The notes under the pieces: model-generated
Seen by the model: the letters and a program-made list of their open reading frames with translations, nothing else
What the model was told of the DNA's origin: nothing
Database searches by the model: none
Assembly: GCF_024298765.1 (NCBI RefSeq)
Contig: NZ_CP101214.1
Strand: one strand, 5' to 3'
From: Escherichia coli
GTDB lineage: Bacteria; Pseudomonadota; Gammaproteobacteria; Enterobacterales; Enterobacteriaceae
Length of the DNA: 6,988 nucleotides
Position numbers and translations under genes: made by a program
In this document: positions 1 through 6,988 of the stretch, piece after piece
Position numbering within the stretch: the first letter of the stretch is position 1
Layout: each line of letters begins with the position of its first letter

Positions 1-378
1 GAACGCAGTAAGACTGGTCAGGGAGTAAGTGAGTATGACAGAGCTGGAAATGCACTTACTGAACGCCTTAGAGCAATTGCAGCAGGACTATACGCAGCGG
101 CTGAAAGACTGGGAGAGCGCCTTCACGGATTTGCAGCATATGTTCGAGCTGACACGACAGGAGAACGGGCAACTGAGGGAACAGTGCGACGACTTGAGTC
201 AGCAGGTGCAGAGATTAGCCGGGCAGGTGGACCACTTGAGTCGGTTATTTATCACGAACAGCAGATAAGGGATGAACAGGAAAGGCAGGCACGCCTGGAA
301 CGGGAGCGTGCGCGGTCCTGGCATGAAGAGCAGGAACGGGAAGCACGGGTATGGCGTGGCCCGTCAATAGGGATGTGA
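1..378 (+). CDS. mbeA: 3' portion of the MbeA/MobA-family relaxase gene (5'-truncated at the window edge; contiguous with 5768-6988 if the replicon is circular)
   Basis: Frame 1 is open from position 1 to TGA at 376-378 (126 codons) with no start codon needed. The window ends at 6988 exactly on an mbeA codon boundary, so 5768..6988 plus 1..378 would form one uninterrupted ORF of about 532 codons. The tail is Arg/Glu-rich (...ERERARSWHEEQEREARVWRGPSIGM). Confidence 0.55.
   Translation, partial: ERSKTGQGVSEYDRAGNALTERLRAIAAGLYAAAERLGERLHGFAAYVRADTTGERATEGTVRRLESAGAEISRAGGPLESVIYHEQQIRDEQERQARLERERARSWHEEQEREARVWRGPSIGM
35..268 (+). CDS. mbeD: MbeD/MobD-family small mobilisation protein (coiled-coil), nested in another frame within the 3' end of mbeA
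   Basis: ATG at 35 (in-frame GTG at 29), 77 aa, MTELEMHLLNALEQLQQDYTQRLKDWESAFTDLQ..., a heptad-rich helical protein. Its position inside the relaxase 3' region matches the ColE1 mob arrangement as I recall it. Family assignment is from memory, not a search. Confidence 0.6.
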   Translation: MTELEMHLLNALEQLQQDYTQRLKDWESAFTDLQHMFELTRQENGQLREQCDDLSQQVQRLAGQVDHLSRLFITNSR

Positions 379-599
379 CGGTGAGTTGTTCCGGGAGGTT
401 GCCAGATGGTACCGGAACGCGTTAAAAACGCATCCGGGCGCGATTCTGGCGTGTCGTTTTTGTTGCTGTGTTTTGCCTCTTTGCCAGATCGCGCTCATTC
501 CTCAGCCTCATCCCGCGATGTCTGCGTATGTCATCAACTGAAAAGATGGAAAAAAAACAGTGTCATGAGGTTTACACAGGCAAAACTAGCGTTATTCAC

Positions 600-748
600 A
601 TGGCTGAATAGCTATGCATACGGTTAAAATTTATCAGGTGCGATCGCGGCAGCTTTTCGGGTGGTTTGTTGCCATTTTTACCTGTCAGCAGCCGTGATCG
701 CGCTGAACGCATTTCAGCGGTGCGTACAATTAAGGGATTATGGTAAAT
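600..748 (+). other. cer-like Xer site-specific recombination (multimer resolution) site: ArgR-box-like element plus XerC/XerD core
   Basis: Core at 719-748 is GGTGCGTACAA (XerC arm) - TTAAGGGA (8-bp central region) - TTATGGTAAAT (XerD arm), which matches the ColE1 cer crossover site as I recall it. About 100 bp upstream (around 602-620) TGGCTGAATAGCTATGCAT resembles an ArgR box (TGAAT...ATTCA-like), at the spacing expected for the cer accessory region. Confidence 0.8.
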
Positions 749-751
749 CCC

Positions 752-1174
752 TTACTGTCTGCCCTCGTATCCATCGAGATAAACCGCAGAAATGGTGTCT
801 GCCATTAGTTTCATTTTTTTCGGCGAAGGCATATCGCTGTTTGTGTATTTTCTGCCAGCAAAGGCTGTTGTGCTCCGGAGTGAGTGAAAAAATTTTTCTG
901 AGTGGAATTCTTTTACACGTTGCTGTGCCGTTTCTGCTGATACTCCGGCTGCTTTGTCTTTCATCCCCATATCCCGGAACTGCTGAAAGAACGGGAGCAT
1001 CATACGTATGGTGTCTGCTTTCTGGGTGTAGAAGTTAGGATCAAATCCATCATCTGAAGCATAAACATAATGCCGGGTATGTCGTTCCAGGCTGGTCTTT
1101 GGTGTGCATCCTGTAAGAGCTATTGTTGCTGTTATCAGAGGTATCAGAAGCAGCCTGGCAGCGGCAGATTTCAT
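752..1174 (-). CDS. Small lipoprotein of unknown function (about 140 aa; possibly an entry-exclusion-type lipoprotein)
   Basis: ORF on the minus strand. AAGGAG lies 6 nt upstream of the second ATG (1174); the first ATG (1180) abuts the SD. N-terminus MKSAAARLLLIPLITATIALTGC has a basic n-region, a hydrophobic core and an L-T-G-C lipobox (signal peptidase II type). Thr at +2 suggests outer-membrane sorting. Confidence 0.65.
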   Translation of the reverse strand: MKSAAARLLLIPLITATIALTGCTPKTSLERHTRHYVYASDDGFDPNFYTQKADTIRMMLPFFQQFRDMGMKDKAAGVSAETAQQRVKEFHSEKFFHSLRSTTAFAGRKYTNSDMPSPKKMKLMADTISAVYLDGYEGRQ

Positions 1175-1295
1175 AAACATCTCCTTGCGTTTTTAATCTT
1201 GATACTCAGGGAGTTATATCTCCGAAGAGTATCTCTTATCATACGTCGGTTTACTCCCAATGTGATTTGATGGTCAATGAGTCAGGAATAATCCC

Positions 1296-1574
1296 GTGAA
1301 AAAATGTGTGCCAGTCCTGCTTTTTAGTGTTCTTTCTGCTTCGGTTGCCAGTCATGCGGACAGCAATGTTTTTCAACAAAAGGCCGAGAAGACAAAAAAC
1401 GGCATTGTTGCGGATGTTAATGCCAGACAGAAAATGTTCAGTAACAGACTGAAGATACAACTTCAGATCGATGAGTTGAGAGCAGAGCTGGCTGGCACCA
1501 GAGATGCCCAAAAAAGAGAGGATTTGCGTAAAAAACTGGAGTCTCTGGAGCGGCAAAAGAAATCCTTACGCTGA
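1296..1574 (+). CDS. Small Sec-secreted, highly charged coiled-coil protein of unknown function (92 aa precursor)
   Basis: GTG start at 1296 with AGGA 8 nt upstream. N-terminus MKKCVPVLLFSVLSASVASHA-DS is a typical signal peptide (KK n-region, hydrophobic core, S-H-A cleavage motif). Mature part is Lys/Glu/Arg/Gln-rich and predicted helical. TGA at 1572-1574. Confidence 0.5.
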   Translation: MKKCVPVLLFSVLSASVASHADSNVFQQKAEKTKNGIVADVNARQKMFSNRLKIQLQIDELRAELAGTRDAQKREDLRKKLESLERQKKSLR

Positions 1575-1856
1575 TGGGGGCGTATTTTCCCCGGTTTCTT
1601 CCATAACCTTTTTACCGTTCAGATATTTACGGGCGAGGCGAATGCGTCTTGCCTGGTATACCGCCGAGTAAGCCTGGGTGGGATTCACACCATTACTGAT
1701 TTCACTGACCACATGACGCTGATCAGCCAGTGTCAGCGTGTAAACCTGTTTCTGGATGAGGTCACGGGCTTTGTCATGCTCATATCCGGCAGCAACAAGG
1801 GTGTCGAGAAGTCGTTTGTCTGTTTTGTTCAGTTTATGGCGGGGTGATTTGCTCAC
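1566..1856 (-). CDS. Small basic protein with a putative helix-turn-helix (candidate DNA-binding regulator), unknown function
   Basis: Minus-strand ORF. Best start is GTG at 1856 with GGAG 6 nt upstream (the track's longer ORF starts at an in-frame TTG at 1883). 96 aa. The segment HVVSEISNGVNPTQAYSAVYQARRIRLARKY looks like helix-turn-helix. Converges on the 1296-1574 gene with a 9-bp overlap. Confidence 0.5.
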   Translation of the reverse strand: MSKSPRHKLNKTDKRLLDTLVAAGYEHDKARDLIQKQVYTLTLADQRHVVSEISNGVNPTQAYSAVYQARRIRLARKYLNGKKVMEETGENTPPSA

Positions 1857-1988
1857 ATCGTTCTCCGTTTTTTCATGATCCAACAGTTTTATATCTCATC
1901 CTGATTTGCTCCGGTGTTCTGTTTCGACGTTCTCAATGCCTGCCTCCCCATAGTGTGATCCTTATTGCAAAAATGAAAATCCATGCTC

Positions 1989-2054
1989 TTGACATGGACA
2001 ATGCTGAGTAGTAGGTTTTACTGTATATAAAACCAGTGGTTATATATACAGTAT
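1989..2054 (+). promoter_or_regulatory. Colicin operon promoter with tandem overlapping LexA (SOS) boxes
   Basis: -35 TTGACA at 1989-1994, with a -10 candidate in 2009-2020. CTGTATATAAAACCAG (2021-2036) overlaps GTGGTTATATATACAG (2036-2051): the CTGT-N8-ACAG-type double SOS operator typical of colicin promoters. AAGAGG RBS at 2085-2090 precedes the ATG at 2096. Confidence 0.8.
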
Positions 2055-2095
2055 ATTGTTTTTAATTTATTGTTTTAATTATCAAAGAGGAATTT

Positions 2096-3742
2096 ATGGC
2101 TAAAGAACTAAGTGGATATGGACCAACTGCTGGTGAGTCTATGGGGGGAACAGGGGCGAATCTGAATCAGCAAGGTGGAAATAATAATAGTAATAGTGGG
2201 GTTCACTGGGGTGGTGGCTCTGGGCATGGTAATAATGGTGGTCAGGGAAATTCAAATTCATCTGGTTCTACATCAACTGTGATGAAAACCGGTGAGTCAT
2301 ATCTGACTCCGTGGGGTGATGTTGTCATTAATAATGATGGCCTTCCGGTGATGAATGGTATTGTTATGACAGAAGAGAATTCAACTCTGGTTGATAATCC
2401 ATTTGGAGGGGTCTCCAGAGTTCTTAATTCTTTAATTAGTGATATGCCATCACTTTTTGCAGAAAGCTCAGGAAATAACAACAATAACACTGCTTCAGTT
2501 AATACTGCACCAACGAATGCTCAGGTCAGTGATATGGATAAGAGTTCGAAGGTGGTGGGTAATGTAATTAATGAAAAACAAAAGCAGAAGAATAAAATTG
2601 CTACACAGATTAGTGAAAAACAGAAGAAAATCGAGGAGATGAAAAAAGTATTCAAGCATCATTCTTATCATGGTATCACTGATCTTGAGAGGGATGTTGA
2701 TGAGTTGCAAAAAAAATCAAATCAGCTTGATGCAGATATTAGCAAACTTAATTCTTATAAAAATACATTGCAAAGTAAAATTGGTGATGTGAATAAACAG
2801 AAGGAAGCTGAAGAAAAGGTTCGTGAAAATGCAGAGGTCGCTGAACATGAAACTCTTAATGAAGAGAAACAGGCGGTGGCGGAAGCAGAGAAGCGTTTAG
2901 CTGAGGCGAAAGCTGAACTGGCGAAGGCTGAAAGTGATGTACAGAGTAAGCAAGCTACTGTTTCCAGAGTTGCAGGAGAGCTTGAAAACGCTCAGAAGAG
3001 TGTTGACGTGAAGGTCACCGGATTTCCGGGATGGCGTGACGTTCAGAAAAAACTACAGCGTCAGCTTGAAGCTAAGCAGGCTGAGTACTCCGCAGTTGAA
3101 AATGAACTTAAGAATGCTGTTAGTTTCAGGGATGGTAAGGCCGCTGAGGTTAAAGAGGCAGAGCAGAAATTAAAAGAAGCTCAGGATGCTCTTGAAAAGA
3201 GCCAGATAAAAGATGCTGTTGATACTATGGTTGGATTTTATCAATATATAACCGAACAATATGGAGAAAAATACGCAAAAATTGCTCAGGATTTAGCGGA
3301 AAAGTCTAAAGGAAAGAAAATTCAAGGTGTTGATGAAGCTCTGGCAGCATTTGAAAAGTATAAGAATGTACTGGATAAGAAATTCAGTAAGGTTGATCGG
3401 GATGCTATTTTTAATGCGTTAGAGTCTGTTAATTATGATGAGTTATCTAAGAATTTAACGAAGATATCAAAGTCGCTTAAAATCACCAGTCGAGTATCTT
3501 TTCTATATGATGTTGGTTCTGATTTTAAAAATGCAATAGAAACTGGTAACTGGCGACCTTTGTTTGTCACGCTGGAGAAAAGTGCGGTCGATGTAGGTGT
3601 GGCAAAAATTGTGGCATTAATGTTTAGTTTTATTGTTGGTGTGCCTCTTGGTTTCTGGGGGATTGCAATTGTCACAGGTATTGTTTCTTCTTACATAGGG
3701 GATGATGAGTTGAGCAAACTTAATGAGTTGTTAGGGATTTAA
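2096..3742 (+). CDS. cka: Pore-forming colicin, most likely colicin K (548 aa)
   Basis: 548-aa ORF with a Gly/Asn/Ser-rich N-terminal domain (typical of Tol-dependent colicin translocation domains), a long charged coiled-coil central region, and a C-terminal domain with a hydrophobic helical hairpin ([35 protein letters not shown]) typical of pore-forming colicins. Length and N-terminus [15 protein letters not shown]... match my recollection of colicin K. SOS promoter upstream, immunity and lysis genes downstream. Confidence 0.85.
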
Positions 3743-4029
3743 TTTCTCTTTAGAGTGTAATATATGAAACTTGGCAATCCTACTGGGATTGCCATTAATA
3801 AATAAAACAATGCAGATAACTTGCATAAGTACCAGGGTTCTTTTTTTAACTTTGTATTTTCTTTGATATATCTAGATATGGTTAATTTAGAGTATGGATA
3901 TAGCAATACATGTATTGATGATATAAATATAAATAACAAAGGAGTGTTATCATTCTCGTTAAATATTAAAATAAGAATCCATGGTATAAGTGATTCAGGT
4001 AAATTATGTAGGTAGTATTTTAAATGCAT
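3739..4029 (-). CDS. cki: Colicin immunity protein (integral membrane, 96 aa), convergent with the colicin gene
   Basis: Minus-strand ORF immediately downstream of and opposite to the colicin gene, the arrangement typical of pore-forming colicin immunity genes. Very hydrophobic protein with several predicted TM segments ([35 protein letters not shown]). Its stop codon overlaps the colicin stop at TTAA 3739-3742. Confidence 0.85.
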
Positions 4030-4058
4030 AAGTATTTTTACTTTTGTTGGAAAGAAAT

Positions 4059-4190
4059 ATGAAAATAATAATTTTTCTAATTACAATATTATTCTTGTCA
4101 GGATGTCAAGCAAACTATATTCGTGATGTACAAGGAGGAACCGTTGCACCATCTTCGTCTTCTGAACTGACGGGGATCGCGGTTCAGTAG
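4059..4190 (+). CDS. ckl: Colicin lysis (bacteriocin release) lipoprotein, 43 aa
   Basis: ATG at 4059, TAG at 4188-4190; not in the ORF track because it is short. [43 protein letters not shown] has a signal peptide with an L-S-G-C lipobox and the conserved mature region of colicin lysis proteins. Last gene of the colicin operon. Confidence 0.85.
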
Positions 4191-4199
4191 AAAAGATCA

Positions 4200-4226
4200 A
4201 AGGATCTTCTTGAGATCCTTTTTTTC
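4200..4226 (+). terminator. Putative rho-independent terminator at the end of the colicin operon (overlaps the RNA II promoter)
   Basis: Inverted repeat AAGGATC (4200-4206) / GATCCTT (4214-4220) with a 7-nt loop, followed by a T-run (4219-4225), 10 bp after the lysis gene stop. Confidence 0.55.
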
Positions 4227-4238
4227 TGCGCGTAATCT
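4210..4238 (+). promoter_or_regulatory. RNA II (replication primer) promoter
   Basis: -35 TTGAGA (4210-4215), 17-bp spacer, -10 TAATCT (4233-4238). Same architecture as the pMB1/ColE1 RNA II promoter in pBR322, recalled from memory. Confidence 0.75.
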
Positions 4239-4249
4239 GCTGCCTGTAA

Positions 4250-4352
4250 ACGAAAAAACCGCCTGGGGAGGCGGTTTAGTCGAAGGTTAAGTCAGTTGGG
4301 GACTGCTTAACCGGGTAACTGGCTTTAGTGGAGCACAGATACCAAATGCTGT
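4250..4352 (-). ncRNA. RNA I antisense copy-number control RNA (about 100 nt)
   Basis: Minus-strand promoter: -35 TTGAAG (complement of 4383-4388), 18-bp spacer, -10 TACACT (complement of 4359-4364), start near 4352 (ACAGCAUUUGG...). 3' end has a hairpin, AACCGCCT / AGGCGGTT at 4257-4276, followed on the minus strand by a U-run. Fully complementary to the 5' end of RNA II. Confidence 0.8.
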
Positions 4353-4358
4353 CCTTCC

Positions 4359-4388
4359 AGTGTAGCCGCTATAAGGCTTCAACTTCAA
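4359..4388 (-). promoter_or_regulatory. RNA I promoter
   Basis: TTGAAG -35 and TACACT -10 on the minus strand with an 18-bp spacer, arranged as in pBR322 RNA I. Confidence 0.7.
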
Positions 4389-4784
4389 GAGTTCTGCGTA
4401 TCTAAATCCACTATCCAGTTACCAATGGCTGCTGCCAGTGGCGTTAAGTCGTGTCTTACCGGGTTGGACTCAAGACGATAGTTACCGGATAAGGCGCAGC
4501 GGTCGGGCTGAACGGGGGGTTCGTGCACACAGCCCAGCTTGGAGCGAACGACCTACACCGAACTGAGATACCAACAGCGTGAGCTATGAGAAAGCGCCAC
4601 GCTTCCCAAAGGGAGAAAGGCGGACAGGTATCCGGTAAGCGGCAGGGTCGGAACAGGAGAGCGCACGAGGGAGCCACCAGGGGGAAACGCCTGGTATCTT
4701 TAAGTCCTGTCGGGTTTCGCCACCTCTGACTTGAGCGTCGGTTTTTGTGATGCTCGTCAGGGGGGCGGAGCCTATGGAAAAACG

Positions 4785-4815
4785 CCAGCTGCGTGGCCTT
4801 TTCCGGGTTCTTGTT
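4785..4815 (+). other. Approximate origin of replication (RNA II to DNA transition) of the ColE1-type replicon
   Basis: About 555 nt downstream of the RNA II start, in the sequence aacgccagctgcgtggccttttccgggttc, which corresponds to the pBR322 ori neighbourhood. The exact switch point cannot be fixed by eye. Confidence 0.5.
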
Positions 4816-5039
4816 TTTTGCTCACATGTTTCTTTTGGTGTTATCCCCTGATTCTGTGGATAACCGCATTACCGTCTTTGAGTGAGCTGATACCGCTCGC
4901 CGCAGCCGAACGACCGAGCGGAGCGAGTCAGTGAGCGAGGAAGCGGAAAAGCGCCTGGACGAGCATTTTCTCCTTACGCATCTGTGCGGCATTTCACACC
5001 CGGCATGGTGCACTTTTCATACAATCCTCACTGATGCCA

Positions 5040-5110
5040 AATGATTAAGCCAGTATACACTCCGCTATCGCTACGTGACTGGGTCATGGCTGCGCCCCGA
5101 CACCCGCTAA
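5040..5110 (-). other. bom / oriT region with putative nic site (basis of mobility)
   Basis: Sequence taagccagtatacactccgctatcgctacgtgactgggtcatggctgcgcc matches the pBR322 bom region as recalled. The reverse complement contains GTATACTGGCTTA, the ColE1-type nic motif, with the nick expected near 5049/5050 on the minus strand. Confidence 0.7.
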
Positions 5111-5195
5111 AACCCGCTGACGCGCCCTGACGGGCTTGTCTGCTCCCGGCATCCGCTCACAGGCCAGCTGTGACCGTCTCCGGGAGCTGCATGTG

Positions 5196-5387
5196 TCAGA
5201 GGTTTTCACCGTCATCCCCGAAGCGTGCGAGGCAGCTGCGGTAAAGCTCGTCAGCGTGGTCGTGAAGCGCTTCGCAGATGTCAGCCTGGTCGTCGGCGTC
5301 CAGTTCATTCAGTTTTTCCAGCAGGGTCAGCGTCTGGCTTCTGATGAAGCGGGCCATGTTAAGGGCGGTTTTTTCCTGTTTAGTCAC
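5196..5387 (-). CDS. rom: Rom/Rop (RNA-one modulator), 63 aa
   Basis: GTG start at 5387. Translation VTKQEKTALNMARFIRSQTLTLLEKLNELDADDQADICEALHDHADELYRSCLARFGDDGENL is nearly identical to pBR322 Rop as I recall it. The track's longer 143-aa ORF is an upstream in-frame extension. Confidence 0.9.
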   Translation of the reverse strand: MTKQEKTALNMARFIRSQTLTLLEKLNELDADDQADICEALHDHADELYRSCLARFGDDGENL

Positions 5388-5430
5388 AGTTCTGTTTCTC
5401 CATGTGTGGGGAGTCTGTCGGAGGTTTTTA

Positions 5431-5778
5431 ATGATACCGGTGAAACGCGAAAGGATGCTCACGATACGGGTCACGGATGAGGAACATGCGCGGCTGCTGG
5501 CACGTTGTGAGGGAAAACAACTTGCGTCATGGATGCGTAAGGTCTGCCTGGGGGCACCGCCATCGAAAACGTCAGGTCTTCCGACACTGGCACCGCCGCT
5601 GTTGCGCCAGTTCGCTTCGGTCGGCAATAACCTGAATCAGATAGCCCGGAAGATAAACAGCGGACAGTGGTCGGGGCATGACCGGGTTCATGTGGTGGCT
5701 GCACTGATGGCCATCGGACGTGAACTGAGTGAGCTGAGGGATGAGGTCCGTAAACAGGGAGAACGGGATGATAGTTAA
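5431..5778 (+). CDS. mbeC: MbeC/MobC-family mobilisation accessory protein (likely ribbon-helix-helix)
   Basis: ATG at 5431 has GGAGG 6 nt upstream; a second in-frame ATG at 5455 (MLTIRVTDEEHARLLARCEGKQLASWMRK...) would give 107 aa. N-terminus matches the MbeC remnant I recall in pBR322. Divergent from rom; its stop region overlaps the mbeA start. Confidence 0.8.
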   Translation: MIPVKRERMLTIRVTDEEHARLLARCEGKQLASWMRKVCLGAPPSKTSGLPTLAPPLLRQFASVGNNLNQIARKINSGQWSGHDRVHVVAALMAIGRELSELRDEVRKQGERDDS

Positions 5779-6988
5779 GTTTCATGCCAGGGGAAAAGGC
5801 GGTGGCAGTGGTCCGGTTGATTACCTGCTGGGCCGGGAGCGTAACCGGGAAGGGGCGAGAGTTCTGCGGGGTGCTCCCGAAGAGGTGCGGGAACTCATCG
5901 ATGCCACGCCGTTTGCGAAAAAATACACCTCGGGGGTTCTGTCTTTTGCAGAGCAGACCCTGCCACCGGGAGAGCGTGAAAGGGTGATGGAGAGCTTTGA
6001 GCGGGTACTGATGCCCGGTCTTGAAAAAAATCAGTACAGCATCCTGTGGGTGGAGCACCAGGACAAGGGGCGTCTTGAGCTGAATTTTGTCATCCCGAAT
6101 ATGGAGCTGGCGAGCGGAAAACGGCTCCAGCCCTATTACGACCGAGCAGACCGTCCGCGAATCAATGCCTGGCAGACACTGGTGAATCACCATTACGGGC
6201 TGCACGACCCGAACGCACCGGAGAACAGGCGGACACTTGTCACCCCGAATAATCTGCCGAAAGCGAAACAGGAGGCCGCAGAAGCGATTACGAGGGGACT
6301 GGAGGCTCTTTACCATGCCGGAGCACTAAAAACGCGTCAGGATGTCACTGAGGCGCTTACAGCGGCAGGTTTTGAGGTTGTGAGGACAACCAGGAGCAGT
6401 ATCAGTATCGCCGACCCGGAGGGTGGGCGTAATCTCAGGCTGAAAGGGGCGCTGTATGAGCAATCTTTTACAAATGGGGACAGACTTCGAGAAGAAACTG
6501 AAAGAGCGTGCCGTCTCTACAGAGAACATGCTGAACAGCGAGTTCAGGAAGCTCGAAGCGTCTGTAGACAGGGAACTGAACTTAAACGGGCAGAAAATCA
6601 GAGACGCTATCAGCGCACACACAGCAGCGGTGAAAGAACAACTGGAGACGCTGAACAGTGCCGTGAACGCGCAGTTCAGCGCCACAGAGAACGAACTGGC
6701 CCGGCGGCAGGAAGAGCTGCTCTGGAAGCTGGTCAAAGGGCGGATACTGTACCCGTCGCTGACGGCGCTTTGCGTCACGGGCGGGATTTTTCTGGCGTCA
6801 TGGGGGCTGATTCAGTGGCAGGAAAGCCGGATTGCGGCGAACATCCTGGCTATCAGGGACCAGGAAGAGACGCTGGCGAAACTCCGGGAAAAAACATGGG
6901 GTGTGACGTATCACGAGGGCAGGAACGGGAAATTTCTGGTGTTGCCGTCCGGGGTGAAGGGGGAAAACAACTGGACGGTGGAGAAGAA
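5768..6988 (+). CDS. mbeA: MbeA/MobA-family relaxase, 5' portion (ORF runs off the window end)
   Basis: ATG at 5768 overlapping the end of mbeC. N-terminus MIVKFHARGKGGGSGPVDYLLGRERNREGARVLRGAPEEV is typical of ColE1-family (MOB HEN-type) relaxases. No stop in frame through 6988 (407 codons), so it is absent from the ORF track. Confidence 0.9.
   Translation, partial: MIVKFHARGKGGGSGPVDYLLGRERNREGARVLRGAPEEVRELIDATPFAKKYTSGVLSFAEQTLPPGERERVMESFERVLMPGLEKNQYSILWVEHQDKGRLELNFVIPNMELASGKRLQPYYDRADRPRINAWQTLVNHHYGLHDPNAPENRRTLVTPNNLPKAKQEAAEAITRGLEALYHAGALKTRQDVTEALTAAGFEVVRTTRSSISIADPEGGRNLRLKGALYEQSFTNGDRLREETERACRLYREHAEQRVQEARSVCRQGTELKRAENQRRYQRTHSSGERTTGDAEQCRERAVQRHRERTGPAAGRAALEAGQRADTVPVADGALRHGRDFSGVMGADSVAGKPDCGEHPGYQGPGRDAGETPGKNMGCDVSRGQEREISGVAVRGEGGKQLDGGEE
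6456..6988 (+). CDS. mbeB: MbeB/MobB-family mobilisation protein, nested in an alternate frame within mbeA (3' end beyond the window edge)
   Basis: ATG at 6456 (alternative in-frame ATG at 6474). MSNLLQMGTDFEKKLKERAVSTENMLNSEFRKLEASVDRELNLNGQKIRDAI..., with a predicted TM segment (ILYPSLTALCVTGGIFLASWGLI). Open to the window end. If the replicon is circular the frame would stop at window positions 26-28, just before mbeD. Confidence 0.65.
   Translation, partial: MSNLLQMGTDFEKKLKERAVSTENMLNSEFRKLEASVDRELNLNGQKIRDAISAHTAAVKEQLETLNSAVNAQFSATENELARRQEELLWKLVKGRILYPSLTALCVTGGIFLASWGLIQWQESRIAANILAIRDQEETLAKLREKTWGVTYHEGRNGKFLVLPSGVKGENNWTVEK

Follow-up and report, generated by a model that had tools for sequence, protein, structure and literature searches.

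Both ends of the window (the whole stretch of 6,988 nucleotides analysed here) lie within open reading frames, which raises the question of whether these ends are contiguous in the original molecule, that is, whether a circular plasmid was cut inside its relaxase gene, or whether sequence is missing between them. The initial annotation had considered the ends probably contiguous, in a circle of about 7 kb with nothing missing, and this view is supported here on the basis of the same length and the colinearity with independent records. The features of the window are displayed in Table 1.

Table 1. Features located in the window and the basis of each assignment.
Feature	Position	Strand	Basis or remark
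mbeA (relaxase), codons 1-407	5768..6988	+	ATG 5768; NCBIfam NF047848
mbeA, codons 408-532 and TGA 376-378	1..378	+	open from base 1; alignment to the C-terminal part of ColE1 MbeA reaches residue 516
mbeB, first 533 bases, nested in mbeA in another frame	6456..6988	+	Pfam MbeB_N; RefSeq WP_000067492.1
mbeB, last 28 bases including TAA 26-28	1..28	+	junction in codon 178
mbeD, nested in mbeA	35..268	+	NCBIfam NF033829, Pfam MbeD_MobD
mbeC, MobC-type relaxosome accessory protein	5455..5778	+	Pfam MobC and NikA-like; RefSeq WP_001444404.1
oriT (bom) nick-region motif GGAGTGTATACTGGCTTAA	5045..5063	-	exact unique match to the pBR322/ColE1 pattern
rop (rom), RNAI/RNAII kissing-complex stabiliser	5196..5387	-	Pfam Rop; RefSeq annotation transfer
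RNAI, antisense copy-number control RNA	4250..4350	-	Rfam RF00106
RNAII pre-primer and replication origin	4248..4810 (approximate, inferred)	+	complementary to RNAI at the 5' end
cer-type XerC/XerD core site, multimer resolution	719..748	+	exact match to ColE1 cer core
cka, colicin K, 548 aa, pore-forming	2096..3742	+	ORF; RefSeq WP_011264160.1
cki, colicin K immunity protein	3739..4029	-	RefSeq WP_011264161.1 in near-identical plasmids
Colicin release (lysis) lipoprotein	4059..4190	+	Pfam Lysis_col, 84.7 bits
exc2 lipoprotein	752..1174	-	RefSeq 'Exc2 family lipoprotein' in identical plasmids
Conserved hypothetical, 92 aa, signal-peptide-like N-terminus	1296..1574	+	RefSeq WP_000710675.1
Conserved hypothetical, 96 aa, IS2 insertion site in pColK-K235	1566..1856	-	RefSeq WP_000047032.1

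Reading frames across the junction

The mbeA frame extends from its ATG to base 6988 over 1221 bases, which are exactly 407 codons, so that codon 407 ends at the cut and codon 408 begins the window; the codon boundary described at the last base in the initial annotation is therefore confirmed by the count. Base 1 opens a frame without a start codon at its own 5' end, whose stop is the TGA at 376-378. When base 6988 is joined to base 1, mbeA has 532 codons and mbeB has 186. The latter gene crosses the junction within codon 178 and its TAA is found 6 bases ahead of the mbeD ATG, so that the coordinates previously given for the mbeB stop (26-28) and for the two candidate mbeD starts (GTG 29 and ATG 35) were correct. 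Two frames seem to run across the ends, and mbeB stops just ahead of mbeD, because mbeB and mbeD are nested within mbeA. This layout, with mbeC upstream, is found here and in ColE1, and the nesting has also been described for relatives (PMC5935869).

The remaining forward frame and all three reverse frames around the junction close in 13-81 codons. Considering the base composition, a frame starting at base 1 would stay open for 125 codons with a chance of about 7e-4, and a frame of 532 codons has a chance of about 3e-14; therefore, unrelated ends would not produce such joining frames. If a circle is opened at an arbitrary position, about 10% of the possible cuts have 100 or more open codons to either side, and it is thus unremarkable to find the cut within a long gene if the sequence is circular.

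The length of the relaxase was compared with that of its ColE1 counterpart, as had been suggested. The joined MbeA (532 aa) and ColE1 MbeA (517 aa) align over their full length (residues 1-531 to residues 1-516, 61% identity), and the alignment shows no lost internal segment where the two ends meet. NF047848, the curated MbeA model of NCBI with a cut-off of 500 bits, scored 717 bits against the joined protein in a single stretch spanning the junction (residues 1-511 to model positions 1-491 of 497). The residues Y19, H97, E104 and N106, a numbering that reportedly comes from Varsaki et al. in 2003, are present and identical to those of ColE1; they are the catalytic tyrosine and an HEN motif, not a 3-His one. 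The HEN metal-binding motif is a feature of MOBP5 (PMC3394729).

Concerning the other mobilisation genes, MbeB matched Pfam MbeB_N with 84 bits and is 46% identical to ColE1 MbeB, and the RefSeq MbeB of identical plasmids (WP_000067492.1) maps to the mbeB of the window. The mbeD product matched NF033829 (121 bits) and Pfam MbeD_MobD (118 bits), both from residue 1. The gene, with its start at ATG 35 in RefSeq and GTG 29 as the alternative, has 234 nt, the same length as ColE1 mbeD. The mbeC gene overlaps the start of mbeA by 11 bases. Matches of MbeB to the DISARM protein DrmD (20 bits versus a cut-off of 950) and of MbeD to SHE3 (below the cut-off) were also obtained and dismissed as coiled-coil noise.

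Matching records and the form of the molecule

In the plasmid collection, at least 12 independently deposited records are exactly 6,988 bp long and 99.8-99.9% identical to the window. Their hosts are E. coli, Salmonella and Shigella, and further records of this type are present in the E. coli complete-genome set. These plasmids were linearised at no fewer than 8 different points, and all of them read through the window junction. A 1,200-bp query spanning the junction was found with 100% coverage as one ungapped piece; 196 records matched at ≥80% query coverage, with a best identity of 99.9%. Two plasmids, pB1172_6988 (NZ_CP120553.1, E. coli) and pRM003_1 (NZ_CP117313.1, Salmonella Derby), are equal to the window in length, to the base, and in gene order. 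Once rotated onto it they show 6 and 7 substitutions and no indels; they differ from the window only in the linearisation point and a few SNPs (576, 1170, 2820, 3955, 6325 and others). The check for a terminal overlap between the ends of the window found no exact end/start repeat of 8-199 bases. The matching independent records are flagged as circular and complete where inspected (two records). No record in the searched collections begins at the first base of the window, and its full-length matches are in two pieces (rotated); the sole single-piece full-length match lies inside a linear trimer record.

The reference colicin K plasmid, pColK-K235 (NC_006881.1, 8,318 bp), shows 99.6% identity across the whole window, contains its cka, cki and lysis genes, its replicon and its mbe genes, and runs from 7414 to 7415 across the junction. 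It differs in a 1,330-bp IS2 block at window position ~1769-1774, in the gene of the 96-aa hypothetical protein, whereas the window is free of IS2. These statements rest on the GenBank record and the alignment; a literature search for pColK-K235 returned passing mentions only.

Regarding these data, the probability is about 96% that the window represents one whole monomer of a mobilisable colicin K plasmid from the ColE1 family, a circle of 6,988 bp, namely the IS2-free form of pColK-K235, linearised at an arbitrary base in mbeA by the assembler or the record-maker. In this particular isolate the plasmid would be circular, judging from the matching records. The plasmid is already well known, and in-frame ends are an ordinary outcome of linearising a circle.

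The deposited records also include tandem copies of this plasmid, with sizes of 13.8, 18.0, 20.4 and 21.0 kb, and these head-to-tail multimers read through the window junction too. The 13.8-kb record is circular and has two copies, one of them with a 189-bp deletion; the 21.0-kb record is linear and has three copies and frameshifts. Given these deposits, the plasmid might in principle be present as a multimer in the source cell. However, it is very unlikely that the window is one repeat unit of a larger head-to-tail multimer or heteromultimer and that the real molecule measures 14-21 kb, since most of the records are monomeric 6,988-bp circles, the linear, frameshift-rich record of 21 kb is as expected for an uncollapsed long-read concatemer, and the window carries an exact cer XerCD core, multimer resolution being the function of such sites. 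Even if this were the case, the junction would be contiguous and no sequence would be missing from the unit. It also seems very unlikely that the plasmid is mainly a stable multimer or heteromultimer in the source isolate despite its intact cer (as the circular 13.8-kb record might suggest), or that the two conserved small genes between exc2 and cka have an accessory role still to be characterised; either of them, if true, would leave the verdict on the closed circle unchanged.

Finally, an incomplete linear contig, with sequence between its ends (for instance an IS element, or a block that keeps the frame) and frames that agree by coincidence, is extremely improbable and already effectively refuted: a gap of random length would keep the frame 1 time in 3, and relatives with insertions are known (pColK-K235 with IS2 and a 9,695-bp variant with IS66), but those insertions sit elsewhere (window ~1770), away from the junction, the length is the same to the base as that of the independent circular records, without indels after rotation, and the alignments of MbeA and MbeB to ColE1 and to the family model continue over the junction without losing a segment.

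Replicon, transfer origin and colicin genes

The complete circle shares the architecture of ColE1 (NC_001371.1, 6,646 bp), i.e., the lysis gene, the RNAI/RNAII origin, bom, rop, mbeC, mbeA with nested mbeB and mbeD, exc2 and cer. Nucleotide identity reaches 83% over 4101-6610, a segment that includes the origin region, and the cer core is identical. On the other hand, ColE1 makes colicin E1 and the plasmid in the window colicin K, the window has no exc1 gene, MbeA and MbeB are 15 and 14 aa longer than their ColE1 counterparts, respectively, and two extra small hypothetical genes are found between exc2 and cka.

RNAI was detected at full length with RF00106 (77.4 bits versus a gathering score of 47), and Rop matched its Pfam family with 125 bits. 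The end points of RNAII were placed by reference to ColE1 RNAII, of about 555 nt. Within RNAII sits a 47-aa ORF (4385-4528, reverse strand) which RefSeq calls a 'replication initiation protein' and which has no Pfam match. Replication would proceed by the ColE1 mechanism, where the RNAII pre-primer is processed at the origin, and would then need Pol I and RNase H but no Rep protein of the plasmid; by homology, the plasmid has antisense control by RNAI and Rop. The cer core agrees at 30 of 30 bases with that of ColE1 (none of 200 shuffles matched), and by homology it belongs to the sites at which host XerCD resolves multimers.

As for the transfer origin, the 19-base core GGAGTGTATACTGGCTTAA of the pBR322/ColE1 oriT nick region has one exact match in the window and none in 200 shuffles. 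The nick is predicted between 5050 and 5049 on the reverse strand, by analogy with ColE1/pBR322. A longer pattern of 31 bases, from the oriT of pBR322, had no match in the window at up to 3 mismatches because pColK diverges 3' of CTTAA. MbeA would nick oriT, and a co-resident conjugative plasmid could then mobilise the plasmid.

The cluster of cka, cki and the lysis gene is complete, as in pColK plasmids. The Pfam search gave no match for exc2 or for the hypothetical proteins of 92 and 96 aa.

Annotation of the relaxase gene

In identical plasmids, RefSeq labels mbeA as a truncated pseudogene, 'missing C-terminus'. The defective relaxase that this label would imply was rejected, since 532 codons are open and the product is full length when compared with ColE1 MbeA and NF047848. 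The same misannotation has been documented for 487 ColE1-like loci (PMC11229322), and the pseudogene label is a documented annotation artefact.

This is a matter of bookkeeping only: the sequence can be used as a closed replicon of 6,988 bp that lacks nothing, and the annotation of mbeA and mbeB should run over the point where the record begins. When a small plasmid is linearised inside mbeA and the pipeline refuses genes that lie wholly within others, an intact relaxase seems absent or pseudogenised, and when the relaxase is hidden in this way the mobility of the plasmid could be mis-scored.

Reading frames across the junction

When the last base of the window was joined to the first and all six frames were translated across this 6988/1 junction, one plus-strand frame stayed open for 542 codons, and it holds a 532-codon relaxase gene, mbeA, from ATG 5768 to TGA 376-378. 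At 1,221 bases, the part at 5768..6988 makes up 407 whole codons, which puts the cut on an mbeA codon boundary, as the initial annotation had stated. A second plus-strand frame carries the 186-codon mbeB from ATG 6456, with the junction inside codon 178 and a TAA at 26-28, and is followed by mbeD (ATG 35, with an in-frame GTG upstream at 29, ending at 268). The tight spacing already remarked on for these two genes holds: mbeB stops 6 bases ahead of the mbeD ATG, and the two genes lie within mbeA, which is the normal nested organisation of the ColE1 family. The other four frames are shut within 13-81 codons at the junction. Given the base composition, a frame that stays open for 125 codons from base 1 has a probability of about 7e-4, and one of 532 codons about 3e-14. 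If a circle is cut at random, ~10% of cut points have 100 or more open codons on each side. Hence, this pattern would be very unlikely if the ends were unrelated, and is nothing unusual in a circle that has been linearised.

Concerning the joined proteins, residues 1-531 of MbeA (532 aa) align to residues 1-516 of ColE1 MbeA (517 aa) with 61% identity and no gaps other than short ones in the central and C-terminal part, where conservation is poor. The proposed check of relaxase length gave an end-to-end alignment, and the match to NCBIfam NF047848 'plasmid mobilization relaxase MbeA' (717 bits, cut-off 500) is one stretch of residues 1-511 covering the junction at 407/408. MbeA carries Y19 and the H97/E104/N106 motif; MOBP5 ColE1-like relaxases have this HEN motif as their hallmark (PMC3394729). 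MbeB has the Pfam MbeB_N domain, and its residues 1-170 show 46% identity to residues 1-158 of ColE1 MbeB, in an alignment that ends before junction codon 178.

In the identical 6,988-bp plasmids, RefSeq/PGAP describes mbeA as a 318-base pseudogene (1161-1478 in the E. coli plasmid pB1172_6988), 'incomplete; partial in the middle of a contig; missing C-terminus', and the gene is omitted altogether from the PLSDB gene tables. This call was rejected because the 532-codon frame is uninterrupted and its product is full length in comparison with ColE1 MbeA. It is a known artefact tied to the nesting of mbeB and mbeD in mbeA, and the same misclassification was reported and excluded in 487 cases in ColE1-like plasmids (PMC11229322).

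Matching records and circularity

For a 1,200-bp junction query (600 bases from each end of the window), 196 plasmid records covered 80% or more of the sequence. The best of them matched in one piece at 99.9% identity, and the matching segment sat at many different places inside 6,988-bp records. Moreover, the whole window is matched by 12 records in the plasmid collection whose length is exactly 6,988 bp (99.8-99.9% identity), and by further such records in the E. coli complete-genome set. NZ_CP120553.1 (pB1172_6988) and NZ_CP117313.1 (pRM003_1, Salmonella Derby) are both flagged circular and complete and, once rotated, present 6 and 7 substitutions and 0 indels. No terminal overlap of 8-199 bases was found between the window ends. 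The in-frame ends were confirmed, and the reading first offered for them, a probable complete circular replicon with nothing missing, is supported by the matching records: at the sequence level, complete joined proteins, a contiguous junction and closed circles of 6,988 bp are three independent lines indicating that nothing is missing at the junction.

It is very improbable that the window is one unit of a head-to-tail multimer, even though such records have been deposited: NZ_JBUBIV010000002.1 (circular, 13,786 bp) has two copies, the second without window 6557-6745, NZ_JBTZOV010000003.1 (linear, 20,971 bp) has about three with several frameshifts, and 18.0-kb and 20.4-kb records also show three places each. 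They have the look of long-read concatemers left uncollapsed, or of real multimers that occur now and then. They, too, read through the window junction, and the monomer is favoured as the heritable unit by the intact cer site. That the junction hides an insertion or deletion is less credible still, since the length and indel comparison with the matching records excludes it.

Regarding the multimer records themselves, the loss of 189 bases (window 6557-6745) at 6989-8047 of the circular one fuses the N-terminal part of mbeA to the mbeB frame, and PGAP labels the 352-aa fusion product an intact 'mbeA'; this dimer may be real, as a heterodimer, or may have arisen in the assembly. The linear one has frameshifted cka and mbeB copies and resembles a concatemer of long reads that was not collapsed before being deposited as a plasmid.

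Gene content and relation to colicin plasmids

On sequence comparison, the window corresponds to the reference colicin K plasmid, pColK-K235 (NC_006881.1, 8,318 bp), without its IS2. The two are 99.6% identical, pColK-K235 reads 7414->7415 across the window junction, and the one large difference is a 1,330-bp IS2 block that it carries at window 1769-1774. The map was obtained by moving the RefSeq annotation from identical plasmids by the rotation offset, together with our own checks; the cer and oriT queries were what we take to be the ColE1 cer core and the pBR322/ColE1 nick-region pattern.

Features of the 6,988-bp plasmid and the basis of their assignment
Feature	Position	Strand	Basis
mbeD	35-268	+	NF033829, PF04899
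ColE1 cer XerC/XerD core	719-748	+	exact 30/30 copy
exc2	752-1174	-	annotation of matching records
conserved hypothetical gene	1296-1574	+	no Pfam hit
conserved hypothetical gene	1566-1856	-	no Pfam hit
cka, colicin K	2096-3742	+	ORF, annotation of matching records
cki, immunity	3739-4029	-	ORF, annotation of matching records
lysis gene	4059-4190	+	PF02402
RNAI	4250-4350	-	Rfam RF00106, 77 bits
RNAII and ori (inferred limits)	~4248-4810	+	ColE1 comparison
oriT nick-region motif GGAGTGTATACTGGCTTAA	5045-5063	-	motif match
rop	5196-5387	-	PF01815
mbeC	5455-5778	+	PF05713, PF21983
mbeA	5768-6988 + 1-378	+	frame, ColE1 MbeA alignment, NF047848
mbeB	6456-6988 + 1-28	+	frame, MbeB_N, ColE1 MbeB alignment

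By homology, the plasmid has RNAI antisense control with Rop and a cer site like those at which XerCD resolves multimers. It also carries a colicin K module with immunity and lysis genes and, adjoining the oriT motif, a MOBP5 relaxosome (MbeC, MbeA and the nested MbeB and MbeD). Processed RNAII would prime replication by host Pol I, and RNAII-type replicons of the ColE1 family need no Rep protein. A 47-aa ORF inside the RNAII/ori region (4385-4528, minus strand), named 'replication initiation protein' in RefSeq, gave no Pfam hit; it is probably spurious, and its name misleading. MbeA would nick oriT, presumably between 5050 and 5049 on the minus strand as in ColE1/pBR322, and transfer would then need a co-resident conjugative plasmid.

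ColE1 (NC_001371.1) has the same layout, with 83% nucleotide identity from the lysis gene through ori, rop, mbeC and the N-terminal half of mbeA, but it lacks the two small genes between exc2 and cka. These are kept in all pColK-type records, and the plus-strand gene encodes a 92-aa product whose N-terminus resembles a signal peptide. The minus-strand gene (96 aa) is broken by IS2 at window ~1770 in pColK-K235, which makes it dispensable for plasmid maintenance.

The window is thus an already known, widespread plasmid, whose matches come from E. coli, Salmonella enterica and Shigella flexneri and from cattle, pigs, poultry, humans and wastewater. Sister plasmids of 6,818-6,822 and 7,769 bp (e.g. 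NC_023328.1, NZ_CP031900.1) share ~97% identity over 89% of the window and carry, in place of cka, a different 'colicin-like pore-forming protein' beside a cki-annotated immunity gene; the same backbone is also found with colicin 10 (NZ_CP021102.1). This suggests that colicin modules (colicin K, that of the sister group and colicin 10) have been swapped on a common backbone.

Follow-up and report, generated by a model that had tools for sequence, protein, structure and literature searches.

A cer-family Xer resolution site with a predicted Rcd-type RNA on the plasmid of colicin K

Results

Gene content and replicon of the plasmid

The DNA analysed here (the window) is a 6988-bp stretch that represents a complete ColE1-type plasmid carrying colicin K. 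A megablast search with the whole window returned many records of 6988-bp plasmids from E. coli, Shigella, and Salmonella, which were 99.8–99.9% identical over 100% of the length. The annotation of these plasmids includes cka and cki, the genes for colicin K and its immunity protein. The plasmid pColK-K235 (NC_006881, 8318 bp) has the same backbone and was 99.6% identical to the whole window in megablast. Its record additionally contains an IS2 transposase, and this IS2 is the only part of pColK-K235 that the window lacks.

According to the ORF list, the colicin (548 aa) is encoded at 2096–3742 on the + strand, with an immunity ORF of 96 aa at 3739–4029 on the − strand and a lysis lipoprotein ORF of 48 aa at 4044–4190 on the + strand. 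Two overlapping palindromes of the CTGT-N8-ACAG type (ACTGTATATAAAACCAGT and AGTGGTTATATATACAGT) are located at 2020–2052 on the + strand, approximately 45 bp 5′ of the start codon of the colicin K gene (2096), and they resemble the double LexA (SOS) box that is typical of colicin promoters. The replicon was located by Rfam, which identified a ColE1-type RNAI (RF00106, 77.4 bits, E = 1.9e-13) at 4350–4250 on the − strand. The primer, RNAII, is therefore on the + strand, and the position of RNAI thereby shows how the resolution site is oriented with respect to the origin. In an ORF at 5196–5627 on the − strand, the C-terminal 63 residues (5196–5387, MTKQEKTALNMARFIRSQTLTLLEKLNELDADDQADICEALHDHADELYRSCLARFGDDGENL) resemble Rop/Rom when compared by eye only.

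The site described below is flanked upstream by an MbeD gene (29–268, + strand; NF033829, E = 1.8e-35) and downstream by a gene for an Exc2 family lipoprotein (752–1180, − strand; NF033828, E = 4.5e-53). ColE1 cer has the same neighbors (mbeD upstream and exc2 downstream) and the same orientation relative to RNAII. The initial annotation stated that the stop of the lipoprotein gene (752) abuts the XerD arm; the stop codon indeed occupies 752–754 and is 3 bp away from the arm. Three ORFs on the + strand (406–627, 468–611, and 661–1038) lie over the site and were treated as non-coding. Both 406–627 and 661–1038, which overlap the site, were scanned, and neither gave a family match.

The recombination core

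The core is located at 719–748 on the + strand and has the order GGTGCGTACAA-TTAAGGGA-TTATGGTAAAT. The first element is the predicted XerC binding arm (GGTGCGTACAA, 719–729), the second is the 8-bp central (crossover) region (TTAAGGGA, 730–737), and the third is the predicted XerD binding arm (TTATGGTAAAT, 738–748). All 30 positions (30/30) are identical to those of ColE1 cer (NC_001371, 3909–3938) and of pColK-K235. With up to 3 mismatches tolerated, the core is still unique in the window, and no match to it arose in 200 dinucleotide shuffles (0/200). The earlier impression of a very close match to the core of ColE1 cer can therefore be stated as complete identity.

The similarity to ColE1 cer is not limited to the core. 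Between the first base of the Arg-box and the last base of the XerD arm (603–748), 134 of the 146 positions (92%) are identical to ColE1 cer. In the same segment, identity to pColK-K235 reaches 100%, as it does to other plasmids, with 68 records at ≥99% in that search. Alignment with ColE1 cer and related sites had been proposed as a check on the assignment, and these values gave a positive answer. Two substitutions distinguish pColK-K235 from the window in 574–602, which is upstream of the Arg-box and outside the conserved part of the site.

A sensitive blastn search with 560–760 found related DNA in at least 3809 enterobacterial plasmid records. The carriers are nearly all ColE1-type mobilizable plasmids, mostly from Klebsiella, Escherichia, Salmonella, Shigella, and Enterobacter. 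The matches repeatedly end at query position 189, which corresponds to 748 in the window, the last base of the XerD arm. In an alignment of 19 representatives, conservation begins at the Arg-box, continues through the XerD arm, and then stops abruptly. In other plasmids, homology past the XerD arm continues where exc2 follows the site and stops otherwise.

These results leave practically no room for the idea that the resemblance to cer is a relic, left by decay or arisen by chance, without present function. We found no point in its support; against it stand the core without mismatches, its absence from all of the shuffles, and the complete identity of the segment in many independent plasmids of E. 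coli, Shigella, and Salmonella. Moreover, the family-wide conservation and the covariation described below argue for selection.

The XerD arm is kept in all 19 compared sequences (19/19), four loci carrying the variant TTATGTTAAAT in place of TTATGGTAAAT. The central region is 6, 7, or 8 bp long across the family, and the XerC arms vary far more than the XerD arms, in agreement with a published description of the cer family (PMC5935869). Sampled cer-family sites from Klebsiella, Enterobacter, Citrobacter, and Salmonella plasmids share with the window the Arg-box, the GGGTGGTTTGTTGCC block, the covarying stem, and the XerC and XerD arms. However, their central regions have 6 or 7 bp instead of 8, their XerC arms are divergent, and their identity to the window is 69–88%. 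The 8-bp central region is the ColE1/ColK type, and examples of the 6-bp type are CGGATG and GCGACG. The central region in Ec_CP077218 is a 7-bp TAAGGGA, which has one T fewer. The same T was lost in an EcoRI plasmid, and that loss was suggested to be a product of crossover (PMC7315355).

Arg-box and accessory DNA

An 18-bp homologue of the Arg-box, the predicted ArgR site (GCTGAATAGCTATGCATA), was located at 603–620 on the + strand by alignment with the ColE1 box (GTTGCATAGGTATTCATA, 3794–3811), to which it corresponds column for column. Its inner 14 bp are one mismatch short of a perfect palindrome, and the TG-AT / AT-CA positions are invariant among the 19 aligned family members. The halves of the box are TGAAT/ATGCA in the window, whereas they are TGCAT/ATTCA in ColE1. 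The cer site has a single 18-bp Arg-box, located 98 bp upstream of the XerC site (PMC2409434). The distance from the end of the box to the first base of the XerC arm is 98 bp in ColE1 and 99 bp in the window because a single base is inserted at ~649. The ArgR-box-like palindrome that had been noticed about 100 bp upstream of the core is thus homologous to the ColE1 box and occupies the corresponding position.

The generic Arg-box consensus (WNTGAATWWWWATTCANW) has 4 mismatches in 603–620, and it also has 4 in the authentic ColE1 box. A consensus search of the window with ≤3 mismatches, for which about one chance match per window is expected, missed 603–620; the only matches were the LexA-like boxes at 2020–2052. 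Such a search is unusable as an Arg-box test here, since it missed the cer-type box and matched the LexA-like boxes instead. Because the consensus match alone is not significant, our assignment is based on homology and position.

The right (proximal) accessory arm, which links the Arg-box to the core, occupies 621–718 on the + strand. It is conserved in the whole family and belongs to the segment with 92% identity to ColE1 (603–748). T-tracts are found in this arm at 654–657, 665–667, and 675–679, with a spacing of ~10–11 bp, and phased A-T tracts have been described for cer (PMC2831885). The presumed left (distal) arm, which would contact PepA, was placed at 540–602 on the + strand from the published length of the accessory DNA, and its limit is approximate. 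This arm is not conserved: ColK and ColE1 show essentially no relationship upstream of the Arg-box (best local alignment score, 12). No PepA consensus exists, and the PepA site has been described as poorly defined (PMC2831885), with which the difference between the distal arms of ColK and ColE1 is consistent.

In cer, ~180 bp of accessory sequence precede the core (PMC2409434, PMC5357621). The start of the site was therefore set at ~540, which is probably about as far upstream as the functional site reaches. This left boundary is a guess because the DNA upstream of the Arg-box has no recognizable conservation. The initial annotation had delimited the element as 600–748. Its right end at 748 is borne out by the family comparison; the start at 600 is too tight, and ~540 is likelier from the published ~180 bp.

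On the + strand, the Arg-box comes before the core and faces RNAII read-through. A constant arrangement has been described for such sites, in which RNAII read-through meets the ArgR/PepA side before XerCD (PMC2831885). Since RNAII is on the + strand and the Arg-box lies before the core, this orientation rule holds in the window. Two other sites, psi of pSC101 and the chromosomal dif, resemble the present site by description in using the same recombinases and an 11 / 6–8 / 11 core layout (PMC5357621). The descriptions also set them apart: psi has ArcA instead of ArgR, dif depends on FtsK and lacks accessory arms, and neither is described as encoding Rcd.

Candidate promoter

Rcd is an RNA of ~70 nt encoded within cer (PMC4393325, PMC5357621, PMC5935869), and the hexamers of its promoter, Pcer, are unusually 15 bp apart (PMC5935869). 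A generic sigma-70 scan of 500–900 with 16–18 bp spacers found no promoter, and a custom scan that allows a 15-bp spacer was required. When 540–760 was scanned for hexamers with 15–18 bp spacers, only two 15-bp-spaced pairs were obtained on the + strand, and none was found on the − strand of this region. One pair is located at 604–630 (−35, CTGAAT, 604–609; −10, TAAAAT, 625–630) and overlaps the Arg-box. The other is located at 704–730 (TGAACG, 704–709; TACAAT, 725–730), with its −10 inside the XerC arm. The two pairs score alike (−35, 3/6; −10, 5/6; 15-bp spacer), and both are present in ColE1, where the counterpart of the 604–630 pair is TTGCAT-15-TAAAAT. The −35 is thus CTGAAT in the window and TTGCAT in ColE1.

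We infer that the candidate Pcer is the 604–630 pair, for three reasons. Its −10 TAAAAT is kept with ≤1 substitution in 16 of the 19 family members, at a constant distance to the hairpin described below. This 68-nt hairpin has the size of Rcd and begins 6–7 nt downstream of the pair. Finally, a transcript from the second pair would fall outside cer, in DNA that is unconserved in the family.

The other pair (704–709/725–730) deserves consideration because Pcer is repressed by XerCD (PMC4393325, PMC2831885), and a start in the core would imply direct repression by XerC occupancy. Transcription would then leave the site rightward and enter the 3′ end of exc2 in the antisense direction. There is a precedent for outward transcription in the rightward ecoRIR promoter of pMB1, which has a TTAAGG −35 (PMC7315355), and the score of this pair equals that of the first one in both the window and ColE1. 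However, Rcd is encoded within cer (PMC4393325, PMC5357621), and this transcript would lie outside it. The family homology stops at the XerD arm; therefore, no conserved RNA would be present downstream. The TACAAT hexamer is not conserved because the XerC arms vary (GGCAA, CATAA, and CGTAA), and the covarying hairpin is upstream of the pair. We consequently regard the assignment of Pcer to 704–730 as very improbable.

The central region itself contains TTAAGG, which serves the ecoRIR promoter PR of pMB1-type plasmids as its −35 (PMC7315355). In the window (730–758, + strand), it is followed 17 bp on by a poor −10, TACTGT (753–758), and a transcript from this pair would run antisense to exc2. 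The pair probably does not act as a promoter in the plasmid.

Predicted Rcd hairpin

Downstream of the 604–630 pair, 637–704 on the + strand is predicted to form a long stem-loop of 68 nt (MFE, −40.9 kcal/mol; z = −4.74 versus shuffles), which we assign as the body of the putative Rcd RNA. Its ColE1 counterpart has the same fold. Compared with ColE1, the window has a 1-bp insertion on the 5′ side of the stem, and several changes shift the register of the upper stem. The apical part of the hairpin contains an invariant GGGUGGUUUGUUGCC block, and the apical block GGGTGGTTTGTTGCC is the most conserved part of the whole site in the 19-sequence alignment.

RNAalifold analysis of 18 family members recovered the long stem, and compensatory changes were observed in 9 of the 20 consensus pairs, including switches from A-U to U-A, from C-G to U-A, and from G-C to A-U. 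With the consensus structure on the + strand, 94.1% of the cells (320/340) are paired. Double changes were found in 36 cells, compared with 12.0 ± 2.9 in shuffles. The covariation score was 0.395 against 0.185 ± 0.018 in shuffles, and 0 of 500 shuffles reached 0.395, a significance that is overstated because the shuffle control ignores the relatedness of the sequences. The shuffles agree in direction with the slid controls and with the count of independent pair types. When the 3′ partners were moved by 1–3 columns, ≤67% of the cells were paired and the scores were ≤0.165.

The pairing also distinguishes the two strands. If the + strand is the RNA, 66 cells are G·U pairs and 320/340 cells are paired; if it is the − strand, the values are 6 and 260/340. 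This asymmetry favors an RNA of the + strand over an inverted repeat that acts purely at the DNA level. The direction agrees with expectation: rcd always shares its direction of transcription with RNAII (PMC2831885), and RNAII is on the + strand; therefore, Rcd is expected as a + strand RNA.

A DNA-level role of the repeat was nevertheless weighed in its own right. In that case, the plasmid would have a working Xer/ArgR/PepA site, in which 637–704 would serve as accessory-arm architecture or provide protein contacts, and a functional Rcd would be missing. Four points favor it: both strands of the inverted repeat can fold, with similar z-scores; the hexamers of the promoter are weak (3/6 in the −35, 15-bp spacer); no clear terminator comes after the hairpin; and Rcd was studied in ColE1, which is a different plasmid. 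However, only on the + strand do G·U pairs keep the stem paired, and such an asymmetry would be unexpected for duplex DNA or for a cruciform. In addition, the family keeps both the −10 and its spacing to the hairpin, and the Rcd region of ColE1 is 92% identical. On balance, a purely DNA-level function is distinctly unlikely.

The possible Rcd-type RNA mentioned in the initial annotation thus gains support from the 15-bp-spaced hexamers at 604–630, the covarying 68-nt hairpin, and the G·U bias of the + strand, and we retain a predicted Rcd on this strand. The transcript likely extends from ~636 to 705–716. A search for a canonical intrinsic terminator downstream of the hairpin found none. A small 3′ hairpin at 701–719 was considered as a terminator and left aside, since its comparative support is weak: 78% of its cells are paired, it exceeds the shuffle controls unconvincingly, and the covariation gives it little backing. 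In Rfam, only RNAI was found in the whole window at the gathering threshold. At E ≤ 10, a search of 540–800 gave only chance matches to miRNA hairpins at 631–711, and no Rcd family was returned by either search.

Discussion

In this study, we characterized a segment of a colicin K plasmid that combines a core identical to that of ColE1 cer, an Arg-box homologue, 92% identity over 603–748, and the expected orientation. These features, all read from the sequence, indicate with a probability of about 0.93 that it is the cer-family Xer multimer resolution site of the plasmid and that it also encodes an Rcd RNA on the + strand. The proposal of a cer-like multimer resolution site, with which the analysis began, is in line with this assignment. 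The site is already known as the cer-type resolution site of the colicin K plasmid and is nothing new. PMC5935869 and PMC2409434 cite the ColK site as an experimentally studied analogue of cer (Summers et al. 1985, Mol Gen Genet 201:334).

A mechanism can be proposed by homology with cer. ArgR would bind the Arg-box at 603–620, and PepA would bind the flanking accessory DNA. In a plasmid dimer, the accessory DNA of the two directly repeated sites would be interwrapped. Only in this interwrapped complex would XerC (719–729) and XerD (738–748) exchange strands across the 8-bp TTAAGGGA; therefore, dimers would be converted into monomers and never the reverse. As long as the sites persist in a dimer, Pcer, which would be a weak promoter with a 15-bp spacer that overlaps the Arg-box, may fire. 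The resulting + strand Rcd of ~70 nt, encoded by the same DNA, would fold as the long hairpin at 637–704. It would stimulate tryptophanase and indole production and thereby delay division until resolution is complete. In ColE1, Rcd is produced by multimers alone; it binds tryptophanase, increases indole, and causes a delay in division (PMC4393325). Protein binding, recombination, promoter use, transcript ends, and the checkpoint are carried over here from ColE1 by analogy.

The ColE1 cer and the present site have in common the 30-bp core, the 134 of 146 identical positions from the Arg-box to the XerD arm, the position of the Arg-box, the 15-bp-spaced pair, and the fold of the hairpin, whereas the DNA upstream of the Arg-box is unrelated. 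The site departs from ColE1 precisely at the overlap of the Arg-box and the −35, and the left half of the box, TGAAT, is the consensus half-site of the Arg-box. One may speculate that the TGAAT/CTGAAT change shifts ArgR affinity and the basal activity of Pcer, or that 704–730 is an XerC-gated promoter antisense to exc2, but we consider these ideas unlikely. If the former were true, the change could give colicin K plasmids a different set-point of the dimer checkpoint. If the latter were true, the 704–730 promoter would be analogous to the ecoRIR promoter of pMB1, which uses the central region of cer.

By analogy with ColE1, the site would account for the monomeric state and the stable inheritance of the high-copy colicin K plasmid. 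The finding matters little beyond correct annotation. The plasmid records that we inspected list no feature for the site, and cer-type sites and Rcd are usually unannotated. The covarying alignment of 18 members could seed an RNA family model of Rcd, with which the sites on thousands of ColE1-type plasmids could be marked. In pColE1-MRE600 (CP014198.2), a CDS of 42 codons at 193–321, annotated as "plasmid mobilization protein", runs across the cer-homologous region, in which the core is located at 294–323. This CDS is probably a spurious gene call over a non-coding site. Two further records, NZ_CP082064.1 (17,997 bp) and CP104434.1 (20,384 bp), contain three copies of the site region each and more than one copy's worth of the ColK backbone. 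They may be multimers, cointegrates, or assembly artefacts, and as multi-copy records they bear on a site for dimer resolution.

Follow-up and report, generated by a model that had tools for sequence, protein, structure and literature searches.

What does the small gene that lies between cer and the colicin operon of a colicin K plasmid encode, and does its product keep other plasmids out of the cell, as the name of its family implies? The window, i.e., the whole stretch of DNA analyzed here (6988 bases), is a complete small plasmid of the ColE1 family that encodes colicin K, and many public records of exactly 6988 bp, such as that of E. coli pB1172_6988, match it at 99.8–99.9%. Judging by its sequence, the gene at positions 752–1174 of the minus strand is exc2, the ortholog of ColE1 Exc2, an already known and routinely annotated gene that has been named since 1985. 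The account given below, in which the gene is exc2, its product is a predicted outer membrane lipoprotein and a proposal for its function is held at a lower level, is one in which we have good confidence as a whole. New here are the extent of the family across the Enterobacterales, including its chromosomal members, a confident structural model, and a position relative to the colicin operon that recurs in all 12 small plasmids opened.

The Source Plasmid and Its Genes

The colicin K gene occupies positions 2096–3742 of the window and is accompanied by its immunity gene (3739–4029, minus strand) and by a colicin lysis gene (4059–4190) that scores 85.5 bits to the Pfam profile PF02402 (Lysis_col). 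Immediately 5′ of the colicin K gene, at 2021–2051 of the plus strand, stand two LexA-type boxes, CTGTATATAAAACCAG and an overlapping second box ending in TATATACAG, which fit SOS control of the colicin, as expected. The plasmid also carries rop and the mbe mobilization genes, among which mbeD (35–268, plus strand) is intact, as judged by NF033829 (121 bits against a cutoff of 60), PF04899 and the PGAP annotation. RNAI lies at 4250–4350, and near it, within the ColE1-type origin region, RefSeq places a 47-aa “replication initiation protein” (4385–4528, minus strand). ColE1 replicons need no plasmid Rep protein, and for this reason the call looks spurious.

ColE1 carries exc1 5′ of exc2, whereas the ColK-type plasmid has in its place two unrelated small ORFs at 1296–1574 (plus strand) and 1566–1856 (minus strand), which are convergent and overlap by 9 nt. 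Their products are 92 and 96 aa long, respectively. The former begins with a signal peptide that looks cleavable (MKKCVPVLLFSVLSASVASHA/D) and continues into a charged, coiled-coil-like tail, and the latter matches the phage family phrog_36305 (E = 9e-39). Direct comparison revealed no homology of either product to the 145-aa Exc1 of ColE1, and the presence of exc1 in the window was rejected on these grounds. The trio made of exc2 and these two ORFs was seen again in another ColK-type plasmid.

The exc2 Gene and Its Predicted Lipoprotein

Counting an alternative ATG at 1180, the ORF listing gives exc2 an open reading frame that spans 752–1180 on the minus strand. The start is likely the ATG at 1174, from which the gene encodes 140 aa plus a stop codon (423 nt), because a Shine-Dalgarno sequence (AAGGAG, 1181–1186, minus strand) is found 6 nt 5′ of this codon, because PGAP uses the same start and because the ColE1-type homolog aligns from the same methionine; the AAGGAG motif directly abuts the ATG at 1180. 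Residues 1–22 (MKSAAARLLLIPLITATIALTG; 1109–1174, minus strand), read from the sequence and with a script, form a signal peptide with a basic n-region (K2, R7), a hydrophobic core and the lipobox L-T-G-C (residues 20–23; 1106–1117, minus strand), so that MKSAAARLLLIPLITATIALTG/C is followed by TPK. This arrangement corresponds to the lipobox pattern [LVI][ASTVI][GAS]C after a basic n-region and a hydrophobic h-region, and Cys23 (codon 1106–1108) is the predicted lipidated first residue of mature Exc2. The original prediction of a lipoprotein signal is thus upheld, at the level of prediction, by the 22-aa signal peptide and the LTG/C site of the 140-aa product. By script, the mature domain has a basic pI of 9.2 and is hydrophilic.

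Sorting beyond the inner membrane is also predicted. In E. coli, Asp at position +2 is the inner membrane retention signal (PMC8923210). Exc2 has Thr at +2 and Pro at +3, and the retention signal is absent from it; Asp is likewise absent from position +2 of every lipobox-bearing representative of the family. The earlier suggestion that the +2 Thr points to the outer membrane gains support from both observations.

Upstream of the gene, a weak candidate sigma-70 promoter (ATCACA, 17 nt, TATGAT; 9 of 12 consensus matches) was found at 1238–1266 of the minus strand. It is kept as only a candidate, since the two sigma-70-like sites observed in the exc2 region do not exceed the 3.3 expected by shuffling. 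A scan that allowed one mismatch found no LexA-type box near exc2, the only ones being those at the colicin K promoter, and exc2 is for this reason not obviously co-regulated with the colicin.

Family Membership, Selection and Distribution

The product of exc2 matches the NCBIfam model NF033828 (“Exc2 family lipoprotein”) with 179.3 bits (E = 4.5e-53, cutoff 35) over 126 of the 131 model positions. It aligns by BLASTP over its full length, with one 1-residue gap, to the Exc2 encoded by a colicin E1 plasmid of 6647 bp (67% identity, i.e., 94 of 140 residues; E = 3e-73), with which it shares its length, its lipobox and its motifs (HTRHYVYASDDGFDPNF and, at the C-terminus, ADTISAVYLDGYEGRQ); the central third is the part that diverges most from the ColE1-type protein. 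The place of the gene is also that of ColE1 exc2, which abuts the cer core upstream of the colicin operon. The homology to ColE1 exc products that had been suspected is confirmed by these sequence and profile comparisons. The alternative that the gene might encode a novel envelope protein does not hold: RefSeq/PGAP places an identical protein, WP_001255518.1, at these very coordinates, and dozens of identical 6988-bp colicin K plasmids carry it. No match to Exc2 or to 50 members of its family was found in Pfam, and none to Exc2 in the PADLOC defense-system models, in PHROG or in the PDB sequence profiles.

Compared with six other alleles, exc2 has dN/dS ratios of 0.05–0.32 (Nei-Gojobori, where dS is unsaturated), which indicates a functional protein-coding gene under purifying selection. 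Searched exhaustively with HMMER, 1.84 billion representatives gave a family of 102 clusters at 50% clustering, most of whose representatives are full-length lipoproteins of 128–142 aa with 26–52% identity, and all named hosts belong to the Enterobacterales. In an alignment of 50 members the lipobox Cys is invariant. Three motifs recur in the family: S-x-E-R-H-A-(R/K)-H just past the lipidation site, P-F-F-x-Q-F-Y-x-x-G-x-x-D-R-A-x-G in a long central helix, with an invariant Gly70, and Y-L-D-G-Y-x-G at the C-terminus. By tblastn, exc2 occurs in 929 plasmid records, and 508 of 5,426 complete E. coli genomes (about 9%) contain it, with 129 copies being chromosomal.

In E. coli, chromosomal copies are surrounded by IS fragments and lie about 7 kb away from mchB and mchI of microcin H47; exc2 is frameshifted in the chromosome of Nissle 1917 (9005–9417 of locus L010) and intact in that of strain 8178 (9005–9424 of locus L011). 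Members that score above the family cutoff are also found on contigs larger than 470 kb, one of them from Enterobacter cloacae and another located between cmoB and cutC, beside a dlt-like operon. A DUF2767 gene that recurs beside chromosomal homologs is FumD; it was considered as a clue to an envelope role and dropped, FumD being uninformative on that point. A distant homolog on the K. pneumoniae IncF plasmid NZ_CP057315.1 (5281–6357 of locus L003) is annotated as a 230-aa protein with a TTG start; if read from an internal Met instead, it becomes a lipoprotein of normal form, about 137 aa long (…LLITG/CSANQTSVERNASH). Its 5′ neighbor encodes a 111-aa lipoprotein that comprises little beyond a TonB C-terminal domain, its 3′ neighbor is an orphan cloacin-immunity gene, and the three genes could be a bacteriocin-defense islet.

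Predicted Structure of Exc2

AlphaFold2 run with the 50-sequence alignment returned a model with a mean pLDDT of 91.7 and a pTM of 0.80. In this model, residues 3–20 form the signal helix, which stands apart from the folded domain, and the latter consists of helices at residues 28–39, 52–75, 80–90, 93–98, and 118–137 and a beta hairpin at 102–111. Foldseek found nothing below E = 1 in the PDB. Against viral models it gave marginal matches to small phage proteins, some of them named “lipoprotein” (best E = 0.014, TM of about 0.53). A relationship to phage proteins was dropped, tblastn of Exc2 and of the family consensus against 50,697 phage records being empty at E = 10 and PHROG giving no match. 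Since no catalytic fold is recognizable in the model, a binding role would be the most economical reading.

The cer Site Beside exc2

Across the block at about 612–751, the window differs hardly at all from the cer region that a ColE1-type plasmid carries. The block comprises an accessory region at 612–718 (plus strand; near-identical by pairwise DNA alignment, its left boundary being approximate) and a core at 719–748 (plus strand), in which the XerC arm, the 8-nt central region and the XerD arm read GGTGCGTACAA-TTAAGGGA-TTATGGTAAAT, an exact match to GGTGCGTACAATTAAGGGATTATGGTAAAT, which recurs beside exc2 in two ColE1-type plasmids. The stop codon of exc2 (752–754) is 3 nt from this core, as close as the original prediction of adjacency to cer would have it, and the spacing is 3–4 nt here and in those two plasmids. 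Transcription of exc2 runs into the XerD side.

This tight packing raises the question of whether the ORF is kept for a reason that resides in the DNA, i.e., transcription into cer or a contribution to the flank of the site, with the protein being irrelevant. Besides the proximity of the stop codon and the direction of transcription toward cer, such a reading would be favored by the synonymous divergence between ColK and ColE1 types, which reaches a pS of 0.62 midway through the gene and a lower 0.38 over the last 20 codons; this difference hints at either a recombination boundary or a constraint at the DNA level. However, dN/dS is well under 1 across the whole gene, homologs that lack cer keep the lipobox and the protein motifs at 26–50% identity, and the fold is predicted with confidence, all of which makes a purely DNA-level explanation highly improbable.

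Does Exc2 Exclude Plasmids?

According to the statements in which later papers cite the original work (PMC3832669, PMC2831885, PMC11493245), exc1 and exc2 were only predicted as exclusion genes, by Chan in 1985, and Yamada in 1995 assigned the exclusion of ColE1 to mbeD, not to exc1 or exc2. The ColE1 phenotype credited to mbeD is mild, and even the existence of true exclusion has been doubted (PMC11493245). Exc1 has been suggested to be a DNA-binding protein of replication modules rather than an exclusion protein (PMC3832669). A sub-threshold match of the ColE1-type Exc1 (145 aa; 901–1338 of locus L002) to a “plasmid replication DNA-binding protein” family (E = 8e-10, 39 bits, cutoff 85) fits that suggestion. 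MbeD of ColE1 is encoded by the same plasmid as exc2 and also bears the “exclusion” label, but its sequence shows no relationship to that of Exc2: MbeD is a coiled-coil protein of 77 aa that, unlike Exc2, has neither signal peptide nor lipobox. Were the window plasmid to have any exclusion phenotype, its own mbeD would be the expected source.

TraT of F is an outer membrane surface-exclusion lipoprotein. Like Exc2, TraT and TrbK, the inner membrane entry-exclusion protein of RP4, are small plasmid-encoded envelope lipoproteins; their exclusion phenotypes are demonstrated, whereas Exc2 is reportedly without one. The two sorting signals also differ, TrbK having at +2 the Asp that leads to inner membrane retention (PMC8923210) and Exc2 having Thr. 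Searches of Pfam, of NCBIfam, with 50 family members and of the PDB with Foldseek gave no profile or fold link between Exc2 and TraT, TrbK or other exclusion families. The single match to TrbK, by one chromosomal homolog, reached 16 bits (cutoff 23) and covered only residues 6–27, within the signal peptide.

The distribution of the gene bears on the same question. MbeD is present in 2,994 plasmid records, 99% of which are mobilizable, and thus outnumbers Exc2 on plasmids more than threefold; 21% of the Exc2 records are typed conjugative or non-mobilizable, and two thirds or more of the MbeD plasmids lack Exc2. Conversely, exc2 accompanies a MOBC relaxase where MbeD is missing, and it is also found on plasmids typed non-mobilizable and on a relaxase-less colicin N plasmid (PMC8148099). 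The gene is not inherited with any one mobilization module: some copies accompany MbeABCD, others MOBC, and still others reside on plasmids that lack a relaxase or on chromosomes. Its presence on relaxase-less plasmids and chromosomes decouples exc2 from mobilization.

Exc2 might nonetheless be a genuine outer membrane exclusion factor that, in a recipient already carrying the plasmid, hinders mating-pair formation or the DNA entry of related mobilizable plasmids, either alone like TraT or together with MbeD. It would be an outer membrane type of lipoprotein, as the F surface-exclusion protein TraT is (PMC11493245), its gene lies about 480 bp from mbeD across cer, and the region was originally given this very function. 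Moreover, since exclusion acts in recipients, the presence of exc2 on non-mobilizable replicons is compatible with it. Against these points stand the credit given to mbeD in the citing papers, the missing similarity to known exclusion proteins, the many MbeD plasmids devoid of Exc2, and homologs at chromosomal sites such as that between cmoB and cutC. We therefore consider this explanation unlikely: the entry-exclusion function offered by the original prediction is doubtful, and the function implied by the name is probably wrong.

Bacteriocin Context and a Proposed Role

A small, hand-picked sample of 12 distinct small exc2 plasmids was opened, comprising two ColK types (the window and L025), four ColE1 types (L002, L018, L022, and L028), two cloacin-like tRNase types (L017 and L024), a colicin R plasmid (L021), a colicin U/Y-like plasmid (L020), a Hafnia plasmid encoding a pore-former (L023), and a plasmid with an unnamed bacteriocin-like operon that includes a lysis gene (L019). 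Every one of the 12 carries a colicin-type operon or its lysis gene, and in every one exc2 flanks the promoter end of the bacteriocin operon, from which 0–2 small ORFs separate it, with its transcription directed away from that operon. Among these plasmids the mobilization module varies or is absent, the adjacency of exc2 and the colicin being kept over at least seven bacteriocin types and at least three kinds of mobilization module. The one colicin-less MbeD plasmid opened lacks exc2. A further record that was sampled, NZ_CP069547.1, proved uninformative, its linear assembly being incomplete. In the E. coli plasmid with the unnamed operon (NZ_CP132980.1, 9686 bp), which is typed non-mobilizable, a seven-gene unit that includes exc2 and an exc1-like gene occurs twice head to tail, as either a plasmid dimer or an assembly artefact.

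The genus profile of the Exc2 matches is closer to that of the colicin lysis protein than to that of MbeD. Colicin lysis or bacteriocin release lipoproteins (BRP; PF02402) resemble Exc2 in being small, in residing on colicin plasmids and in their distribution among genera; they differ in being unrelated in sequence, about 45 aa long and encoded within the colicin operon, which is SOS-induced, exc2 being a gene of its own. Exc2 gave no match to the Lysis_col profile PF02402 in Pfam.

Following the rules that apply to lipoproteins, Sec would export the exc2 precursor, Cys23 would receive the lipid and signal peptidase II would remove the signal peptide. Since position +2 holds Thr rather than Asp, mature Exc2 would be predicted to travel by the Lol system to the inner leaflet of the outer membrane, and about 118 aa, folded into a basic and mainly helical domain, would then be left in the periplasm. 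This domain may bind an envelope partner in the plasmid-carrying cell, and the role of such binding could be tied to the lifestyle of a bacteriocin producer, e.g., tolerance of the damage caused by the lysis protein or of incoming bacteriocins. A role of this kind is likelier than a block to DNA entry because exc2 stays beside colicin-type operons whatever the mobilization genes. We tentatively propose that Exc2 acts as a periplasmic binding protein anchored to the outer membrane, and that it serves the lifestyle of colicin producers rather than the exclusion of incoming DNA. A fuller version of this proposal, to be taken as speculation, would make Exc2 a conserved accessory of the bacteriocin module rather than an exclusion protein, tethered to the outer membrane and with a fold unseen in solved structures, that was recruited from a chromosomal lipoprotein family of the Enterobacterales and protects or conditions the envelope of the producer, for instance by limiting the damage caused by the lysis protein and phospholipase A or by blocking the import of foreign bacteriocins.

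The link to bacteriocins may only reflect descent from one common backbone that joined cer, exc2 and a colicin. No bacteriocin is found near the distant chromosomal members of the family, nor near its solo copies, which neighbor iha on a plasmid of Shiga toxin-producing E. coli (STEC) and metabolic genes on one from Cronobacter. Exc2 could, with a similarly tentative standing, be a general-purpose envelope lipoprotein of the Enterobacterales with no role in transfer or in bacteriocin biology, the plasmid copies being captured chromosomal genes that ride along as passengers of the backbone or bring a small benefit to the host. Such an origin would agree with the solo copies, with chromosomal members that score 94 and 115 bits, above the NF033828 cutoff, in housekeeping neighborhoods, and with the frequent truncation or frameshifting of exc2, e.g., in Nissle 1917 and in 13.8-kb Klebsiella plasmids. 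The purifying selection on the plasmid alleles speaks against this general-purpose reading, as do the constancy of the place beside colicin operons and the absence of exc2 from the single colicin-less MbeD plasmid opened.

Implications for Colicin Plasmids

The product name of exc2 still implies entry exclusion, and surveys that list the gene among conjugation or exclusion functions repeat an unsupported label. What the classic colicin plasmids carry is a well-conserved, selectively maintained lipoprotein predicted to reside in the cell envelope, and its position on the bacteriocin side of these plasmids offers a cheap hypothesis for its role in pColK and ColE1.

Follow-up and report, generated by a model that had tools for sequence, protein, structure and literature searches.

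We found that ORF92, an intact open reading frame of 92 codons on a ColE1-like colicin plasmid, very probably encodes a real exported hairpin protein, and that it represents, as judged by sequence comparison, a previously undescribed family that is confined to plasmids and prophages of Enterobacterales. The window analyzed here, meaning the whole stretch of DNA at its full length of 6,988 bp, is a complete ColE1-like colicin K plasmid that is identical to several database records, including NZ_CP120553.1. ORF92 runs from a GTG start codon (1296-1298) to a TGA stop codon (1572-1574) on the plus strand, and its coding sequence corresponds to RefSeq WP_000710675.1, annotated as 'hypothetical protein'. 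The best overall explanation that we can offer, to which we would give a little less than even credence, is that the product is an exported periplasmic hairpin with a protective or exclusion function for the host of the element. The features of the window that bear on these claims are given below.

752-1174, minus strand: exc2, an Exc2-family lipoprotein gene, divergent from ORF92 (NCBIfam NF033828, E = 4.5e-53; RefSeq).
1172-1660, no strand assigned: 489-bp segment that was moved as a unit to IncK2/Z plasmids (blastn against loci L009 and L010).
1175-1295, no strand assigned: 121-bp intergenic region common to ORF92 and the divergent exc2.
1284-1287, plus strand: ribosome-binding site AGGA, 8 nt 5' of the ORF92 GTG (read from the sequence).
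1296-1574, plus strand: ORF92 coding sequence for a 92-aa precursor (open reading frame call, RefSeq and dN/dS).
1296-1358, plus strand: predicted signal peptide, residues 1-21 (n/h/c pattern and conservation in the family).
1359-1571, plus strand: predicted mature protein of 71 aa (composition of the translation).
1359-1496, plus strand: predicted helix 1, residues 22-67 (AlphaFold2 model m4c9a2f3e5d98).
1416-1505, plus strand: best-conserved stretch of the family, residues 41-70 (per-column conservation in the 25-member alignment A2).
1506-1565, plus strand: predicted helix 2, residues 71-90, with the leucine heptad L77, L81, L84 and L91 (AlphaFold2 and alignment).
1566-1856, minus strand: ORF96, convergent, encoding a 96-aa hypothetical protein, WP_000047032.1 (RefSeq; phrog_36305, E = 1e-38).

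Copies of ORF92, nearly all of them full length, are present in 113 PLSDB plasmids. Among 5,426 complete E. coli genomes the gene was found in 94 (approximately 1.7%), and all 125 places in which it occurs are plasmid-borne, with none on a chromosome. To examine its coding capacity we used codon alignments with two homologues, one from a plasmid encoding an A-like colicin (L005, 83% protein identity in the multiple alignment) and one from a non-colicin context (L004, 63-64% protein identity). These alignments gave a dN/dS of 0.22-0.29, with a synonymous excess of p = 1e-3 to 2e-7. No frame other than the sense frame stays open in every homologue down to 63% identity; an antisense open reading frame of 101 aa at 1251-1556 was dismissed as a shadow ORF, having four stops in L004. 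In addition, the sequence TCAGGAAT and the GTG start are invariant across five homologous loci, including the L004 copy, which has 75% DNA identity. The leader of L004 reads MRKFVTALIIGGFSVSAHA, with other letters than the ORF92 leader and the same pattern, as would be expected under selection for export and not of a chance open reading frame. Together, these substitution patterns argue that ORF92 is a functional gene under purifying selection.

We also weighed the possibility that ORF92 is a chance or decaying open reading frame, or that the region acts as DNA or RNA only. A consensus promoter scan of 1175-1295 returned no match on the plus strand, the sole match lying on the minus strand at 1266-1238 and facing exc2, and several copies of the gene are damaged: the copy in the reference plasmid pColK-K235 is frameshifted (IS2 also interrupts a neighboring gene there), the IncF copy carries a premature stop, and the coding sequence is truncated in one IncK2/Z plasmid. 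Such decayed copies indicate that the gene is dispensable in some hosts. As an account of ORF92 itself, however, this explanation is barely credible, given that purifying selection acts in the ORF92 frame only, that the start codon and ribosome-binding site are conserved, and that the signal peptide and a similar or somewhat greater length are retained by relatives from five genera whose identity is 25-40%. Nor did a search of Rfam return an RNA element at ORF92, the only hits in the window being RNAI at 4250-4350 and chance matches. Overlap of the gene with cer was ruled out by the position of the XerC/XerD core at 719-748. The single LexA-like box is located at 2021-2036, before cka, and none was seen near ORF92, while a consensus match for an intrinsic terminator at 1575-1593 was discarded because its fold is no better than that of shuffled sequences (z = -0.09).

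The first 21 residues of the product, MKKCVPVLLFSVLSASVASHA, have the features of a substrate of the Sec pathway and signal peptidase I. Specifically, a basic n-region (MKK) is followed by a hydrophobic h-region of 15 residues (CVPVLLFSVLSASVA, mean Kyte-Doolittle hydropathy 2.0) and by the c-region SHA, which places small residues at positions -3 and -1 directly before D22. We infer that signal peptidase I cuts after A21. A comparable n/h/c leader ending in alanine is present in 23 of the 25 family members in alignment A2. The alanine at -1 is kept in 96% of the 25 members, usually with an aspartate after it; the remainder of the leader diverges within the family, although most members have S, A or V at -3. 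A Sec signal peptide had been claimed in a preliminary description of this DNA, and the pattern and the retention of a comparable leader in 23 of 25 members bear this out. Export of the product to the periplasm is therefore probable on the basis of its leader. The lipobox L-x-x-C is absent, the sole cysteine being at position 4, before the h-region, and there is no match to the Lysis_col or Exc2 families, so that a lipoprotein or colicin lysis protein was rejected. A pore-forming colicin immunity protein was likewise rejected, as the product has no transmembrane helices and matches no Colicin_im or Cki-type family in Pfam or NCBIfam. The earlier statement that this is not a colicin, immunity or lysis protein thus stands, with no similarity to those families and no curated match.

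The predicted mature protein has 71 aa, a mass of 8.3 kDa, a pI of 10.2 and a net charge of +7. Its composition (K+R 18, D+E 11, Q+N 11; no Cys, Trp, Tyr or Pro) agrees with the preliminary description of a mature part of about 70 residues that is rich in K, E, R and Q. It contains no hydrophobic segment, and its mean hydropathy is -1.16. AlphaFold2 models the product as two helices, of residues 22-67 and 71-90, joined by a three-residue turn (G67-T68-R69). The mean pLDDT is 83 overall. By ten-residue block, the means reach 94-98 between residues 31 and 80, against 79 for residues 21-30 and 84 at the C-terminal end. The mature product is thus predicted to be an antiparallel alpha-helical hairpin, and the hydrophobic heptads I54/I58/L61/L65 and L77/L81/L84/L91 fit such an arrangement. 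From the heptad spacing, the C-terminal half of helix 1 appears to pair with helix 2, leaving its N-terminal half (approximately residues 22-47) unpaired within the monomer. To look for a defined homodimer, a linker-fused tandem copy of the product was modeled by AlphaFold2; with a pLDDT of 64 and a pTM of 0.52, this model shows no oligomer with confidence. Of the coiled coil proposed earlier, the helical character is upheld by the model and the classical parallel coiled coil is not; given the modeled helix-turn-helix, 'antiparallel helical hairpin' is the better name. Foldseek searches with the model returned a best E of 0.79 against the PDB and of 0.14 against the viral BFVD.

We searched 1.84 billion cluster representatives exhaustively with an HMMER profile and retrieved 37 proteins (E = 1e-46 to 8e-4). 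Among these are approximately 25 distant members with 25-40% identity and lengths of 85-129 aa, as well as one outlier of 398 aa. A word-indexed search gave the close relatives only, and the distant ones came from the exhaustive profile search; the ORF92 product is the first row of both family alignments (A1 and A2). Named hosts comprise Escherichia, Shigella, Salmonella, Enterobacter (E. bugandensis) and Pantoea, and a subfamily of 129-132 aa with an N-terminal extension is carried by E. coli and E. fergusonii on IncF plasmids. The family shares a signal peptide, a mature part of approximately 70-95 aa and a motif at the hairpin turn, L.IQ[LM].ID.LR..[IM]GG[TS].D, all of which are present in the ORF92 product. 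In alignment A2 the conserved columns are V41, Q45, L52, Q55, I58, D59, L61, R62, the G-rich turn and D70. V41, Q45, L52, Q55, D59 and R62 form a single stripe on helix 1 that flanks the hydrophobic seam and lies outside it. Moreover, the pI is at least 9.3 in 22 of 25 members, and a cysteine in the mature part is seen in none of the 25.

Neither the ORF92 product nor 25 relatives match any family in Pfam, NCBIfam, PHROGs or PADLOC. The best curated hits were sub-threshold noise (FlxA at 11 bits, EAD9, and PcsB at 12 bits), and the FlxA-like family PF14282 was rejected at 11.2 bits (E = 0.41) against a gathering threshold of 26.3 bits. Sequence searches of the PDB with profiles A1 and A2 gave nothing under E = 0.3. 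A tblastn search of 50,697 phage genomes with the ORF92 product and a prophage relative (P0068) gave no match, nor did a scan of IMG/VR for the family, and we found no description of the gene in the literature searched. One check raised earlier was whether ORF92 is a fragment of a larger gene that is disrupted here. Its relatives in other genera and on other types of plasmid and prophage are of equal or somewhat greater size (88-132 aa) and have their own signal peptides, which shows that it is not such a remnant.

In ColE1-like plasmids the gene order around ORF92 is constant: cer, exc2 (minus strand), ORF92 (plus strand), ORF96 (minus strand) and the colicin operon. ORF96 overlaps the 3' end of ORF92 by 9 bp, and in the window the RefSeq annotation places cki at 3739-4029. 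The order holds whether the pore-former is colicin K, K-like, S4 or A-like, and ORF92 is thus a regular backbone gene of ColE1-like plasmids with these colicins. This corrects the earlier view that such a product is unusual for a colicin plasmid, as the gene is regular with four colicin types and also occurs without a colicin. ColE1 has exc1 at this position, between exc2 and the promoter of its colicin gene. The window has no homology to ColE1 over 1138-1955, and the ORF92 region shows no similarity to exc1.

Outside these plasmids ORF92 travels with little of its surroundings. IncK2/Z plasmids share only 1172-1660 of the window, at 96% identity, which covers ORF92, the complete intergenic region before it and 86 bp after it; in these plasmids the gene is flanked by a resolvase gene on one side and a Phd/Doc pair on the other. 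The IncF copy shares only 1136-1598, and the L004 copy, whose neighbors are a histidine-kinase gene and a ParE module, shares only 1260-1574. ORF96 is missing beside the IncK2/Z, L004 and prophage relatives. One relative in a Salmonella prophage lies between the Q antiterminator and HicAB genes and a holin gene, and another, in a different contig, is directly 5' of lambda-type terminase genes. In further prophage contigs the relative follows Q, AntA, a gene for a lipoprotein resembling TolA domain III and a tRNA-Met gene. Other relatives are found on plasmids with RepL, KfrA/ParA or MbeB genes, and the 129-132-aa paralogous subfamily is located between fimbrial operons, near a YadA adhesin gene, on IncF plasmids; yet another relative adjoins a YadA-type gene. 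Every context that we examined is an accessory slot of a plasmid or prophage. ORF92 is a stand-alone cassette with no obligatory partner gene, and since no neighbor is conserved across contexts, guilt by association carries little weight for it.

Because all of these contexts are accessory parts of mobile elements (next to exc2 in ColE1-like plasmids, slots in the late region of lambdoid prophages, and next to stability genes in large plasmids), a protective or exclusion role is the likeliest one for ORF92. This reading draws on analogy, as stand-alone, envelope-targeted genes of plasmids and prophages usually serve such ends and exc2 is adjacent, and we regard exclusion or protection as a possible but doubtful assignment of the role taken by itself. 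We propose that, after Sec export and cleavage behind A21, a soluble hairpin would remain in the periplasm and bind another component of the envelope. The likely binding surface would be the stripe V41-Q45-L52-Q55-D59-R62 together with the conserved turn, and the positive charge of the product may point to an acidic partner. Exclusion or protection could then consist of blocking the entry of DNA, phage or protein toxins, or of shielding the envelope, in a mode akin to that of other periplasmic exclusion proteins, to which the product is unrelated. A more far-reaching version, which we consider rather unlikely, is that these proteins are exclusion or immunity factors of a new class, soluble and periplasmic, which serve enterobacterial mobile elements. 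Here the tip and stripe would dock on a host envelope machine (the tip of an outer-membrane channel, Tol-Pal/TonB or the conjugative entry route) and block rival plasmids, phages and colicins, and in ColK/S4-type plasmids the protein would stand in for the product of the exc1 slot.

Several known systems resemble the ORF92 product in part. The closest by position are the ColE1 exclusion genes exc1, exc2 and mbeD, as ORF92 adjoins exc2 and takes the place that exc1 has in ColE1. The product is predicted to be targeted to the envelope, as Exc2 is, but it is soluble and no lipoprotein. It shares no sequence similarity with Exc1, Exc2 or MbeD, and ORF92 is also found on elements without these genes. 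T4 Spackle and P1 Sim are small soluble periplasmic superinfection-exclusion proteins with a signal peptide that are encoded by stand-alone genes of mobile elements. Spackle is of the same size class as the ORF92 product; however, the ORF92 product matched no solved structure in sequence or in fold, and the mature parts of its family lack cysteine. The lambdoid prophage genes bor and lom are lysogenic-conversion 'morons'. Relatives of ORF92 occupy typical moron slots (the gap between Q and the lysis cassette, and the position before the terminase) and have products that are predicted to be envelope-targeted, but ORF92 is unrelated to bor and lom in sequence and its product is soluble, neither a lipoprotein nor an outer-membrane protein. 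The alpha-hairpins of periplasmic adaptors (EmrA, LipC) and the coiled coil of EnvC are also among the closest known systems. A periplasmic adaptor (membrane-fusion) protein was rejected, as in these the hairpin is flanked by lipoyl and beta-barrel domains, which the ORF92 product does not have. Overall, ORF92 appears to belong to an ordinary class, that of small exported accessory proteins of mobile elements, with no sign of a new type of system.

The neighborhood in ColE1-like plasmids could also be read to mean that the ORF92 product is the periplasmic partner of the Exc2 lipoprotein in ColE1-type entry exclusion, replacing the product of the exc1 slot. The two genes diverge over their common 121-bp intergenic region, the order of exc2, ORF92, ORF96 and colicin is kept with four colicins, and in ColE1 the same slot is filled by exc1. 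We nevertheless think such a partnership unlikely: elements that carry intact or distant relatives but lack exc2 include IncK2/Z plasmids, prophages and other plasmids, and the product has no sequence similarity to Exc1. Furthermore, ColE1 Exc1 starts without a hydrophobic leader, and hence the same slot does not mean the same function. With a comparably small likelihood, the product might instead be a periplasmic stress buffer or chaperone in the manner of Spy, CpxP and ZraP that protects the envelope of the producer, for instance while the colicin lysis protein is being made or a prophage is lysing the cell. Those periplasmic proteins are likewise small, charged and wholly helical and consist of helical hairpins, as is predicted for ORF92, and lysis functions lie nearby in colicin plasmids and in one prophage. 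But the LTXXQ motif is lacking, neither ORF92 nor any of 25 relatives matches the LTXXQ/CpxP-Spy family (PF07813) or the heavy-metal-resistance families in Pfam (E up to 1), and many ORF92 contexts are without lysis genes. The gene is moreover borne by mobile elements and not by the chromosome, and has no dedicated two-component system next to it.

Another reading makes the ORF92 product a binder or decoy of Tol-Pal that confers tolerance to Tol-dependent colicins and filamentous phages. It takes up an IMG annotation in which one copy is labeled 'TolA-binding protein', and CpoB (YbgF), whose N-terminal coil is, as predicted for ORF92, a helical coiled periplasmic segment, offers a comparison. 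We rejected this label, as the similarity to K-12 CpoB is not significant (BLASTP E = 0.2; hhalign probability 0.5%) and there is no match to PF16331 (E up to 1); a local resemblance between QLQIDELR in ORF92 and QSDIDSLR in CpoB probably explains it. CpoB is a trimeric parallel coil with no hairpin, and its TPR domain is absent from the ORF92 product, which ends after the hairpin. The colicins encoded beside ORF92 (K, S4 and A-like) are Tol-dependent, and upstream of one distant relative, in a prophage, is a lipoprotein gene with a product that shares 63% identity with TolA domain III. However, a tRNA-Met gene separates these two genes, the pairing is found in one lineage only, and most ORF92 contexts contain nothing related to Tol, so a Tol decoy seems distinctly improbable to us. 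We find it harder still to believe that the product is a secreted or surface accessory of virulence or adhesion, a helical hairpin like FadA. FadA is among the weak Foldseek matches, with a probability of 0.11-0.16 and an E of approximately 3, and the position of the 129-132-aa subfamily between fimbrial operons and near a YadA gene on IncF plasmids, together with the other relative that adjoins a YadA-type gene, would fit such a role. Yet the neighboring genes provide no route across the outer membrane, and adhesin genes are absent from the ColE1-like and prophage contexts.

The exported hairpin with a protective or exclusion function thus remains our preferred reading. Few replicons have been studied as well as the small ColE1-like colicin plasmids, yet they carry in ORF92 a conserved backbone gene that has neither a name nor a family, and its relatives reach Salmonella prophages and large plasmids with fimbrial and adhesin genes. 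The mature product, with 71 aa, predicted solubility and no cysteine, would be easy to study. If its effect on fitness is minor, the annotation would still become cleaner, with a family of exported helical-hairpin proteins in place of 'hypothetical' or 'TolA-binding protein'. If it is an exclusion or protection factor, it would help to explain the replacement of the exc1 slot in the ColK/S4 lineage, and it would be a simple, testable player in the competition among plasmids, phages and colicins in the gut.

The slot between exc2, the Exc2-family lipoprotein gene, and the colicin promoter holds an exchangeable cassette. When we compared this slot (window 1138-1955) with that of ColE1 (L032, 4326-4995), we found no homology between the two versions, at either the DNA or the protein level: ColE1 carries the entry-exclusion gene exc1, whereas the present plasmid type carries the 92-codon gene together with a 96-aa neighbor. 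The features in and around the slot, and one in the origin region, are as follows:

719-748, plus strand: cer XerC/XerD core GGTGCGTACAA-TTAAGGGA-TTATGGTAAAT, an exact copy of the ColE1 core, placed between mbeD and exc2
1251-1556, minus strand: antisense ORF of 101 aa, overlapping most of the 92-codon gene
1566-1856, minus strand: conserved hypothetical gene WP_000047032.1, 96 aa, matching phrog_36305
4385-4528, minus strand: 47-aa ‘replication initiation protein’ of the RefSeq annotation

The 96-aa gene is convergent with the 92-codon gene, with an overlap of 9 bp, and is oriented divergently from the colicin K SOS promoter. Its product matches the phage family phrog_36305 (E = 1e-38), which is of unknown function. 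In the reference colicin K plasmid pColK-K235, this 96-aa gene is disrupted by IS2. The antisense ORF was rejected as a gene and regarded as a shadow of the 92-codon gene, because four stops interrupt its counterpart in the diverged homologue (L004). The 47-aa ORF, which lies within the RNAII/origin region and adjoins RNAI (4250-4350), looks like an annotation artefact, since a ColE1-type replicon requires no Rep protein.

Two other contexts are of note, one with a lipoprotein gene near a distant relative of the 92-codon gene, the other with a paralogous subfamily of it:

L014 3517-3918, and also in L015 and L016 (prophage-like contigs): gene for a 133-aa lipoprotein with lipobox LSGC
L023 7001-7390 and L024 7001-7399 (E. 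coli and E. fergusonii plasmids of the IncF group): paralogous subfamily of 129-132 aa

Over its C-terminal 100 residues, the prophage lipoprotein shares 63% identity with TolA domain III from E. coli K-12, and it could be a TolA decoy. Downstream of its gene come, in order, a tRNA-Met gene and the distant relative of the 92-codon gene. The IncF subfamily has an extra helical segment at the N-terminus, and its gene is flanked by fimbrial usher/chaperone genes, with a YadA-type adhesin gene a few kb downstream in L024.

In pColK-K235 (L003, NC_006881.1), the 92-codon gene is frameshifted, giving a 124-aa version (391-765), and is unannotated, which may be why it was overlooked in the classical literature.

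Follow-up and report, generated by a model that had tools for sequence, protein, structure and literature searches.

Gene content of the plasmid

The window, by which we mean the whole stretch of 6988 bp that was analysed, matches many circular plasmids of 6988 bp from E. coli, Salmonella and Shigella with 99.9% identity and 100% coverage. The annotations of one 99.9% identical record include cka, cki, a lysis gene, rop, mobC, mbeB, mbeD and exc2, and Rfam recognizes an RNAI on the minus strand (4250-4350, 77.4 bits). A ColE1-type replicon (RNAI and rop) and an mbe mobilization region are found together here, as in pColK-type plasmids. Judging from its sequence, the window is a complete circular colicin K plasmid of the ColE1 type, which equals pColK-K235 minus the IS2 element of the latter.

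The colicin genes follow one another on a short segment. The colicin K activity gene cka (2096-3742, plus strand) encodes 548 amino acids with a Pfam colicin pore-forming domain (8.9e-32) and a ColA_N domain, and corresponds to WP_011264160.1 in near-identical plasmids. The immunity gene cki (3739-4029, minus strand, 96 amino acids) matches PF17500 (CKI) over its full length (2.1e-56), and the colicin release (lysis) gene (4044-4190, plus strand; the RefSeq start is at 4059) matches Lysis_col (2.1e-24); the available annotation agrees with both assignments. A terminator-like stem-loop with a T-run, found by the terminator scan at 4199-4221 (plus strand), marks the end of the operon. This hairpin is symmetric, was called on both strands and lies only about 30 nt from the RNAI gene, which places the end of the colicin operon directly beside the replication control region.

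Some other frames deserve mention. A stop-to-stop frame of 542 codons runs on the plus strand from 5738 to 6988 and on into 1-375, crossing the ends of the window; it is taken to be the gene of a relaxase of the MbeA type, within which mbeB and mbeD lie in different frames, and its position across the junction explains its omission from both the list of open reading frames and the plasmid gene table. Two long minus-strand frames (5471-6316 and 6326-6778) had no Pfam match and are probably antisense artefacts. Directly upstream of the cka promoter lie two convergent and overlapping hypothetical ORFs, 1296-1574 on the plus strand and 1566-1856 on the minus strand, known in related plasmids as the hypothetical proteins WP_000710675.1 and WP_000047032.1. 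The pair sits where exc1 is found in ColE1-type relatives, and a longer version of the minus-strand ORF, starting at a TTG (1566-1883), had no Pfam match either.

The cka promoter and its double LexA operator

Direct reading of the plus strand upstream of cka places a perfect TTGACA at 1989-1994, the -35 hexamer of the SOS promoter of this gene, as had been claimed in a preliminary description of the locus. The -10 hexamer is TAGGTT (2012-2017, plus strand), separated from the -35 by a 17-bp spacer; it matches TATAAT at only three of six positions but keeps T1, A2 and T6. A generic consensus scan missed the cka promoter, as the scanner requires at least four matches out of six in the -10 and TAGGTT has three. 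The position of the -10 suggests that transcription starts 6-8 nt further on, at about 2023-2025 on the plus strand.

Three base pairs past the -10 begin two boxes of the LexA type, both readable on the plus strand: box 1, CTGTATATAAAACCAG (2021-2036), which is the promoter-distal one in the wording of the literature, and box 2, GTGGTTATATATACAG (2036-2051). They have the forms CTG-N10-CAG and GTG-N10-CAG, respectively, with A/T-rich centres, are offset by 15 bp and have a single base in common, G2036. Box 2 begins with G instead of C because the shared base already serves as the G that ends the CAG of box 1 and so cannot supply the C that opens a CTG. The corresponding 20-mers (2019-2038 and 2034-2053) are both enclosed in the span of 2019-2054 originally proposed for this element. 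The predicted transcription start falls inside box 1, so that the double operator would span about -5 to +30. The boxes lie 44 nt upstream of the cka start codon and are followed by an A/T-rich leader (2052-2095, plus strand) with a Shine-Dalgarno GAGG at 2087-2090, in which a TTG-TTTT block and a CAAAGAGG block are conserved in colicin promoters.

The resemblance of these boxes to LexA sites was evaluated in two ways. A loose pattern (CTGT-N8-ACAG with up to two mismatches) had 32 matches in the whole window, against 27.9 expected; this is near chance and proves nothing alone, for which reason a matrix was used instead. The symmetrised position weight matrix, derived from 28 LexA sites of the E. 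coli chromosome, gave 22.3 bits to box 1 and 17.0 bits to box 2, the two highest scores in the plasmid, followed by a third-ranked site at only 6.45 bits (about 6.5). Both values lie between the extremes of the training sites (13.5-26.0 bits). In 2000 dinucleotide-preserving shuffles, a site of the grade of box 1 appeared in none, one of the grade of box 2 in seven and a pair with the 15-bp offset in none. Box 1 is identical at 19 of 20 positions to the LexA site of recN.

Together, the two inverted boxes make up a 35-bp near-palindrome centred on G2036 (2019-2053), in which 32 of the 35 positions are self-complementary and two arms of 17 nt, 94% complementary, are separated by 1 nt. The outer half-sites of this palindrome (CTGT/ACAG) are strong and indeed perfect, whereas the inner ones (CCAG/(C)TGG) are weaker.

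The asymmetry between the boxes raises the question of whether both of them matter. One possibility is that only box 1 is functional and that box 2 is a by-product, for instance of a palindromic duplication, which adds nothing to repression. Box 2 indeed scores below box 1, and in relatives it reaches 11-14 bits, that is, the low end of the training range or less. Yet in the window it scores within the range of genuine chromosomal sites, published footprints and EMSAs found two LexA dimers on colicin operators including those of cka and cea8 (PMC4482635, PMC2994835), and according to Lu and Chak 1996, cited in PMC2994835, both boxes are needed for the viability of hosts of Col plasmids. Moreover, box 2 and the junction between the boxes, CCAGTGGTT, are invariant in nine divergent bacteriocin promoters whose flanks diverge. 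A second box without any role in repression thus appears extremely improbable, and a functional double operator is the preferred reading.

Conservation of the operator in bacteriocin promoters

The promoter of the window was aligned with those of colicins S4, E1, R, B and D, of a tRNase bacteriocin, of a plasmid with a lysozyme-like bacteriocin and of pesticin. TTGACA is invariant in all nine promoters, as are the TAnnTT columns 17 bp further on and the CCAGTGGTT junction; the -35, the TAnnTT hexamer and both boxes are conserved in those of colicins S4, E1, R, B and D, the tRNase bacteriocin and pesticin, all of which can be aligned. The preliminary description had found no obvious -10 and had looked for candidates in 2009-2020; this range does contain the hexamer, but its position can now be considered settled, since TAnnTT is conserved exactly 17 bp past TTGACA in relatives.

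A broader sample was obtained by scanning metagenomes, in addition to plasmids, with a degenerate operator pattern, which returned 139 instances in 77 distinct regions of 151 nt. In 75 of the 77, TTGACA is followed after 17 bp by TACTTT, TAATTT, TAGGTT, TAGCTT or TAACTT, and the gap between this -10-type hexamer and box 1 measures 2-6 bp. All 139 instances have a Shine-Dalgarno sequence and an ATG within 27-48 nt downstream, and when ten representative proteins encoded downstream were examined, nine proved to be bacteriocins of the colicin type (pore-forming, DNase, colicin D tRNase or lysozyme-like). The 141-nt promoter itself was matched by 1403 plasmid records. The operator is a shared regulatory cassette of enteric bacteriocin genes, and as such it is already in the literature.

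Several known systems help to situate the colicin K operator. The promoter of the colicin E1 gene (cea) of ColE1 aligns with it at 83% identity and shares with it TTGACA, the 17-bp spacer and the CTGTATATAAAACCAGTGGTTATAT-TACAG double box, whose members again overlap by one base; it counts as the original double LexA operator (PMC11332147, citing Ebina et al. 1983). It differs from the window by its -10 (TAGCTT), by a gap of 5 bp instead of 3 between the -10 and box 1, by a G at the equivalent of position 2046 in box 2, by the colicin that it controls and by the gene found upstream, which is exc1. In colicin E8 (cea8) and other nuclease colicins, two overlapping LexA targets located past the -10 block RNA polymerase, as in cka (PMC4482635), and the same operator core precedes E-type DNase colicins in the metagenome sample. 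The co-repressors are nevertheless different: the L-asparagine-responsive AsnC at cea8 and IscR at cka, cea8 not being bound by IscR and cka being little affected by AsnC (PMC4482635). The chromosomal recN, lexA, umuDC and ydjM also bind more than one LexA dimer per promoter, but their sites are separate and non-overlapping (PMC11332147). The inverted arrangement with a one-base overlap is characteristic of enteric bacteriocin promoters.

Two observations touch on the range of genes associated with this cassette. In a 15-kb plasmid (NZ_AP027214.1, 2001-4062), this promoter, lengthened by a C ahead of box 1, drives a pore-forming colicin of 490 amino acids with a different N-terminus (MDKVTDNSPDVE), and the next genes are colicin K immunity and lysis genes whose protein accessions are those of the ColK plasmid; this suggests colicin domain shuffling behind a constant promoter and immunity module. 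A scan of viral contigs for the double operator found only two loci, both on IMG/VR phage contigs (L013, 268-302, and L014, 5833-5867), where a similar overlapping pair (TACTGTATATAAAAACAGTGGTTGTTTGTACAGTA) lies ahead of a phage gene for a 62-aa protein (phrog_698, function unknown). Within 60 nt upstream of the double operator, neither contig has a TTGACA. The double-box architecture is thus not limited to bacteriocin genes.

Comparison with pColK-K235

The closest experimentally studied relative of the window is pColK-K235 (NC_006881.1 / AY929248), the plasmid used by the Zgur-Bertok, Butala and Busby groups. Outside of IS2 both backbones are collinear and 99.6% identical. The IS2 is present only in pColK-K235, about 220 bp upstream of the -35; its insertion point corresponds to positions 1769-1774 of the window, and it breaks the hypothetical ORF 1566-1856 of the minus strand. 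Besides IS2 there are 27 small differences, several of which are indels of a single G or a single C and perhaps reflect mistakes in the older sequence. The two plasmids share the -35, the -10, both boxes, the leader and the start codon, the cka protein accession is the same in near-identical plasmids, and 228 of the 231 positions of the promoter region are identical.

The promoter core holds three of the 27 differences, which are the only detail that is new here, a minor one. pColK-K235 has an additional T in the stretch that separates the -10 from box 1 (the T-run is at 2015-2018 in the window), a C for T2026 and a G for A2046. The two substituted positions are dyad-related, each of them 10 nt from G2036, and both substitutions bring the window toward the LexA consensus: its boxes score 22.3 and 17.0 bits, versus 19.8 and 14.1 bits in pColK-K235. 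Among the plasmid records that match the 141-nt promoter, 12 are at least 99% identical to it and 81 are 95-99% identical, which indicates that both alleles circulate.

The paired nature of these substitutions calls for another explanation of the palindrome to be considered, namely that it mainly acts as a nucleic-acid hairpin (a stem at the 5' end of the mRNA, a terminator that stops read-through or a cruciform) and that LexA binding is secondary. The base pair between 2026 and 2046 is kept both with the T/A of the window and with the C/G of pColK-K235, paired haplotypes dominate among the 77 distinct regions (C/G in 46, T/A in 14 and T/G in 11), and the full palindrome folds as RNA with -14.6 kcal/mol (z = -4.3). 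However, a transcript that begins at the predicted start, 2024, keeps a weak hairpin of -5.2 kcal/mol (z = -1.2), which does not appear in the centroid fold of the leader, and five distinct regions carry the C/A haplotype, which does not pair; a 5' mRNA hairpin was accordingly rejected as the main function of the palindrome. Furthermore, its stem is almost all A/U and was not called by the terminator scan, and dyad symmetry is in any case expected from two inverted palindromic protein sites. The association between haplotypes is itself confounded by shared ancestry; shared ancestry, or selection on LexA affinity, is a more likely cause of the T/A versus C/G association than mRNA pairing. A primary role as a hairpin consequently seems very improbable, and a protein-binding operator is retained as the explanation of the palindrome.

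Repression by LexA and additional regulators

The literature on pColK-K235 gives functional content to the elements described above. PMC4482635 (summarising Butala 2012) and PMC2994835 report SOS inducibility and the binding of LexA to both boxes for the cka of pColK-K235, an allele that differs from that of the window at the three core positions, and PMC4482635 locates the binding "just downstream of the -10". The identification of the element as the double overlapping SOS operator of a colicin promoter, put forward in the preliminary description, is in this way corroborated: its boxes have the two highest scores of the plasmid, the genes downstream of it encode a bacteriocin, its immunity protein and a lysis protein (according to both Pfam and the annotation of a near-identical plasmid), and the same architecture has been published for cka (PMC4482635, PMC2994835). 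It is very probably the SOS promoter-operator of the colicin K operon, with a colicin-type double overlapping operator. This assignment draws on the sequence elements themselves, on their statistically exceptional and conserved character, on the genes around them and on the near-identity with a promoter studied by experiment. The element is real and ordinary, and it is already described in the literature.

The following scenario, in good part taken from that literature, would account for its operation. Sigma-70 RNA polymerase would recognise the -35 (TTGACA, 1989-1994) and the -10 (TAGGTT, 2012-2017), with transcription starting near 2024. Two LexA dimers, sitting on the inverted 16-bp boxes that share G2036, would occlude the promoter and exclude the polymerase, as known from published work; with the box centres 15 bp apart, the geometry would put the dimers on roughly opposite faces of the helix. 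Upon DNA damage, RecA-stimulated self-cleavage of LexA would allow the transcription of cka and, by read-through, of the lysis gene. The doubled operator would provide very tight repression, which would suit a gene whose expression ends in the lysis of the producer. IscR would keep the promoter closed for a while past SOS induction, until nutrients run low.

The degenerate left half of box 2 had been interpreted as a sign that LexA binds cooperatively. Cooperativity is a fact of the literature: PMC11332147, with reference to Gillor 2008 and Ebina 1983, describes the promoter-proximal box as less canonical and LexA as binding both boxes cooperatively, at the same concentrations. Yet the sequence of box 2 does not demand it, let alone prove it, since a score of 17 bits is within the range of stand-alone chromosomal sites.

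The preliminary description had also considered the lack of an obvious -10 to be consistent with a need for additional input beyond derepression. In its strongest form this would mean that the promoter requires a positive activator besides the loss of LexA, a model with which the match to TATAAT at three of six positions is congruent, as are the dependence of cka on growth phase and the positive effect that ppGpp has on it (PMC4675545, citing Kuhar and Zgur-Bertok 1999); nutrient depletion acts on cka as well. Against it, the -35 is perfect, the spacer length of 17 bp is optimal and the -10 retains its three most important positions. In a lexA-defective strain, about 98% of the cells with gfp fusions to the promoters of other colicin activity genes fluoresce intensely (PMC2994835). 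Above all, the extra regulator that has been identified is a repressor: IscR binds the cka promoter fragment, delays induction and was suggested to stabilise LexA there, and the deletion of iscR raises the amount of colicin K, measured one hour after induction, by a factor of 100 to 125 (PMC4482635). The dependence on an activator is in consequence rather unlikely. Additional input is real, in the form of IscR and nutritional signals (PMC4482635, PMC4675545), but it comes from a second repressor and is not forced by a weak -10; relief from LexA, delayed by IscR, is the reading favored here.

A search with the type-2 IscR consensus yielded 13 matches in the window, where 15.4 are expected by chance; none of them is in the core promoter and the nearest one (1935-1959) has two mismatches. 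Since positions 1881-2110 are identical to pColK-K235 outside the operator, the published IscR site should be present. A perfect 6-bp inverted repeat, TCCATG-N7-CATGGA (1980-1998), straddles the -35; the ColK and ColS4 promoters conserve it, other promoters only in part. It might be a protein site, possibly for IscR; it was considered in that role and set aside, given its lack of conservation outside ColK and S4.

Implications

For the most part, the element matters little beyond correct annotation: it is a textbook case of a suicidal gene kept under very tight SOS repression, and a near-identical plasmid has already been dissected experimentally. The practical value of the analysis lies in recognising that the window is an entire colicin K plasmid and in placing its promoter, its operator and its likely transcription start. 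The operator alleles leave room for a further hypothesis. The higher matrix scores could mean that the operator of the window is a naturally tighter colicin K switch than the pColK-K235 allele on which the published experiments were made, a proposal that we regard as doubtful, although conceivable. If it were true, co-circulating ColK plasmids would differ in the threshold of induction, in its delay or in the proportion of cells that produce colicin, and polymorphism of the operator would offer a means of tuning what this production costs. The one lead of potential use, operator variation among otherwise near-identical ColK plasmids, could serve to probe how the strength of LexA sites sets the fraction of cells that sacrifice themselves.

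Follow-up and report, generated by a model that had tools for sequence, protein, structure and literature searches.

The tail-to-tail junction of the colicin K operon on a pColK-type plasmid: a shared TTAA stop tetramer and a hairpin within the immunity frame

The colicin K operon and its plasmid

The DNA analysed here, a stretch of 6988 bases (referred to as the window), contains a colicin gene, cka, a lysis gene, ckl, and, between them on the opposite strand, an immunity gene, cki, which converges on cka and ends on the same TTAA tetramer (Table 1). The window is matched over its full length, at 99.9% identity and 100% coverage, by many complete plasmids of 6988 bp from E. coli, Salmonella and Shigella, and its DNA is 99.6% identical to that of pColK-K235 (NC_006881) when the IS2 insertion in the latter is set aside. 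Judged by these full-length matches, the window is a complete small ColE1-type plasmid of the pColK type, which encodes colicin K.

Table 1. Positions of the genes and predicted elements of the colicin K operon and the adjoining replicon in the window.
Feature	Position	Strand	Description
LexA (SOS) box 1, CTGTATATAAAACCAG	2021-2036		Upstream of cka; CTGT-N9-CAG pattern, 0 mismatches
LexA (SOS) box 2	2036-2051	-	1 mismatch to CTGT-N9-CAG; one base in common with box 1
cka	2096-3742	+	Pore-forming colicin K, 548 aa (ORF list); stop TAA at 3740-3742
TTAA, both stop codons	3739-3742		cka TAA at 3740-3742; cki TAA as complement of 3739-3741
cki	3739-4029	-	Colicin K immunity protein, 96 aa (ORF; RefSeq annotation)
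9-bp hairpin, TGGCAATCC-N5-GGATTGCCA	3772-3794		Inside the cki ORF, codons M-A-I-P-V-G-L-P; perfect inverted repeat, 100% complementary
ckl	4059-4190	+	Colicin release (lysis) lipoprotein, 43 aa; Pfam Lysis_col PF02402, E=4e-24; lipobox LSGC
Best candidate cki promoter, inside ckl	4080-4109	-	TTGACA (4109-4104), 18-nt spacer, TGTAAT (4085-4080); top score in our own looser consensus scan
Hairpin and T-run after ckl	4199-4228	+	Terminator-like, 10 pairs followed by TTTTTCTGCG; also present in the predicted fold
RNAI	4250-4350		Rfam; sole Rfam match in the window

The cka product carries the Pfam Colicin pore domain (PF01024, residues 364-545/548, E=9e-32) together with a ColA_N domain, and the 3' end of the gene reads ...GGG ATT TAA, which corresponds to the protein C-terminus ...LGI. 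Near-identical plasmids (99.6-99.9% DNA identity) carry the cka annotation on the same ORF. The immunity gene occupies the 316-nt spacer between cka and ckl (3743-4058); its product is matched over the full length (1-96/96, E=2e-56) by the Pfam family CKI (PF17500), and its end reads ...AAG AGA AAT TAA, so that the protein terminates in ...KRN. In pColK-K235, ckl is annotated at the matching position (4490-4621). Upstream of cka, the CTGT-N9-CAG pattern predicts a double LexA box at 2021-2051. A pore-forming colicin, a Cki gene on the opposite strand, a lysis lipoprotein and a double LexA box together define a colicin K operon, and the ORFs and Pfam matches bear out the gene identities, orientations and coordinates that the initial annotation had given for the colicin, immunity and lysis genes.

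Colicin genes typically carry two overlapping SOS boxes, and single-cell work on pColK-K235 found most cells to express the immunity gene and a small fraction to express cka (PMC2994835), which fits a constitutive cki combined with an SOS-repressed cka. The terminator-like hairpin and T-run behind ckl likely form the end of the cka-ckl transcript.

Clustering at 90% identity yields only 13 Cki-family clusters among 5.8 billion proteins, and every named cluster belongs to E. coli, all of them of the K/10/5 type; distant Cki relatives suitable for a covariation test of the hairpin described below were not found in this set. A tblastn search of plasmids with ImmE1 returned almost exclusively relatives of more than 90% identity, plus the colicin FY immunity protein. 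Cki-family genes also occur as orphans lacking a colicin gene, on the large conjugative plasmids CP061837.1 (IncF, 116 kb; locus L007, 2501-2791) and NZ_CP027324.1 (IncK, 128 kb; locus L019, 1502-1792). In both, the colicin gene has given way to unrelated DNA, which comes within ~20 nt of the immunity stop. The immunity ORF is preserved together with its hairpin, and the lysis gene beside them is whole or truncated. In sequence, these modules look like immunity-only remnants.

The annotation of a 6988-bp twin plasmid adds rop, mobC, a truncated mbeA, mbeB, mbeD and an Exc2 lipoprotein gene to this inventory. According to the annotation of this plasmid of identical length, the mbeA relaxase gene (window 5768-6085) is a truncated pseudogene; the plasmid is nevertheless typed as mobilizable, with mobC, mbeB and mbeD intact. 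Just past RNAI, at 4385-4528 on the minus strand, RefSeq places a 47-aa 'replication initiation protein', which is probably a spurious call, the region being what we take to be RNAII and the origin of the ColE1-type replicon. A second convergent pair, 1296-1574 (+) and 1566-1856 (-), consists of conserved hypothetical genes with a 9-nt overlap, of which one product has 92 aa and a signal-peptide-like start and the other 96 aa; neither has a Pfam match. K-variant, colicin 10, 5-like and S4 plasmids have the same pair directly upstream of their colicin gene.

The shared stop tetramer and its relatives

The overlap of the cka and cki stops on TTAA, to which the initial annotation had drawn attention, is confirmed by the sequence, the ORFs, the Pfam matches and the RefSeq annotation. 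It comprises the two stop codons and one base of each last sense codon, nothing more, and because the overlap takes in only this one base per last sense codon, neither protein constrains the other there. The same 4-nt overlap is present in the RefSeq records of pColK-K235 (cka 2527-4173, cki 4170-4460) and of the 6988-bp twin plasmid (cka 4477-6123, cki 6120-6410). The cka/cki overlap is therefore an ordinary and already annotated layout of a well-known toxin plasmid.

A colicin gene that ends in ATT TAA automatically puts a TAA into one of the minus-strand frames, and an opposite ORF that uses this frame (1 in 3) has to stop there. In the frame of cki, the first stop past the hairpin is indeed the one at 3741-3739, with none earlier. 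When overlaps between convergent genes were surveyed in 58 prokaryotic genomes, their length distribution jumped visibly at 4 bp, and the tetramers able to end two opposite genes are CTAA, TTAA, CTAG and TTAG (PMC2174442). The TTAA at 3739-3742 falls into this class, defined as [CT]TA[AG], in which bases 2-4 provide the plus-strand stop and bases 1-3 the complement of the minus-strand stop. The tetramer is real and stably inherited; yet, because the minus-strand TAA arises automatically and 4-base convergent overlaps are a common class, it is not improbable and needs no special explanation.

Junctions were compared across related operons read from annotated plasmids. A 4-nt overlap is present in the colicin 10, colicin 5-like, ColE1 (TTAA) and E1-like operons, and in a colicin K variant in which the tetramer is TTAG, the colicin stop now being TAG and the immunity stop still TAA. 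The stops do not overlap in the operons for Ib-type colicin (17-nt gap), Ia colicin (21 nt), colicin A (19 nt), colicin S4 (27 nt), colicin B (17 nt) and colicin FY (13 nt). In the five gapped operons whose junction sequence was read (A, S4, B, Ia and Ib), a terminator-like hairpin flanked by A/T runs lies in or across the gap, an example being AAAAGGCAGTGTTACTGCCTTTTTTTT, which follows the colicin stop in ColA. Among K-type plasmids, 48 records carry the 141-nt junction at 99% identity or more. Within the E1/K/5/10 group, the pore domains are ~60% identical, whereas Cki and ImmE1 share just 28% identity. On the evidence of these junctions, the stop overlap is a trait inherited within one clade of pore-forming colicin operons, E1/K/5/10.

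In the Ib-type (locus L010, 2049-2069) and Ia-type (locus L011, 2073-2097) operons, the immunity stop codon lies within the terminator hairpin. Read as a sequence series, this hairpin overlapping the end of the immunity ORF is an intermediate between the ColA layout and the E1/K layout.

The hairpin in the cki frame and the cki promoter

A more informative feature than the TTAA is the conserved hairpin at 3772-3794 in the cki frame. It begins 29 nt downstream of the cka stop and is the dominant element of the predicted fold of either strand (z = -3.0 and -3.4). Its core, GCAATCC/GGATTGC, is unchanged in K, 10, 5-like and E1, and next to the core the K group has a G:C pair and E1 an A:T pair; both sides have changed in E1, where the stem extends to 13 bp. 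This covariation amounts to one G:C to A:T change separating two lineages. When the 14-codon segment was recoded synonymously 5000 times according to the codon usage of the local genes, 48-70 of the 5000 recodings (1.0-1.4%) reached the stability of the real Cki segment and 0/5000 that of the ImmE1 segment. Because the natural segments are more stable than 98.6-99% (Cki) and 100% (ImmE1) of their recodings, the hairpin is, by this computational measure, preserved in the nucleotide sequence itself, in addition to the protein code and against synonymous drift.

In convergent overlapping gene pairs, any terminator must sit within one of the coding sequences, as is the case in E. coli (PMC2174442), and the ColE2 operon has a terminator upstream of its lysis gene that permits partial read-through (PMC4161892). 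A canonical intrinsic terminator, i.e. a stable GC-containing hairpin followed directly by a U-run, is not found at 3772-3794. The hairpin was rejected as a canonical cka terminator, since in the cka direction no U-run follows it (the sequence is UUAAUAAAUAAAAC). In the cki direction, a loose scan detected a weak U-rich tail, AGUUUCAUAU, inside the cki ORF. A role as cki terminator was likewise rejected, because the hairpin lies ~20 nt before the cki stop and the tail is not conserved, being broken in the E1-like and 5-like loci. The structure may instead act like a 3'-end hairpin or an attenuator, and by analogy it probably corresponds to the intergenic hairpins found in the A, B, S4, Ia and Ib operons. 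An actual role at the cka 3' end or in read-through into ckl is suggested only tentatively, and we rate it as somewhat short of an even prospect.

Only 29 nt lie between the ATG codons of cki (4029) and ckl (4059), and the cki promoter must therefore reach at least partly into ckl. The best candidate is located inside ckl; K, the K variant, 10 and 5-like all carry it at an equivalent position, and E1 does not. Its -10 element, TGTAAT, is non-consensus, without A at position 2, and for this reason the candidate was missed by a stricter promoter scan, which returned no site upstream of cki and 6 sites overall, compared with 7.6 expected from shuffled sequence. Both the 29-nt spacing and the position of this K/10/5-conserved candidate agree with the earlier guess that the promoter would be found on the minus strand within 4030-4060 or inside the lysis gene.

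The perfect -35 hexamer TTGACA (4104-4109, minus strand) is the antisense of the TGT-CAA (Cys-Gln) lipobox codons of ckl. K, 10 and 5-like all have this hexamer; the E1-like locus has CTGACA instead. The hexamer may be conserved on account of the protein, and the conserved lipobox may double as the -35 element of the immunity promoter.

On the cki-sense strand just past the cki stop (3552-3709, minus), C makes up 31-32% and G 9-13% in 78-nt windows. This segment is antisense to the 3' end of cka that encodes the hydrophobic helical hairpin of the pore domain, and its C/G ratio is 2.4-3.4. No intrinsic terminator was seen on the cki-sense strand between 3772 and 2078. It is plausible from this composition that the segment is a Rho loading region and that cki transcription ends Rho-dependently in the antisense of the cka 3' end.

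Interpretation and comparison with known colicin operons

With regard to identity, anatomy and ancestry, we consider it highly probable that the locus is a tail-to-tail junction of the kind normal for the colicin K operon of pColK plasmids. In this operon, the SOS-repressed cka-ckl unit is read rightward, and cki, located between its two genes, leftward from a promoter of its own. In the E1/K/5/10 group, the immunity frame runs through the hairpin that follows the colicin gene and continues for about ten more codons, up to the first in-frame stop, which is provided by the complement of the last base of the colicin coding sequence and the first two bases of its TAA. On this reading, the TTAA is an inherited consequence of the compact layout, free of coding conflict, and not a device in itself. 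As consequences of the layout, the cki RNA should be fully complementary to the RNA of the cka-ckl spacer, and polymerases from the two promoters should meet head-on between ~3740 and ~4080. Strong SOS-induced transcription of cka would probably lower that of cki, as reported for ColA. The hairpin may delimit or protect the short cka RNA at its 3' end and keep read-through into ckl low.

From the TTAA, the initial annotation had concluded that cki is transcribed entirely antisense to the 3' region of the colicin mRNA and to the spacer. With respect to the spacer, this holds: cki lies within these 316 nt, and its RNA is complementary to cka-ckl read-through RNA. The derivation from the tetramer has to be given up, because the geometry comes from the gene order, which is common to the A, S4, B, Ia and Ib operons that lack the overlap. 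The statement on the colicin 3' region needs a qualification as well: cki shares with cka only the stop and one coding base, and the reach of the cki RNA into cka depends on where cki transcription ends.

As to the idea of interference, the opposed orientation of cka, with its upstream LexA boxes, and cki is certain, and the promoter of cki is represented by the consensus candidate TTGACA-18-TGTAAT. For ColA, a passage in PMC5001618 that cites Lloubes et al. 1986 states that the convergent immunity gene is freed from interference when LexA represses the colicin gene. By this analogy, interference at the K locus is a reasonable idea with a precedent and not a new one, and we see about an even chance that induced cka transcription interferes with cki. 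Text searches of the literature on cki regulation, on antisense or interference in colicin operons and on a T1 terminator of pore-former operons returned nothing specific to ColK.

An alternative is neutral compaction without any cross-talk, in which cki and cka-ckl would work independently, the overlap would be an ancestral accident and the hairpin would serve RNA stability only. Such a view is in line with the frequency of 4-base convergent overlaps, which are common and need no function (PMC2174442), with the absence of coding constraint at the overlap, with the fact that the A, B, S4, Ia and Ib operons work with the same gene order and no overlap, and with the observation that cki is on in most cells although cka lies opposite to it (PMC2994835). 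It conflicts with the interference measured in the equivalent ColA arrangement, as far as this is related in PMC5001618, and with the position of the cki promoter in or beside ckl, which makes head-on traffic unavoidable once cka is induced. We regard neutral compaction as rather unlikely.

A further reading is a two-way safety device built into the E1/K/5/10 junction, consisting of the in-frame hairpin and a cki promoter in ckl. The hairpin would determine the amount of cka transcription that continues into the lysis gene, and the constitutive cki transcript would start in ckl at the TTGACA antisense to the lipobox. Its leader of ~45 nt would, speculatively, be complementary to the ribosome-binding site and start codon of ckl and could keep stray ckl translation silent as long as the cells are not induced; on induction, cka transcription would overrun the cki promoter and end this silencing. 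We regard this scheme as unlikely.

It is very improbable that the TTAA overlap was itself selected, either for an interaction of transcripts or ribosomes at the stops or because it guarantees antisense pairing to the colicin 3' end. The overlap has survived in E1, K, 5 and 10 despite an immunity protein identity of 28%, an indel of one codon between hairpin and stop and a TAA to TAG variant; however, an in-frame indel and a change from TAA to TAG keep the overlap automatically, so that its persistence does not speak for selection. The related operons of colicins Ia, Ib, A, S4, B and FY lack it, and the orphan cki genes keep their stop after colicin loss, the tetramer being TTTA in L007 and TTAA followed by a different next base in L019. 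We also know of no mechanism that reads a shared stop tetramer, which further counts against selection. That the overlap is an annotation artefact, with the true end of cki or cka elsewhere, has practically no probability, as nothing specific speaks for it and the reading frames fix the stop codons, CKI is aligned over 1-96/96, the pore domain extends to residue 545/548 and the first in-frame cki stop past the hairpin is at 3741-3739.

The normal colicin K junction thus remains our preferred reading. The discovery value of the shared tetramer is small: the layout can be found in publicly available annotation and belongs to a kind of gene overlap that is well described, and the interference idea was tested decades ago in the sister plasmid ColA, according to the citing passage mentioned above. 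What the overlap does mark is the E1, K, 5 and 10 clade, in which the hairpin behind the colicin gene has been absorbed into the immunity frame. For the balance between colicin, immunity and lysis, the features to test are the hairpin and the candidate cki promoter in ckl, not the TTAA.

Set against known systems, the cka/cki TTAA is a textbook instance of the generic 4-nt convergent overlaps of prokaryotes and does not differ from them. The closest known system, pColK-K235, has the same three genes and the same 4-nt overlap, and its junction and hairpin are 100% identical to those of the window; the additional IS2 enlarges it to 8318 bp, compared with 6988 bp here, and makes no difference at the junction. 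ColE1 (cea-imm-kil) likewise has a convergent immunity gene between the colicin and lysis genes and the same TTAA overlap. Its colicin also ends in ...LGI*, and its immunity protein in ...KNN*, compared with ...KRN* in Cki. As in K, the immunity frame contains the core GCAATCC/GGATTGC, which there specifies A-I-P-x-G-L. The two immunity proteins are only 28% identical and belong to different Pfam and NCBI families. ColE1 further differs in its 13-bp stem, which is followed by UUUUU in the imm direction, in a hairpin-to-stop distance that deviates by one codon and in the lack of the K-type promoter candidate.

Colicin 10 (cta-cti-ctl) and the 5-like operons have Cki-family immunity proteins at 62-67% identity and the same overlap, stem and candidate promoter as K; the loop sequence of the hairpin differs, and so do the N-terminal halves of the colicins (490 aa compared with 548 aa). 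ColA (caa-cai-cal) shares with K the gene order, the orientation and a LexA-controlled colicin promoter. In contrast to K, however, it encodes an immunity protein of another type (177 aa, annotated only as 'colicin immunity protein'), and its stops are separated by a gap of 19 nt, in which the hairpin lies between an A-run and a T-run and outside any reading frame.

Follow-up and report, generated by a model that had tools for sequence, protein, structure and literature searches.

Layout of the colicin K translocation region and in-frame length variation of an Asn-Ser codon tract within it

The window, meaning the whole stretch of DNA that was analysed, is 6988 bp long and represents a complete pColK-type plasmid. 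Its colicin gene, cka, shared 99.9% nucleotide identity over 1647 nt with cka of pColK-K235 (NC_006881), and near-identity at ~99.9% was also found with more than 20 other plasmids annotated with cka, many of them 6988 bp in size. Pfam placed the colicin pore domain (PF01024, E = 8.9e-32) at aa 364-545 of the protein and ColA_N at aa 71-114. The gene belongs to a colicin K operon: it encodes a C-terminal pore domain and is followed by cki, which is encoded on the other strand, and by a lysis gene (Table 1). The sole Rfam match was RNAI at 4250-4350, with no RNA family within 2096-2530, and NCBIfam returned sub-threshold coiled-coil matches only. As the minus-strand ORFs at 2139-2261 and 2242-2490 were unsupported and lie within cka, whose status as a gene is well established, we discarded them as mechanical ORFs. 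Bases 2096-2530, to which the analysis was directed, very probably encode the translocation (T) region of colicin K, laid out as a disordered segment, a small folded domain and a disordered linker. The translocation region of colicin K is already known, ordinary biology and agrees with the established picture of how Tol-dependent colicins are imported.

Table 1. Features of the colicin K gene and its neighbours, in window coordinates.
Feature	Position	Strand	Basis
cka, colicin K structural gene, 548 aa	2096..3742	+	99.9% identity to NC_006881; Pfam
Gly/Asn/Ser-rich predicted disordered translocation segment, aa 1-61	2096..2278	+	Composition, shuffle test, AlphaFold2 pLDDT
Low-complexity core, aa 13-57	2132-2266	+	Composition and shuffle test
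Asn/Ser codon tract AAT AAT AAT AGT AAT AGT (N29-S34)	2180..2197	+	Length-variable; holds perfect (AATAGT)x2 at 2186-2197
OmpF-binding-site-2 (OBS2)-like motif, aa 36-45 (decapeptide)	2201..2230	+	Identity with E-type colicin residues 54-63
Mosaic joint, colicin K vs S4/U-like genes, Gly/Asn codons 41-50	2218..2245	+	Alignment vs S4 plasmid (L004)
Second hexamer duplication (AATTCA)x2 (N52 S53 N54 S55)	2249..2260	+	Exact tandem-duplication search
Colicin-A-type TolA box, aa 62-117, putative small beta-rich domain, not low complexity	2279..2446	+	Pfam, phmmer, AlphaFold2, Foldseek
Second predicted disordered linker, aa 125-146, Asn/Thr/Ala/Ser-rich, before coiled-coil receptor domain	2468..2533	+	pLDDT <50
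cki, colicin K immunity gene (context)	3739..4029	-	Pfam PF17500 CKI, E = 2.1e-56
Colicin lysis (release) gene (context)	4044..4190	+	Pfam PF02402 Lysis_col, E = 2.1e-24

An earlier note on this DNA, made from the letters, had described a repetitive, Gly/Asn/Ser-rich N-terminus, and we could confirm both the composition and the codon strings it quoted, which lie in place and in frame with ORF 2096-3742. Among the in-frame runs are GGA AAT AAT AAT AGT AAT AGT GGG at 2177-2200 (G28-G35), GGT GGT GGC at 2210-2218 and, within the second linker, the Asn5 run AAT AAC AAC AAT AAC at 2474-2488 (N127-N131). Residues 1-61 consist of 29.5% G, 16% S and 16% N (62% G+N+S), compared to 5%, 7% and 5%, respectively, in aa 146-548. 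The richest 45-residue window (aa 13-57) holds 33 G/N/S residues, a value that none of 20,000 shuffles of the protein reached (18.0 +/- 1.5, maximum 27), and an Asn run of at least 5 arose in 25 of 20,000 shuffles. The enrichment that had been ascribed to the first ~70 codons is therefore present, but its low-complexity core spans codons 13-61. Low complexity does not extend across the whole of 2096-2530, as the composition of aa 62-124 is ordinary (window entropy 2.8-3.5 bits, vs 1.9-2.6 bits for aa 16-57) and Pfam recognises a domain there. Because Gly, Asn and Ser are encoded by few codon types, micro-repeats are present in the DNA itself. Tandem Repeats Finder (score ≥ 30) reported nothing within 2096-2530, the repeats being too short, and a general repeat search gave short dispersed matches only, mostly due to chance. 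The only exact tandem duplications of at least 12 nt in the whole coding sequence were (AATAGT)x2 and (AATTCA)x2.

AlphaFold2 gave pLDDT values below 50 for aa 1-60 and aa 125-146, and on this model aa 1-61 and aa 125-146 are predicted to be intrinsically disordered; a helix begins at residue 143. Between the two segments, pLDDT was 74-85 for aa 61-120, with five strands. Pfam assigned the TolA box to PF22348 ColA_N (E = 2.1e-17), phmmer matched it to the colicin A (ColA) chains 3QDR_B (E = 1.4e-12) and 3IAX_B, and the best Foldseek match was again 3qdr_B (rmsd 1.7 Å, TM 0.79, 57% identity, probability 1.00). ColA Tyr-58 (SYNT) corresponds to colicin K Tyr-69 (SYLT). By homology and predicted fold, aa 62-117 form a colicin-A-type TolA box, the putative site of TolA binding.

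The import of colicin K (ColK) depends on Tsx, OmpF and TolABQR, and it is tabulated as a group A colicin (PMC9558359); its binding to TolA, TolQ and TolR is cited in a passage of PMC10424213. The reading of the N-terminus as typical of Tol-dependent colicin translocation domains was thus sound: the protein is a group A colicin, and its N-terminus can be aligned to the disordered regions with which colicins S4 and A and the E-type colicins translocate. The decapeptide at aa 36-45 recurs unchanged at residues 54-63 in an E-type (tRNase) colicin (L006), and OBS2 of ColE9 comprises residues 54-63 (PMC8561637, which defines its disordered domain, OBS1, TolB-binding epitope and OBS2). In the alignment of K, S4, U-like and 408-aa colicins, V36, H37, W38, G39-G41, S42, G43 and G45 were invariant, as were the flanking S34 and G35, but H44 was not. 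Unmasked Smith-Waterman alignment to the E-type colicin scored 137 vs 72 +/- 8 in shuffles, and the DNA match covered 60 nt at 81.7% (H100). The E-type match did not appear in BLASTP with composition adjustment, and the ColE9 matches that phmmer found with the full protein were lost with a 64-aa query. We consider aa 36-45 a candidate OmpF-binding epitope; the motif is Gly-rich, and such likeness arises more easily by chance or convergence.

The canonical TolB box, DG(S/T)GWSSE, was not found in colicin K, where aa 13-28 occupy its position without that core; the core was defined in PMC2821528, whose alignment leaves ColK out. ColK is TolB-dependent, yet lacks a canonical TolB box. According to PMC2649078, ColS4 has no canonical TolA or TolB box either, the TolB box being absent from the N-terminus that it has in common with ColK. 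Colicins K and S4, the U-like colicins and the 408-aa colicin have a nearly invariant N-terminal module (aa 1-49) in common. If ColE9 and ColA are a guide, aa 1-61 would thread through the OmpF pore after docking to Tsx and present short linear epitopes to the periplasm; Gly, Asn and Ser would hold the chain unfolded, thin and polar, and aa 125-146 would serve as a flexible Asn-rich linker leading to the coiled-coil receptor-binding domain. It is conceivable, albeit doubtful, that aa 1-49 engage TolB via a non-canonical epitope at aa 1-28, with (Asn-Ser)n spacing this epitope from the OBS2-like motif. If true, alleles with different copy numbers would differ measurably in import efficiency.

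The earlier note had also taken the repeats to be a substrate for recombination, and a mosaic joint between colicins K and S4 does fall in the Gly codons. Compared to the S4 plasmid (L004), identity was 95-100% from ~892 to 2217, with 2 mismatches in 2096-2217, and dropped to 45-68% from 2218. Over their first 43 residues, colicins K and S4 are given as 98% identical, and residues 1-67 of ColS4 were unresolved in its crystal structure (PMC2649078), which lends indirect experimental support to the predicted disorder of the ColK N-terminus.

Length variants between colicin alleles had been proposed as well, and these were found, as AATAGT occurred in 1, 2, 3 or 4 copies across records and both the hexamer and the Asn tract varied among homologues. 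An isolate census of the region gave 47 records of 435 nt, 6 of 441 nt and 1 of 438 nt, and a metagenome scan gave gap classes of 21, 27 and 33 nt, which correspond to 2, 3 and 4 copies. Variation was modest and two copies dominated (8/8 metagenome contigs and all listed isolate records of the S4/U-like type, and also most ColK records). Six isolate records carried three copies, as did three contigs from metagenomes, and four copies were present in two metagenome contigs from different records (L022, L036). One copy was present in a 4980-bp plasmid family; L003, P0005 and P0008 have one copy. No hexamer copy-number variation was seen among S4-type records (the isolate records listed and metagenome contigs). 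A search of a protein database with aa 1-160 returned only 12 proteins, most of them fragments with truncations or frameshifts, which gave extra tract variants. Each string inserted or deleted at the tract was exactly AATAGT, in register, and all variants were in frame. Whole-cka alignments confined indels to the hexamer and the Asn tract; in L001, for example, the additional 6 nt at the hexamer were the only indel relative to the window, accompanied by 2 SNPs.

Copies 2, 3 and 4 all occurred on a single haplotype (2558A/2820C), with zero other differences in 1647 nt. The tract is a perfect tandem unit with whole-unit alleles, as in a coding microsatellite, and its length has changed faster than point substitution on one haplotype. 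Because these three alleles share an otherwise identical cka, the pattern points to replication slippage; the allele pattern is the only basis for this reading. By adding or removing Asn-Ser dipeptides in the spacer that directly precedes the OBS2-like motif, slippage could yield the natural 548-, 550- and 552-aa alleles and the one-copy form in the related 408-aa colicin. Two perfect units are short for an active microsatellite, which weighs against slippage, as does the dominance of two copies. Independent events were few, as the expansions represent one lineage, and we count ~3-4 events for the hexamer tract.

Recombination could also change the length of the tract, through gene conversion or unequal exchange, whether among copies of one plasmid or between different colicin plasmids. 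pColK is a multicopy ColE1-type plasmid, as indicated by RNAI, dimer or multimer assemblies exist (two copies in L019, and 2-3 places in several isolate records), and the K/S4 joint lies in neighbouring Gly codons. However, the changes are exact single 6-nt units in a repeat of 12-18 nt, which is too short a substrate for homologous recombination; such changes are a classic product of slippage, and the flanks of the 2-, 3- and 4-copy alleles are identical gene-wide, with no imported segment visible. We thus regard recombination as an unlikely source of the length variants.

That Asn-Ser copy number is functionally tuned, such that the length of the spacer separating the segment at the TolB-box position from the OBS2-like motif alters import efficiency or target range and longer alleles are spread by selection, appears improbable to us. 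The tract does lie exactly between two conserved blocks, the corresponding spacer of E-type colicins is made of Gly-Ser dipeptides (GSGSG), and the 550-aa allele was present in metagenomes and in isolate records annotated Italy, Switzerland (strain S1-KEN), Brazil (frigatebird) and Thailand. Nevertheless, the segment is predicted to be disordered, two copies are the majority everywhere, distant homologues vary in length here without apparent pattern, and hitch-hiking on a mobilisable plasmid can explain the wide spread. Sequencing or assembly artefacts in low-complexity DNA are a very improbable origin of the length differences. Although some database fragments of cka are clearly frameshifted or truncated and the four-copy contig L036 has low coverage (cov 1.5), the four-copy allele was found in two contigs from separate records, L019 is covered at 285x, and the three-copy allele, always in frame and linked to SNP 2558A, recurs in three metagenome contigs and in six complete-genome or plasmid records that were deposited independently. 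Finally, a phase-variable contingency locus for colicin production was rejected as very unlikely: cka holds the homopolymers G6 (2143-2148) and A8 (2709-2716), and A8 is shortened to A7 with a frameshift in two metagenome contigs, but the repeat units within 2096-2530 are 3 or 6 nt, every variant seen was in frame, where the repeats of such a locus would shift the frame or the promoter spacing and switch expression, and the lesions in homopolymers fall beyond 2096-2530 and resemble ordinary loss-of-function mutations of a costly gene.

Under replication slippage, changes in Asn-Ser number are probably tolerated because the spacer is predicted to be disordered. When ColK and L002 were compared, no part of the gene was better conserved than the first disordered segment, which has 2 substitutions in 183 nt; aa 1-61 are therefore not freely drifting filler. 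The second linker had the highest substitution density of the gene in the same comparison (9 in 66 nt). Near 2470-2500, the expected length variation was limited to a one-codon difference of the Asn5 tract in divergent lineages (L002, L003, P0005, P0009), but the tract at 2474-2488 was invariant within classical colicin K. In L002 this difference (+AAA) was the only indel in a whole-gene alignment with 106 SNPs. No allele examined showed a length variant of the AATTCA duplication.

Overall, these results are of little consequence, and the reader of the raw sequence had rightly recognised a colicin translocation domain and a site of allele length differences. For specialists, ColK unites an OBS2-like motif of the E-type with a TolA box of the ColA type and has no canonical TolB box, though it is TolB-dependent. 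The natural 548-, 550- and 552-aa forms of ColK, which differ only by Asn-Ser units beside the OBS2-like motif, provide a ready-made series of spacer lengths for import studies. Translocation and receptor domains of colicin K have been engineered onto lysins (PMC10100823), and a map that tells the disordered parts from the folded ones has practical value for such engineering.

Several known systems resemble the one described here. In-frame coding microsatellites, which change by slipped-strand mispairing of 3n-nt units, share with the ColK tract a perfect unit, an integer ladder of alleles and an otherwise identical haplotype, but the ColK tract is very short (1-4 units), of low polymorphism and without on/off switching. 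S4/U-like plasmids are near-identical to ColK in the promoter, the upstream backbone and the first 122 nt of the gene, whereas sequence divergence is complete after the Gly tract, and S4 lacks the ColA-type TolA box and uses OmpW. The colicin A translocation domain (TolB box 9-20, TolA box 52-107; PDB 3IAX, 3QDR) has a homologous TolA box with the key Tyr conserved and a G/S/N-rich disordered stretch in front; in contrast to ColK, its TolB box is KGDGTGWSSERG, where ColK has another 12-residue sequence, and ColK bears a 10-residue N-terminal extension. E-type colicins such as ColE9 have a similar Gly-rich disordered N-terminal thread, an identical decapeptide at the OBS2 position, a short dipeptide-repeat spacer just upstream of it (GSGSG in the E-type) and dependence on OmpF and Tol, but ColK lacks the DGSGWSSENNPW TolB epitope and the folded E-type T domain, carrying a ColA-type TolA box instead, and its receptor is Tsx rather than BtuB. 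The closest system is that of pColK-K235 and related 7-kb Col plasmids, which share with the window the operon (cka, cki and lysis), the LexA-box promoter region and, in many records, the same 6988-bp size; there is no difference of substance from pColK-K235, and the window carries the majority two-copy (548-aa) allele.

The 6988 bases of the window are a complete small Col plasmid. The open reading frame at 2096–3742 matched cka of pColK-K235 and, equally closely, many plasmids of 6988 bp in E. coli, Shigella and Salmonella, and because this frame is cka, the stretch 2096–2530 corresponds to codons 1–145 of colicin K (ColK). Upstream, a LexA-box-like CTGTATATAAAACCAG was found at 2021–2036, followed by an overlapping second half-palindrome ending in ...ATATACAG, and a 13-nt AT-rich tandem repeat (TATTGTTTTTAATT ×2) occupied 2054–2080, between the LexA-like boxes and the ribosome-binding site. 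The entire cka promoter (2021–2080 region) was kept in K, S4 and U-like plasmids.

Features of the plasmid (window positions) and of colicin K (aa)
Feature	Position	Strand	Evidence
cka, colicin K, 548 aa	2096–3742	+	99.9% identity, full length, to cka of pColK-K235 (NC_006881)
ColA_N domain	aa 71–114		Pfam PF22348, E = 2.1e-17
Colicin pore-forming domain	aa 364–545		Pfam
Colicin K immunity gene	3739–4029	-	downstream of cka
Colicin lysis gene	4044–4190		downstream of cka, with immunity gene
RNAI antisense RNA, ColE1-type replication origin	4250–4350	-	Rfam RF00106, 77 bits
Predicted disordered segment	aa 1–60		pLDDT below 50
Predicted five short strands and short helix	aa 61–120		pLDDT 74–85
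Predicted disordered segment	aa 125–146		pLDDT below 50
Predicted long helix, start of coiled-coil receptor domain	aa 143 onward		pLDDT 71–89 (10-residue block means)

The earlier note had described 2096–2530 as a low-complexity, Gly/Asn/Ser-rich N-terminal domain, repetitive in its first ~70 codons and in a second run near 2470–2500. The codon strings that it quoted were in frame at the positions it named, namely GGA AAT AAT AAT AGT AAT AGT GGG at 2177–2200 (G28–G35) and AAT AAC AAC AAT AAC at 2474–2488 (N127–N131). Residues 1–61 contained 29.5% Gly, 16% Ser and 16% Asn; residues 146–548 were Lys/Glu/Ala-rich, with 5% Gly, 7% Ser and 5% Asn. The richest 45-residue window of ColK (aa 13–57) held 33 G/N/S residues; across 20,000 shuffled versions of the protein, the best such window averaged 18.0 ± 1.5 and reached at most 27, and 25 of these versions contained an Asn5 run. 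The low-complexity N-terminus is genuine, was read correctly and is ordinary, although its extent needs two corrections: the core is codons 13–61, and aa 62–124, in the middle of the stretch, are without low complexity. Repeats at the DNA level were tiny. Tandem Repeats Finder detected none in 2096–2530 at a score of ≥ 30, and within the whole coding sequence just two exact tandem duplications reached 12 nt, (AATAGT)×2 at 2186–2197 and (AATTCA)×2 at 2249–2260, each encoding Asn-Ser-Asn-Ser within aa 1–61.

An AlphaFold2 model of ColK aa 1–185, based on an alignment of six sequences, predicted that aa 1–145 split cleanly into disorder, fold and disorder. By homology and predicted fold, the folded part is a colicin-A-type TolA box. 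In phmmer, ColK 64–117 aligned to 3QDR_B, the ColA peptide from a co-crystal with TolA domain III (E = 1.4e-12), and this peptide was also the sole credible match of the model in a Foldseek search of the PDB (probability 1.00; rmsd 1.7 Å over 47 columns, 57% identity). TolA binding by ColA requires Tyr-58 in SYNT (PMC3365938), which corresponds to Tyr-69 in ColK (SYLT). Against plasmids, tblastn picked up only aa 62–121 in distant relatives, which came from Serratia, Klebsiella, Erwinia and Citrobacter.

The first disordered segment is not featureless, as most of aa 1–49 was invariant among colicin K, its 550-aa and 549-aa variants, a 408-aa colicin, S4 and a U-like colicin. ColK aa 36–45 were identical to residues 54–63 of an E-type tRNase colicin (L006), and residues 54–63 of ColE9 are OmpF-binding site 2, the part spanning the porin eyelet (PMC8561637). 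Unmasked local alignment of ColK 1–64 with the L006 N-terminus scored 137 (shuffles 72 ± 8; 0 of 2000 reached 137), and the E-type colicin match at the DNA level (H100) covered 60 nt at 81.7% identity. Alignment with L006 placed ColK aa 13–28 at the position of the TolB-binding epitope, but the DG(S/T)GWSSE core, highly conserved among the Tol-dependent colicins aligned in PMC2821528, was absent from them; ColK also differed at that position when aligned with ColA and with the relatives of ColA from Serratia, Klebsiella and Erwinia, all of which carry GDGTxWSxERG. The colicin S4 paper likewise described the common K/S4 N-terminus as without canonical Tol boxes, and S4 residues 1–67 were invisible in the crystal (PMC2649078). 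Tsx, OmpF and TolABQR are listed as used by colicin K (PMC9558359), and its binding to TolA, TolQ and TolR is reported in work cited by PMC10424213.

Length variants between alleles, which the earlier note had predicted, were found at the hexamer (one to four copies) and at the Asn tract (a difference of one codon). Among unique records spanning all 435 nt, taken from collections of plasmids and of complete E. coli genomes, the region measured 435 nt in 47, 441 nt in 6 and 438 nt in 1. By alignment, the 6-nt insertion mapped exactly to the hexamer repeat, giving (AATAGT)×3, and the 3-nt insertion (AAA) fell inside the Asn tract, after 2479. Over the whole gene, the 550-aa allele (L001) differed from the window by one 6-nt unit and 2 SNPs, and the divergent 549-aa allele (L002) by 106 substitutions and one Asn-tract codon, with indels only at these two tracts. 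The 408-aa colicin of the 4980-bp plasmid family, 79% identical to ColK over its residues 1–239, had one AATAGT unit fewer (one copy), one extra Asn-tract codon and a 3-residue gap where the homologous part ends. Both positions also varied among three database fragments (P0005, P0008 and P0009). A pattern scan of metagenome contigs, using conserved flanks and a variable gap, returned 29 loci: 24 with a 21-nt gap (two copies), three with 27 nt (three copies; L019, L023 and L041) and two with 33 nt (four copies; L022 and L036), and the 552-aa frame of L036 was intact. S4/U-like metagenome contigs had two copies in 8 of 8 cases. The Asn tract, an imperfect repeat, differed only between old lineages and showed no variation among the classical ColK alleles examined; no length variation was seen in (AATTCA)×2 or the GGT/GGC codons.

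Alleles with two, three and four hexamer copies shared one haplotype (2558A/2820C) and were otherwise identical over 1647 nt; therefore, at least two length changes occurred with zero point substitutions meanwhile. This is the pattern that slipped-strand mispairing is expected to leave in a perfect tandem repeat. Replication slippage probably adds and removes Asn-Ser units, changes that are probably tolerated because they lie in a flexible spacer. Recombination could also build a ladder, and receives less weight beside alleles that are identical outside the hexamer; so do adaptive tuning of Asn-Ser spacer length, set beside a two-copy majority and predicted disorder of the spacer, assembly artefact, set beside variants found in both collections and contigs, and a phase-variable switch, set beside steps of whole codons.

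The A8 run of cka at 2709–2716 read A7 in metagenome contigs L022 and L023 (one with the four-copy and the other with the three-copy hexamer), so that the protein ends after 235 or 233 aa; the cause is either a natural frameshift inactivating a costly toxin gene or an assembly error. The NCBI-derived fragment P0008 was out of frame upstream of the G6 run at 2143–2148 (codons 16–18) and in frame downstream of it, pointing to a frameshift or an error of sequencing at that run.

Identity between a colicin S4 plasmid (L004) and the window was 95–100% from ~892, across the promoter and up to nt 122 of the gene, with only 2 mismatches in 2096–2217. Identity collapsed from 2218, within the Gly/Asn codons for aa 41–50, and the boundary between the common N-terminus and the colicin-specific part therefore lies in low-complexity DNA. 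The proposal that the repeats are a recombination substrate agrees with the position of this joint, but one joint is no proof that the repeats caused it. Between ColK and L002, the first disordered segment was the best conserved part of the gene (2 substitutions in 183 nt), relative to 22 in 189 nt in the TolA box, 9 in 66 nt in the second linker and 73 in 1209 nt in the remainder; either constraint on linear epitopes or a recent exchange of the 5' module would fit this pattern.

Other loci carried related or disrupted genes. At L028 (8210 onward), sequence that looks like an IS2 end (TGGATTTGCCCCTATATTTCC...) breaks cka after ~2851 of the window, and fragment P0003 carries a peptide read through from cka into such sequence, suggesting that colicin K is insertionally inactivated in some assemblies. 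The 408-aa colicin locus (L003; NZ_CP010185.1, 629–2389) lies on 4980-bp non-mobilisable plasmids of mouse and human E. coli; its ColK-type translocation region falls within residues 1–239, its pore domain is only 38% identical to ColK, and no named colicin matched it. An unannotated 117-aa minus-strand frame there (1852–2205) is likely the immunity gene, and is followed by a lysis gene (2249–2389). On a large IncF plasmid (L005; NZ_CP075653.1, 2001–4147), a 498-aa colicin with an S4-type N-terminus has IS2 just upstream and is followed by cui (colicin U immunity) and then cki, which extends beyond the fetched stretch; the whole looks like a mosaic colicin locus. In a 116-kb sheep E. coli plasmid, 137 nt without an annotated CDS (H95; CP061837.1, 26055–26191) match gene nt 1–138 and may reflect a 1-nt deletion or an S4-type colicin pseudogene. 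Metagenome contigs L015 and L040 agree with the hexamer tract and with cka downstream of it, but differ wholly over ~50 nt or more at the gene 5' end, which indicates a rearranged or chimeric end, or misassembly.

No description of the allelic ladder of 1–4 Asn-Ser units or of the segment map was found in searchable papers, and both are small, unsurprising additions. Colicin K, its Tol/OmpF dependence, the Gly-rich disordered translocation domains of group A colicins and the common K/S4 N-terminus are already in the literature. By analogy with work on ColE9 and ColA, ColK would first bind Tsx and then pass a thin, polar Gly/Asn/Ser thread through OmpF; the Gly-rich motif would lodge in the OmpF eyelet, and the TolA box would next reach periplasmic TolA.

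Follow-up and report, generated by a model that had tools for sequence, protein, structure and literature searches.

In ColE2 and ColE7, an internal terminator termed T1 gives rise to a major short mRNA that lacks the lysis gene and to a minor long mRNA that contains it (PMC5157957, PMC2896534). This T1 lies after the immunity gene, where it overlaps the ribosome site of the lysis gene and binds CsrA (PMC2896534). Destabilizing the T1 stem of ColE7 speeds up the decay of cel mRNA, the authors of that study suggest that the T2 hairpin blocks 3' exonucleases, and both the T1-type stem and T2 are discussed as mRNA stabilizers (PMC2896534). Since the lysis protein kills the producer, the ratio of colicin message to lysis message sets the yield of toxin before death. 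Terminators in the colicin A operon were reportedly described by Lloubes et al. in 1988, and Ebina and Nakazawa are said to have found in 1983 that termination of colicin E1 transcription is rho-dependent. Outside colicin operons, the REP hairpins between malE and malF are intercistronic stem-loops that stabilize mRNA.

Our literature search returned nothing on terminators in the colicin K operon, the sequence papers of the 1980s-90s, which possibly mention the dyad described below, being beyond its reach. Here, we analyze a hairpin located between the colicin and lysis genes of a colicin K plasmid, and compare it with the elements listed above and with the corresponding junctions of other pore-forming colicins.

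Organization of the colicin K operon

The window, by which we mean the whole stretch of DNA that was analyzed (6988 bp), is a complete small colicin K plasmid. Over the toxin region, many 6988-bp plasmids from E. coli, Shigella, and Salmonella match it at 99.9% identity, and the reference plasmid pColK-K235 is 99.7% identical to the window. The features of interest are as follows.

2096-3742, + strand: cka, the colicin K gene (548 aa; stop codon at 3740-3742), found in the list of open reading frames (ORFs) and annotated as cka in near-identical plasmids including pColK-K235
3772-3794, either strand: junction hairpin TGGCAATCC-tactg-GGATTGCCA, with nine perfect pairs, within the cki codons for (M)AIPVGLP
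3841-3847, + strand: run of seven T, the complement of AAA AAA (Lys-Lys) in cki, outside the hairpin element
4029-3739, - strand: cki, the colicin K immunity gene (96 aa), convergent with cka; Pfam PF17500 is recorded for homologues
4059-4190, + strand: ckl, the lysis lipoprotein gene (ORF 4044-4190, internal ATG at 4059), annotated in relatives as colicin release lysis protein
4199-4221, + strand: terminator-like hairpin AAAGGATCTTCTTGAGATCCTTT followed by TTTTCTG, directly past ckl, listed on both strands by the terminator scan

The stop codons of cka and cki share 4 nt (TTAA, 3739-3742), which leaves no spacer between the two genes, and the 316-nt interval between cka and ckl is entirely cki antisense. 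Because the colicin and immunity genes overlap in this way in the E1/K/10 group, any element that sets the ratio of colicin to lysis message has to sit inside the immunity gene.

A perfect hairpin follows the colicin gene

The original prediction was that an 8-bp stem, GGCAATCC-tactg-GGATTGCC (3773-3793), together with a T-rich string further downstream, might form a leaky terminator before the lysis gene, in DNA that also encodes the immunity protein on the opposite strand. The stem is indeed present and does lie within cki. The full perfect stem is one pair longer than predicted (TGGCAATCC/GGATTGCCA, 9 bp, with a loop of 5 nt), and five of its nine pairs are G-C. In the + strand RNA, a tenth pair (U.G) is possible, leaving a loop of 3 nt. 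The folding energy, which had been proposed as a check, is -15.1 kcal/mol on the + strand and -14.2 kcal/mol on the - strand, with z ~-5.1 on both, and none of 200 shuffles folds as stably on either strand.

The hairpin is beyond chance. The window contains four perfect stems of at least 9 bp (loops of 3-10 nt) vs. 0.2 expected from dinucleotide shuffles, and the cka-ckl region (2096-4190) contains one vs. 0.09 expected. The remaining three are found at 731-754, the 3' end of an unnamed - strand ORF; at 4199-4221, the terminator-like site just past ckl; and at 4256-4277, within an Rfam RNAI match (4250-4350, - strand). This RNAI match is the only one returned by an Rfam search of the window, in which no family matches the hairpin. 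Within 3743-4058, the hairpin at 3772-3794 is the sole significant stem.

The stem starts 29 nt past the cka stop, downstream of the complete cka frame. Read on the - strand, it corresponds to (AT)G GCA ATC CCA GTA GGA TTG CCA, encoding M-A-I-P-V-G-L-P, and sits 11 codons ahead of the cki stop (10 codons ahead of the imm stop in ColE1).

Conservation of the stem in colicin K relatives

Relatives drawn from a plasmid collection include colicin K variants, colicin 10, lineage L009, immunity-only copies on large plasmids, and two K-like plasmids whose immunity protein is 70% identical. The Cki family consists of 13 clusters, all from Escherichia, and its members in the plasmid collection, which extend down to 59% protein identity, come from Escherichia, Shigella, and Salmonella only. 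None of the nine pairs is lost in any of the nine distinct sequences of the K, 10, K-like, and E1 types, whereas the loop sequence varies (TACTG, GATAG, GATCG, AAATG). Between the window and the diverged relatives L009 and L010, cki DNA identity is 68-69%, and 44-46% of the codons that keep their amino acid show synonymous differences. Nevertheless, none of the five synonymous third positions in the stem has changed, a result of borderline significance (P ~0.05). When the Cki protein was held fixed and its codons were randomized, a stem of at least 9 bp arose at this place in 0.4-4% of trials. Local conservation relative to L009 shows a modest peak only (0.75-0.83 vs. a mean of 0.74). Moreover, the peptide is conserved too, and part of the invariance of the stem is protein constraint. 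Taken alone, the tests within the ColK group (invariance and the Cki codon null) are therefore suggestive rather than strong.

The same data can be read to mean that the palindrome has no function of its own and is a by-product of the A-I-P-x-G-L motif and A+T-rich codon usage, carried along by plasmid recombination. The peptide MAIP[VI]GLP is invariant in the K/10 group, Pro82 is invariant across E1-type immunity proteins, and the Cki codon null does not go below the values just given. As far as the hairpin, K83, K82, and Col10 hardly differ from ColK, which looks like shared recent ancestry or recombination and not like independent conservation. Covariation in the stem consists of a single double change; the other eight of the nine pairs are uninformative because they never vary, and say nothing either way. 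With Cki relatives of this range in the plasmid collection, the one comparison informative for covariation is that with ColE1.

Comparison with ColE1

In ColE1 (NC_001371.1, 85-115), the dyad found after cea, GTCCTAGCAATCC-aaatg-GGATTGCTAGGAC, has 13 perfect pairs vs. 9 in ColK, and starts 22 nt past the cea stop vs. 29 nt past the cka stop. Its stem folds at -23 kcal/mol with z ~-8 (about -14 kcal/mol for ColK). The two dyads have in common the core GCAATCC/GGATTGC, the immunity codons for A-I-P-x-G-L, and the overlapping ATTTAA stops (of cea and imm in ColE1). Beside the core, the K group has a G:C pair where ColE1 has A:U, a compensatory change of both bases. The outer four pairs of ColE1 are built from residues and flanking codons different from those in ColK. 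When codons were permuted with the ColE1 protein and codon usage held, a fraction of 5e-5 reached 13 pairs, and 0.2% reached 9 or more.

An A/S-I/V/L-P motif is common to all E1-type immunity proteins in the protein alignment. The colicin FY immunity protein writes its A-I-P as GCC ATT CCT, and the stem is absent there. The same residues can thus be written in nonpairing codons, which shows that the palindrome is not forced by the protein. Judged by this comparison, the palindrome is a choice made at the nucleotide level, a question that ColE1 settles.

We also scanned metagenomes for the pattern ATTTAA-N(18-34)-GCAATCC-N5-GGATTGC, in which the core is fixed and the outer pairs alone are free to vary. 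The scan returned at least 120 stretches, and about 60 of the first 120 matches are of the ColK, Col10, or ColE1 type, the rest being unrelated. The matches listed contain one variant, i.e., 1 variable of 12 free stem bases vs. ~2.3 expected, a comparison that has no statistical power.

Junction hairpins in other pore-forming colicins

We examined 13 pore-forming loci, i.e., K, 10, L009, E1, a Shigella E1-like locus, Ia, Ib, FY, S4, B, and loci of Arsenophonus, Serratia, and Providencia. A strong hairpin starts 3-29 nt past the colicin stop in all 13, with unrelated stem sequences. In Ia, Ib, S4, B, FY, and Arsenophonus, the genes are arranged convergently as in ColK, and the hairpin lies 3-18 nt past the stop with energies (-9 to -22 kcal/mol) comparable to that of ColK. 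In these loci, it spans the stop codon of the immunity gene, the spacer being 13-29 nt, whereas in E1, K, and 10, with their 4-nt gene overlap, the stem is located inside the immunity frame and not over its stop. Several of the loci outside E1/K have T-rich tails on one or both strands, like two-way terminators: the tail is TTTTATAAT in Ib and TCTTTTAAT in S4, and Arsenophonus is T-rich on both strands. In the protein alignment, the E1/K/10 stem coincides with the A-I-P motif and is thus shifted inward in the immunity protein by ~15 residues. Given this shift, the ColK stem is an analogue rebuilt at a new place and not an inherited copy of the same stem. By its placement, the ColK hairpin is the E1/K/10-group version of the junction hairpin that follows the colicin stop.

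These comparisons bear on the by-product reading introduced above. A perfect 13-bp stem is highly improbable given the ColE1 protein, ColE1 and ColK arrive at perfect stems with different flanking residues plus one compensatory change, and FY dispenses with pairing codons for the same motif. In addition, unrelated hairpins recur past the colicin stop in 13/13 loci, and the other perfect hairpins of this size in the window coincide with the end of a gene, a terminator-like site, or part of the RNAI match. We consider it unlikely that the palindrome lacks a function of its own. The sequence comparisons show that the stem is selected at the nucleotide level, and its structure, conservation, and placement are likewise established.

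A perfect inverted repeat might also act as DNA, i.e., as a site for a dimeric protein, as a cruciform, or as a recombination point at the boundary between the colicin and immunity-specificity modules. The similarity of K83, K82, and Col10 to ColK holds at 88-100% as far as the 3' edge of the stem and within 20 nt drops to 54-62%, which would agree with such a boundary. However, the immunity-specificity part of cki begins at the same point and is expected to diverge under selection anyway. We recognized no known protein site in the repeat, its variable loop length and sequence and its outward extension in ColE1 are typical of RNA stems and not of spaced half-sites, and the junction hairpins of the other colicin families are unrelated in sequence. 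A role at the DNA level is thus very unlikely.

The downstream T run

The T-rich string that had been noted around 3836-3848 is present as well, ggttcttttttt occupying 3836-3847 and c-ttttttt 3840-3847. The distance between the hairpin and this T run is 46 nt. An intrinsic terminator requires a U tract within a couple of bases of its stem; the two elements are too far apart to be one terminator, and this part of the original prediction does not survive. What would speak for a partial intrinsic terminator or attenuator composed of the hairpin (3773-3793) and the T run (3841-3847) is that both are on the operon strand between cka and ckl, and that colicin operons use a leaky internal terminator (PMC5157957, PMC2896534). 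However, beyond the gap itself, the minimum-energy fold places the T run in a hairpin loop and not after a stem. There is no significant hairpin before the T run, the only stem there (3810-3826) having an energy of -4.6 kcal/mol with z = +0.19 and a sequence that is not kept in relatives. The consensus terminator scan makes no + strand call at the T run, which reads AAA AAA on the opposite strand, within the cki codons for K-L-K-K-E, and which is interrupted in the most diverged relatives, L009 and L010, where it reads TTCTTTATCT. The T run is not beyond chance and is unrelated to the hairpin. As a terminator tail it is ruled out by the gap, the insignificant stem, the Lys codons, and the lack of conservation, and we give the composite element next to no credence.

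Tails of the hairpin on the two strands

On the operon strand, the hairpin has the stable stem and the position past the cka stop that are expected of an intrinsic terminator, and lacks the adjacent U tract. The tail after the ColK stem is UUAAUAAAU, with a T-tract score of 2.0; it is CAAACAAAG in ColE1, with a score of 0.01, and UUGCUAGGU in colicin 10. The consensus scan does not call the hairpin a terminator on the + strand. Judged by its tails, the hairpin could not amount to more than a weak intrinsic terminator on the operon strand. The missing U tract agrees with the rho-dependent termination reportedly found for colicin E1. For ColK, we considered a Rho loading site downstream on the + strand. 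The interval is C-poor on that strand (9.5% C, 16.5% G), a composition that is unfavorable for loading, which makes a Rho step weak.

Nor does the hairpin conform to the T1 type. It shares with T1 the form of a stem-loop and an equivalent place on the operon strand, between the colicin and lysis genes. In contrast to the T1 of E2/E7, which lies over the ribosome site of the lysis gene, the ColK stem is ~265 nt upstream of the ckl ATG and inside the antisense immunity gene, and the overlap with the lysis-gene ribosome site and its CsrA GGA motifs is not found in ColK. The fold of the ckl leader (3985-4075) shows no significant structure (z = -0.66). By these comparisons, the hairpin departs in one defining feature each from an intrinsic terminator, from an E2/E7-type T1, and from the usual junction terminator.

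The picture on the - strand is different. The scan calls the ColK hairpin terminator-like on this strand only, and narrowly so, with the tail AGTTTCATAT (5 T in 8) and a T-tract score of just 1.06. In ColE1, whose strong T tail is confined to the immunity strand, the - strand call is a clear one and has 14 pairs, the tail TTTTATATCA, and a score of 4.2. The L009 hairpin fails on the - strand, with a score of 0.20. The tails on this strand are AGUUUCAUAU in K, AGCCUCAUAU in L009, and UUUUUAUAU in E1. The hairpin might accordingly function as an intrinsic terminator within cki/imm, halting immunity transcription wherever no ribosome trails close behind. Such a terminator would prevent constitutive transcription of the immunity gene from continuing into the antisense of the colicin gene, whereas translated transcripts would read through as far as the stop codon.

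Besides the scan calls, which are restricted to the - strand in both ColK and ColE1, and the large difference between the two ColE1 scores, this proposal fits a natural ColE1 variant in which the covarying pair persists on the - strand as G.U and is mismatched (A.C) on the + strand. It also fits the composition of the cka antisense, which is C-rich and G-poor (26% and 13%), so that transcripts passing the stop would meet a Rho-friendly sequence. However, the ColE1 variant is one polymorphism in two contigs (L061 and L136). The hairpin does not lie downstream of the stop of its own gene on this strand, and transcripts terminated there would lack the last 7-11 codons together with the stop, and so be nonstop messages of an essential protective protein whose last codons are conserved at the protein level. 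Furthermore, the U tract lacks conservation (TTTTTATAT in ColE1, TGTTTATAT in the Shigella E1-like locus, AGTTTCATAT in ColK, and AGCCTCATAT in L009, with scores down to the 1.06 and 0.20 given above), and a membrane helix, with its Leu, Phe, and Ile codons, is expected to make this strand U-rich. On balance, we regard a function on the - strand as doubtful. In its most elaborate form, the proposal would have a working terminator inside the immunity frame, 10-11 codons before its stop and conserved throughout the E1/K/10 group, acting as a translation-gated switch while the same stem ends or protects the colicin message on the other strand. Polymerases closely followed by a ribosome would read through to a complete immunity message, and uncoupled ones would terminate before entering the colicin gene in antisense. 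We find this dual arrangement quite improbable.

A putative role at the 3' end of the colicin message

We propose that the hairpin sets or shields the 3' end of a cka-only mRNA on the operon strand, thereby lowering the amount of read-through RNA. We estimate the probability of this reading at about 50%, its action on transcripts being deduced from structure, placement, and conservation. The stem lies past the full cka frame and yet before the cki stop, and hence an intact message could be ended or protected by it only on the + strand. As the stem alone is kept, while the loop and both tails vary, the pattern fits an exonuclease barrier or a pause site rather than a terminator that depends on a U tract. 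A 3'-end-protecting or pause hairpin would therefore fit better than a leaky intrinsic terminator. The hairpin has the attributes of a stabilizing stem-loop, i.e., a stable stem after the upstream cistron that is conserved independently of its tail.

The original prediction of a leaky stop before the lysis gene can thus be upheld in part. What stands is a selected stem on the operon strand, right after the colicin stop and ahead of ckl, with a counterpart in 13/13 loci. What does not is the intrinsic nature of the terminator, which the poor + strand tail and the missing + strand call make at best a weak description.

A parallel can be drawn with the REP hairpins of malE-malF. In both cases, a stable stem comes right after a cistron that needs far higher expression than the next one, and a function residing in the stem alone, as in REP stem-loops, would match the stem-only conservation seen in ColK. 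Unlike REP, the ColK hairpin is not a REP sequence, has no Rfam match, and is embedded in the coding sequence of the opposite strand.

The proposed mechanism would operate as follows. Upon SOS induction, RNA polymerase starting from the cka promoter would transcribe the stem, which at 29 nt past the stop is taken to be clear of the terminating ribosome. The hairpin may then cause pausing or low-efficiency termination, perhaps including weak termination in ColK in view of its T-tract score of 2.0. It may also act as a barrier to the 3'-to-5' exonucleases that shorten transcripts after cleavage or termination further downstream, where the antisense-cki stretch is 74% A+U and untranslated. The two routes might act singly or together. 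In either case, colicin message would exceed read-through message, the latter consisting of cki antisense and the lethal lysis gene, and the transcript level of ckl, the downstream cistron, would be reduced. As for its origin, the 4-nt gene overlap leaves no spacer, and the stem was probably built from synonymous codons of the A-I-P-x-G-L motif instead.

The colicin:lysis message ratio that such an element would set also determines the antisense transcription that the immunity gene must withstand. If our proposal is correct, the hairpin is a compact regulatory RNA stem written in the synonymous codons of a gene on the opposite strand, and would offer a practical means of adjusting how engineered strains release colicin. 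The concept of a stop within the operon, ahead of the lysis gene, was established long ago, so the gain is local rather than conceptual, and the finding is real but fairly ordinary. Its less ordinary aspect is that the stem is written in the synonymous codons of the opposing gene and that, in ColE1, it resembles a full terminator within the frame.

Other elements in and around the hairpin

Two further resemblances were considered and rejected. The resemblance of the hairpin to a sigma-54 promoter (TGGCA...TTGC) has a spacing that is, by eye, ~6 nt too long. A CsrA site in the - strand loop matches, also by eye, 6 of 12 consensus positions in ColK, and ColE1 is no better.

Finally, the terminator-like hairpin directly past ckl (4199-4221) folds at -18.2 kcal/mol with z = -3.9 and has a T-tract score of 3.48 on the + strand. 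Unlike the hairpin at 3772-3794, it has a proper T tail on the operon strand.

Mosaic structure of ColK-like plasmids

By sequence comparison with three related plasmids (L004, L005 and L007) over window positions 3430-3540 and 3790-3980, ColK-like plasmids are mosaic. The K-like plasmids, which carry a colicin K annotation, match the window at 96-100% identity across most of the compared 3′ part of the colicin gene cka, from position 3250, with similarity dropping to 38-62% in a single block of the pore domain (3430-3540). A second drop to 38-62% occurs in the immunity gene cki, starting at the 3′ edge of the junction hairpin. Together, these two blocks of divergence look like a matched swap of toxin and immunity specificity.

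Within the hairpin itself, a ColE1-type variant is found in two metagenome contigs (L061 and L136, one of which is OIZS01002072.1), where the 3′ arm contains GGATTGCCAGGAC. Only one pair shows covariation when ColE1 is compared with ColK; in this variant it is A.C on the colicin strand but G.U on the immunity strand.

Converging genes and immunity-only copies

The stop codons of cka and cki overlap by 4 nt (TTAA), in the sequence ATTTAA at 3737-3742, and there is therefore no spacer between the converging genes. The same motif is found in one of the compared sequences:

57-62 of L011: ATTTAA

The overlap is conserved in ColE1, colicin 10 and L009, a further lineage; spacers of 13-29 nt are found at the Ia, Ib, FY, S4, B and Arsenophonus loci.

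The shared stop codons are also the point at which similarity to ColK starts in three large F- or I-type plasmids carrying cki-family genes, L006 (CP027641.1), L008 (NZ_CP075668.1) and L010 (NZ_CP027324.1). Beside these genes, a colicin gene was neither seen nor annotated, and a colicin 10-type lysis gene adjoins at least two of them. Such immunity-only copies could provide protection without colicin production. In L006 the cki-family reading frame, as extracted, is offset by one base.

Coding details and putative promoter of cki

Residue 25 of Cki (codon 3955-3957) is Glu in the window (NEND), whereas it is Asp (NDND) in pColK-K235 and other relatives. All plasmid matches listed are at most 99.0% identical to the window Cki, and thus none of them encodes exactly this protein. 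The cki message contains a zero-frame A AAA AAA heptamer (codons UUA AAA AAA GAA; 3841-3849, minus strand), a pattern that can permit ribosome or polymerase slippage.

Judging from its hexamers, the cki promoter likely lies within the signal-peptide codons of the lysis gene ckl, approximately 45 nt upstream of the cki ATG:

4080-4109, minus strand: putative cki promoter (TTGACA at 4109-4104, 18-nt spacer, TGTAAT at 4085-4080)

It was absent from the scan output because its second hexamer has no A at position 2. The ColE1 immunity promoter has likewise been assigned to the interior of the lysis gene.

Other hairpins in the window

Two further hairpins were found:

4199-4221, both strands: terminator-like hairpin AAAGGATCTTCTTGAGATCCTTT, directly 3′ of ckl
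731-754: perfect 9-bp hairpin TAAGGGATT-atggta-AATCCCTTA, at the 3′ end of ORF 752-1180 (minus strand, 142 aa)

Since the first is terminator-like on both strands and lies 29 nt from an Rfam RNAI match (4250-4350, minus strand), it may have a dual placement, ending the lysis operon one way and neighbouring the replication-control RNA the other. The second is probably the terminator of the 142-aa ORF.

What the first reader, a model, noticed from the sequence alone, without database searches (positions are those of the whole stretch)
4200..4238. Colicin-operon terminator hairpin overlaps the RNA II promoter
The inverted repeat AAGGATC-N7-GATCCTT with its T-run lies 10 bp after the lysis gene, and its loop and 3' arm contain the RNA II -35 (TTGAGA, 4210-4215). 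Read-through from the SOS-induced colicin/lysis operon would run into the replication primer promoter, and terminator folding and promoter occupancy share the same DNA. This gives a built-in physical link between colicin induction and replication control.
Basis: partly seen in the sequence, partly recalled or inferred. Interest (0 to 1): 0.5.

Follow-up and report, generated by a model that had tools for sequence, protein, structure and literature searches.

The report
Colicin terminator hairpin inside primer promoter
The hairpin is real, but it is the standard, long-studied start of the ColE1-type replication module (primer promoter with two methylation sites, shaped like a terminator), is identical in ColE1, CloDF13 and pBR322-type vectors, and shows no sign of being a special link between colicin induction and replication.

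Summary
The window is a complete 6988-bp colicin K plasmid of the ColE1 family. A perfect 9-bp inverted repeat (AAAGGATCT 4199-4207 / AGATCCTTT 4213-4221, 5-nt loop) and a 7-T run (4219-4225) start 8 nt after the lysis-gene stop (4188-4190). The repeat contains the RNA II -35 (TTGAGA 4210-4215); the -10 is TAATCT at 4233-4238, with a 17-bp spacer.

It scores as an intrinsic terminator and is the only candidate between the lysis gene and the RNA II start.

The same sequence occurs in ColE1-type, cloacin-type and pBR322-type plasmids. In 78 distinct ColE1-like primer promoters, conservation begins exactly at the 5' arm, whether or not a colicin operon lies upstream. The conserved core is GATC-N7-GATC plus the -35, the Dam-site pair already tied to hemimethylation control of these plasmids. 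The T-run and long stem are variable add-ons. They are present in 15 of 34 replicon clusters, absent in colicin S4-type plasmids, and present in many plasmids without a colicin.

Best reading: a replicon-owned promoter palindrome that here doubles as the operon's end terminator and insulates the primer promoter. The proposed induction-to-replication coupling is untested and gets no support here. I judge the anatomy already known, but from memory: the primary papers could not be retrieved. Low interest.

The parts
1989..2053 (+). cka promoter region with -35-like TTGACA (1989-1994) and overlapping LexA (SOS) boxes CTGTATATAAAACCAGTGGTTATATATACAG (2022-2052)
   Evidence: Read directly from the sequence. 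The SOS-box assignment is by motif and by established knowledge of colicin promoters.
2096..3742 (+). cka, pore-forming colicin K (548 aa)
   Evidence: ORF list. Records 99.9% identical are annotated 'cka: pore-forming bacteriocin colicin K'.
3739..4029 (-). cki, colicin K immunity gene (96 aa), opposite strand
   Evidence: ORF list and annotation of identical records.
3772..3794 (.). Perfect 9-bp hairpin 30 nt after the cka stop and inside the 3' end of cki; candidate internal operon terminator (T1-like), weak T tail
4059..4190 (+). Lysis (colicin release) lipoprotein gene, [27 protein letters not shown]...; stop TAG 4188-4190. The mechanical ORF starts at TTG 4044; ATG 4059 is the likely start.
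   Evidence: ORF list. Matching records are annotated 'colicin release lysis protein'.
4195..4198 (.). GATC (Dam) site 1, present only in the ColE1/CloDF13/ColK-type upstream block
4199..4207 (+). 5' arm of the hairpin, AAAGGATCT; contains GATC site 2 (4203-4206). This is where family-wide conservation of the replicon begins.
4208..4212 (+). Loop TCTTG; its last three bases are the first three of the -35
4213..4221 (+). 3' arm of the hairpin, AGATCCTTT; contains GATC site 3 (4214-4217), 11 bp from site 2
4210..4215 (+). RNA II (primer) promoter -35, TTGAGA
   Evidence: Identical to the ColE1-type and pBR322-type sequences. Position is consistent with the RNAI hit. The mapping of the promoter itself is established knowledge, not tested here.
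4219..4225 (+). Run of 7 T. It is the U-tract of the terminator form and, at the same time, part of the promoter spacer.
4233..4238 (+). RNA II promoter -10, TAATCT (17-bp spacer); inferred RNA II start near G4246
   Evidence: The start site is inferred from homology with ColE1.
4250..4350 (-). RNA I antisense regulator, with its own terminator hairpin at 4256-4277
   Evidence: Rfam RF00106, 77.4 bits, E 1.9e-13; terminator scan.

Best explanation
The 4199-4238 stretch is the upstream edge of the ColE1-type replication module. It is the primer (RNA II) promoter, and its -35 sits in a palindrome built around two Dam GATC sites 11 bp apart.

In this plasmid, as in ColE1, pMB1 and cloacin-type plasmids, the palindrome is lengthened by an A3/T3 extension and followed by a T-run. 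When the same DNA is transcribed from upstream it therefore produces an intrinsic-terminator hairpin. That hairpin most likely ends the colicin K operon transcript (the 'T2' position, just after the lysis gene). This keeps upstream transcription from running through the primer promoter and into the RNA I/RNA II control region: insulation, not regulated coupling. The GATC pair serves a separate, DNA-level role, delaying re-initiation on hemimethylated plasmids through SeqA.

Shown here: the sequence anatomy, the fold, the terminator-type score, the position relative to the lysis gene and RNA I, identity with classical plasmids, and the conservation pattern. Inferred: that termination occurs here in vivo, and that its role is insulation. 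Taken from the literature: the Dam/SeqA role.
For: Anatomy and terminator character:
- Hairpin plus T-run are present, and the hairpin fold and hairpin counts exceed shuffled controls.
- It is the only terminator-like site on the + strand between the lysis stop and the RNA II start.
- My rough terminator score for the core is +11.5, in the range of the window's RNA I terminator (+22.5) and rrnB T1 (+14.6). Variants without a T-run (ColS4, p15A-type, L009) score -33 to -58.

Identity with classical plasmids:
- ColE1-type (L001, L004), cloacin-type (L002, L003) and pBR322-type (L114) carry the same sequence.
- In the 8 ColE1/CloDF13/ColK-type lysis contexts the hairpin is identical and starts 8 nt after the lysis stop.

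Replicon ownership:
- In plasmids without a colicin, homology begins at window 4199.
- Column information rises from about 0 to more than 1 bit at columns 12-16 of the 78-sequence alignment.
- Both GATC sites are kept in 56 of 78 sequences.

Selection on the hairpin form:
- The A-run 5' of the core and the T-run 3' of it co-vary in length (Spearman 0.52-0.55, permutation p = 0.001).
- T-run forms occur in 15 of 34 replicon clusters.

Dam role:
- Patnaik et al. [quoted passage not shown]
- Colicin operons in general are described with terminators T1 and T2 (PMC4353708).
Against: - No transcript 3' ends were available, so termination at this site is only predicted.
- The stem is AT-rich (3 G-C pairs, -10.7 kcal/mol) and may be leaky.
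- A fixed-register covariation test gave no convincing support for the stem: 65.8% of cells paired against 64.0% in shuffles, and the score was no better than for slid registers. The G15-C31 pair is broken in 33 of 78 sequences.
- The terminator-like form is not clearly tied to a co-directional upstream gene once lysis contexts are removed (5 of 20 against 10 of 53, p = 0.54).
- The A-run/T-run correlation is not corrected for relatedness.
- The primary papers on the ColE1 and CloDF13 operon terminators could not be retrieved. The link to published terminator mapping therefore rests on my memory.
Confidence: 0.7

Rival explanations
1. Coupling device. Polymerases arriving from the SOS-induced colicin/lysis operon either terminate on top of the primer promoter and occlude it, or read through and make 5'-extended RNA II. 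Either way, colicin induction would change the frequency of replication initiation and the copy number.
For: The geometry allows it. The operon and RNA II are co-directional. The predicted release point lies inside the promoter spacer. A polymerase paused on the U-tract would cover both the -35 and the -10 (inference from known polymerase footprints). From memory only: a CloDF13 copy mutant, cop-1(Ts), was mapped to the cloacin-operon terminator just upstream of the primer promoter, and old reports describe more ColE1 DNA after mitomycin C.
Against: - The identical element is kept in replicons with no colicin operon, in pPCP1-type plasmids that retain only a lysis-gene stub, and in cloning vectors.
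- ColS4-type colicin plasmids lack the terminator form.
- Read-through RNAs are predicted to keep the RNA I target loops.
- Flux reaching this point is already limited by the internal T1-like site.
- Cells expressing the lysis gene die, so selection for such coupling is doubtful.
Confidence: 0.1
2. A DNA-level element only. The palindrome exists because two GATC sites, each self-complementary, flank the -35 for Dam/SeqA control. The T-run is just an AT-rich promoter spacer, and the terminator shape is a by-product with little or no termination in vivo.
For: - The conserved units are GATC-N7-GATC and the -35, not the stem: both GATC sites are kept in 56 of 78 sequences, while stems of 7 bp or more occur in only 30 of 78.
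- No base-pair covariation was found.
- Two GATC sites plus the A of TTGAGA account for 5 of the 9 stem pairs without further selection.
- The Dam-site function has experimental support.
Against: - The further 4 bp of stem, and stems of up to 14 bp in other lineages built from matched A and T runs, are not needed for Dam sites.
- The T-run form recurs in 15 of 34 replicon clusters.
- The core scores like accepted terminators.
- The same arms followed by a T-run lie distal to bla in Tn3, where no -35 is involved.
Confidence: 0.17
3. A chance inverted repeat with no function.
For: The stem is short and AT-rich.
Against: 0.27 such hairpins are expected per window, against 4 seen, all at gene ends or known RNA elements. 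The fold has z = -2.9. The element is conserved across hundreds of plasmids.
Confidence: 0.01

Closest known systems
ColE1/pMB1 primer (RNA II) promoter with its cluster of GATC (Dam) sites
   Same: The sequence is identical from GTAGAAAAGATC through TAATCT in ColE1-type and pBR322-type plasmids. It has the same three GATC sites, the same -35, -10 and spacer, and the same position relative to RNA I.
   Different: Nothing in the promoter itself differs. This copy sits in a colicin K plasmid, and the RNA II leader downstream differs at a few bases (GCCTGTAAACG here, GCTTGCAAACA in pMB1).
Distal (T2) terminator of colicin and cloacin operons in ColE1-type plasmids (ColE1 cea-imm-kil; CloDF13 cloacin operon)
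   Same: A hairpin plus T-run 8 nt after the lysis-gene stop, identical in sequence in ColE1-type and cloacin-type records. T1 and T2 are standard parts of colicin operon descriptions (PMC4353708).
   Different: Published mapping of T2 for ColE1 and CloDF13 could not be retrieved here, and I know of no transcript mapping for colicin K. ColE2/E7-type plasmids, the subject of the paper cited, use a different replicon, so their T2 does not overlap a primer promoter.
Hairpin distal to bla in Tn3, as carried by pBR322/pUC vectors
   Same: The arms are the same (AAAAGGATCT / AGATCCTTTT) and are followed by TTTTT and then a TAATCT-like hexamer. It lies about 100 bp upstream of the primer-promoter hairpin in the vector (L114 414-452).
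   Different: The loop is AGGTGA rather than TCTTG, so there is no TTGAGA -35, and the distance to TAATCT is too short for a promoter. It lies after bla, not after a lysis gene.
Bidirectional intrinsic terminators (A-tract, stem-loop, U-tract)
   Same: An A-run 5' of the stem, a T-run 3' of it, and co-varying run lengths across the family. The scan calls it on both strands.
   Different: The minus-strand tail (GATCTTTTCT) is poor: the rough score is -60. The stem is weaker than in typical examples.
Transcriptional interference or promoter occlusion between tandem promoters
   Same: An upstream transcription unit is aimed at a downstream promoter on the same strand.
   Different: Here a terminator lies between the two and would normally prevent interference. 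No interference has been measured.

Membership tests
Intrinsic (Rho-independent) terminator | Stable stem-loop in the transcript | tested here: met
   9-10 bp stem, -10.7 kcal/mol, z = -2.9. Only 3 G-C pairs, so moderate strength.
Intrinsic (Rho-independent) terminator | U-tract immediately 3' of the stem | tested here: met
   7 T at 4219-4225. Rough terminator score +11.5, similar to rrnB T1 and the RNA I terminator under the same treatment.
Intrinsic (Rho-independent) terminator | Lies shortly after the stop codon of a co-directional gene | tested here: met
   8 nt after the lysis-gene stop at 4188-4190.
Intrinsic (Rho-independent) terminator | Transcript 3' ends map to the U-tract | not testable with these tools
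   No transcript data were available.
ColE1-type RNA II (primer) promoter | -35 TTGAGA and -10 TAATCT with a 17-bp spacer, homologous to ColE1/pMB1 | tested here: met
   Identical to ColE1-type and pBR322-type sequences. TTG and GTAATCT are fixed in the census, partly by construction of the search; AGATC is at 90% or more.
ColE1-type RNA II (primer) promoter | The transcript starts opposite the 3' end of RNA I, on the other strand | tested here: met
   RNAI at 4350..4250 on the minus strand; inferred start near 4246.
ColE1-type RNA II (primer) promoter | Match to a generic sigma-70 consensus | tested here: not met
   The scan did not list it, because TAATCT matches only 3 of 6 positions of TATAAT. 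This reflects the scan's threshold and does not argue against a promoter that has been mapped experimentally.
Dam/SeqA-sensitive GATC pair at a plasmid origin | Two or more GATC sites about one helical turn apart at the promoter | tested here: met
   Sites at 4203 and 4214 (11 bp apart), plus 4195.
Dam/SeqA-sensitive GATC pair at a plasmid origin | The pair is conserved across the family | tested here: met
   Both sites are present in 56 of 78 distinct promoters. The literature describes a 'conserved pair'.
Dam/SeqA-sensitive GATC pair at a plasmid origin | Promoter activity or replication depends on methylation state | not testable with these tools
   Reported for ColE1-like plasmids but not tested for this plasmid.
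Colicin operon distal terminator (T2) | Lies at the end of an SOS-controlled colicin, (immunity), lysis operon | tested here: met
   LexA boxes upstream of cka. Gene order cka, cki (opposite strand), lysis gene.
Colicin operon distal terminator (T2) | Present in all ColE1-replicon colicin plasmids | tested here: not met
   ColS4-type contexts (L006, L020) have the palindrome but no T-run and score -33 to -45.
Conserved RNA structure supported by covariation | Compensatory base changes beyond the controls | tested here: not met
   65.8% of cells paired against 64.0% in shuffles. The covariation score of 0.176 is no better than for the structure slid by one column (0.183). Only isolated compensatory cases were seen (L009, L032, L054, L045).

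The most novel reading that the evidence does not exclude
The terminator and promoter overlap works as a traffic-dependent switch. Heavy SOS-induced transcription reaching the hairpin either occludes the primer promoter or supplies 5'-extended primers. Colicin induction would then measurably change plasmid copy number, and the variable T-run across ColE1-like replicons would tune how strongly each plasmid's replication senses upstream transcription.
Probability: 0.1. Interest if true: 0.45.

Novelty: already known. Interest (0 to 1): 0.15.

Why it matters
For this window it matters little. The sequence is the same as in ColE1, CloDF13-type and pBR322/pUC plasmids, among the most studied DNA in molecular biology.

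The comparative picture has some practical value. The left boundary of the ColE1-type origin is a palindrome that can act as a built-in upstream insulator in some lineages (ColE1, pMB1, CloDF13) but not in others (the p15A-type sequence, ColS4-type). This may explain why origins differ in their sensitivity to read-through from cloned genes.

If the coupling idea were true, it would connect the SOS response to plasmid copy control. Nothing found here favours it.

Tried and rejected
- **Primary papers.** I tried to retrieve Waleh & Johnson 1985, van Putten 1986, Patnaik 1990, Lloubès 1988, and the Cascales 2007, Kues & Stahl 1989 and Camps 2010 reviews. None is held. Statements about published terminator mapping and about cop-1(Ts) are therefore from memory and are marked as such.
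- **Full-text searches.** Searches for colicin + terminator + RNA II found no paper stating the overlap. A search for the sequence itself found only vector and primer listings.
- **Generic promoter scan.** It does not call the RNA II promoter. I rejected this as evidence against the promoter, because the scan's threshold excludes TAATCT.
- **Fixed-register covariation test** on 78 promoters: no convincing signal. I do not claim a covariation-supported RNA structure.
- **Terminator score.** The first version, which included the A-U extension in the stem, gave negative values even for rrnB T1. I repeated it with core stems only. The formula is reproduced from memory and uncalibrated, so I use it only for relative comparison.
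- **Terminator form against upstream gene.** The association is weak (p = 0.04) and disappears without the lysis contexts (p = 0.54). The ORF-based gene proxy is noisy.
- **Read-through RNA folds.** MFE folds show no change in stem-loops I-III. This is weak evidence only.
- **Chance repeat.** Rejected.

Full report
**What the window is.** The 6988 bases match many 6988-bp circular plasmids over their full length at 99.9% identity. These records are annotated with cka (colicin K), cki (immunity), a lysis protein, mobilization genes and exc2. pColK-K235 matches at 99.6%. The window is therefore a whole ColE1-family colicin K plasmid. Rfam places RNA I at 4350..4250 on the minus strand (77.4 bits, E 1.9e-13). 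The primer transcript RNA II therefore runs on the + strand, the same direction as cka (2096-3742) and the lysis gene (4059-4190). Upstream of cka lie a TTGACA hexamer and overlapping LexA-type boxes, as expected for an SOS-controlled colicin operon.

**The observation.** The sequence reads ...CAG TAG AAAAGATC AAAGGATCT TCTTG AGATCCTTT TTTTCTGCGCG TAATCT G....
- The repeat finder reports a perfect 9-bp inverted repeat, 4199-4207 / 4213-4221, with a 5-nt loop.
- The terminator scan lists it on both strands.
- As RNA it folds at -10.7 kcal/mol, z = -2.9, with none of 200 shuffles as stable.
- The window has four perfect hairpins with stems of 9 bp or more, against 0.27 expected. The other three also sit at meaningful places: after exc2, after cka, and at the RNA I terminator.
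- The T-run is 4219-4225, and the lysis stop is 4188-4190, 8 nt before the stem.
- Three GATC sites lie at 4195, 4203 and 4214. The last two are 11 bp apart and form the inner part of the two arms.

**Is it a terminator?** It is the only terminator-like site on the + strand between the lysis stop and the RNA II start. The next one is at 4726, deep inside the origin. I scored it with a rough hairpin-energy plus T-tail formula, written from memory, uncalibrated and used only for comparison. The core (GGATC..GATCC plus TTTTTTTCT) scores +11.5. This is similar to the window's RNA I terminator (+22.5) and to rrnB T1 (+14.6) treated the same way. The stem is AT-rich, so I expect moderate and possibly leaky termination. 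No transcript data could be consulted, so termination in vivo is inferred rather than shown.

- A BLAST search with 4150-4360 against 72,556 plasmids hit the 5000-record limit. In plasmids with no lysis gene, the alignments start at query position about 50, which is window 4199, the first base of the 5' arm.
- I fetched 23 diverse records. I also ran one unbiased scan of 100,044 species genomes, anchored only on the -10 and the RNA I terminator and not on the hairpin. Together these gave 78 distinct promoter segments, which align without gaps.
- Upstream of column 12 there is no conservation. From column 14 onward there is: A14 1.4 bits, G16 1.6, ATC 1.2-1.3, then TC-TTGAGATC at 1.5-2 bits.
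- Both inner GATC sites are kept in 56 of 78 segments.
- What lies upstream varies widely: siderophore receptor, methyltransferase, toxin-antitoxin, retron, qnrB19, sul2, or nothing co-directional.
- The identical sequence, starting with the GTAG that includes the lysis gene's stop codon, follows the Tn3 end in a pBR322-type vector.
- Yersinia pestis pPCP1-like contigs keep only about 11 terminal codons of a lysis gene in front of it.

The palindrome is therefore the left edge of the replication module, not an attribute of the colicin operon.

**What is conserved: structure or sequence?** A fixed-register pair count on the 78 sequences gave 65.8% paired cells against 64.0% in column shuffles (14 of 500 shuffles as high). 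The covariation score was no better than for registers slid by one column, and the G15-C31 pair is broken in 33 sequences. There is thus no convincing base-pair covariation. The core is conserved as sequence: the -35 plus two GATC sites. Because GATC is self-complementary, two sites plus the A of TTGAGA already provide 5 of the 9 stem pairs.

The outer part behaves differently.
- Stems range from 0 to 14 bp.
- The longer stems are built from matched A-runs and T-runs. The two run lengths correlate (Spearman 0.52-0.55, permutation p = 0.001, not corrected for relatedness).
- A T-run of 5 or more occurs in 15 of 34 replicon clusters, defined at 88% identity over the 400 nt downstream. States are mixed within clusters.

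This pattern suggests that the terminator-like form is gained and lost repeatedly, and is under some selection where it is present.

**Link to colicin operons.** Among 92 distinct contexts, 11 have a lysis gene directly upstream.
- Eight are of the ColE1/CloDF13/ColK type. They carry the identical hairpin and a 7-T run, starting 8 nt after the stop.
- One Raoultella plasmid (L071) has a 9-bp stem and an interrupted T-run.
- The two colicin S4-type contexts have the stop codon inside the 5' arm, a 13-bp or 6-bp stem, and no T-run. They score as non-terminators.
- Conversely, 10 contexts with no detectable co-directional upstream gene carry the full terminator form.
- The association between terminator form and an upstream co-directional gene is weak: 12 of 30 against 10 of 53, p = 0.04. 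It disappears without the lysis contexts: 5 of 20 against 10 of 53, p = 0.54.

**Mechanism I consider most likely (confidence about 0.7).** One piece of DNA is read in two ways.
- As duplex DNA it is the primer promoter with a Dam-site pair. A 2025 preprint describes a conserved pair of origin-proximal Dam sites in ColE1-like plasmids and reports that mutating them removes a replication eclipse attributed to SeqA binding of hemimethylated DNA. Patnaik et al. 1990 addressed the same GATC sites in the primer promoter (cited).
- As RNA transcribed from upstream, it forms a hairpin plus U-tract that ends the colicin K operon message. This shields the promoter and the RNA I/RNA II control region from upstream transcription.

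**The coupling proposal (about 0.1).** It needs polymerase traffic effects. A polymerase pausing on the U-tract would cover the -35 to -10, and an open complex at the primer promoter would face incoming polymerases. These are reasonable inferences from what is known about transcriptional interference, but nothing here supports them. MFE folds of read-through RNAs keep stem-loops I-III intact. An internal T1-like hairpin after cka (3772-3794) would already limit flux. Cells that express the lysis gene die.

**DNA-only reading (about 0.17).** In this reading the terminator shape is incidental. The recurrent A/T-run extensions and the Tn3 example count against it, but it is not excluded.

**Comparison with what is known.** The promoter, its GATC cluster and RNA I are textbook ColE1 biology. 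Colicin operons are routinely drawn with T1 and T2 terminators (PMC4353708). From memory, which I could not verify with the tools, the ColE1 operon paper (Waleh & Johnson 1985) and the CloDF13 literature place the distal terminator just after the lysis gene. Also from memory, the CloDF13 cop-1(Ts) mutation was mapped to the cloacin-operon terminator immediately upstream of the primer promoter, with a Dam-dependent phenotype (van Putten et al. 1986). Because the cloacin-type records carry the identical sequence, that work would concern this same hairpin. I therefore rate the finding as already known. The caveat is that no explicit statement of the overlap could be retrieved.

**Verdict.** Novelty: already known. 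Interest 0.15.

Noticed in passing
L114 414-452 (pBR322-type vector pJM50, KT950740.1): About 60 nt after the bla stop, Tn3 carries a hairpin with the same arms as the primer-promoter hairpin (AAAAGGATCT-AGGTGA-AGATCCTTTT). It is followed by TTTTT and GATAATCT. pBR322-type vectors therefore hold two near-twin hairpins about 100 bp apart. Whether they share ancestry or converged is unclear.
   Followed up: partly
L114 499-503 compared with window 4187-4191: In the pBR322-type vector, pMB1-derived sequence begins directly after the Tn3 terminal repeat with GTAG AAAAGATC. The vector thus retains the last bases and the stop codon of the lost lysis gene, and then the hairpin.
   Followed up: yes
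L113 691-744 (Pseudomonas putida lab plasmid pPD584, IncP/RK2 replicon): An orphan 44-bp copy (GTAGAAAAGATCAAAGGATCTTCTTGAGATCCTTTTTTTCTGCG) sits between an rrnB T1 terminator with an AscI site and RK2 origin sequence. It has no -10 and no RNA II. It is a vector-construction remnant that carries the hairpin and -35 alone.
   Followed up: partly
L006 (colicin S4 plasmid pSYM12), around locus position 790-830: The csl lysis gene's TAA stop lies inside the 5' arm of a 13-bp perfect palindrome (CTGTAAAGGATCT-TCTTG-AGATCCTTTACAG). There is no T-run, and the -10 is TAGTCT. The operon appears to have no intrinsic terminator before the primer promoter.
   Followed up: partly
L067, L068, L096 (Yersinia pestis NCTC5923 contigs and an Amphibacillus assembly contig): pPCP1-like replicons keep only the last ~11 codons of a lysis gene (…SSAELIGSAIQ*), preceded by an in-frame stop and followed by the identical hairpin and promoter. 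This is a fossil of a former colicin-type operon end.
   Followed up: partly
window 3772-3794: A perfect 9-bp hairpin (TGGCAATCC-TACTG-GGATTGCCA) lies 30 nt after the cka stop and inside the 3' coding end of the oppositely oriented cki. It is a candidate internal (T1-like) attenuator of the operon. It has a weak T tail on both strands.
   Followed up: partly
window 731-754: A perfect 9-bp hairpin abuts the stop of the minus-strand exc2 lipoprotein ORF (752-1180). It is a likely terminator for that gene, although it has no clear T tail.
   Followed up: no
window 4199-4221, minus strand: The same hairpin is called terminator-like on the minus strand too (tail GATCTTTTCT). It lies 30 nt beyond the RNA I terminator, so it could act as a back-up stop that keeps RNA I read-through from running antisense into the lysis gene and on towards cki. 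Its rough score is poor (-60).
   Followed up: partly
window 4220-4226 and 4252-4258: The T-run (TTTTTTC) is complementary to GAAAAAA at the 5' end of RNA II, 25 nt downstream. In a read-through transcript the two could pair, but MFE folds did not use this pairing.
   Followed up: partly
L024, L026, L027, L031, L066, L083 and other loci: ColE1-like origins, including a sequence I recognise from memory as the p15A-type promoter (L066), appear on small contigs in assemblies of Streptomyces, Lentzea, Cutibacterium, Streptococcus, Solirubrobacter and Clostridia MAGs. These are almost certainly vector or enterobacterial-plasmid contamination of the assemblies.
   Followed up: no
Replicon clusters (for example L001, L005, L093 against L006): Plasmids whose 400 nt of RNA II sequence cluster together can carry different promoter spacers (T-run against CGTCG-type). 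The promoter-proximal segment therefore appears mosaic relative to the rest of the origin.
   Followed up: no

Follow-up and report, generated by a model that had tools for sequence, protein, structure and literature searches.

The replication origin carried by this stretch of Escherichia coli DNA raises the question of how the first part of a primer RNA can differ so strongly from its counterparts in pMB1 and ColE1 when the sequence on either side of it is nearly the same as theirs, and what such a difference might mean for the plasmids with which the replicon can share a cell. The whole stretch analysed, 6988 bp in length, is referred to below as the window. The divergent segment, 4246–4420, is the first ~175 nt of the primer RNA II, with the antisense RNA I overlapping it, and we put at about 0.85 the probability that it is the specificity cassette of the replication origin of the colicin K plasmid pColK.

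Identity and gene content of the plasmid

The window is the complete circular plasmid pColK, opened inside mbeA. Many complete plasmids of the same length (6988 bp), from E. coli, Salmonella, and Shigella, match it end to end at 99.9% identity; besides colicin K (cka) and its immunity gene (cki), they carry exc2, rop, the mbe genes for mobilisation, and a lysis gene. The classical pColK-K235 (NC_006881, 8318 bp), the sequence of which was reportedly described by Rijavec et al. in 2007, matches the window over its full length and additionally carries an IS2-family transposase gene. Colicin K plasmids have been assigned to the “MOBRNA type 2” family of small ColE1-like plasmids (Branger et al., PMC6807383). 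The relaxase ORF of mbeA runs from 5768 to 6988, continues at 1–375, and is intact at 532 codons; in the identical plasmid pB1172_6988, RefSeq lists mbeA as a partial pseudogene, and the truncation suggested by that annotation was rejected in view of the intact ORF.

Two further genes deserve mention for their position or function. The colicin K lysis gene (4059–4190) is placed from the RefSeq annotation of identical plasmids. The rop/rom gene (5196–5387, minus strand) codes for a 63-aa protein that stabilises the RNA I–RNA II kissing complex; it is assigned by its membership of the Rop family and from identical RefSeq plasmids, and 62 of its 63 residues are identical to ColE1 Rop. A scan of NCBIfam models gave no match for Rop.

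Among complete E. coli genomes, 51 records contain the exact pColK cassette, on plasmids that vary in size, and about 90 more records contain a 97% variant. One multi-origin record, NZ_CP082064.1 (L096, 17,997 bp), was examined as a potential second replicon and dismissed as a pColK concatemer with three origins; several “complete” records of 13–14 kb and 20–23 kb are head-to-tail pColK multimers with partial deletions. All of these multimeric records could be either real multimers or artefacts of long-read assembly.

Anatomy of the control region

The lysis gene is followed by a terminator-like hairpin (4199–4221, plus strand), which was recovered by the terminator scan, is near-identical in ColE1, CloDF13, and pUC, and overlaps the −35 hexamer of the RNA II promoter. 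The larger stretch 4165–4238 is almost identical in ColE1, CloDF13, and pColK, the lysis genes themselves being ~14% different. The RNA II promoter P2 (4210–4238, plus strand) comprises a −35 element TTGAGA (4210–4215), a 17-nt spacer, and a −10 element TAATCT (4233–4238), with both hexamers and the spacer identical to those of pUC/pMB1 and ColE1. A generic sigma-70 scan of 4100–4900 scored zero promoters, and it is for this reason that the promoters are assigned by homology alone. From the homology to pUC and ColE1, the primer precursor RNA II would start at G4246 and extend on the plus strand to 4782; the origin motif GGCGGAGCCTATGGAAAAACG lies at 4764–4784, with the RNA-to-DNA switch placed by homology in its A-run at 4778–4782, and RNA II can therefore be taken as about 535 nt long.

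On the opposite strand, RNA I (4249–4352, minus) would begin with a 5′ A opposite T4352 and end after the terminator U-run. By homology its length is ~104 nt, to which the 103 nt given in the earlier note comes near enough. Its promoter P1 (4359–4388, minus), recognised from the sequence and from homology, has the −35 element TTGAAG (4388→4383) and the −10 element CTACACT (4365→4359); the alignments to pUC and ColE1 display the ColE1 hexamers as kept and the spacer as diverged. The same note had described the entire segment 4246–4420 as the RNA I overlap: this description applies to 4246–4352 (~104–107 nt), the remaining 4353–4420 being made up of the P1 promoter and more of RNA II.

The conserved primer scaffold (4413–4790, plus) starts with CCAGTTACC and extends to the origin. 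CCAGTTACC is able to pair with GGTAACTGG (4314–4322); this pairing, of GGUAACUGG (4314–4322) with CCAGUUACC (4413–4421), is predicted when nucleotides 1–225 of RNA II are folded. The variable block therefore ends, on its right side, at a sequence that could pair back with the foot of RNA II hairpin 3. The whole arrangement is that of a ColE1-type replicon: the distance from P2 to the origin is that of the type (~535–555 nt) with the conserved scaffold in between, an RNA I of the typical ~100–110 nt with three hairpins fully overlaps the 5′ end of the primer, and, going by the annotation of identical plasmids, replication would proceed without a plasmid Rep initiator and with Rop as an accessory. 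Replicons of this type depend on host RNase H and DNA polymerase I.

The RefSeq/PGAP annotation in many records presents a competing picture, in which part of the region (4385–4528, minus) encodes a 47-aa “replication initiation protein”. Against this, the ORF sits inside RNA II with its conservation at the nucleotide level, has no match in the NCBIfam scan, and varies in length from plasmid to plasmid (47 aa in pColK, 52 aa in ColE1); ColE1-type replication, moreover, is not known to require a plasmid Rep protein. The coding interpretation is accordingly very hard to credit. The same label is attached to the ORF inside RNA II in pColK and in hundreds of ColE1-type plasmids, and it looks like a propagated annotation artefact.

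Structure of RNA I

The sole Rfam family found in the window is RNAI (RF00106), at 4350–4250 on the minus strand, with a score of 77.4 bits (E = 1.9e-13) against a gathering score of 47. The minimum free energy fold has a 9-nt 5′ tail followed by three stable hairpins at −39.6 kcal/mol, compared with a mean of −18.8 for shuffled sequences (z = −6.9). These results support the earlier note in its reading of the segment as the place where RNA I and RNA II control a ColE1-type replicon. An RNAalifold analysis of 13 RNA I homologues retains the three hairpins, with compensatory double changes at 10 of the 31 pairs.

The 5′ hairpin (4314–4343, minus) combines a ColE1-like stem with the loop CCACUAA (4325–4331), which, among the sequences compared, occurs only in pColK-type plasmids. 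The middle hairpin (4285–4312, minus) is CloDF13-like and has the loop CCCCA (4297–4301), corresponding to GGGG in RNA II. The 3′ hairpin (4256–4277, minus), with the loop CCCC (4265–4268), is the intrinsic terminator and was detected as such by the terminator scan. By its loops, the RNA I of pColK falls into the published “GGGG-loop” class, that of ColA and pCS36-4CPA, and it has a 5′ hairpin loop of its own. In the present comparison CloDF13 shares the loops of this class.

These observations bear on the notion that the divergent stretch is merely an unconstrained spacer shaped by neutral drift. The part at 4353–4420 does include the promoter spacer, which tolerates indels; yet the stability of RNA I relative to shuffles, the Rfam covariance match, and the compensatory stem changes in homologues speak for constraint, as does the fixation of the exact sequence in the 51 E. 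coli records. For 4246–4352 the structure and covariation already refute neutral drift, and as an account of the stretch as a whole it is next to untenable.

Divergence from ColE1 and pMB1

The reference used for pMB1 was a 589-nt pUC/pMB1 origin, which is 100% identical in many public records. Relative to it, the identity is 97.2% (35/36) over the upstream 4210–4245, drops to 67.2% over 4246–4420 (131 of 195 alignment columns, with several indels), and recovers to 97.8% over 4421–4780 (353/361). A Fisher exact test on 131/195 versus 353/361 gives p = 3e-24, and the drop far exceeds chance. The corresponding figures against ColE1 (NC_001371) are 96.2% (4194–4245), 66.5% (4246–4420), and 97.2% (4421–4780), declining to ~90% beyond the origin. 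The comparison from which the question first arose, namely a diverged 5′ part of RNA II followed by near-identity from about 4420 onward, is hence accurate, and the string quoted in its support, ctgcctgtaaacgaaaaaaccgcctggggaggcgg, is present in the window starting at 4240. Its boundaries are good as well: G4246 is the RNA II +1 position by homology, and near-identity is back at ~4413–4421 (CCAGTTACCAATGGCTGCTGCC).

The proposed alignment check could have found the loops to be the same; instead, none of the three RNA I loops is identical to its ColE1/pMB1 counterpart. The pColK loops, in 5′ to 3′ hairpin order, are CCACUAA, CCCCA, and CCCC, whereas those of ColE1/pMB1 are CUGCUGA, UUGGUAG, and U/CUGGUAG, and the loops of the pColK RNA I lack complementarity to the ColE1/pMB1 RNA II loops that would define that group. 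Over the full RNA I, pColK and ColE1/pMB1 are 68.4% identical. By way of calibration, ColE1/pMB1 and p15A are 74–75% identical in RNA I, and ColE1 and CloDF13 70%, the members of each pair belonging to different incompatibility groups. The differences in the loops, the middle hairpin, and RNA I overall lead to the prediction of an incompatibility specificity distinct from that of ColE1/pMB1.

A mosaic cassette

The earlier note saw in this locus a natural example of loop divergence taking place upon a conserved primer scaffold. This part of its interpretation is not borne out, as phrased, by the comparison with CloDF13 (NC_002119), which uncovers a mosaic, with a CloDF13-like run joined to a ColE1-like scaffold. 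At sites that distinguish ColE1 from CloDF13, pColK agrees with CloDF13 in 27 of 31 cases (27:4) across 4246–4352 and with ColE1 in 47 of 52 cases (47:5) across 4421–4790 (Fisher p = 9e-13). The CloDF13-like run extends over 4244–4326, and 4327–4420 is mixed. In terms of identity, CloDF13 matches RNA I (4246–4352) at 89% and the middle and 3′ hairpins at 92%, as against 79% for the scaffold (4421–4780). The pColK cassette is thus a mosaic of CloDF13-like middle and 3′ hairpins and a ColE1-like 5′ stem bearing a unique loop. This sits within flanks that are themselves shared: P2 hardly differs between ColE1, pMB1, and CloDF13, and the pColK primer scaffold is of the ColE1/pMB1 kind.

A pMB1/ColE1-type RNA I that diverged in place under selection for compatibility, the scaffold being held constant, would also produce flanks of 97–98% identity around a cassette of 67%. 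It would suit the 5′ hairpin in particular, in which the stem is ColE1-like and the change lies mainly in the loop, as point mutation gives, and it is established from ColE1 genetics that single loop changes create new specificities (PMC9458437). However, such a history would need convergence on an existing CloDF13-type sequence, indels too, to yield the agreement with CloDF13 at the informative sites of 4246–4352. Further, the middle and 3′ hairpins are common, almost exactly, to many replicons with ~80% scaffold identity, and the similarities of cassette and scaffold are uncoupled across the family. Divergence in place is for these reasons improbable, and the mosaic reading is retained.

The family-wide pattern was obtained by scanning species-representative genomes for the origin motif, which gave 91 stretches and, from these, 54 distinct non-pUC ColE1-type origins, those with enough upstream sequence being retained for the pairwise test. 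Over all pairs of the 54 origins, the identities of RNA I and scaffold correlate at r = 0.26; dozens of pairs combine at least 95% scaffold identity with at most 80% RNA I identity, and dozens are of the reverse kind. RNA I and scaffold similarity are thus nearly uncoupled across ColE1-type origins. Individual chimeras are also visible: one locus (L059) combines a 5′ hairpin of pMB1 type with middle and 3′ hairpins of CloDF13 type, and in another (L060) the RNA I of pColK is paired with an RNA I promoter region resembling that of pMB1. Some of the loci compared lie in non-enteric assemblies; these probably stem from contaminating laboratory vectors and may include engineered chimeras, and the argument for a mosaic rests on natural Enterobacterales examples.

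Many of the matches to the origin motif turned up in assemblies such as those of Streptomyces, Arthrobacter, and Hymenobacter and in Nitrospira MAGs (e.g., L003, L033, L034, L046, L024, and L036), and the RNA I region is identical to that of pUC in nine of the extracted origins. The RNA I of L034 is exactly what we take to be that of p15A, and the origins of L046 and L024 look CloDF13-like. The motif in such assemblies likely represents contamination of public data by cloning vectors.

As for how the mosaic arose, the incongruence between cassette and scaffold similarities suggests that ColE1-family replicons recombined with one another within the conserved flanks, which would be the most economical history. 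Diversifying selection, if it made evolutionary rates strongly unequal, could produce something like part of this pattern.

Copy control and compatibility

The antisense mechanism of ColE1 is known from the work of Tomizawa and others. Warren and Sherratt are said to have tested the incompatibility of ColE1, ColK, and CloDF13 in 1978, and a literature search on ColK compatibility yielded nothing usable. In ColE1-type plasmids, the loops of RNA I kiss complementary loops of RNA II, Rop stabilises the complex, and full pairing with RNA I blocks the RNA II fold that RNase H cuts into the primer (PMC9458437, PMC5935869). ColE1/pMB1, p15A, CloDF13, and RSF1030 constitute separate incompatibility groups, and loop changes may create compatibility without guaranteeing it or alone predicting it (PMC9458437). 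The diversity of ColE1-like plasmids has been surveyed, and among them are plasmids that coexist while differing in key mutations of RNA I (PMC8683028). In pColK, the plus strand of the cassette would specify the 5′ end of RNA II and the minus strand the ~104-nt RNA I together with its promoter, and kissing between the two RNAs would set the copy number and determine the interference among related plasmids. Because the middle and 3′ loops of its RNA I are rich in C and the 5′ loop is its own, none of them matching ColE1/pMB1, pColK is not expected to cross-inhibit with those replicons.

Natural evidence bearing on this expectation comes from E. coli B1172 (GCF_029536615.1), a complete genome from human faeces, in which pColK and a ColE1::Tn3 plasmid are present as separate circular plasmids. 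The former, pB1172_6988, matches 4151–4900 of the window exactly; the latter, pB1172_11599, encodes colicin E1, carries Tn3/TEM-1, and has a cassette 100% identical to that of ColE1. Since all three loops are unlike those of ColE1/pMB1, the replicons should be compatible, and this co-residence, taken with the loop differences and the low RNA I identity, makes it likely that pColK is compatible with ColE1/pMB1-type replicons. B1172 indicates that coexistence is possible; it is one genome, in which retention could have been aided by TEM-1 and by both colicin/immunity sets.

The converse would be that pColK is functionally incompatible, or weakly compatible, with pMB1/ColE1 through the shared Rop and scaffold and competition for host factors. 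That loop divergence is no guarantee of compatibility (PMC9458437), that pColK and ColE1 have almost the same RNA I 5′ tail and 5′ hairpin stem, and that only one co-resident genome appears among the 60 ColE1-cassette records listed would all be in keeping with this. Nevertheless, three differing loops, an RNA I identity of 68%, below that of the classical compatible pairs, and the two separate circular plasmids in one isolate weigh against incompatibility, to which we would give only a small chance; compatibility accordingly remains the favoured reading.

Other ColE1-type plasmids also occur alongside pColK-type ones. E. coli VR50 has a pColK-type plasmid together with pVR50D, which has the same middle and 3′ stems with CUGCAA loops. 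In Salmonella Derby RM004, pColK (6988 bp) is accompanied by a separate sul2 plasmid, pRM004_2 (6047 bp), the 3′ hairpin of which is identical to that of pColK, the middle hairpin one loop nucleotide off, and the 5′ hairpin different. The coexistence of these two implies that two shared loops need not mean incompatibility. The sibling plasmids pCAU16175_5, pVR50E, and pVR50F were set aside as compatibility evidence, these being Rep-protein replicons rather than ColE1-type ones.

A sister isolate of RM004 is the host of pRM001_1 (L095, NZ_CP117323.1, 11,944 bp, Salmonella Derby), a cointegrate of pColK and a sul2 ColE1-like plasmid in which the origin, rop, and the RNA I gene (at 8100–8000 and 1329–1228) are each present twice; the other locus of this set (L104) is NZ_CP117309.1. 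The cointegrate might be genuine, the two plasmids having fused where their mob/ori regions are homologous, or it might have been created by a false join in the assembly. Two ColE1-type replicons were also found in a single non-enteric assembly, that of Pseudomonas sp. A-RE-19 (L060 and L061, on NODE_56 and NODE_57). One RNA I of the pair is 97% identical to that of pColK, and the other has CCCC loops with different stems and a different 5′ hairpin; the pair is possibly contamination.

A tentative generalisation might be drawn, namely that RNA I specificity is assembled hairpin by hairpin via recombination, and that members of the widespread GGGG-loop class are told apart mainly by the 5′ hairpin. 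Under such a scheme, pColK would be a mosaic of three parts, with the middle and 3′ hairpins of the CloDF13 type, the scaffold that of ColE1, and the 5′ loop its own, and small changes in the middle loop might add to the discrimination made chiefly by the 5′ hairpin. The 5′ hairpin is singled out as the discriminator because pColK is found together with plasmids that have the other two loops in common with it (RM004; L060/L061). This generalisation is rather less likely to hold than to fail.

Implications for typing and vector choice

The plasmid, the antisense mechanism, and the role of RNA I variation in setting incompatibility are all already established, and RNA I divergence is an ordinary, described route by which related small plasmids come to share one cell. 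Thus, with pColK long sequenced, there is little importance here beyond good annotation; what may be mildly fresh is that the three-way mosaic is made explicit, and that the 5′ hairpin may discriminate within the GGGG-loop class. On the practical side, pColK should, judging by its RNA I loops, coexist with pBR322, pUC, and pET vectors, and it might interfere with CloDF13 (CDF) vectors. In the MOB-suite typing of PLSDB, pColK and ColE1 are both placed in rep_cluster_2350. They very probably differ in incompatibility specificity despite this common cluster: for ColE1-type plasmids, a typing scheme based on the conserved scaffold fails to follow incompatibility.

Comparison with known systems

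With ColE1/pMB1, pColK shares P2, the scaffold from RNA II nucleotide ~175 to the origin (97–98%), the origin motif, and Rop. The likeness extends into RNA I in the three-hairpin design and in the 5′ tail and 5′ hairpin stem, which are nearly alike. The differences lie in the three RNA I loops, the whole middle hairpin, and the loop of the 3′ hairpin, which is 3 nt shorter in pColK, the cassette being ~18 nt shorter overall.

The end of the lysis gene, the terminator, and P2 of CloDF13 are nearly identical to those of pColK. Its 3′ loop is the same, with one compensatory stem pair (G-C in pColK, A-U in CloDF13), and the sole difference in the middle hairpin is one deleted loop nucleotide. In contrast, the 5′ hairpin of CloDF13 differs in both stem and loop, with CUGCGAA against CCACUAA in pColK (3 of 7 loop positions), and its scaffold has insertions before the origin. 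A parallel may also be drawn with ColA and pCS36-4CPA, which have GGGG loops in RNA II hairpins 1 and 2 and a plasmid-specific third loop (PMC5935869). Compared by this published description, their loop arrangement is the same as that of pColK, with the third RNA II loop reading UUAGUGG in pColK and GUACAAG in pCS36-4CPA (PMC5935869). Finally, p15A has the three-hairpin plan and a similar 3′ hairpin stem (ACCGCC...GGCGGU) in common with pColK, but differs in its loops (CCUCCA, UUGGUAG, and CUGCAA), with identities to pColK of 73.6% in RNA I and ~81% in the scaffold.

Follow-up and report, generated by a model that had tools for sequence, protein, structure and literature searches.

ColE-type origins of transfer (oriT) lie between oriV and rom, and the strand nicked there is complementary to the RNA II-sense strand (PMC9282650). 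Plasmids that carry such an oriT together with mobC-mobA/BD genes were mobilised by IncP, one of them also by F; where the oriT was present but mob genes were lacking, IncP did not mobilise the plasmid (PMC9282650). Among the MOBP relaxases, the replacement of the three histidines of motif III (3H) by HEN defines the MOB-HEN subgroup (PMC12857230), and genes for MOB-HEN relaxases typically have mobC ahead of them and one or two genes nested inside (PMC5703827).

We analysed a stretch of DNA of 6988 bp (the window), in which an initial annotation had placed a bom/oriT at 5040-5110. Megablast of the whole window returned many circular plasmids of 6988-6995 bp that matched it over the full length at 99.6-99.9% identity and are annotated with colicin K (cka), the immunity gene (cki), the lysis gene, Rop, MobC, MbeB, MbeD and Exc2. 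The window is therefore a complete, circular colicin K plasmid of the ColE1 type; genes leaving one end of it resume at the opposite one. The reference colicin K plasmid, pColK-K235 (NC_006881), is collinear with the window and 99.6-99.8% identical across all of it, oriT included, with the cka, cki and lysis genes and the mob genes in common. It differs in carrying an IS2 insertion (about 1.33 kb, between its positions 868 and 2199) that the window does not have. The alignments flanking this IS2 overlap by a few bases at window positions 1769-1774. As set out below, the segment at about 5046-5104, with flanks reaching to about 5130, is very probably the cis-acting bom/oriT of this plasmid. The features of the region are listed in Table 1.

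Table 1 Features of the oriT region and the mob genes in the window
Feature	Position	Strand	Sequence or product	Basis and remarks
RNAI	4250..4350	-		Rfam RF00106, 77 bits; fixes position and direction of the ColE1-type replicon
Nick-region 13-mer	5046..5058	-	GTATACTGGCTTA	Exact match; same in ColE1 and pColK-K235; invariant or nearly so in 16 plasmids
Conserved oriT core (59 nt)	5046..5104	-	GGTGTCGGGGCGCAGCCATGACCCAGTCACGTAGCGATAGCGGAGTGTATACTGG/CTTA	One block of invariant or nearly invariant columns in 16 diverse plasmids
IR-2, nick-proximal hairpin	5050..5082	-	CCAGTCAC (5082-5075) / GTG (5060-5058) + ACTGG (5054-5050), 3-nt bulge TAT	Single-stranded DNA fold
IR-1, distal repeat	5083..5101	-	GTCGGGGC (5101-5094) - GCA - GCCATGAC (5090-5083)	One G-T pair, one mismatch; defined by hand
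Nested inverted repeat	5142..5187	-	GCTCCCGG/CCGGGAGC around CGCTCACAG/CTGTGACCG	Repeat finder; directly after the rom stop codon, flanks oriT
rom (rop)	5196..5387	-	63 aa, GTG start	Pfam Rop, 125 bits; annotated Rop in identical plasmids
mbeC	5431..5778	+	Nicking accessory protein, 115 aa	Pfam MobC and NikA-like; 76.5% identical to ColE1 MbeC
mbeA	5768..6988 then 1..378, across the circular junction	+	Relaxase, 532 aa	Intact ORF; NF047848.1; Pfam Relaxase
mbeB	6456..6988 on to 28	+	Nested in mbeA, other frame	Pfam MbeB_N, 84 bits; 46% identical to ColE1 MbeB
mbeD	35..268	+	Nested in mbeA	Pfam MbeD_MobD, 118 bits; 62% identical to ColE1 MbeD

Position and strand of the nick motif

The 13-mer GTATACTGGCTTA was found once in the window, as an exact match (0 mismatches) at 5046-5058 of the minus strand, and no second site was present in the window even when up to two mismatches were allowed (0.13 expected by chance). 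This agrees with the initial annotation, which had described a ColE1-type nic motif on the minus strand between ori and rom. Following ColE1 (CTGG/CTTA), the nick is predicted between G5050 and C5049 of the minus strand; the exact dinucleotide, G/C, is reportedly that described for ColE1 by Varsaki and colleagues. The nick core CTGGCTTA, which is contained exactly in the 13-mer, is identical to the ColE1 oriT sequence that holds the cleavage site (PMC5703827).

The motif stands about 265 bp past the replication origin and before rom, which runs opposite to the mob operon. The sequence ggaaaaacgccagc at 4776-4789 is taken to be the RNA II-to-DNA switch (near 4783), as in ColE1 and pBR322. Since RNAI was found on the minus strand, RNA II runs on the plus strand. 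With RNAI, rom and the motif all on the minus strand, the position and the strand of the motif fit the layout described for ColE-type oriTs (PMC9282650).

Comparison with the ColE1 oriT had been named as a check in the initial annotation. The bom/oriT of ColE1 (NC_001371, about 1421-1556) is about 95% identical to the window over 260 bp, and the mean column identity in the 260 bp around the motif was 93% in an alignment of the window, ColE1 and pColK-K235. The window has the ColE1 sequence without change from the nick through the nick-proximal inverted repeat (IR-2), nick core included, and the nick-proximal 37 nt are the same in both. The order and orientation of the genes are also those of ColE1, namely the lysis gene, ori, oriT and rom (minus strand), followed by mbeC and mbeA with nested mbeB and mbeD (plus strand). 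The window differs from ColE1 by a mismatch in the distal inverted repeat, IR-1 (C to A, position 5087), and by several substitutions on the 3' side of nic, a part that is not expected to be conserved. By sequence, position and strand, the oriT of the window is an orthologue of the ColE1 oriT, so that the site had been named correctly; nicking, the nick position and mobilisation here we infer from this homology. In the bom of pBR322/pMB1, located between rop and ori, the nick motif is likewise GTATACTGGCTTAA, with CCAGTCACGTAGCGATAGCGGAGT upstream of it as here. The mob genes were lost from pBR322, which depends on mob functions supplied in trans.

Nick motifs of other transfer systems (F, R64/RP4, R1162 and R388) were not found in the whole circular plasmid at up to three mismatches, and we therefore conclude that it has no second known oriT of these types; the CloDF13 11-mer is too short for a scan of this kind to mean anything. 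A promoter scan of 4150-5800 detected no sigma-70-like site. No such site was reported even where RNA I and RNA II have their promoters, and the scan is therefore uninformative on the mob promoter.

Conservation and inverted repeats 5' of the nick

A sensitive BLAST search with 116 nt around the site retrieved 4835 plasmid records, 4421 of them typed as mobilizable and 366 as non-mobilizable. We aligned 16 plasmids: the window, ColE1 and 14 matches sampled over the whole identity range. The conserved columns form a single block at 5046-5104, to which the coordinates of the initial annotation (5040-5110) correspond almost exactly. Beyond CTTA conservation is lost: in these 16 plasmids it breaks off 4 nt to the 3' side of the predicted nick. 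Such a pattern would be expected if the relaxase and its accessory proteins recognise sequence 5' of nic, and this abrupt boundary, only a few bases beyond the nick, independently supports the placement of the nick in CTGG/CTTA.

Col(MG828)-type plasmids of about 1.5 kb, which carry no relaxase, share with the window only a 63-nt core (5043-5105 of the window) at 95% identity. In p4-H9 (1551 bp, Col(MG828)), an example of an orphan oriT, the 63-nt core is like that of the window, but mob genes are absent and the flanks are unrelated. The Col(MG828) plasmids appear to carry orphan oriTs, which would depend on a ColE1-type relaxase in trans, and the capture of the core by relaxase-less plasmids in effect delimits the transferable unit in nature. 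Relaxase-less plasmids of 1.5-3 kb, with no relaxase typing, also have the oriT core. NZ_CP029183.1 (1551 bp) has two annotated genes, no relaxase and the 63-nt oriT core alone.

Could the interval between ori and rom be conserved for replication or transcription, as a primosome assembly (single-strand initiation) site or as the rom terminator, and not for transfer? The interval lies some 265 bp downstream of the origin, in a part of ColE1-type plasmids that holds PriA-dependent sites, and a strong nested hairpin (5142-5187) follows rom. This hairpin is probably the rom terminator, and the corresponding region of ColE1 and pBR322 also has a PriA (factor Y) primosome site with the motif (A/G)AGCGG. 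However, the nick motif marks the exact end of the conserved block, which leaves out the hairpin, the 63-nt core stands alone on a 1.5-kb plasmid of a different replicon type, Col(MG828), and the 13-mer corresponds to the cleavage region described for ColE1. We consider a replication or transcription role as the cause of the conservation to be extremely unlikely, and favour the interpretation of the segment as bom/oriT.

Two inverted repeats, both short and modest, are located at 5050-5101, 5' of nic on the nicked strand. The initial annotation had the motif followed by inverted repeats on the reverse complement. The repeats are indeed present, but their order had been misread: they have higher coordinates than the motif and lie 5' of the nick on the minus strand, so they precede the motif there, and "followed by" is right in plus-strand coordinates only.

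IR-2 is the sole helix retained in the centroid of the single-stranded DNA fold of the minus strand, and the predicted nick is at the 3' foot of its stem. All eight pairs of IR-2 are invariant in the 16 plasmids, and this invariance therefore speaks neither for nor against pairing. For IR-1, 91% of the cells (pairs in individual plasmids) are paired across the 16 plasmids. Its outermost pair changes on both sides, from G-C to T-A, which is a compensatory exchange, and in one plasmid subgroup IR-1 is shifted yet still palindromic (TCCGG...CCGGA). Taken together, IR-1 and IR-2 are paired in 95.7% of the cells in the 16 plasmids, with one compensatory pair. A repeat finder with 6-nt exact seeds picked up neither of them and reported the hairpin after rom alone; moreover, shuffled versions of the oriT region fold just as well (z = -0.22), so that structure alone gives no support. 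The inverted repeats are thus supported by their conservation and the one compensatory pair, and not by thermodynamics. IR-1 is a candidate binding site for a relaxosome protein.

The fifth pair of IR-1 is mismatched in the window alone, which has A5087 where all 15 other aligned plasmids have C. A5087 is also found in pColK-K235, and about 40 plasmid records with at least 99% identity across the region share the variant. Within IR-1, the pColK-K235 record differs from the window by one substitution and a 1-nt gap. In these comparisons, the IR-1 mismatch is specific to the colicin K lineage, and it is the one unusual detail of this site.

The 5' arm of IR-1 lies in GGGTGTCGGGG (5094-5104, minus strand), which is one base off the CloDF13 nick sequence GGGTG/GTCGGG (PMC5935869). 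This likeness suggests that the CloDF13 and ColE1 transfer origins have a common ancestry and are cut at different places.

The mob operon and the proposed course of transfer

The initial annotation had listed mbeC, mbeA, mbeB and mbeD, and all four are intact as judged by profile matches and open reading frames. It had also noted the oppositely oriented rom as separating oriT from the mob operon; rom (5196-5387, minus strand) indeed lies between oriT and the operon, which begins on the plus strand with mbeC at 5431. The architecture of the operon is that described for MOB-HEN relaxase genes (PMC5703827), with mbeC first and then mbeA with nested mbeB and mbeD: mbeA begins just before the end of mbeC, and mbeB and mbeD lie inside it in other frames.

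The product of mbeA scored 717 bits on the NCBIfam model NF047848.1 (relax_MbeA_E1, plasmid mobilization relaxase MbeA; cut-off 500 bits). Its overall identity to ColE1 MbeA is 60%, rising to 85% within the first 234 residues and to 91% within the first 160. Y19 (motif I) and H97, E104 and N106 (the HEN of motif III) are retained, and the motif reads WVEHQDKGRLELNF. In ColE1, according to Varsaki and colleagues, Tyr19 is reportedly the catalytic residue of MbeA, and MbeC is said to bind double-stranded DNA through Arg13; MbeC of the window retains this R13. As far as can be judged from the encoded proteins, the plasmid has an intact MOB-HEN relaxase of the MbeA type together with MbeC, MbeB and MbeD.

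Public annotations of these genes differ from ours in several points. For mbeC, PGAP sets the start at an internal Met at 5455 (107 aa). The start used here (5431, 115 aa) has a GGAGG Shine-Dalgarno sequence upstream, and the conserved Arg is at position 13 with that start only. In the identical plasmid NZ_CP047384.1, PGAP calls MbeA a partial pseudogene ("missing C-terminus"), and the PLSDB gene tables leave out MbeA even for ColE1. That MbeA is a pseudogene was ruled out, as neither the window nor any of four related records shows an interruption of the 532-aa open reading frame. The label is probably an annotation artefact of a gene that has nested genes or crosses the start of the record.

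The presence of this operon bears on the proposal that the site is mainly a target of relaxases supplied in trans by other ColE1-type plasmids, with the mob operon in cis dispensable for its use. Relaxase-less plasmids with the same core are common (the 366 non-mobilizable records and the plasmids of 1.5-3 kb), and the supply of relaxase in trans has been discussed (PMC9282650). Against this, a complete and intact mob operon is kept beside the site, and use in trans, plausible in itself, would be additional to the main explanation and no replacement for it. As a replacement we give it almost no probability, and the plasmid's own mob proteins are used in the model that follows.

In this model, MbeC, a ribbon-helix-helix protein, would bind oriT as double-stranded DNA on the 5' side of nic, probably in the area of IR-1 and the GCGGGT repeats, and MbeA would recognise the conserved minus-strand stretch CCAGTCAC...GTGTATACTGG. 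MbeA would then cut between G5050 and C5049, with Tyr19 becoming covalently joined to the 5' phosphate of C5049 and a metal ion held by the His97/Glu104/Asn106 triad. The coupling protein and the type IV secretion channel would come from a co-resident conjugative plasmid of the IncF, IncI or IncP type. The minus strand would be transferred 5' to 3', that is, to decreasing coordinates, so that entry would begin with the replication origin and end with rom, the mob genes and the inverted repeats. The relaxase would rejoin the strand when its 3' end brings in the repeats and the nick sequence a second time.

The divergence from ColE1 could alternatively mean that this is a decayed or mismatched oriT of ColE1-like ancestry, made inefficient or inactive in cis by the diverged relaxase or by the mismatch in IR-1. 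The window is the only one of the 16 aligned plasmids with a mismatch in IR-1, the identity to the ColE1 proteins is just 60% (MbeA), 46% (MbeB) and 62% (MbeD), and F failed to mobilise one plasmid that has its own mob operon and a highly conserved ColE-type oriT (PMC9282650). Nevertheless, the relaxase reaches 91% identity over 160 aa in its N-terminal domain, with all catalytic residues retained, the nick-proximal 37 nt are the same as in ColE1, about 40 records carry the exact variant and the same plasmid occurs in three genera. Decay is, in our view, very unlikely, and we retain the interpretation of the segment as the cis-acting bom/oriT of the colicin K plasmid.

It is also conceivable, though we regard it as unlikely, that relaxosome specificity has shifted, as marked by the C-to-A break in IR-1 together with the low identity of the relaxase to MbeA (60%), such that the relaxase/MbeC pairs of ColK and ColE1 would no longer cross-recognise each other's oriTs. 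If this were true, closely related bom sites would be functionally insulated.

Annotation and spread of the colicin K plasmid

The oriT of the colicin K plasmid is a textbook element on a known plasmid and has already been described. Conjugation biology gains nothing new from it; its practical value is that of correct annotation, and an oriT annotation was absent from every public record examined.

Full-length plasmids with 99.8-99.9% identity to the window were found in E. coli, Salmonella enterica and Shigella flexneri, and such near-identical plasmids in three genera are consistent with recent horizontal spread. Mobilisation by a helper fits these near-identical copies across E. coli, Salmonella and Shigella: having an oriT and its own mob genes, the colicin K plasmid could be moved by a co-resident IncF, IncI or IncP plasmid, which would explain its spread.

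Follow-up and report, generated by a model that had tools for sequence, protein, structure and literature searches.

The stretch of DNA analysed here (the window, 6,988 nucleotides) carries a mobilization operon that we assign with high confidence to the ColE1 type (MOB-HEN, or MOBP5), in which mbeC is followed by mbeA, and the +1 frame of mbeA holds the nested genes mbeB and mbeD. Three proteins are encoded with the use of about 800 nt that code in two frames, and selection holds both of these frames free of stop codons. Along this overlap the amino-acid constraint is divided between the two frames rather than doubled, while frame integrity is constrained everywhere. Judging from sequence evolution, MbeA, MbeB and MbeD are all presumably translated. 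Nesting of mbeB and mbeD within mbeA is the long-known layout of ColE1 mobilization regions and as such is ordinary.

The window is a whole circular plasmid of the pColK type, opened within mbeA. It matches many plasmid records of 6,988 bp at 99.9%, and 300 nt across the junction from 6988 to 1 are found exactly in NZ_CP120553.1, a plasmid differing from the window at only 6 positions. Identical plasmids are typed as 'mobilizable' by MOB-suite in PLSDB. An Rfam scan of the window gave RNAI as its sole match; by analogy with pSNC3-Kan, a position between the replication origin and rop is predicted for the cognate oriT (bom/nic site).

All the genes of the operon lie on the plus strand. The product of mbeC (5455-5778) is a MobC/NikA-like relaxosome accessory protein of 107 aa (Pfam MobC, 46.9 bits; NikA-like, 34.4 bits), with the RefSeq CDS WP_001444404.1 at the equivalent position. 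The gene is directly upstream of mbeA and overlaps its start by 11 nt; a ribbon-helix-helix MobC/MbeC accessory gene that adjoins and overlaps the relaxase start is a trait of the ColE1 type. The relaxase gene itself begins with the ATG at 5768, where a sequence-only reading had placed it, and its first 407 codons (5768-6988) are open to the window end. It continues in frame over the circular junction with codons 408-532 and a TGA at 376-378 (1-378), so that the whole gene (5768-6988 plus 1-378) encodes 532 aa. The same reading had the window boundary cut through the nested region, and indeed both mbeA and mbeB run across the junction.

MbeA is a MOB-HEN relaxase as this family is defined (PMC12857230). 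Its catalytic Tyr19 (5822-5824) stands in the motif I context PVDY19LLG, and motif III reads WVEH97QDKGRLE104LN106F, with HEN in place of the three-His motif (H97, 6056-6058; E104, 6077-6079; N106, 6083-6085); all four residues are invariant in our 17-sequence alignment. The protein matches NCBIfam NF047848 (relax_MbeA_E1) over residues 1-511 with 717.4 bits, the cut-off being 500, and Pfam Relaxase PF03432 with 26.8 bits (cut-off 24.6). According to AF2 models, which were built on alignments of 17 sequences only, residues 1-285 (5768-6622) form a folded region of high pLDDT, of which residues 230-285 are a helical hairpin. Residues 286-428 (from 6623 over the junction to 1-63) are predicted to be a disordered linker (pLDDT <50), rich in Gly, Arg, Ala and Glu. 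A C-terminal helical module (64-375) follows, with predicted helices 419-458 and 463-525 (pLDDT 56-85), and ends in RGPSIGM. The corresponding G-P-S/R-G-M-S motif recurs at the C-terminus in 15/17 relatives, spanning four orders, and is missing in 2/17. Foldseek searches of the PDB with the N-terminal domain gave the R1162 MobA relaxase 2NS6 as top match, with a probability of 1.00 but an E value of 1.9e-3 and a TM score of 0.45, and the MobM relaxase 4LVL with a TM score of 0.50. Sequence searches of the PDB with MbeA and MbeB found no relative.

The mbeB gene had been proposed to start at 6456 inside mbeA. This ATG is confirmed, and the gene (6456-6988 plus 1-28; 186 aa) agrees with the RefSeq MbeB CDS of 561 nt. 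Its 5' part (6456-6988) comprises codons 1-177 plus 2 nt, and its 3' end (1-28) completes codon 178 and adds codons 179-186 and the TAA at 26-28. MbeB matches Pfam MbeB_N, in the 5' part, with 84 bits. The initiation region (6443-6458) holds a Shine-Dalgarno-like AAAGGGG at 6443-6449 before the ATG at 6456-6458, and the last upstream stop of the +1 frame is the TGA at 6441-6443. The pattern aaRGGRG-N5-6-tATGag is kept in 17/17 plasmids, and this ribosome-binding site and ATG are made from the relaxase codons for R-L-K-G-x-x-Y-E, the last invariant relaxase motif (R224, L225, G227, Y230 and E231 are invariant). A hydrophobic, TM-like segment at residues 97-119 (6744-6812) reaches a Kyte-Doolittle maximum of 1.69; this maximum is 1.69-3.11 across 17/17 homologues despite about 15% identity, and the relaxase frame of the same DNA has no such segment. 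The AF2 model of MbeB shows a helix at 2-146 and a beta domain at 151-185, with a mean pLDDT of 77.

The coordinates 35-268 previously given for mbeD inside the 3' part of mbeA hold and agree with the RefSeq MbeD CDS. Its 77-aa product, a coiled-coil-like mobilization/exclusion protein, matches Pfam MbeD_MobD PF04899 (118.5 bits) and NCBIfam plas_excl_MbeD NF033829 (121 bits, cut-off 60). The mbeB TAA is followed, after 6 nt, by the mbeD ATG, a geometry of translational coupling, and the mbeD start lies 0-6 nt past the mbeB stop in 16/17 relatives. A putative Shine-Dalgarno sequence for mbeD, GGGAG (21-25), lies inside the 3' end of mbeB. That mbeB and mbeD share a single frame is a detail that the sequence-only reading left unstated. 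Its assignment to the gene-within-gene organisation of the ColE1 type is borne out by the relax_MbeA_E1, MbeB_N and MbeD_MobD matches, by the MobC/NikA-like gene upstream and by the literature. As for MbeD homologues outside a nested setting, a tblastn search of 72,556 plasmids gave 3,030 matches, which were essentially the same small mobilizable plasmids, with no separate context among the matches listed.

Frame integrity was compared over 17 intact plasmids from four orders of Gammaproteobacteria, 14 of them closer (relaxase domain identity down to about 60%) and 3 distant. Loss of the internal frames in relatives had been named as grounds against the doubly coding layout. The mbeB and mbeD frames are open in 17/17, at conserved positions and with no premature stops. 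In the window, the third frame contains 37 stops against 0 in the mbeA frame. Chance expectations came from 2000 synonymous resamples that held the protein of the other frame fixed. With MbeB and MbeD fixed, the mbeA frame of the window should carry 8.2 + 2.7 stops by chance but has 0, zero being reached in 0/2000 and 2.7% of resamples, respectively; with MbeA fixed, the expectation for the +1 frame is 4.7 stops and the observed count is 1 (1.7% of resamples). The 14 closer plasmids have 0 relaxase-frame stops against 5-8 (mbeB) plus 2-4 (mbeD) expected, and the 3 distant ones 0 against 13-24. Over all plasmids, stops number 0 in the relaxase frame, with about 7-24 expected, and 1 in the +1 frame, with 2-11 expected. 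The AT-rich pB1000 and pALWED1.8 likewise keep a stop-free relaxase frame (0/2000 resamples).

Amino-acid constraint follows a different pattern. The sequence-only reading had expected codon-position conservation to show both frames constrained, which stands for frame integrity but not for amino acids. Differences per site at codon positions 1/2/3 are 0.06/0.03/0.34 in the non-overlapped relaxase domain, a classic wobble excess, and this pattern is lost in the overlaps, where they are flat or shifted (0.18/0.16/0.12 and 0.27/0.13/0.19). We estimated omega from six sequence pairs by a simple counting method. Over MbeA 230-285, omega_A is 0.51 (p 0.004) against a non-significant omega_B of 0.76; thus, the folded MbeA segment dominates over the MbeB N-terminus. 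MbeA 286-428 is about neutral (omega_A 1.10), whereas the same DNA, as mbeB codons 56-186, encodes the constrained TM-like helix and small beta domain of MbeB (omega_B 0.54, p 5e-6). Over mbeD codons 1-40, omega_D is 0.36 (p 2.5e-5) against an omega_A of 0.85, the mbeD N-terminus dominating over MbeA residues of about 420-460. After a transition/transversion split the zone directions are unchanged, but only some strata stay significant. In the C-terminal module of MbeA, omega_A is 0.85-0.95 in the mbeD zone, not individually significant, and pN/pS of the tail is 0.60, compared with 0.15 in the relaxase domain. Since amino-acid constraint is weak there, the case that this module is needed rests mainly on stop avoidance and the short end motif. 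Codon usage of the +1 frame is host-like in 11/13 plasmids and the linker composition is GNN-rich; a codon-usage test of the relative age of the frames was clear in GC-rich plasmids and weakly reversed in two AT-rich ones.

Could the real MbeA protein be only its N-terminal ~285 residues, the relaxase frame downstream having no protein function? The omega_A of about 1.1 and pLDDT below 50 of residues 286-428 would fit, as would the non-significant constraint on the C-terminal module, the partial relaxase of the RefSeq annotation and the truncated relaxases found beside intact mbeB and mbeD in plasmids L006 and L009. However, the downstream frame is free of stops in 17/17 plasmids, the AT-rich ones included, the C-terminal end motif recurs over four orders, and the NCBIfam MbeA model extends to residue 511. 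The frameshifts of L006 and L009 are 1-nt indels in G-runs, possibly sequencing errors, and the L009 relaxase frame is still open past the break, so that this break is recent or a G-run error; we consider these cases uninformative as proof of a dispensable C-terminal half. Pseudogene annotations of this kind are moreover called erroneous in NAR 2024, and we judge this reading very improbable. Even less probable is that the relaxase frame stays open for the sake of ribosome traffic, which would protect the mRNA or tune internal initiation of mbeB and mbeD, and not for its product. The linker is indeed unconstrained in sequence yet strictly without stops, and the mbeB start sits within translated relaxase codons. 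Against this, mbeB and mbeD have initiation signals of their own, the 38-224 nt that follow mbeD stay open as well, with the recurring motif at their end, and the pN/pS of the tail is below 1; direct evidence for such a role was not found in this analysis.

The opposite reading, that the +1 ORFs arise because this alternative frame is rich in GC and poor in stops, and that MbeB and MbeD have no function as proteins, seems to us the least credible of all. In single GC-rich plasmids (L008, L011-L015), +1 openness is only mildly unlikely given MbeA (P 0.17-0.33), and the apparent conservation of MbeB_N can be explained in part by the constraint on MbeA 230-285. Chance ORFs do arise in this frame: a third nested +1 ORF at 5784-5987 (67 aa) is open in some relatives, lacks its ATG in several and is absent in others, and was rejected. 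Nevertheless, in 17/17 plasmids the only stop of the +1 frame falls at one and the same position (P<=5e-4 in the three distant or AT-richer ones), and the omega of this frame falls to 0.54 and 0.36 where the relaxase frame is neutral. The ribosome-binding site and ATG, the stop-start coupling and the TM-grade hydrophobic segment are all conserved, an ordered MbeB fold is predicted, codons are host-like, and both MbeB and MbeD are treated as mobilization proteins in the literature.

Under the ColE1-type explanation, the N-terminal nuclease of MbeA would have to stay joined to the C-terminal helical module with its G-P-S/R-G-M-S end, and the relaxase frame would thereby have to stay open. This module possibly docks to the coupling protein of a helper plasmid or serves translocation. 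MbeB would be an accessory protein that is anchored in the membrane and belongs to the relaxosome, and MbeD would act in mobilization/entry exclusion as a coiled-coil protein; they would be made from the mbeA mRNA, probably by internal initiation and by coupling, respectively. The odd composition of the linker may follow passively from the wobble positions of mbeB and mbeD, which are rich in GC. It is tempting to propose, though we hold it to be rather doubtful, that the C-terminal half of HEN-family relaxases is a read-through extension overprinted on an older mobB-mobD pair, with residues ~286-428 as a passenger tether whose only selected property is the lack of stops. In that case the tether sequence may be free (omega ~1), its Gly/Arg/Ala/Glu composition being set by mbeB/mbeD wobble. 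The C-terminal helices and the end motif could be a signal for helper coupling proteins. The layout would be ancestral to the ColE1-like mob modules found in Enterobacterales, Aeromonadales, Pasteurellales and Moraxellales, whose nested genes often lack annotation.

The ColE1-type operon described here holds little new biology, and the practical value of the analysis is in annotation. RefSeq annotates mbeA as a partial pseudogene, in a record to which the MbeA of the window is identical. Judged by the NCBIfam model the protein is of full length, and we discard true pseudogenisation; the call is an annotation artefact of a kind noted in the literature before (classed as erroneous in NAR 2024), and one published study discarded 487 such calls. 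Plasmids such as pB1000 and pALWED1.8 carry the equivalent nested ORFs without annotation. Automatic pipelines flag a relaxase that is intact as partial and a pseudogene, or leave nested genes out, and mobilizable plasmids and plasmid pseudogenes can be miscounted as a result. Two antisense ORFs over mbeA (5471-6316, 281 aa; 6326-6778, 150 aa) were also rejected: their boundaries change from each relative to the next, and comparable ORFs are present in every antisense frame, so we take them for by-products of composition. The overlap is a clean small example of frame sharing: where one protein is folded, the protein in the other frame is disordered and evolves freely. Mutants that affect one frame only could be designed on this basis to dissect MbeB, MbeD and the relaxase C-terminus.

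Among the closest known systems is pColK-K235 (NC_006881, 8,318 bp), which shares its colicin K, immunity and lysis genes with the window and has a mob region 99.6% identical; the window plasmid is 1.3 kb shorter. The nested layout is documented for ColE1-type plasmids (PMC5935869, PMC9282650, PMC6118388), a passage of PMC3447787 credits it for ColE1 to Boyd et al. 1989, and PMC11229322 gives further support to a ColE1-type explanation. ColE1 has the same gene order, mbeC-mbeA with a single alternative frame for the nested mbeB and mbeD, and shares Tyr19, the HEN motif and the Pfam/NCBIfam families; the ColE1-type records L007 and L010 align throughout. Compared with L010, the relaxase domain is about 85% identical, the C-terminal half of MbeA about 43%, MbeB 46% and MbeD 61%. 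In the pColK lineage MbeA has 532 aa instead of 517 and MbeB 186 instead of 172, and mbeD starts with ATG in the window and with GTG in the ColE1 type. RSF1010/R1162 (MOBQ) also has a small accessory gene, mobB, in another frame of mobA/repB downstream of the nuclease domain (PMC2200642), and the R1162 MobA relaxase fold may be related, 2NS6 being the top Foldseek match. However, MOBQ relaxases have the canonical His motif, RSF1010/R1162 has one nested gene where the window has two, and the RSF1010 relaxase runs on into a primase domain, unlike that of the window. Pfam/NCBIfam scans detected no similarity of MbeB to R1162 MobB, and MbeA, MbeB and MbeD matched ColE1-type families only. The likeness to RSF1010/R1162 is one of organisation and not of membership.

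The locus is a ColE1 mob region, opened inside its relaxase gene. mbeA starts at ATG 5768 (+), remains open to 6988 (407 codons) and, resuming in frame at nt 1, ends with a TGA at 376-378, encoding 532 aa. mbeB (+) runs from ATG 6456 across the same junction to TAA 26-28 (186 aa), and mbeD occupies 35-268 (+, 77 aa). Both lie in the +1 frame of mbeA, separated by the mbeB TAA and six bases. This frame contains nine stops across the first 690 nt of mbeA; where the DNA is doubly coding, its sole stops are the mbeB and mbeD terminators. In the third frame there are 37 stops. MbeA residues 1-511 match NCBIfam relax_MbeA_E1 (717 bits, cut-off 500), MbeB matches Pfam MbeB_N (84 bits), and MbeD matches both Pfam MbeD_MobD (118 bits) and NCBIfam plas_excl_MbeD (121 bits). 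The sequence-only reading had placed mbeB from 6456 and mbeD at 35-268 in alternate frames inside the relaxase gene, as a ColE1 gene-within-gene organisation split by the window boundary. All its coordinates are correct, mbeA and mbeB both continue from the window end to its start, and family scans and published ColE1-like layouts agree with the interpretation. The observation is confirmed and its ColE1-type interpretation is supported.

The window is a complete circular plasmid of 6,988 nt, linearised within the relaxase gene. The 300-nt junction joining its end to its start has an exact match in NZ_CP120553.1 (pB1172_6988, unrelated to pB1000), which differs from the window at only 6 positions, the sole difference in mbeA being synonymous. 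By megablast, window 5200-6988 matches numerous plasmids whose records are exactly 6,988 bp long at 99.9% identity, and pColK-K235 at 99.6%. The window plasmid has the colicin K operon (cka 2096-3742; cki 3739-4029, minus strand; lysis gene 4059-4190), yet it is 1.3 kb shorter than the classic pColK-K235 (NC_006881, 8,318 bp). Outside the mob region, the genes for colicin K, its immunity and lysis are joined by RNAI, rop and a gene for an Exc2 lipoprotein. E. coli and Salmonella have identical 6,988-bp plasmids, and Shigella near-identical ones of 6,987-6,989 bp, from humans, pigs and cattle. RNAI lies at 4250-4350 (-), near a 47-aa ORF (4385-4528, -) that RefSeq names 'replication initiation protein'. 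Apparently located inside the RNAII/origin region of the ColE1-type replicon, this ORF looks like a spurious gene call. Two convergent 'hypothetical protein' genes, at 1296-1574 (+) and 1566-1856 (-), overlap by 9 nt, and the product of the former has a signal-peptide-like N-terminus (MKKCVPVLLFSVLSASVASHA).

Conservation of both frames was assessed in 19 related mob regions from a plasmid collection, belonging to Escherichia, Salmonella, Klebsiella, Enterobacter, Citrobacter, Cronobacter, Erwinia, Serratia, Aeromonas, Haemophilus and Acinetobacter. Across the 14 closer plasmids, identity in the relaxase domain ranges from 95% to ~60%, and whole-protein identity falls to 31% in the most distant relatives. 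An open relaxase ORF (458-604 aa), an mbeB-like +1-frame ORF with the same relative start and, directly after it in the same frame, an mbeD-like ORF are present in the window and in each of the 16 intact relatives. Internal frames unconserved or stopped in relatives, which the sequence-only reading had named as evidence against nested genes, were found in none of the 16. Chance expectation was obtained by synonymous-codon resampling with the proteins of one frame fixed. With MbeB and MbeD fixed, the 14 closer plasmids were each expected to have 5-8 plus 2-4 relaxase-frame stops, and the three distant plasmids, of which two are AT-rich, 13-24. None was seen in either group, that is, 0 relaxase-frame stops in the overlap in 17/17 plasmids. 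With the relaxase protein fixed, 2-11 +1-frame stops were expected and exactly one, the mbeB terminator, is present in 17/17. This second test is weak for single GC-rich plasmids (P up to 0.33), and gives P≤5×10⁻⁴ for the three distant ones. Single-base indels in G-runs (e.g. GGGGGG to GGGGG) break the relaxase frame of two further mob regions, L009 (Erwinia p2_B09_3) at ~1455 and L006 (an E. coli NDM1 plasmid) at ~703 and ~1281. In both, mbeB and mbeD are intact and the relaxase frame past the breaks is still open; the breaks are probably sequencing or assembly errors, or very recent slippage.

Constraint along the overlap is a mosaic between frames. Comparing the window with the related mob region L004, differences per site at mbeA positions 1/2/3 are 0.06/0.03/0.34 in the non-overlapped relaxase domain, 0.18/0.16/0.12 in the mbeB overlap and 0.27/0.13/0.19 in the mbeD overlap. 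Under this codon-position check, proposed by the sequence-only reading, the mbeA wobble signature is gone in the overlaps, and the excess is now at mbeA position 1, where mbeB and mbeD have their wobble base; further pairs behave similarly. To estimate ω, we grouped sites according to what a change does in either reading frame, using Wei-Zhang-style counting on six independent close pairs. For the overlap as a whole, ω of the relaxase frame is ≈0.85-0.89 and that of mbeB and mbeD ≈0.5; pN/pS in the relaxase domain is 0.15. By zone, relaxase and +1-frame ω are 0.51 (p=0.004) and 0.76 (ns) over mbeB codons 1-55 (MbeA 230-285), 1.10 (ns) and 0.54 (p=5×10⁻⁶) over mbeB codons 56-186 (MbeA 286-415), 0.85 (ns) and 0.36 (p=2.5×10⁻⁵) over mbeD codons 1-40, and 0.95 (ns) and 0.69 (p=0.06) over mbeD codons 41-77. 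Transition and transversion strata give the same directions with lower power. The claim of constraint on doubly coding sequence thus holds for stop avoidance, both frames being kept open in 17/17, but amino-acid constraint is split by zone. Among the 17 sequences, invariant MbeA residues extend to Y230, E231, F234, Y251 and R258, and MbeB has three invariant positions only. Because of these residues and the zone ω values, the 'conserved MbeB N-terminal region' may partly be a shadow of relaxase constraint.

Predicted structures match this zoning of ω. For MbeA, AlphaFold2 on a 17-sequence alignment gives a model with high confidence at 1-285, including helices 234-280 within the overlap, pLDDT under 50 at 286-428, and two long helices at 419-525 (pLDDT 56-85). 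Compared with the PDB, this model comes closest to the minimal relaxase of R1162 MobA (2NS6; probability 1.00, TM 0.45). MbeB is predicted to be ordered (mean pLDDT 77), with a long helix (2-146) and a four-stranded β domain (151-185), and therefore its folded part would overlie the disordered part of MbeA. All 17 MbeB homologues, with identity down to ~15%, have one hydrophobic segment over Kyte-Doolittle 1.6 (1.69-3.11); the relaxase-frame reading of the same DNA reaches at most 0.93. The MbeA linker (286-428) is composed of G 19%, R 11%, A 11%, E 10%, D 7% and V 6%, a composition consistent with linker codons whose first bases double as the GC-rich wobble bases of mbeB and mbeD. In the linker zone, the +1 frame resembles the plasmid at large in codon use (mean r 0.56, GC3 0.75-0.84) and the relaxase frame does not (r 0.13, GC3 0.32-0.45). 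Plasmid-like +1-frame use was seen in 11/13 plasmids, two AT-rich ones giving a weak opposite signal. A stop at any point in the linker would detach the C-terminal helices from the nuclease, together with an end motif that recurs just before the relaxase stop in 15/17 plasmids from four orders (window 340-375; C-termini in L004-L022, the related mob regions). Most Enterobacterales carry the form G-P-S-[LMI]; in Haemophilus, Acinetobacter and Salmonella p14-7355.1 the motif is R-G-M-S. Docking or translocation is a possible role. Keeping this C-terminal module attached may be what holds the relaxase frame open despite its drifting sequence, and we suggest that the module could serve relaxosome or coupling-protein contacts.

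Initiation signals are also embedded in the relaxase frame. The Shine-Dalgarno-like AAAGGGG (6443-6449) and the ATG of mbeB are made of codons for the invariant relaxase motif R-L-K-G-x-x-Y-E, and aaRGGRG-N5-6-tATGag is kept in 17/17 plasmids. mbeD starts 0-6 nt past the mbeB stop in 16/17, often with GGAG in the final mbeB codons, a geometry typical of translational coupling, which may operate here. Upstream, the start of mbeA overlaps the end of the MobC/NikA-like gene mbeC (5455-5778, +), detected by family scan.

Annotation of these regions is often incomplete. RefSeq/PGAP calls the intact 532-aa mbeA a 318-nt 'incomplete, missing C-terminus' pseudogene (window 5768-6085, NZ_CP120553.1 1161-1478). 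We reject this call, the ORF being full length against relax_MbeA_E1; 487 such calls in ColE1-like plasmids have been identified as errors (NAR 2024, PMC11229322). Related plasmids mostly have no relaxase in their PLSDB gene tables. In four other plasmids the full relaxase is annotated and the nested genes are not: pB1000 (1056-1733 of mob region L021), pALWED1.8 (L022, 2082-3125), p14-7355.1 (L020, 2312-2941) and the OXA-232 plasmid pRIVM_C017002_6 (L019, 2660-3370). All four contain back-to-back +1-frame ORFs, MbeB-like (with one hydrophobic segment) and MbeD-like, and both frames are non-randomly stop-free. Pfam MbeB_N matches 3/4 first ORFs (54-78 bits) and MbeD_MobD 1/4 second ORFs (73 bits). 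Nesting therefore reaches Pasteurellales and Moraxellales plasmids. Other ORFs over mbeA were discarded: a 67-aa +1-frame ORF (5784-5987, +) is due to chance, being open in some relatives with an unconserved start codon and absent in others, and the antisense ORFs 5471-6316 (-, 281 aa) and 6326-6778 (-, 150 aa) are composition by-products whose boundaries are conserved in no relative.

Since the nested arrangement has long been known, its interest is low. Our results add the partition of constraint between frames, a disordered neutral tether, a conserved initiation context and phylogenetic breadth including unannotated cases; drawn from a small sample and predicted structures, these are refinements, not discoveries. 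In ColE1-like plasmids, mobB and mobD are described as 'entirely overlapped' by, or 'internally encoded' in, mobA (PMC5935869; PMC9282650; PMC6118388), and for ColE1 the reference given is Boyd et al. 1989 (cited in PMC3447787). MbeB is regarded as a relaxosome component and MbeD as a putative entry-exclusion protein, and neither is considered essential for mobilization (PMC5935869); the HEN relaxase family of MbeA is defined in PMC12857230. Outside this family, the closest organisational analogue is RSF1010/R1162, where mobB lies inside mobA/repB in a different frame (PMC2200642).
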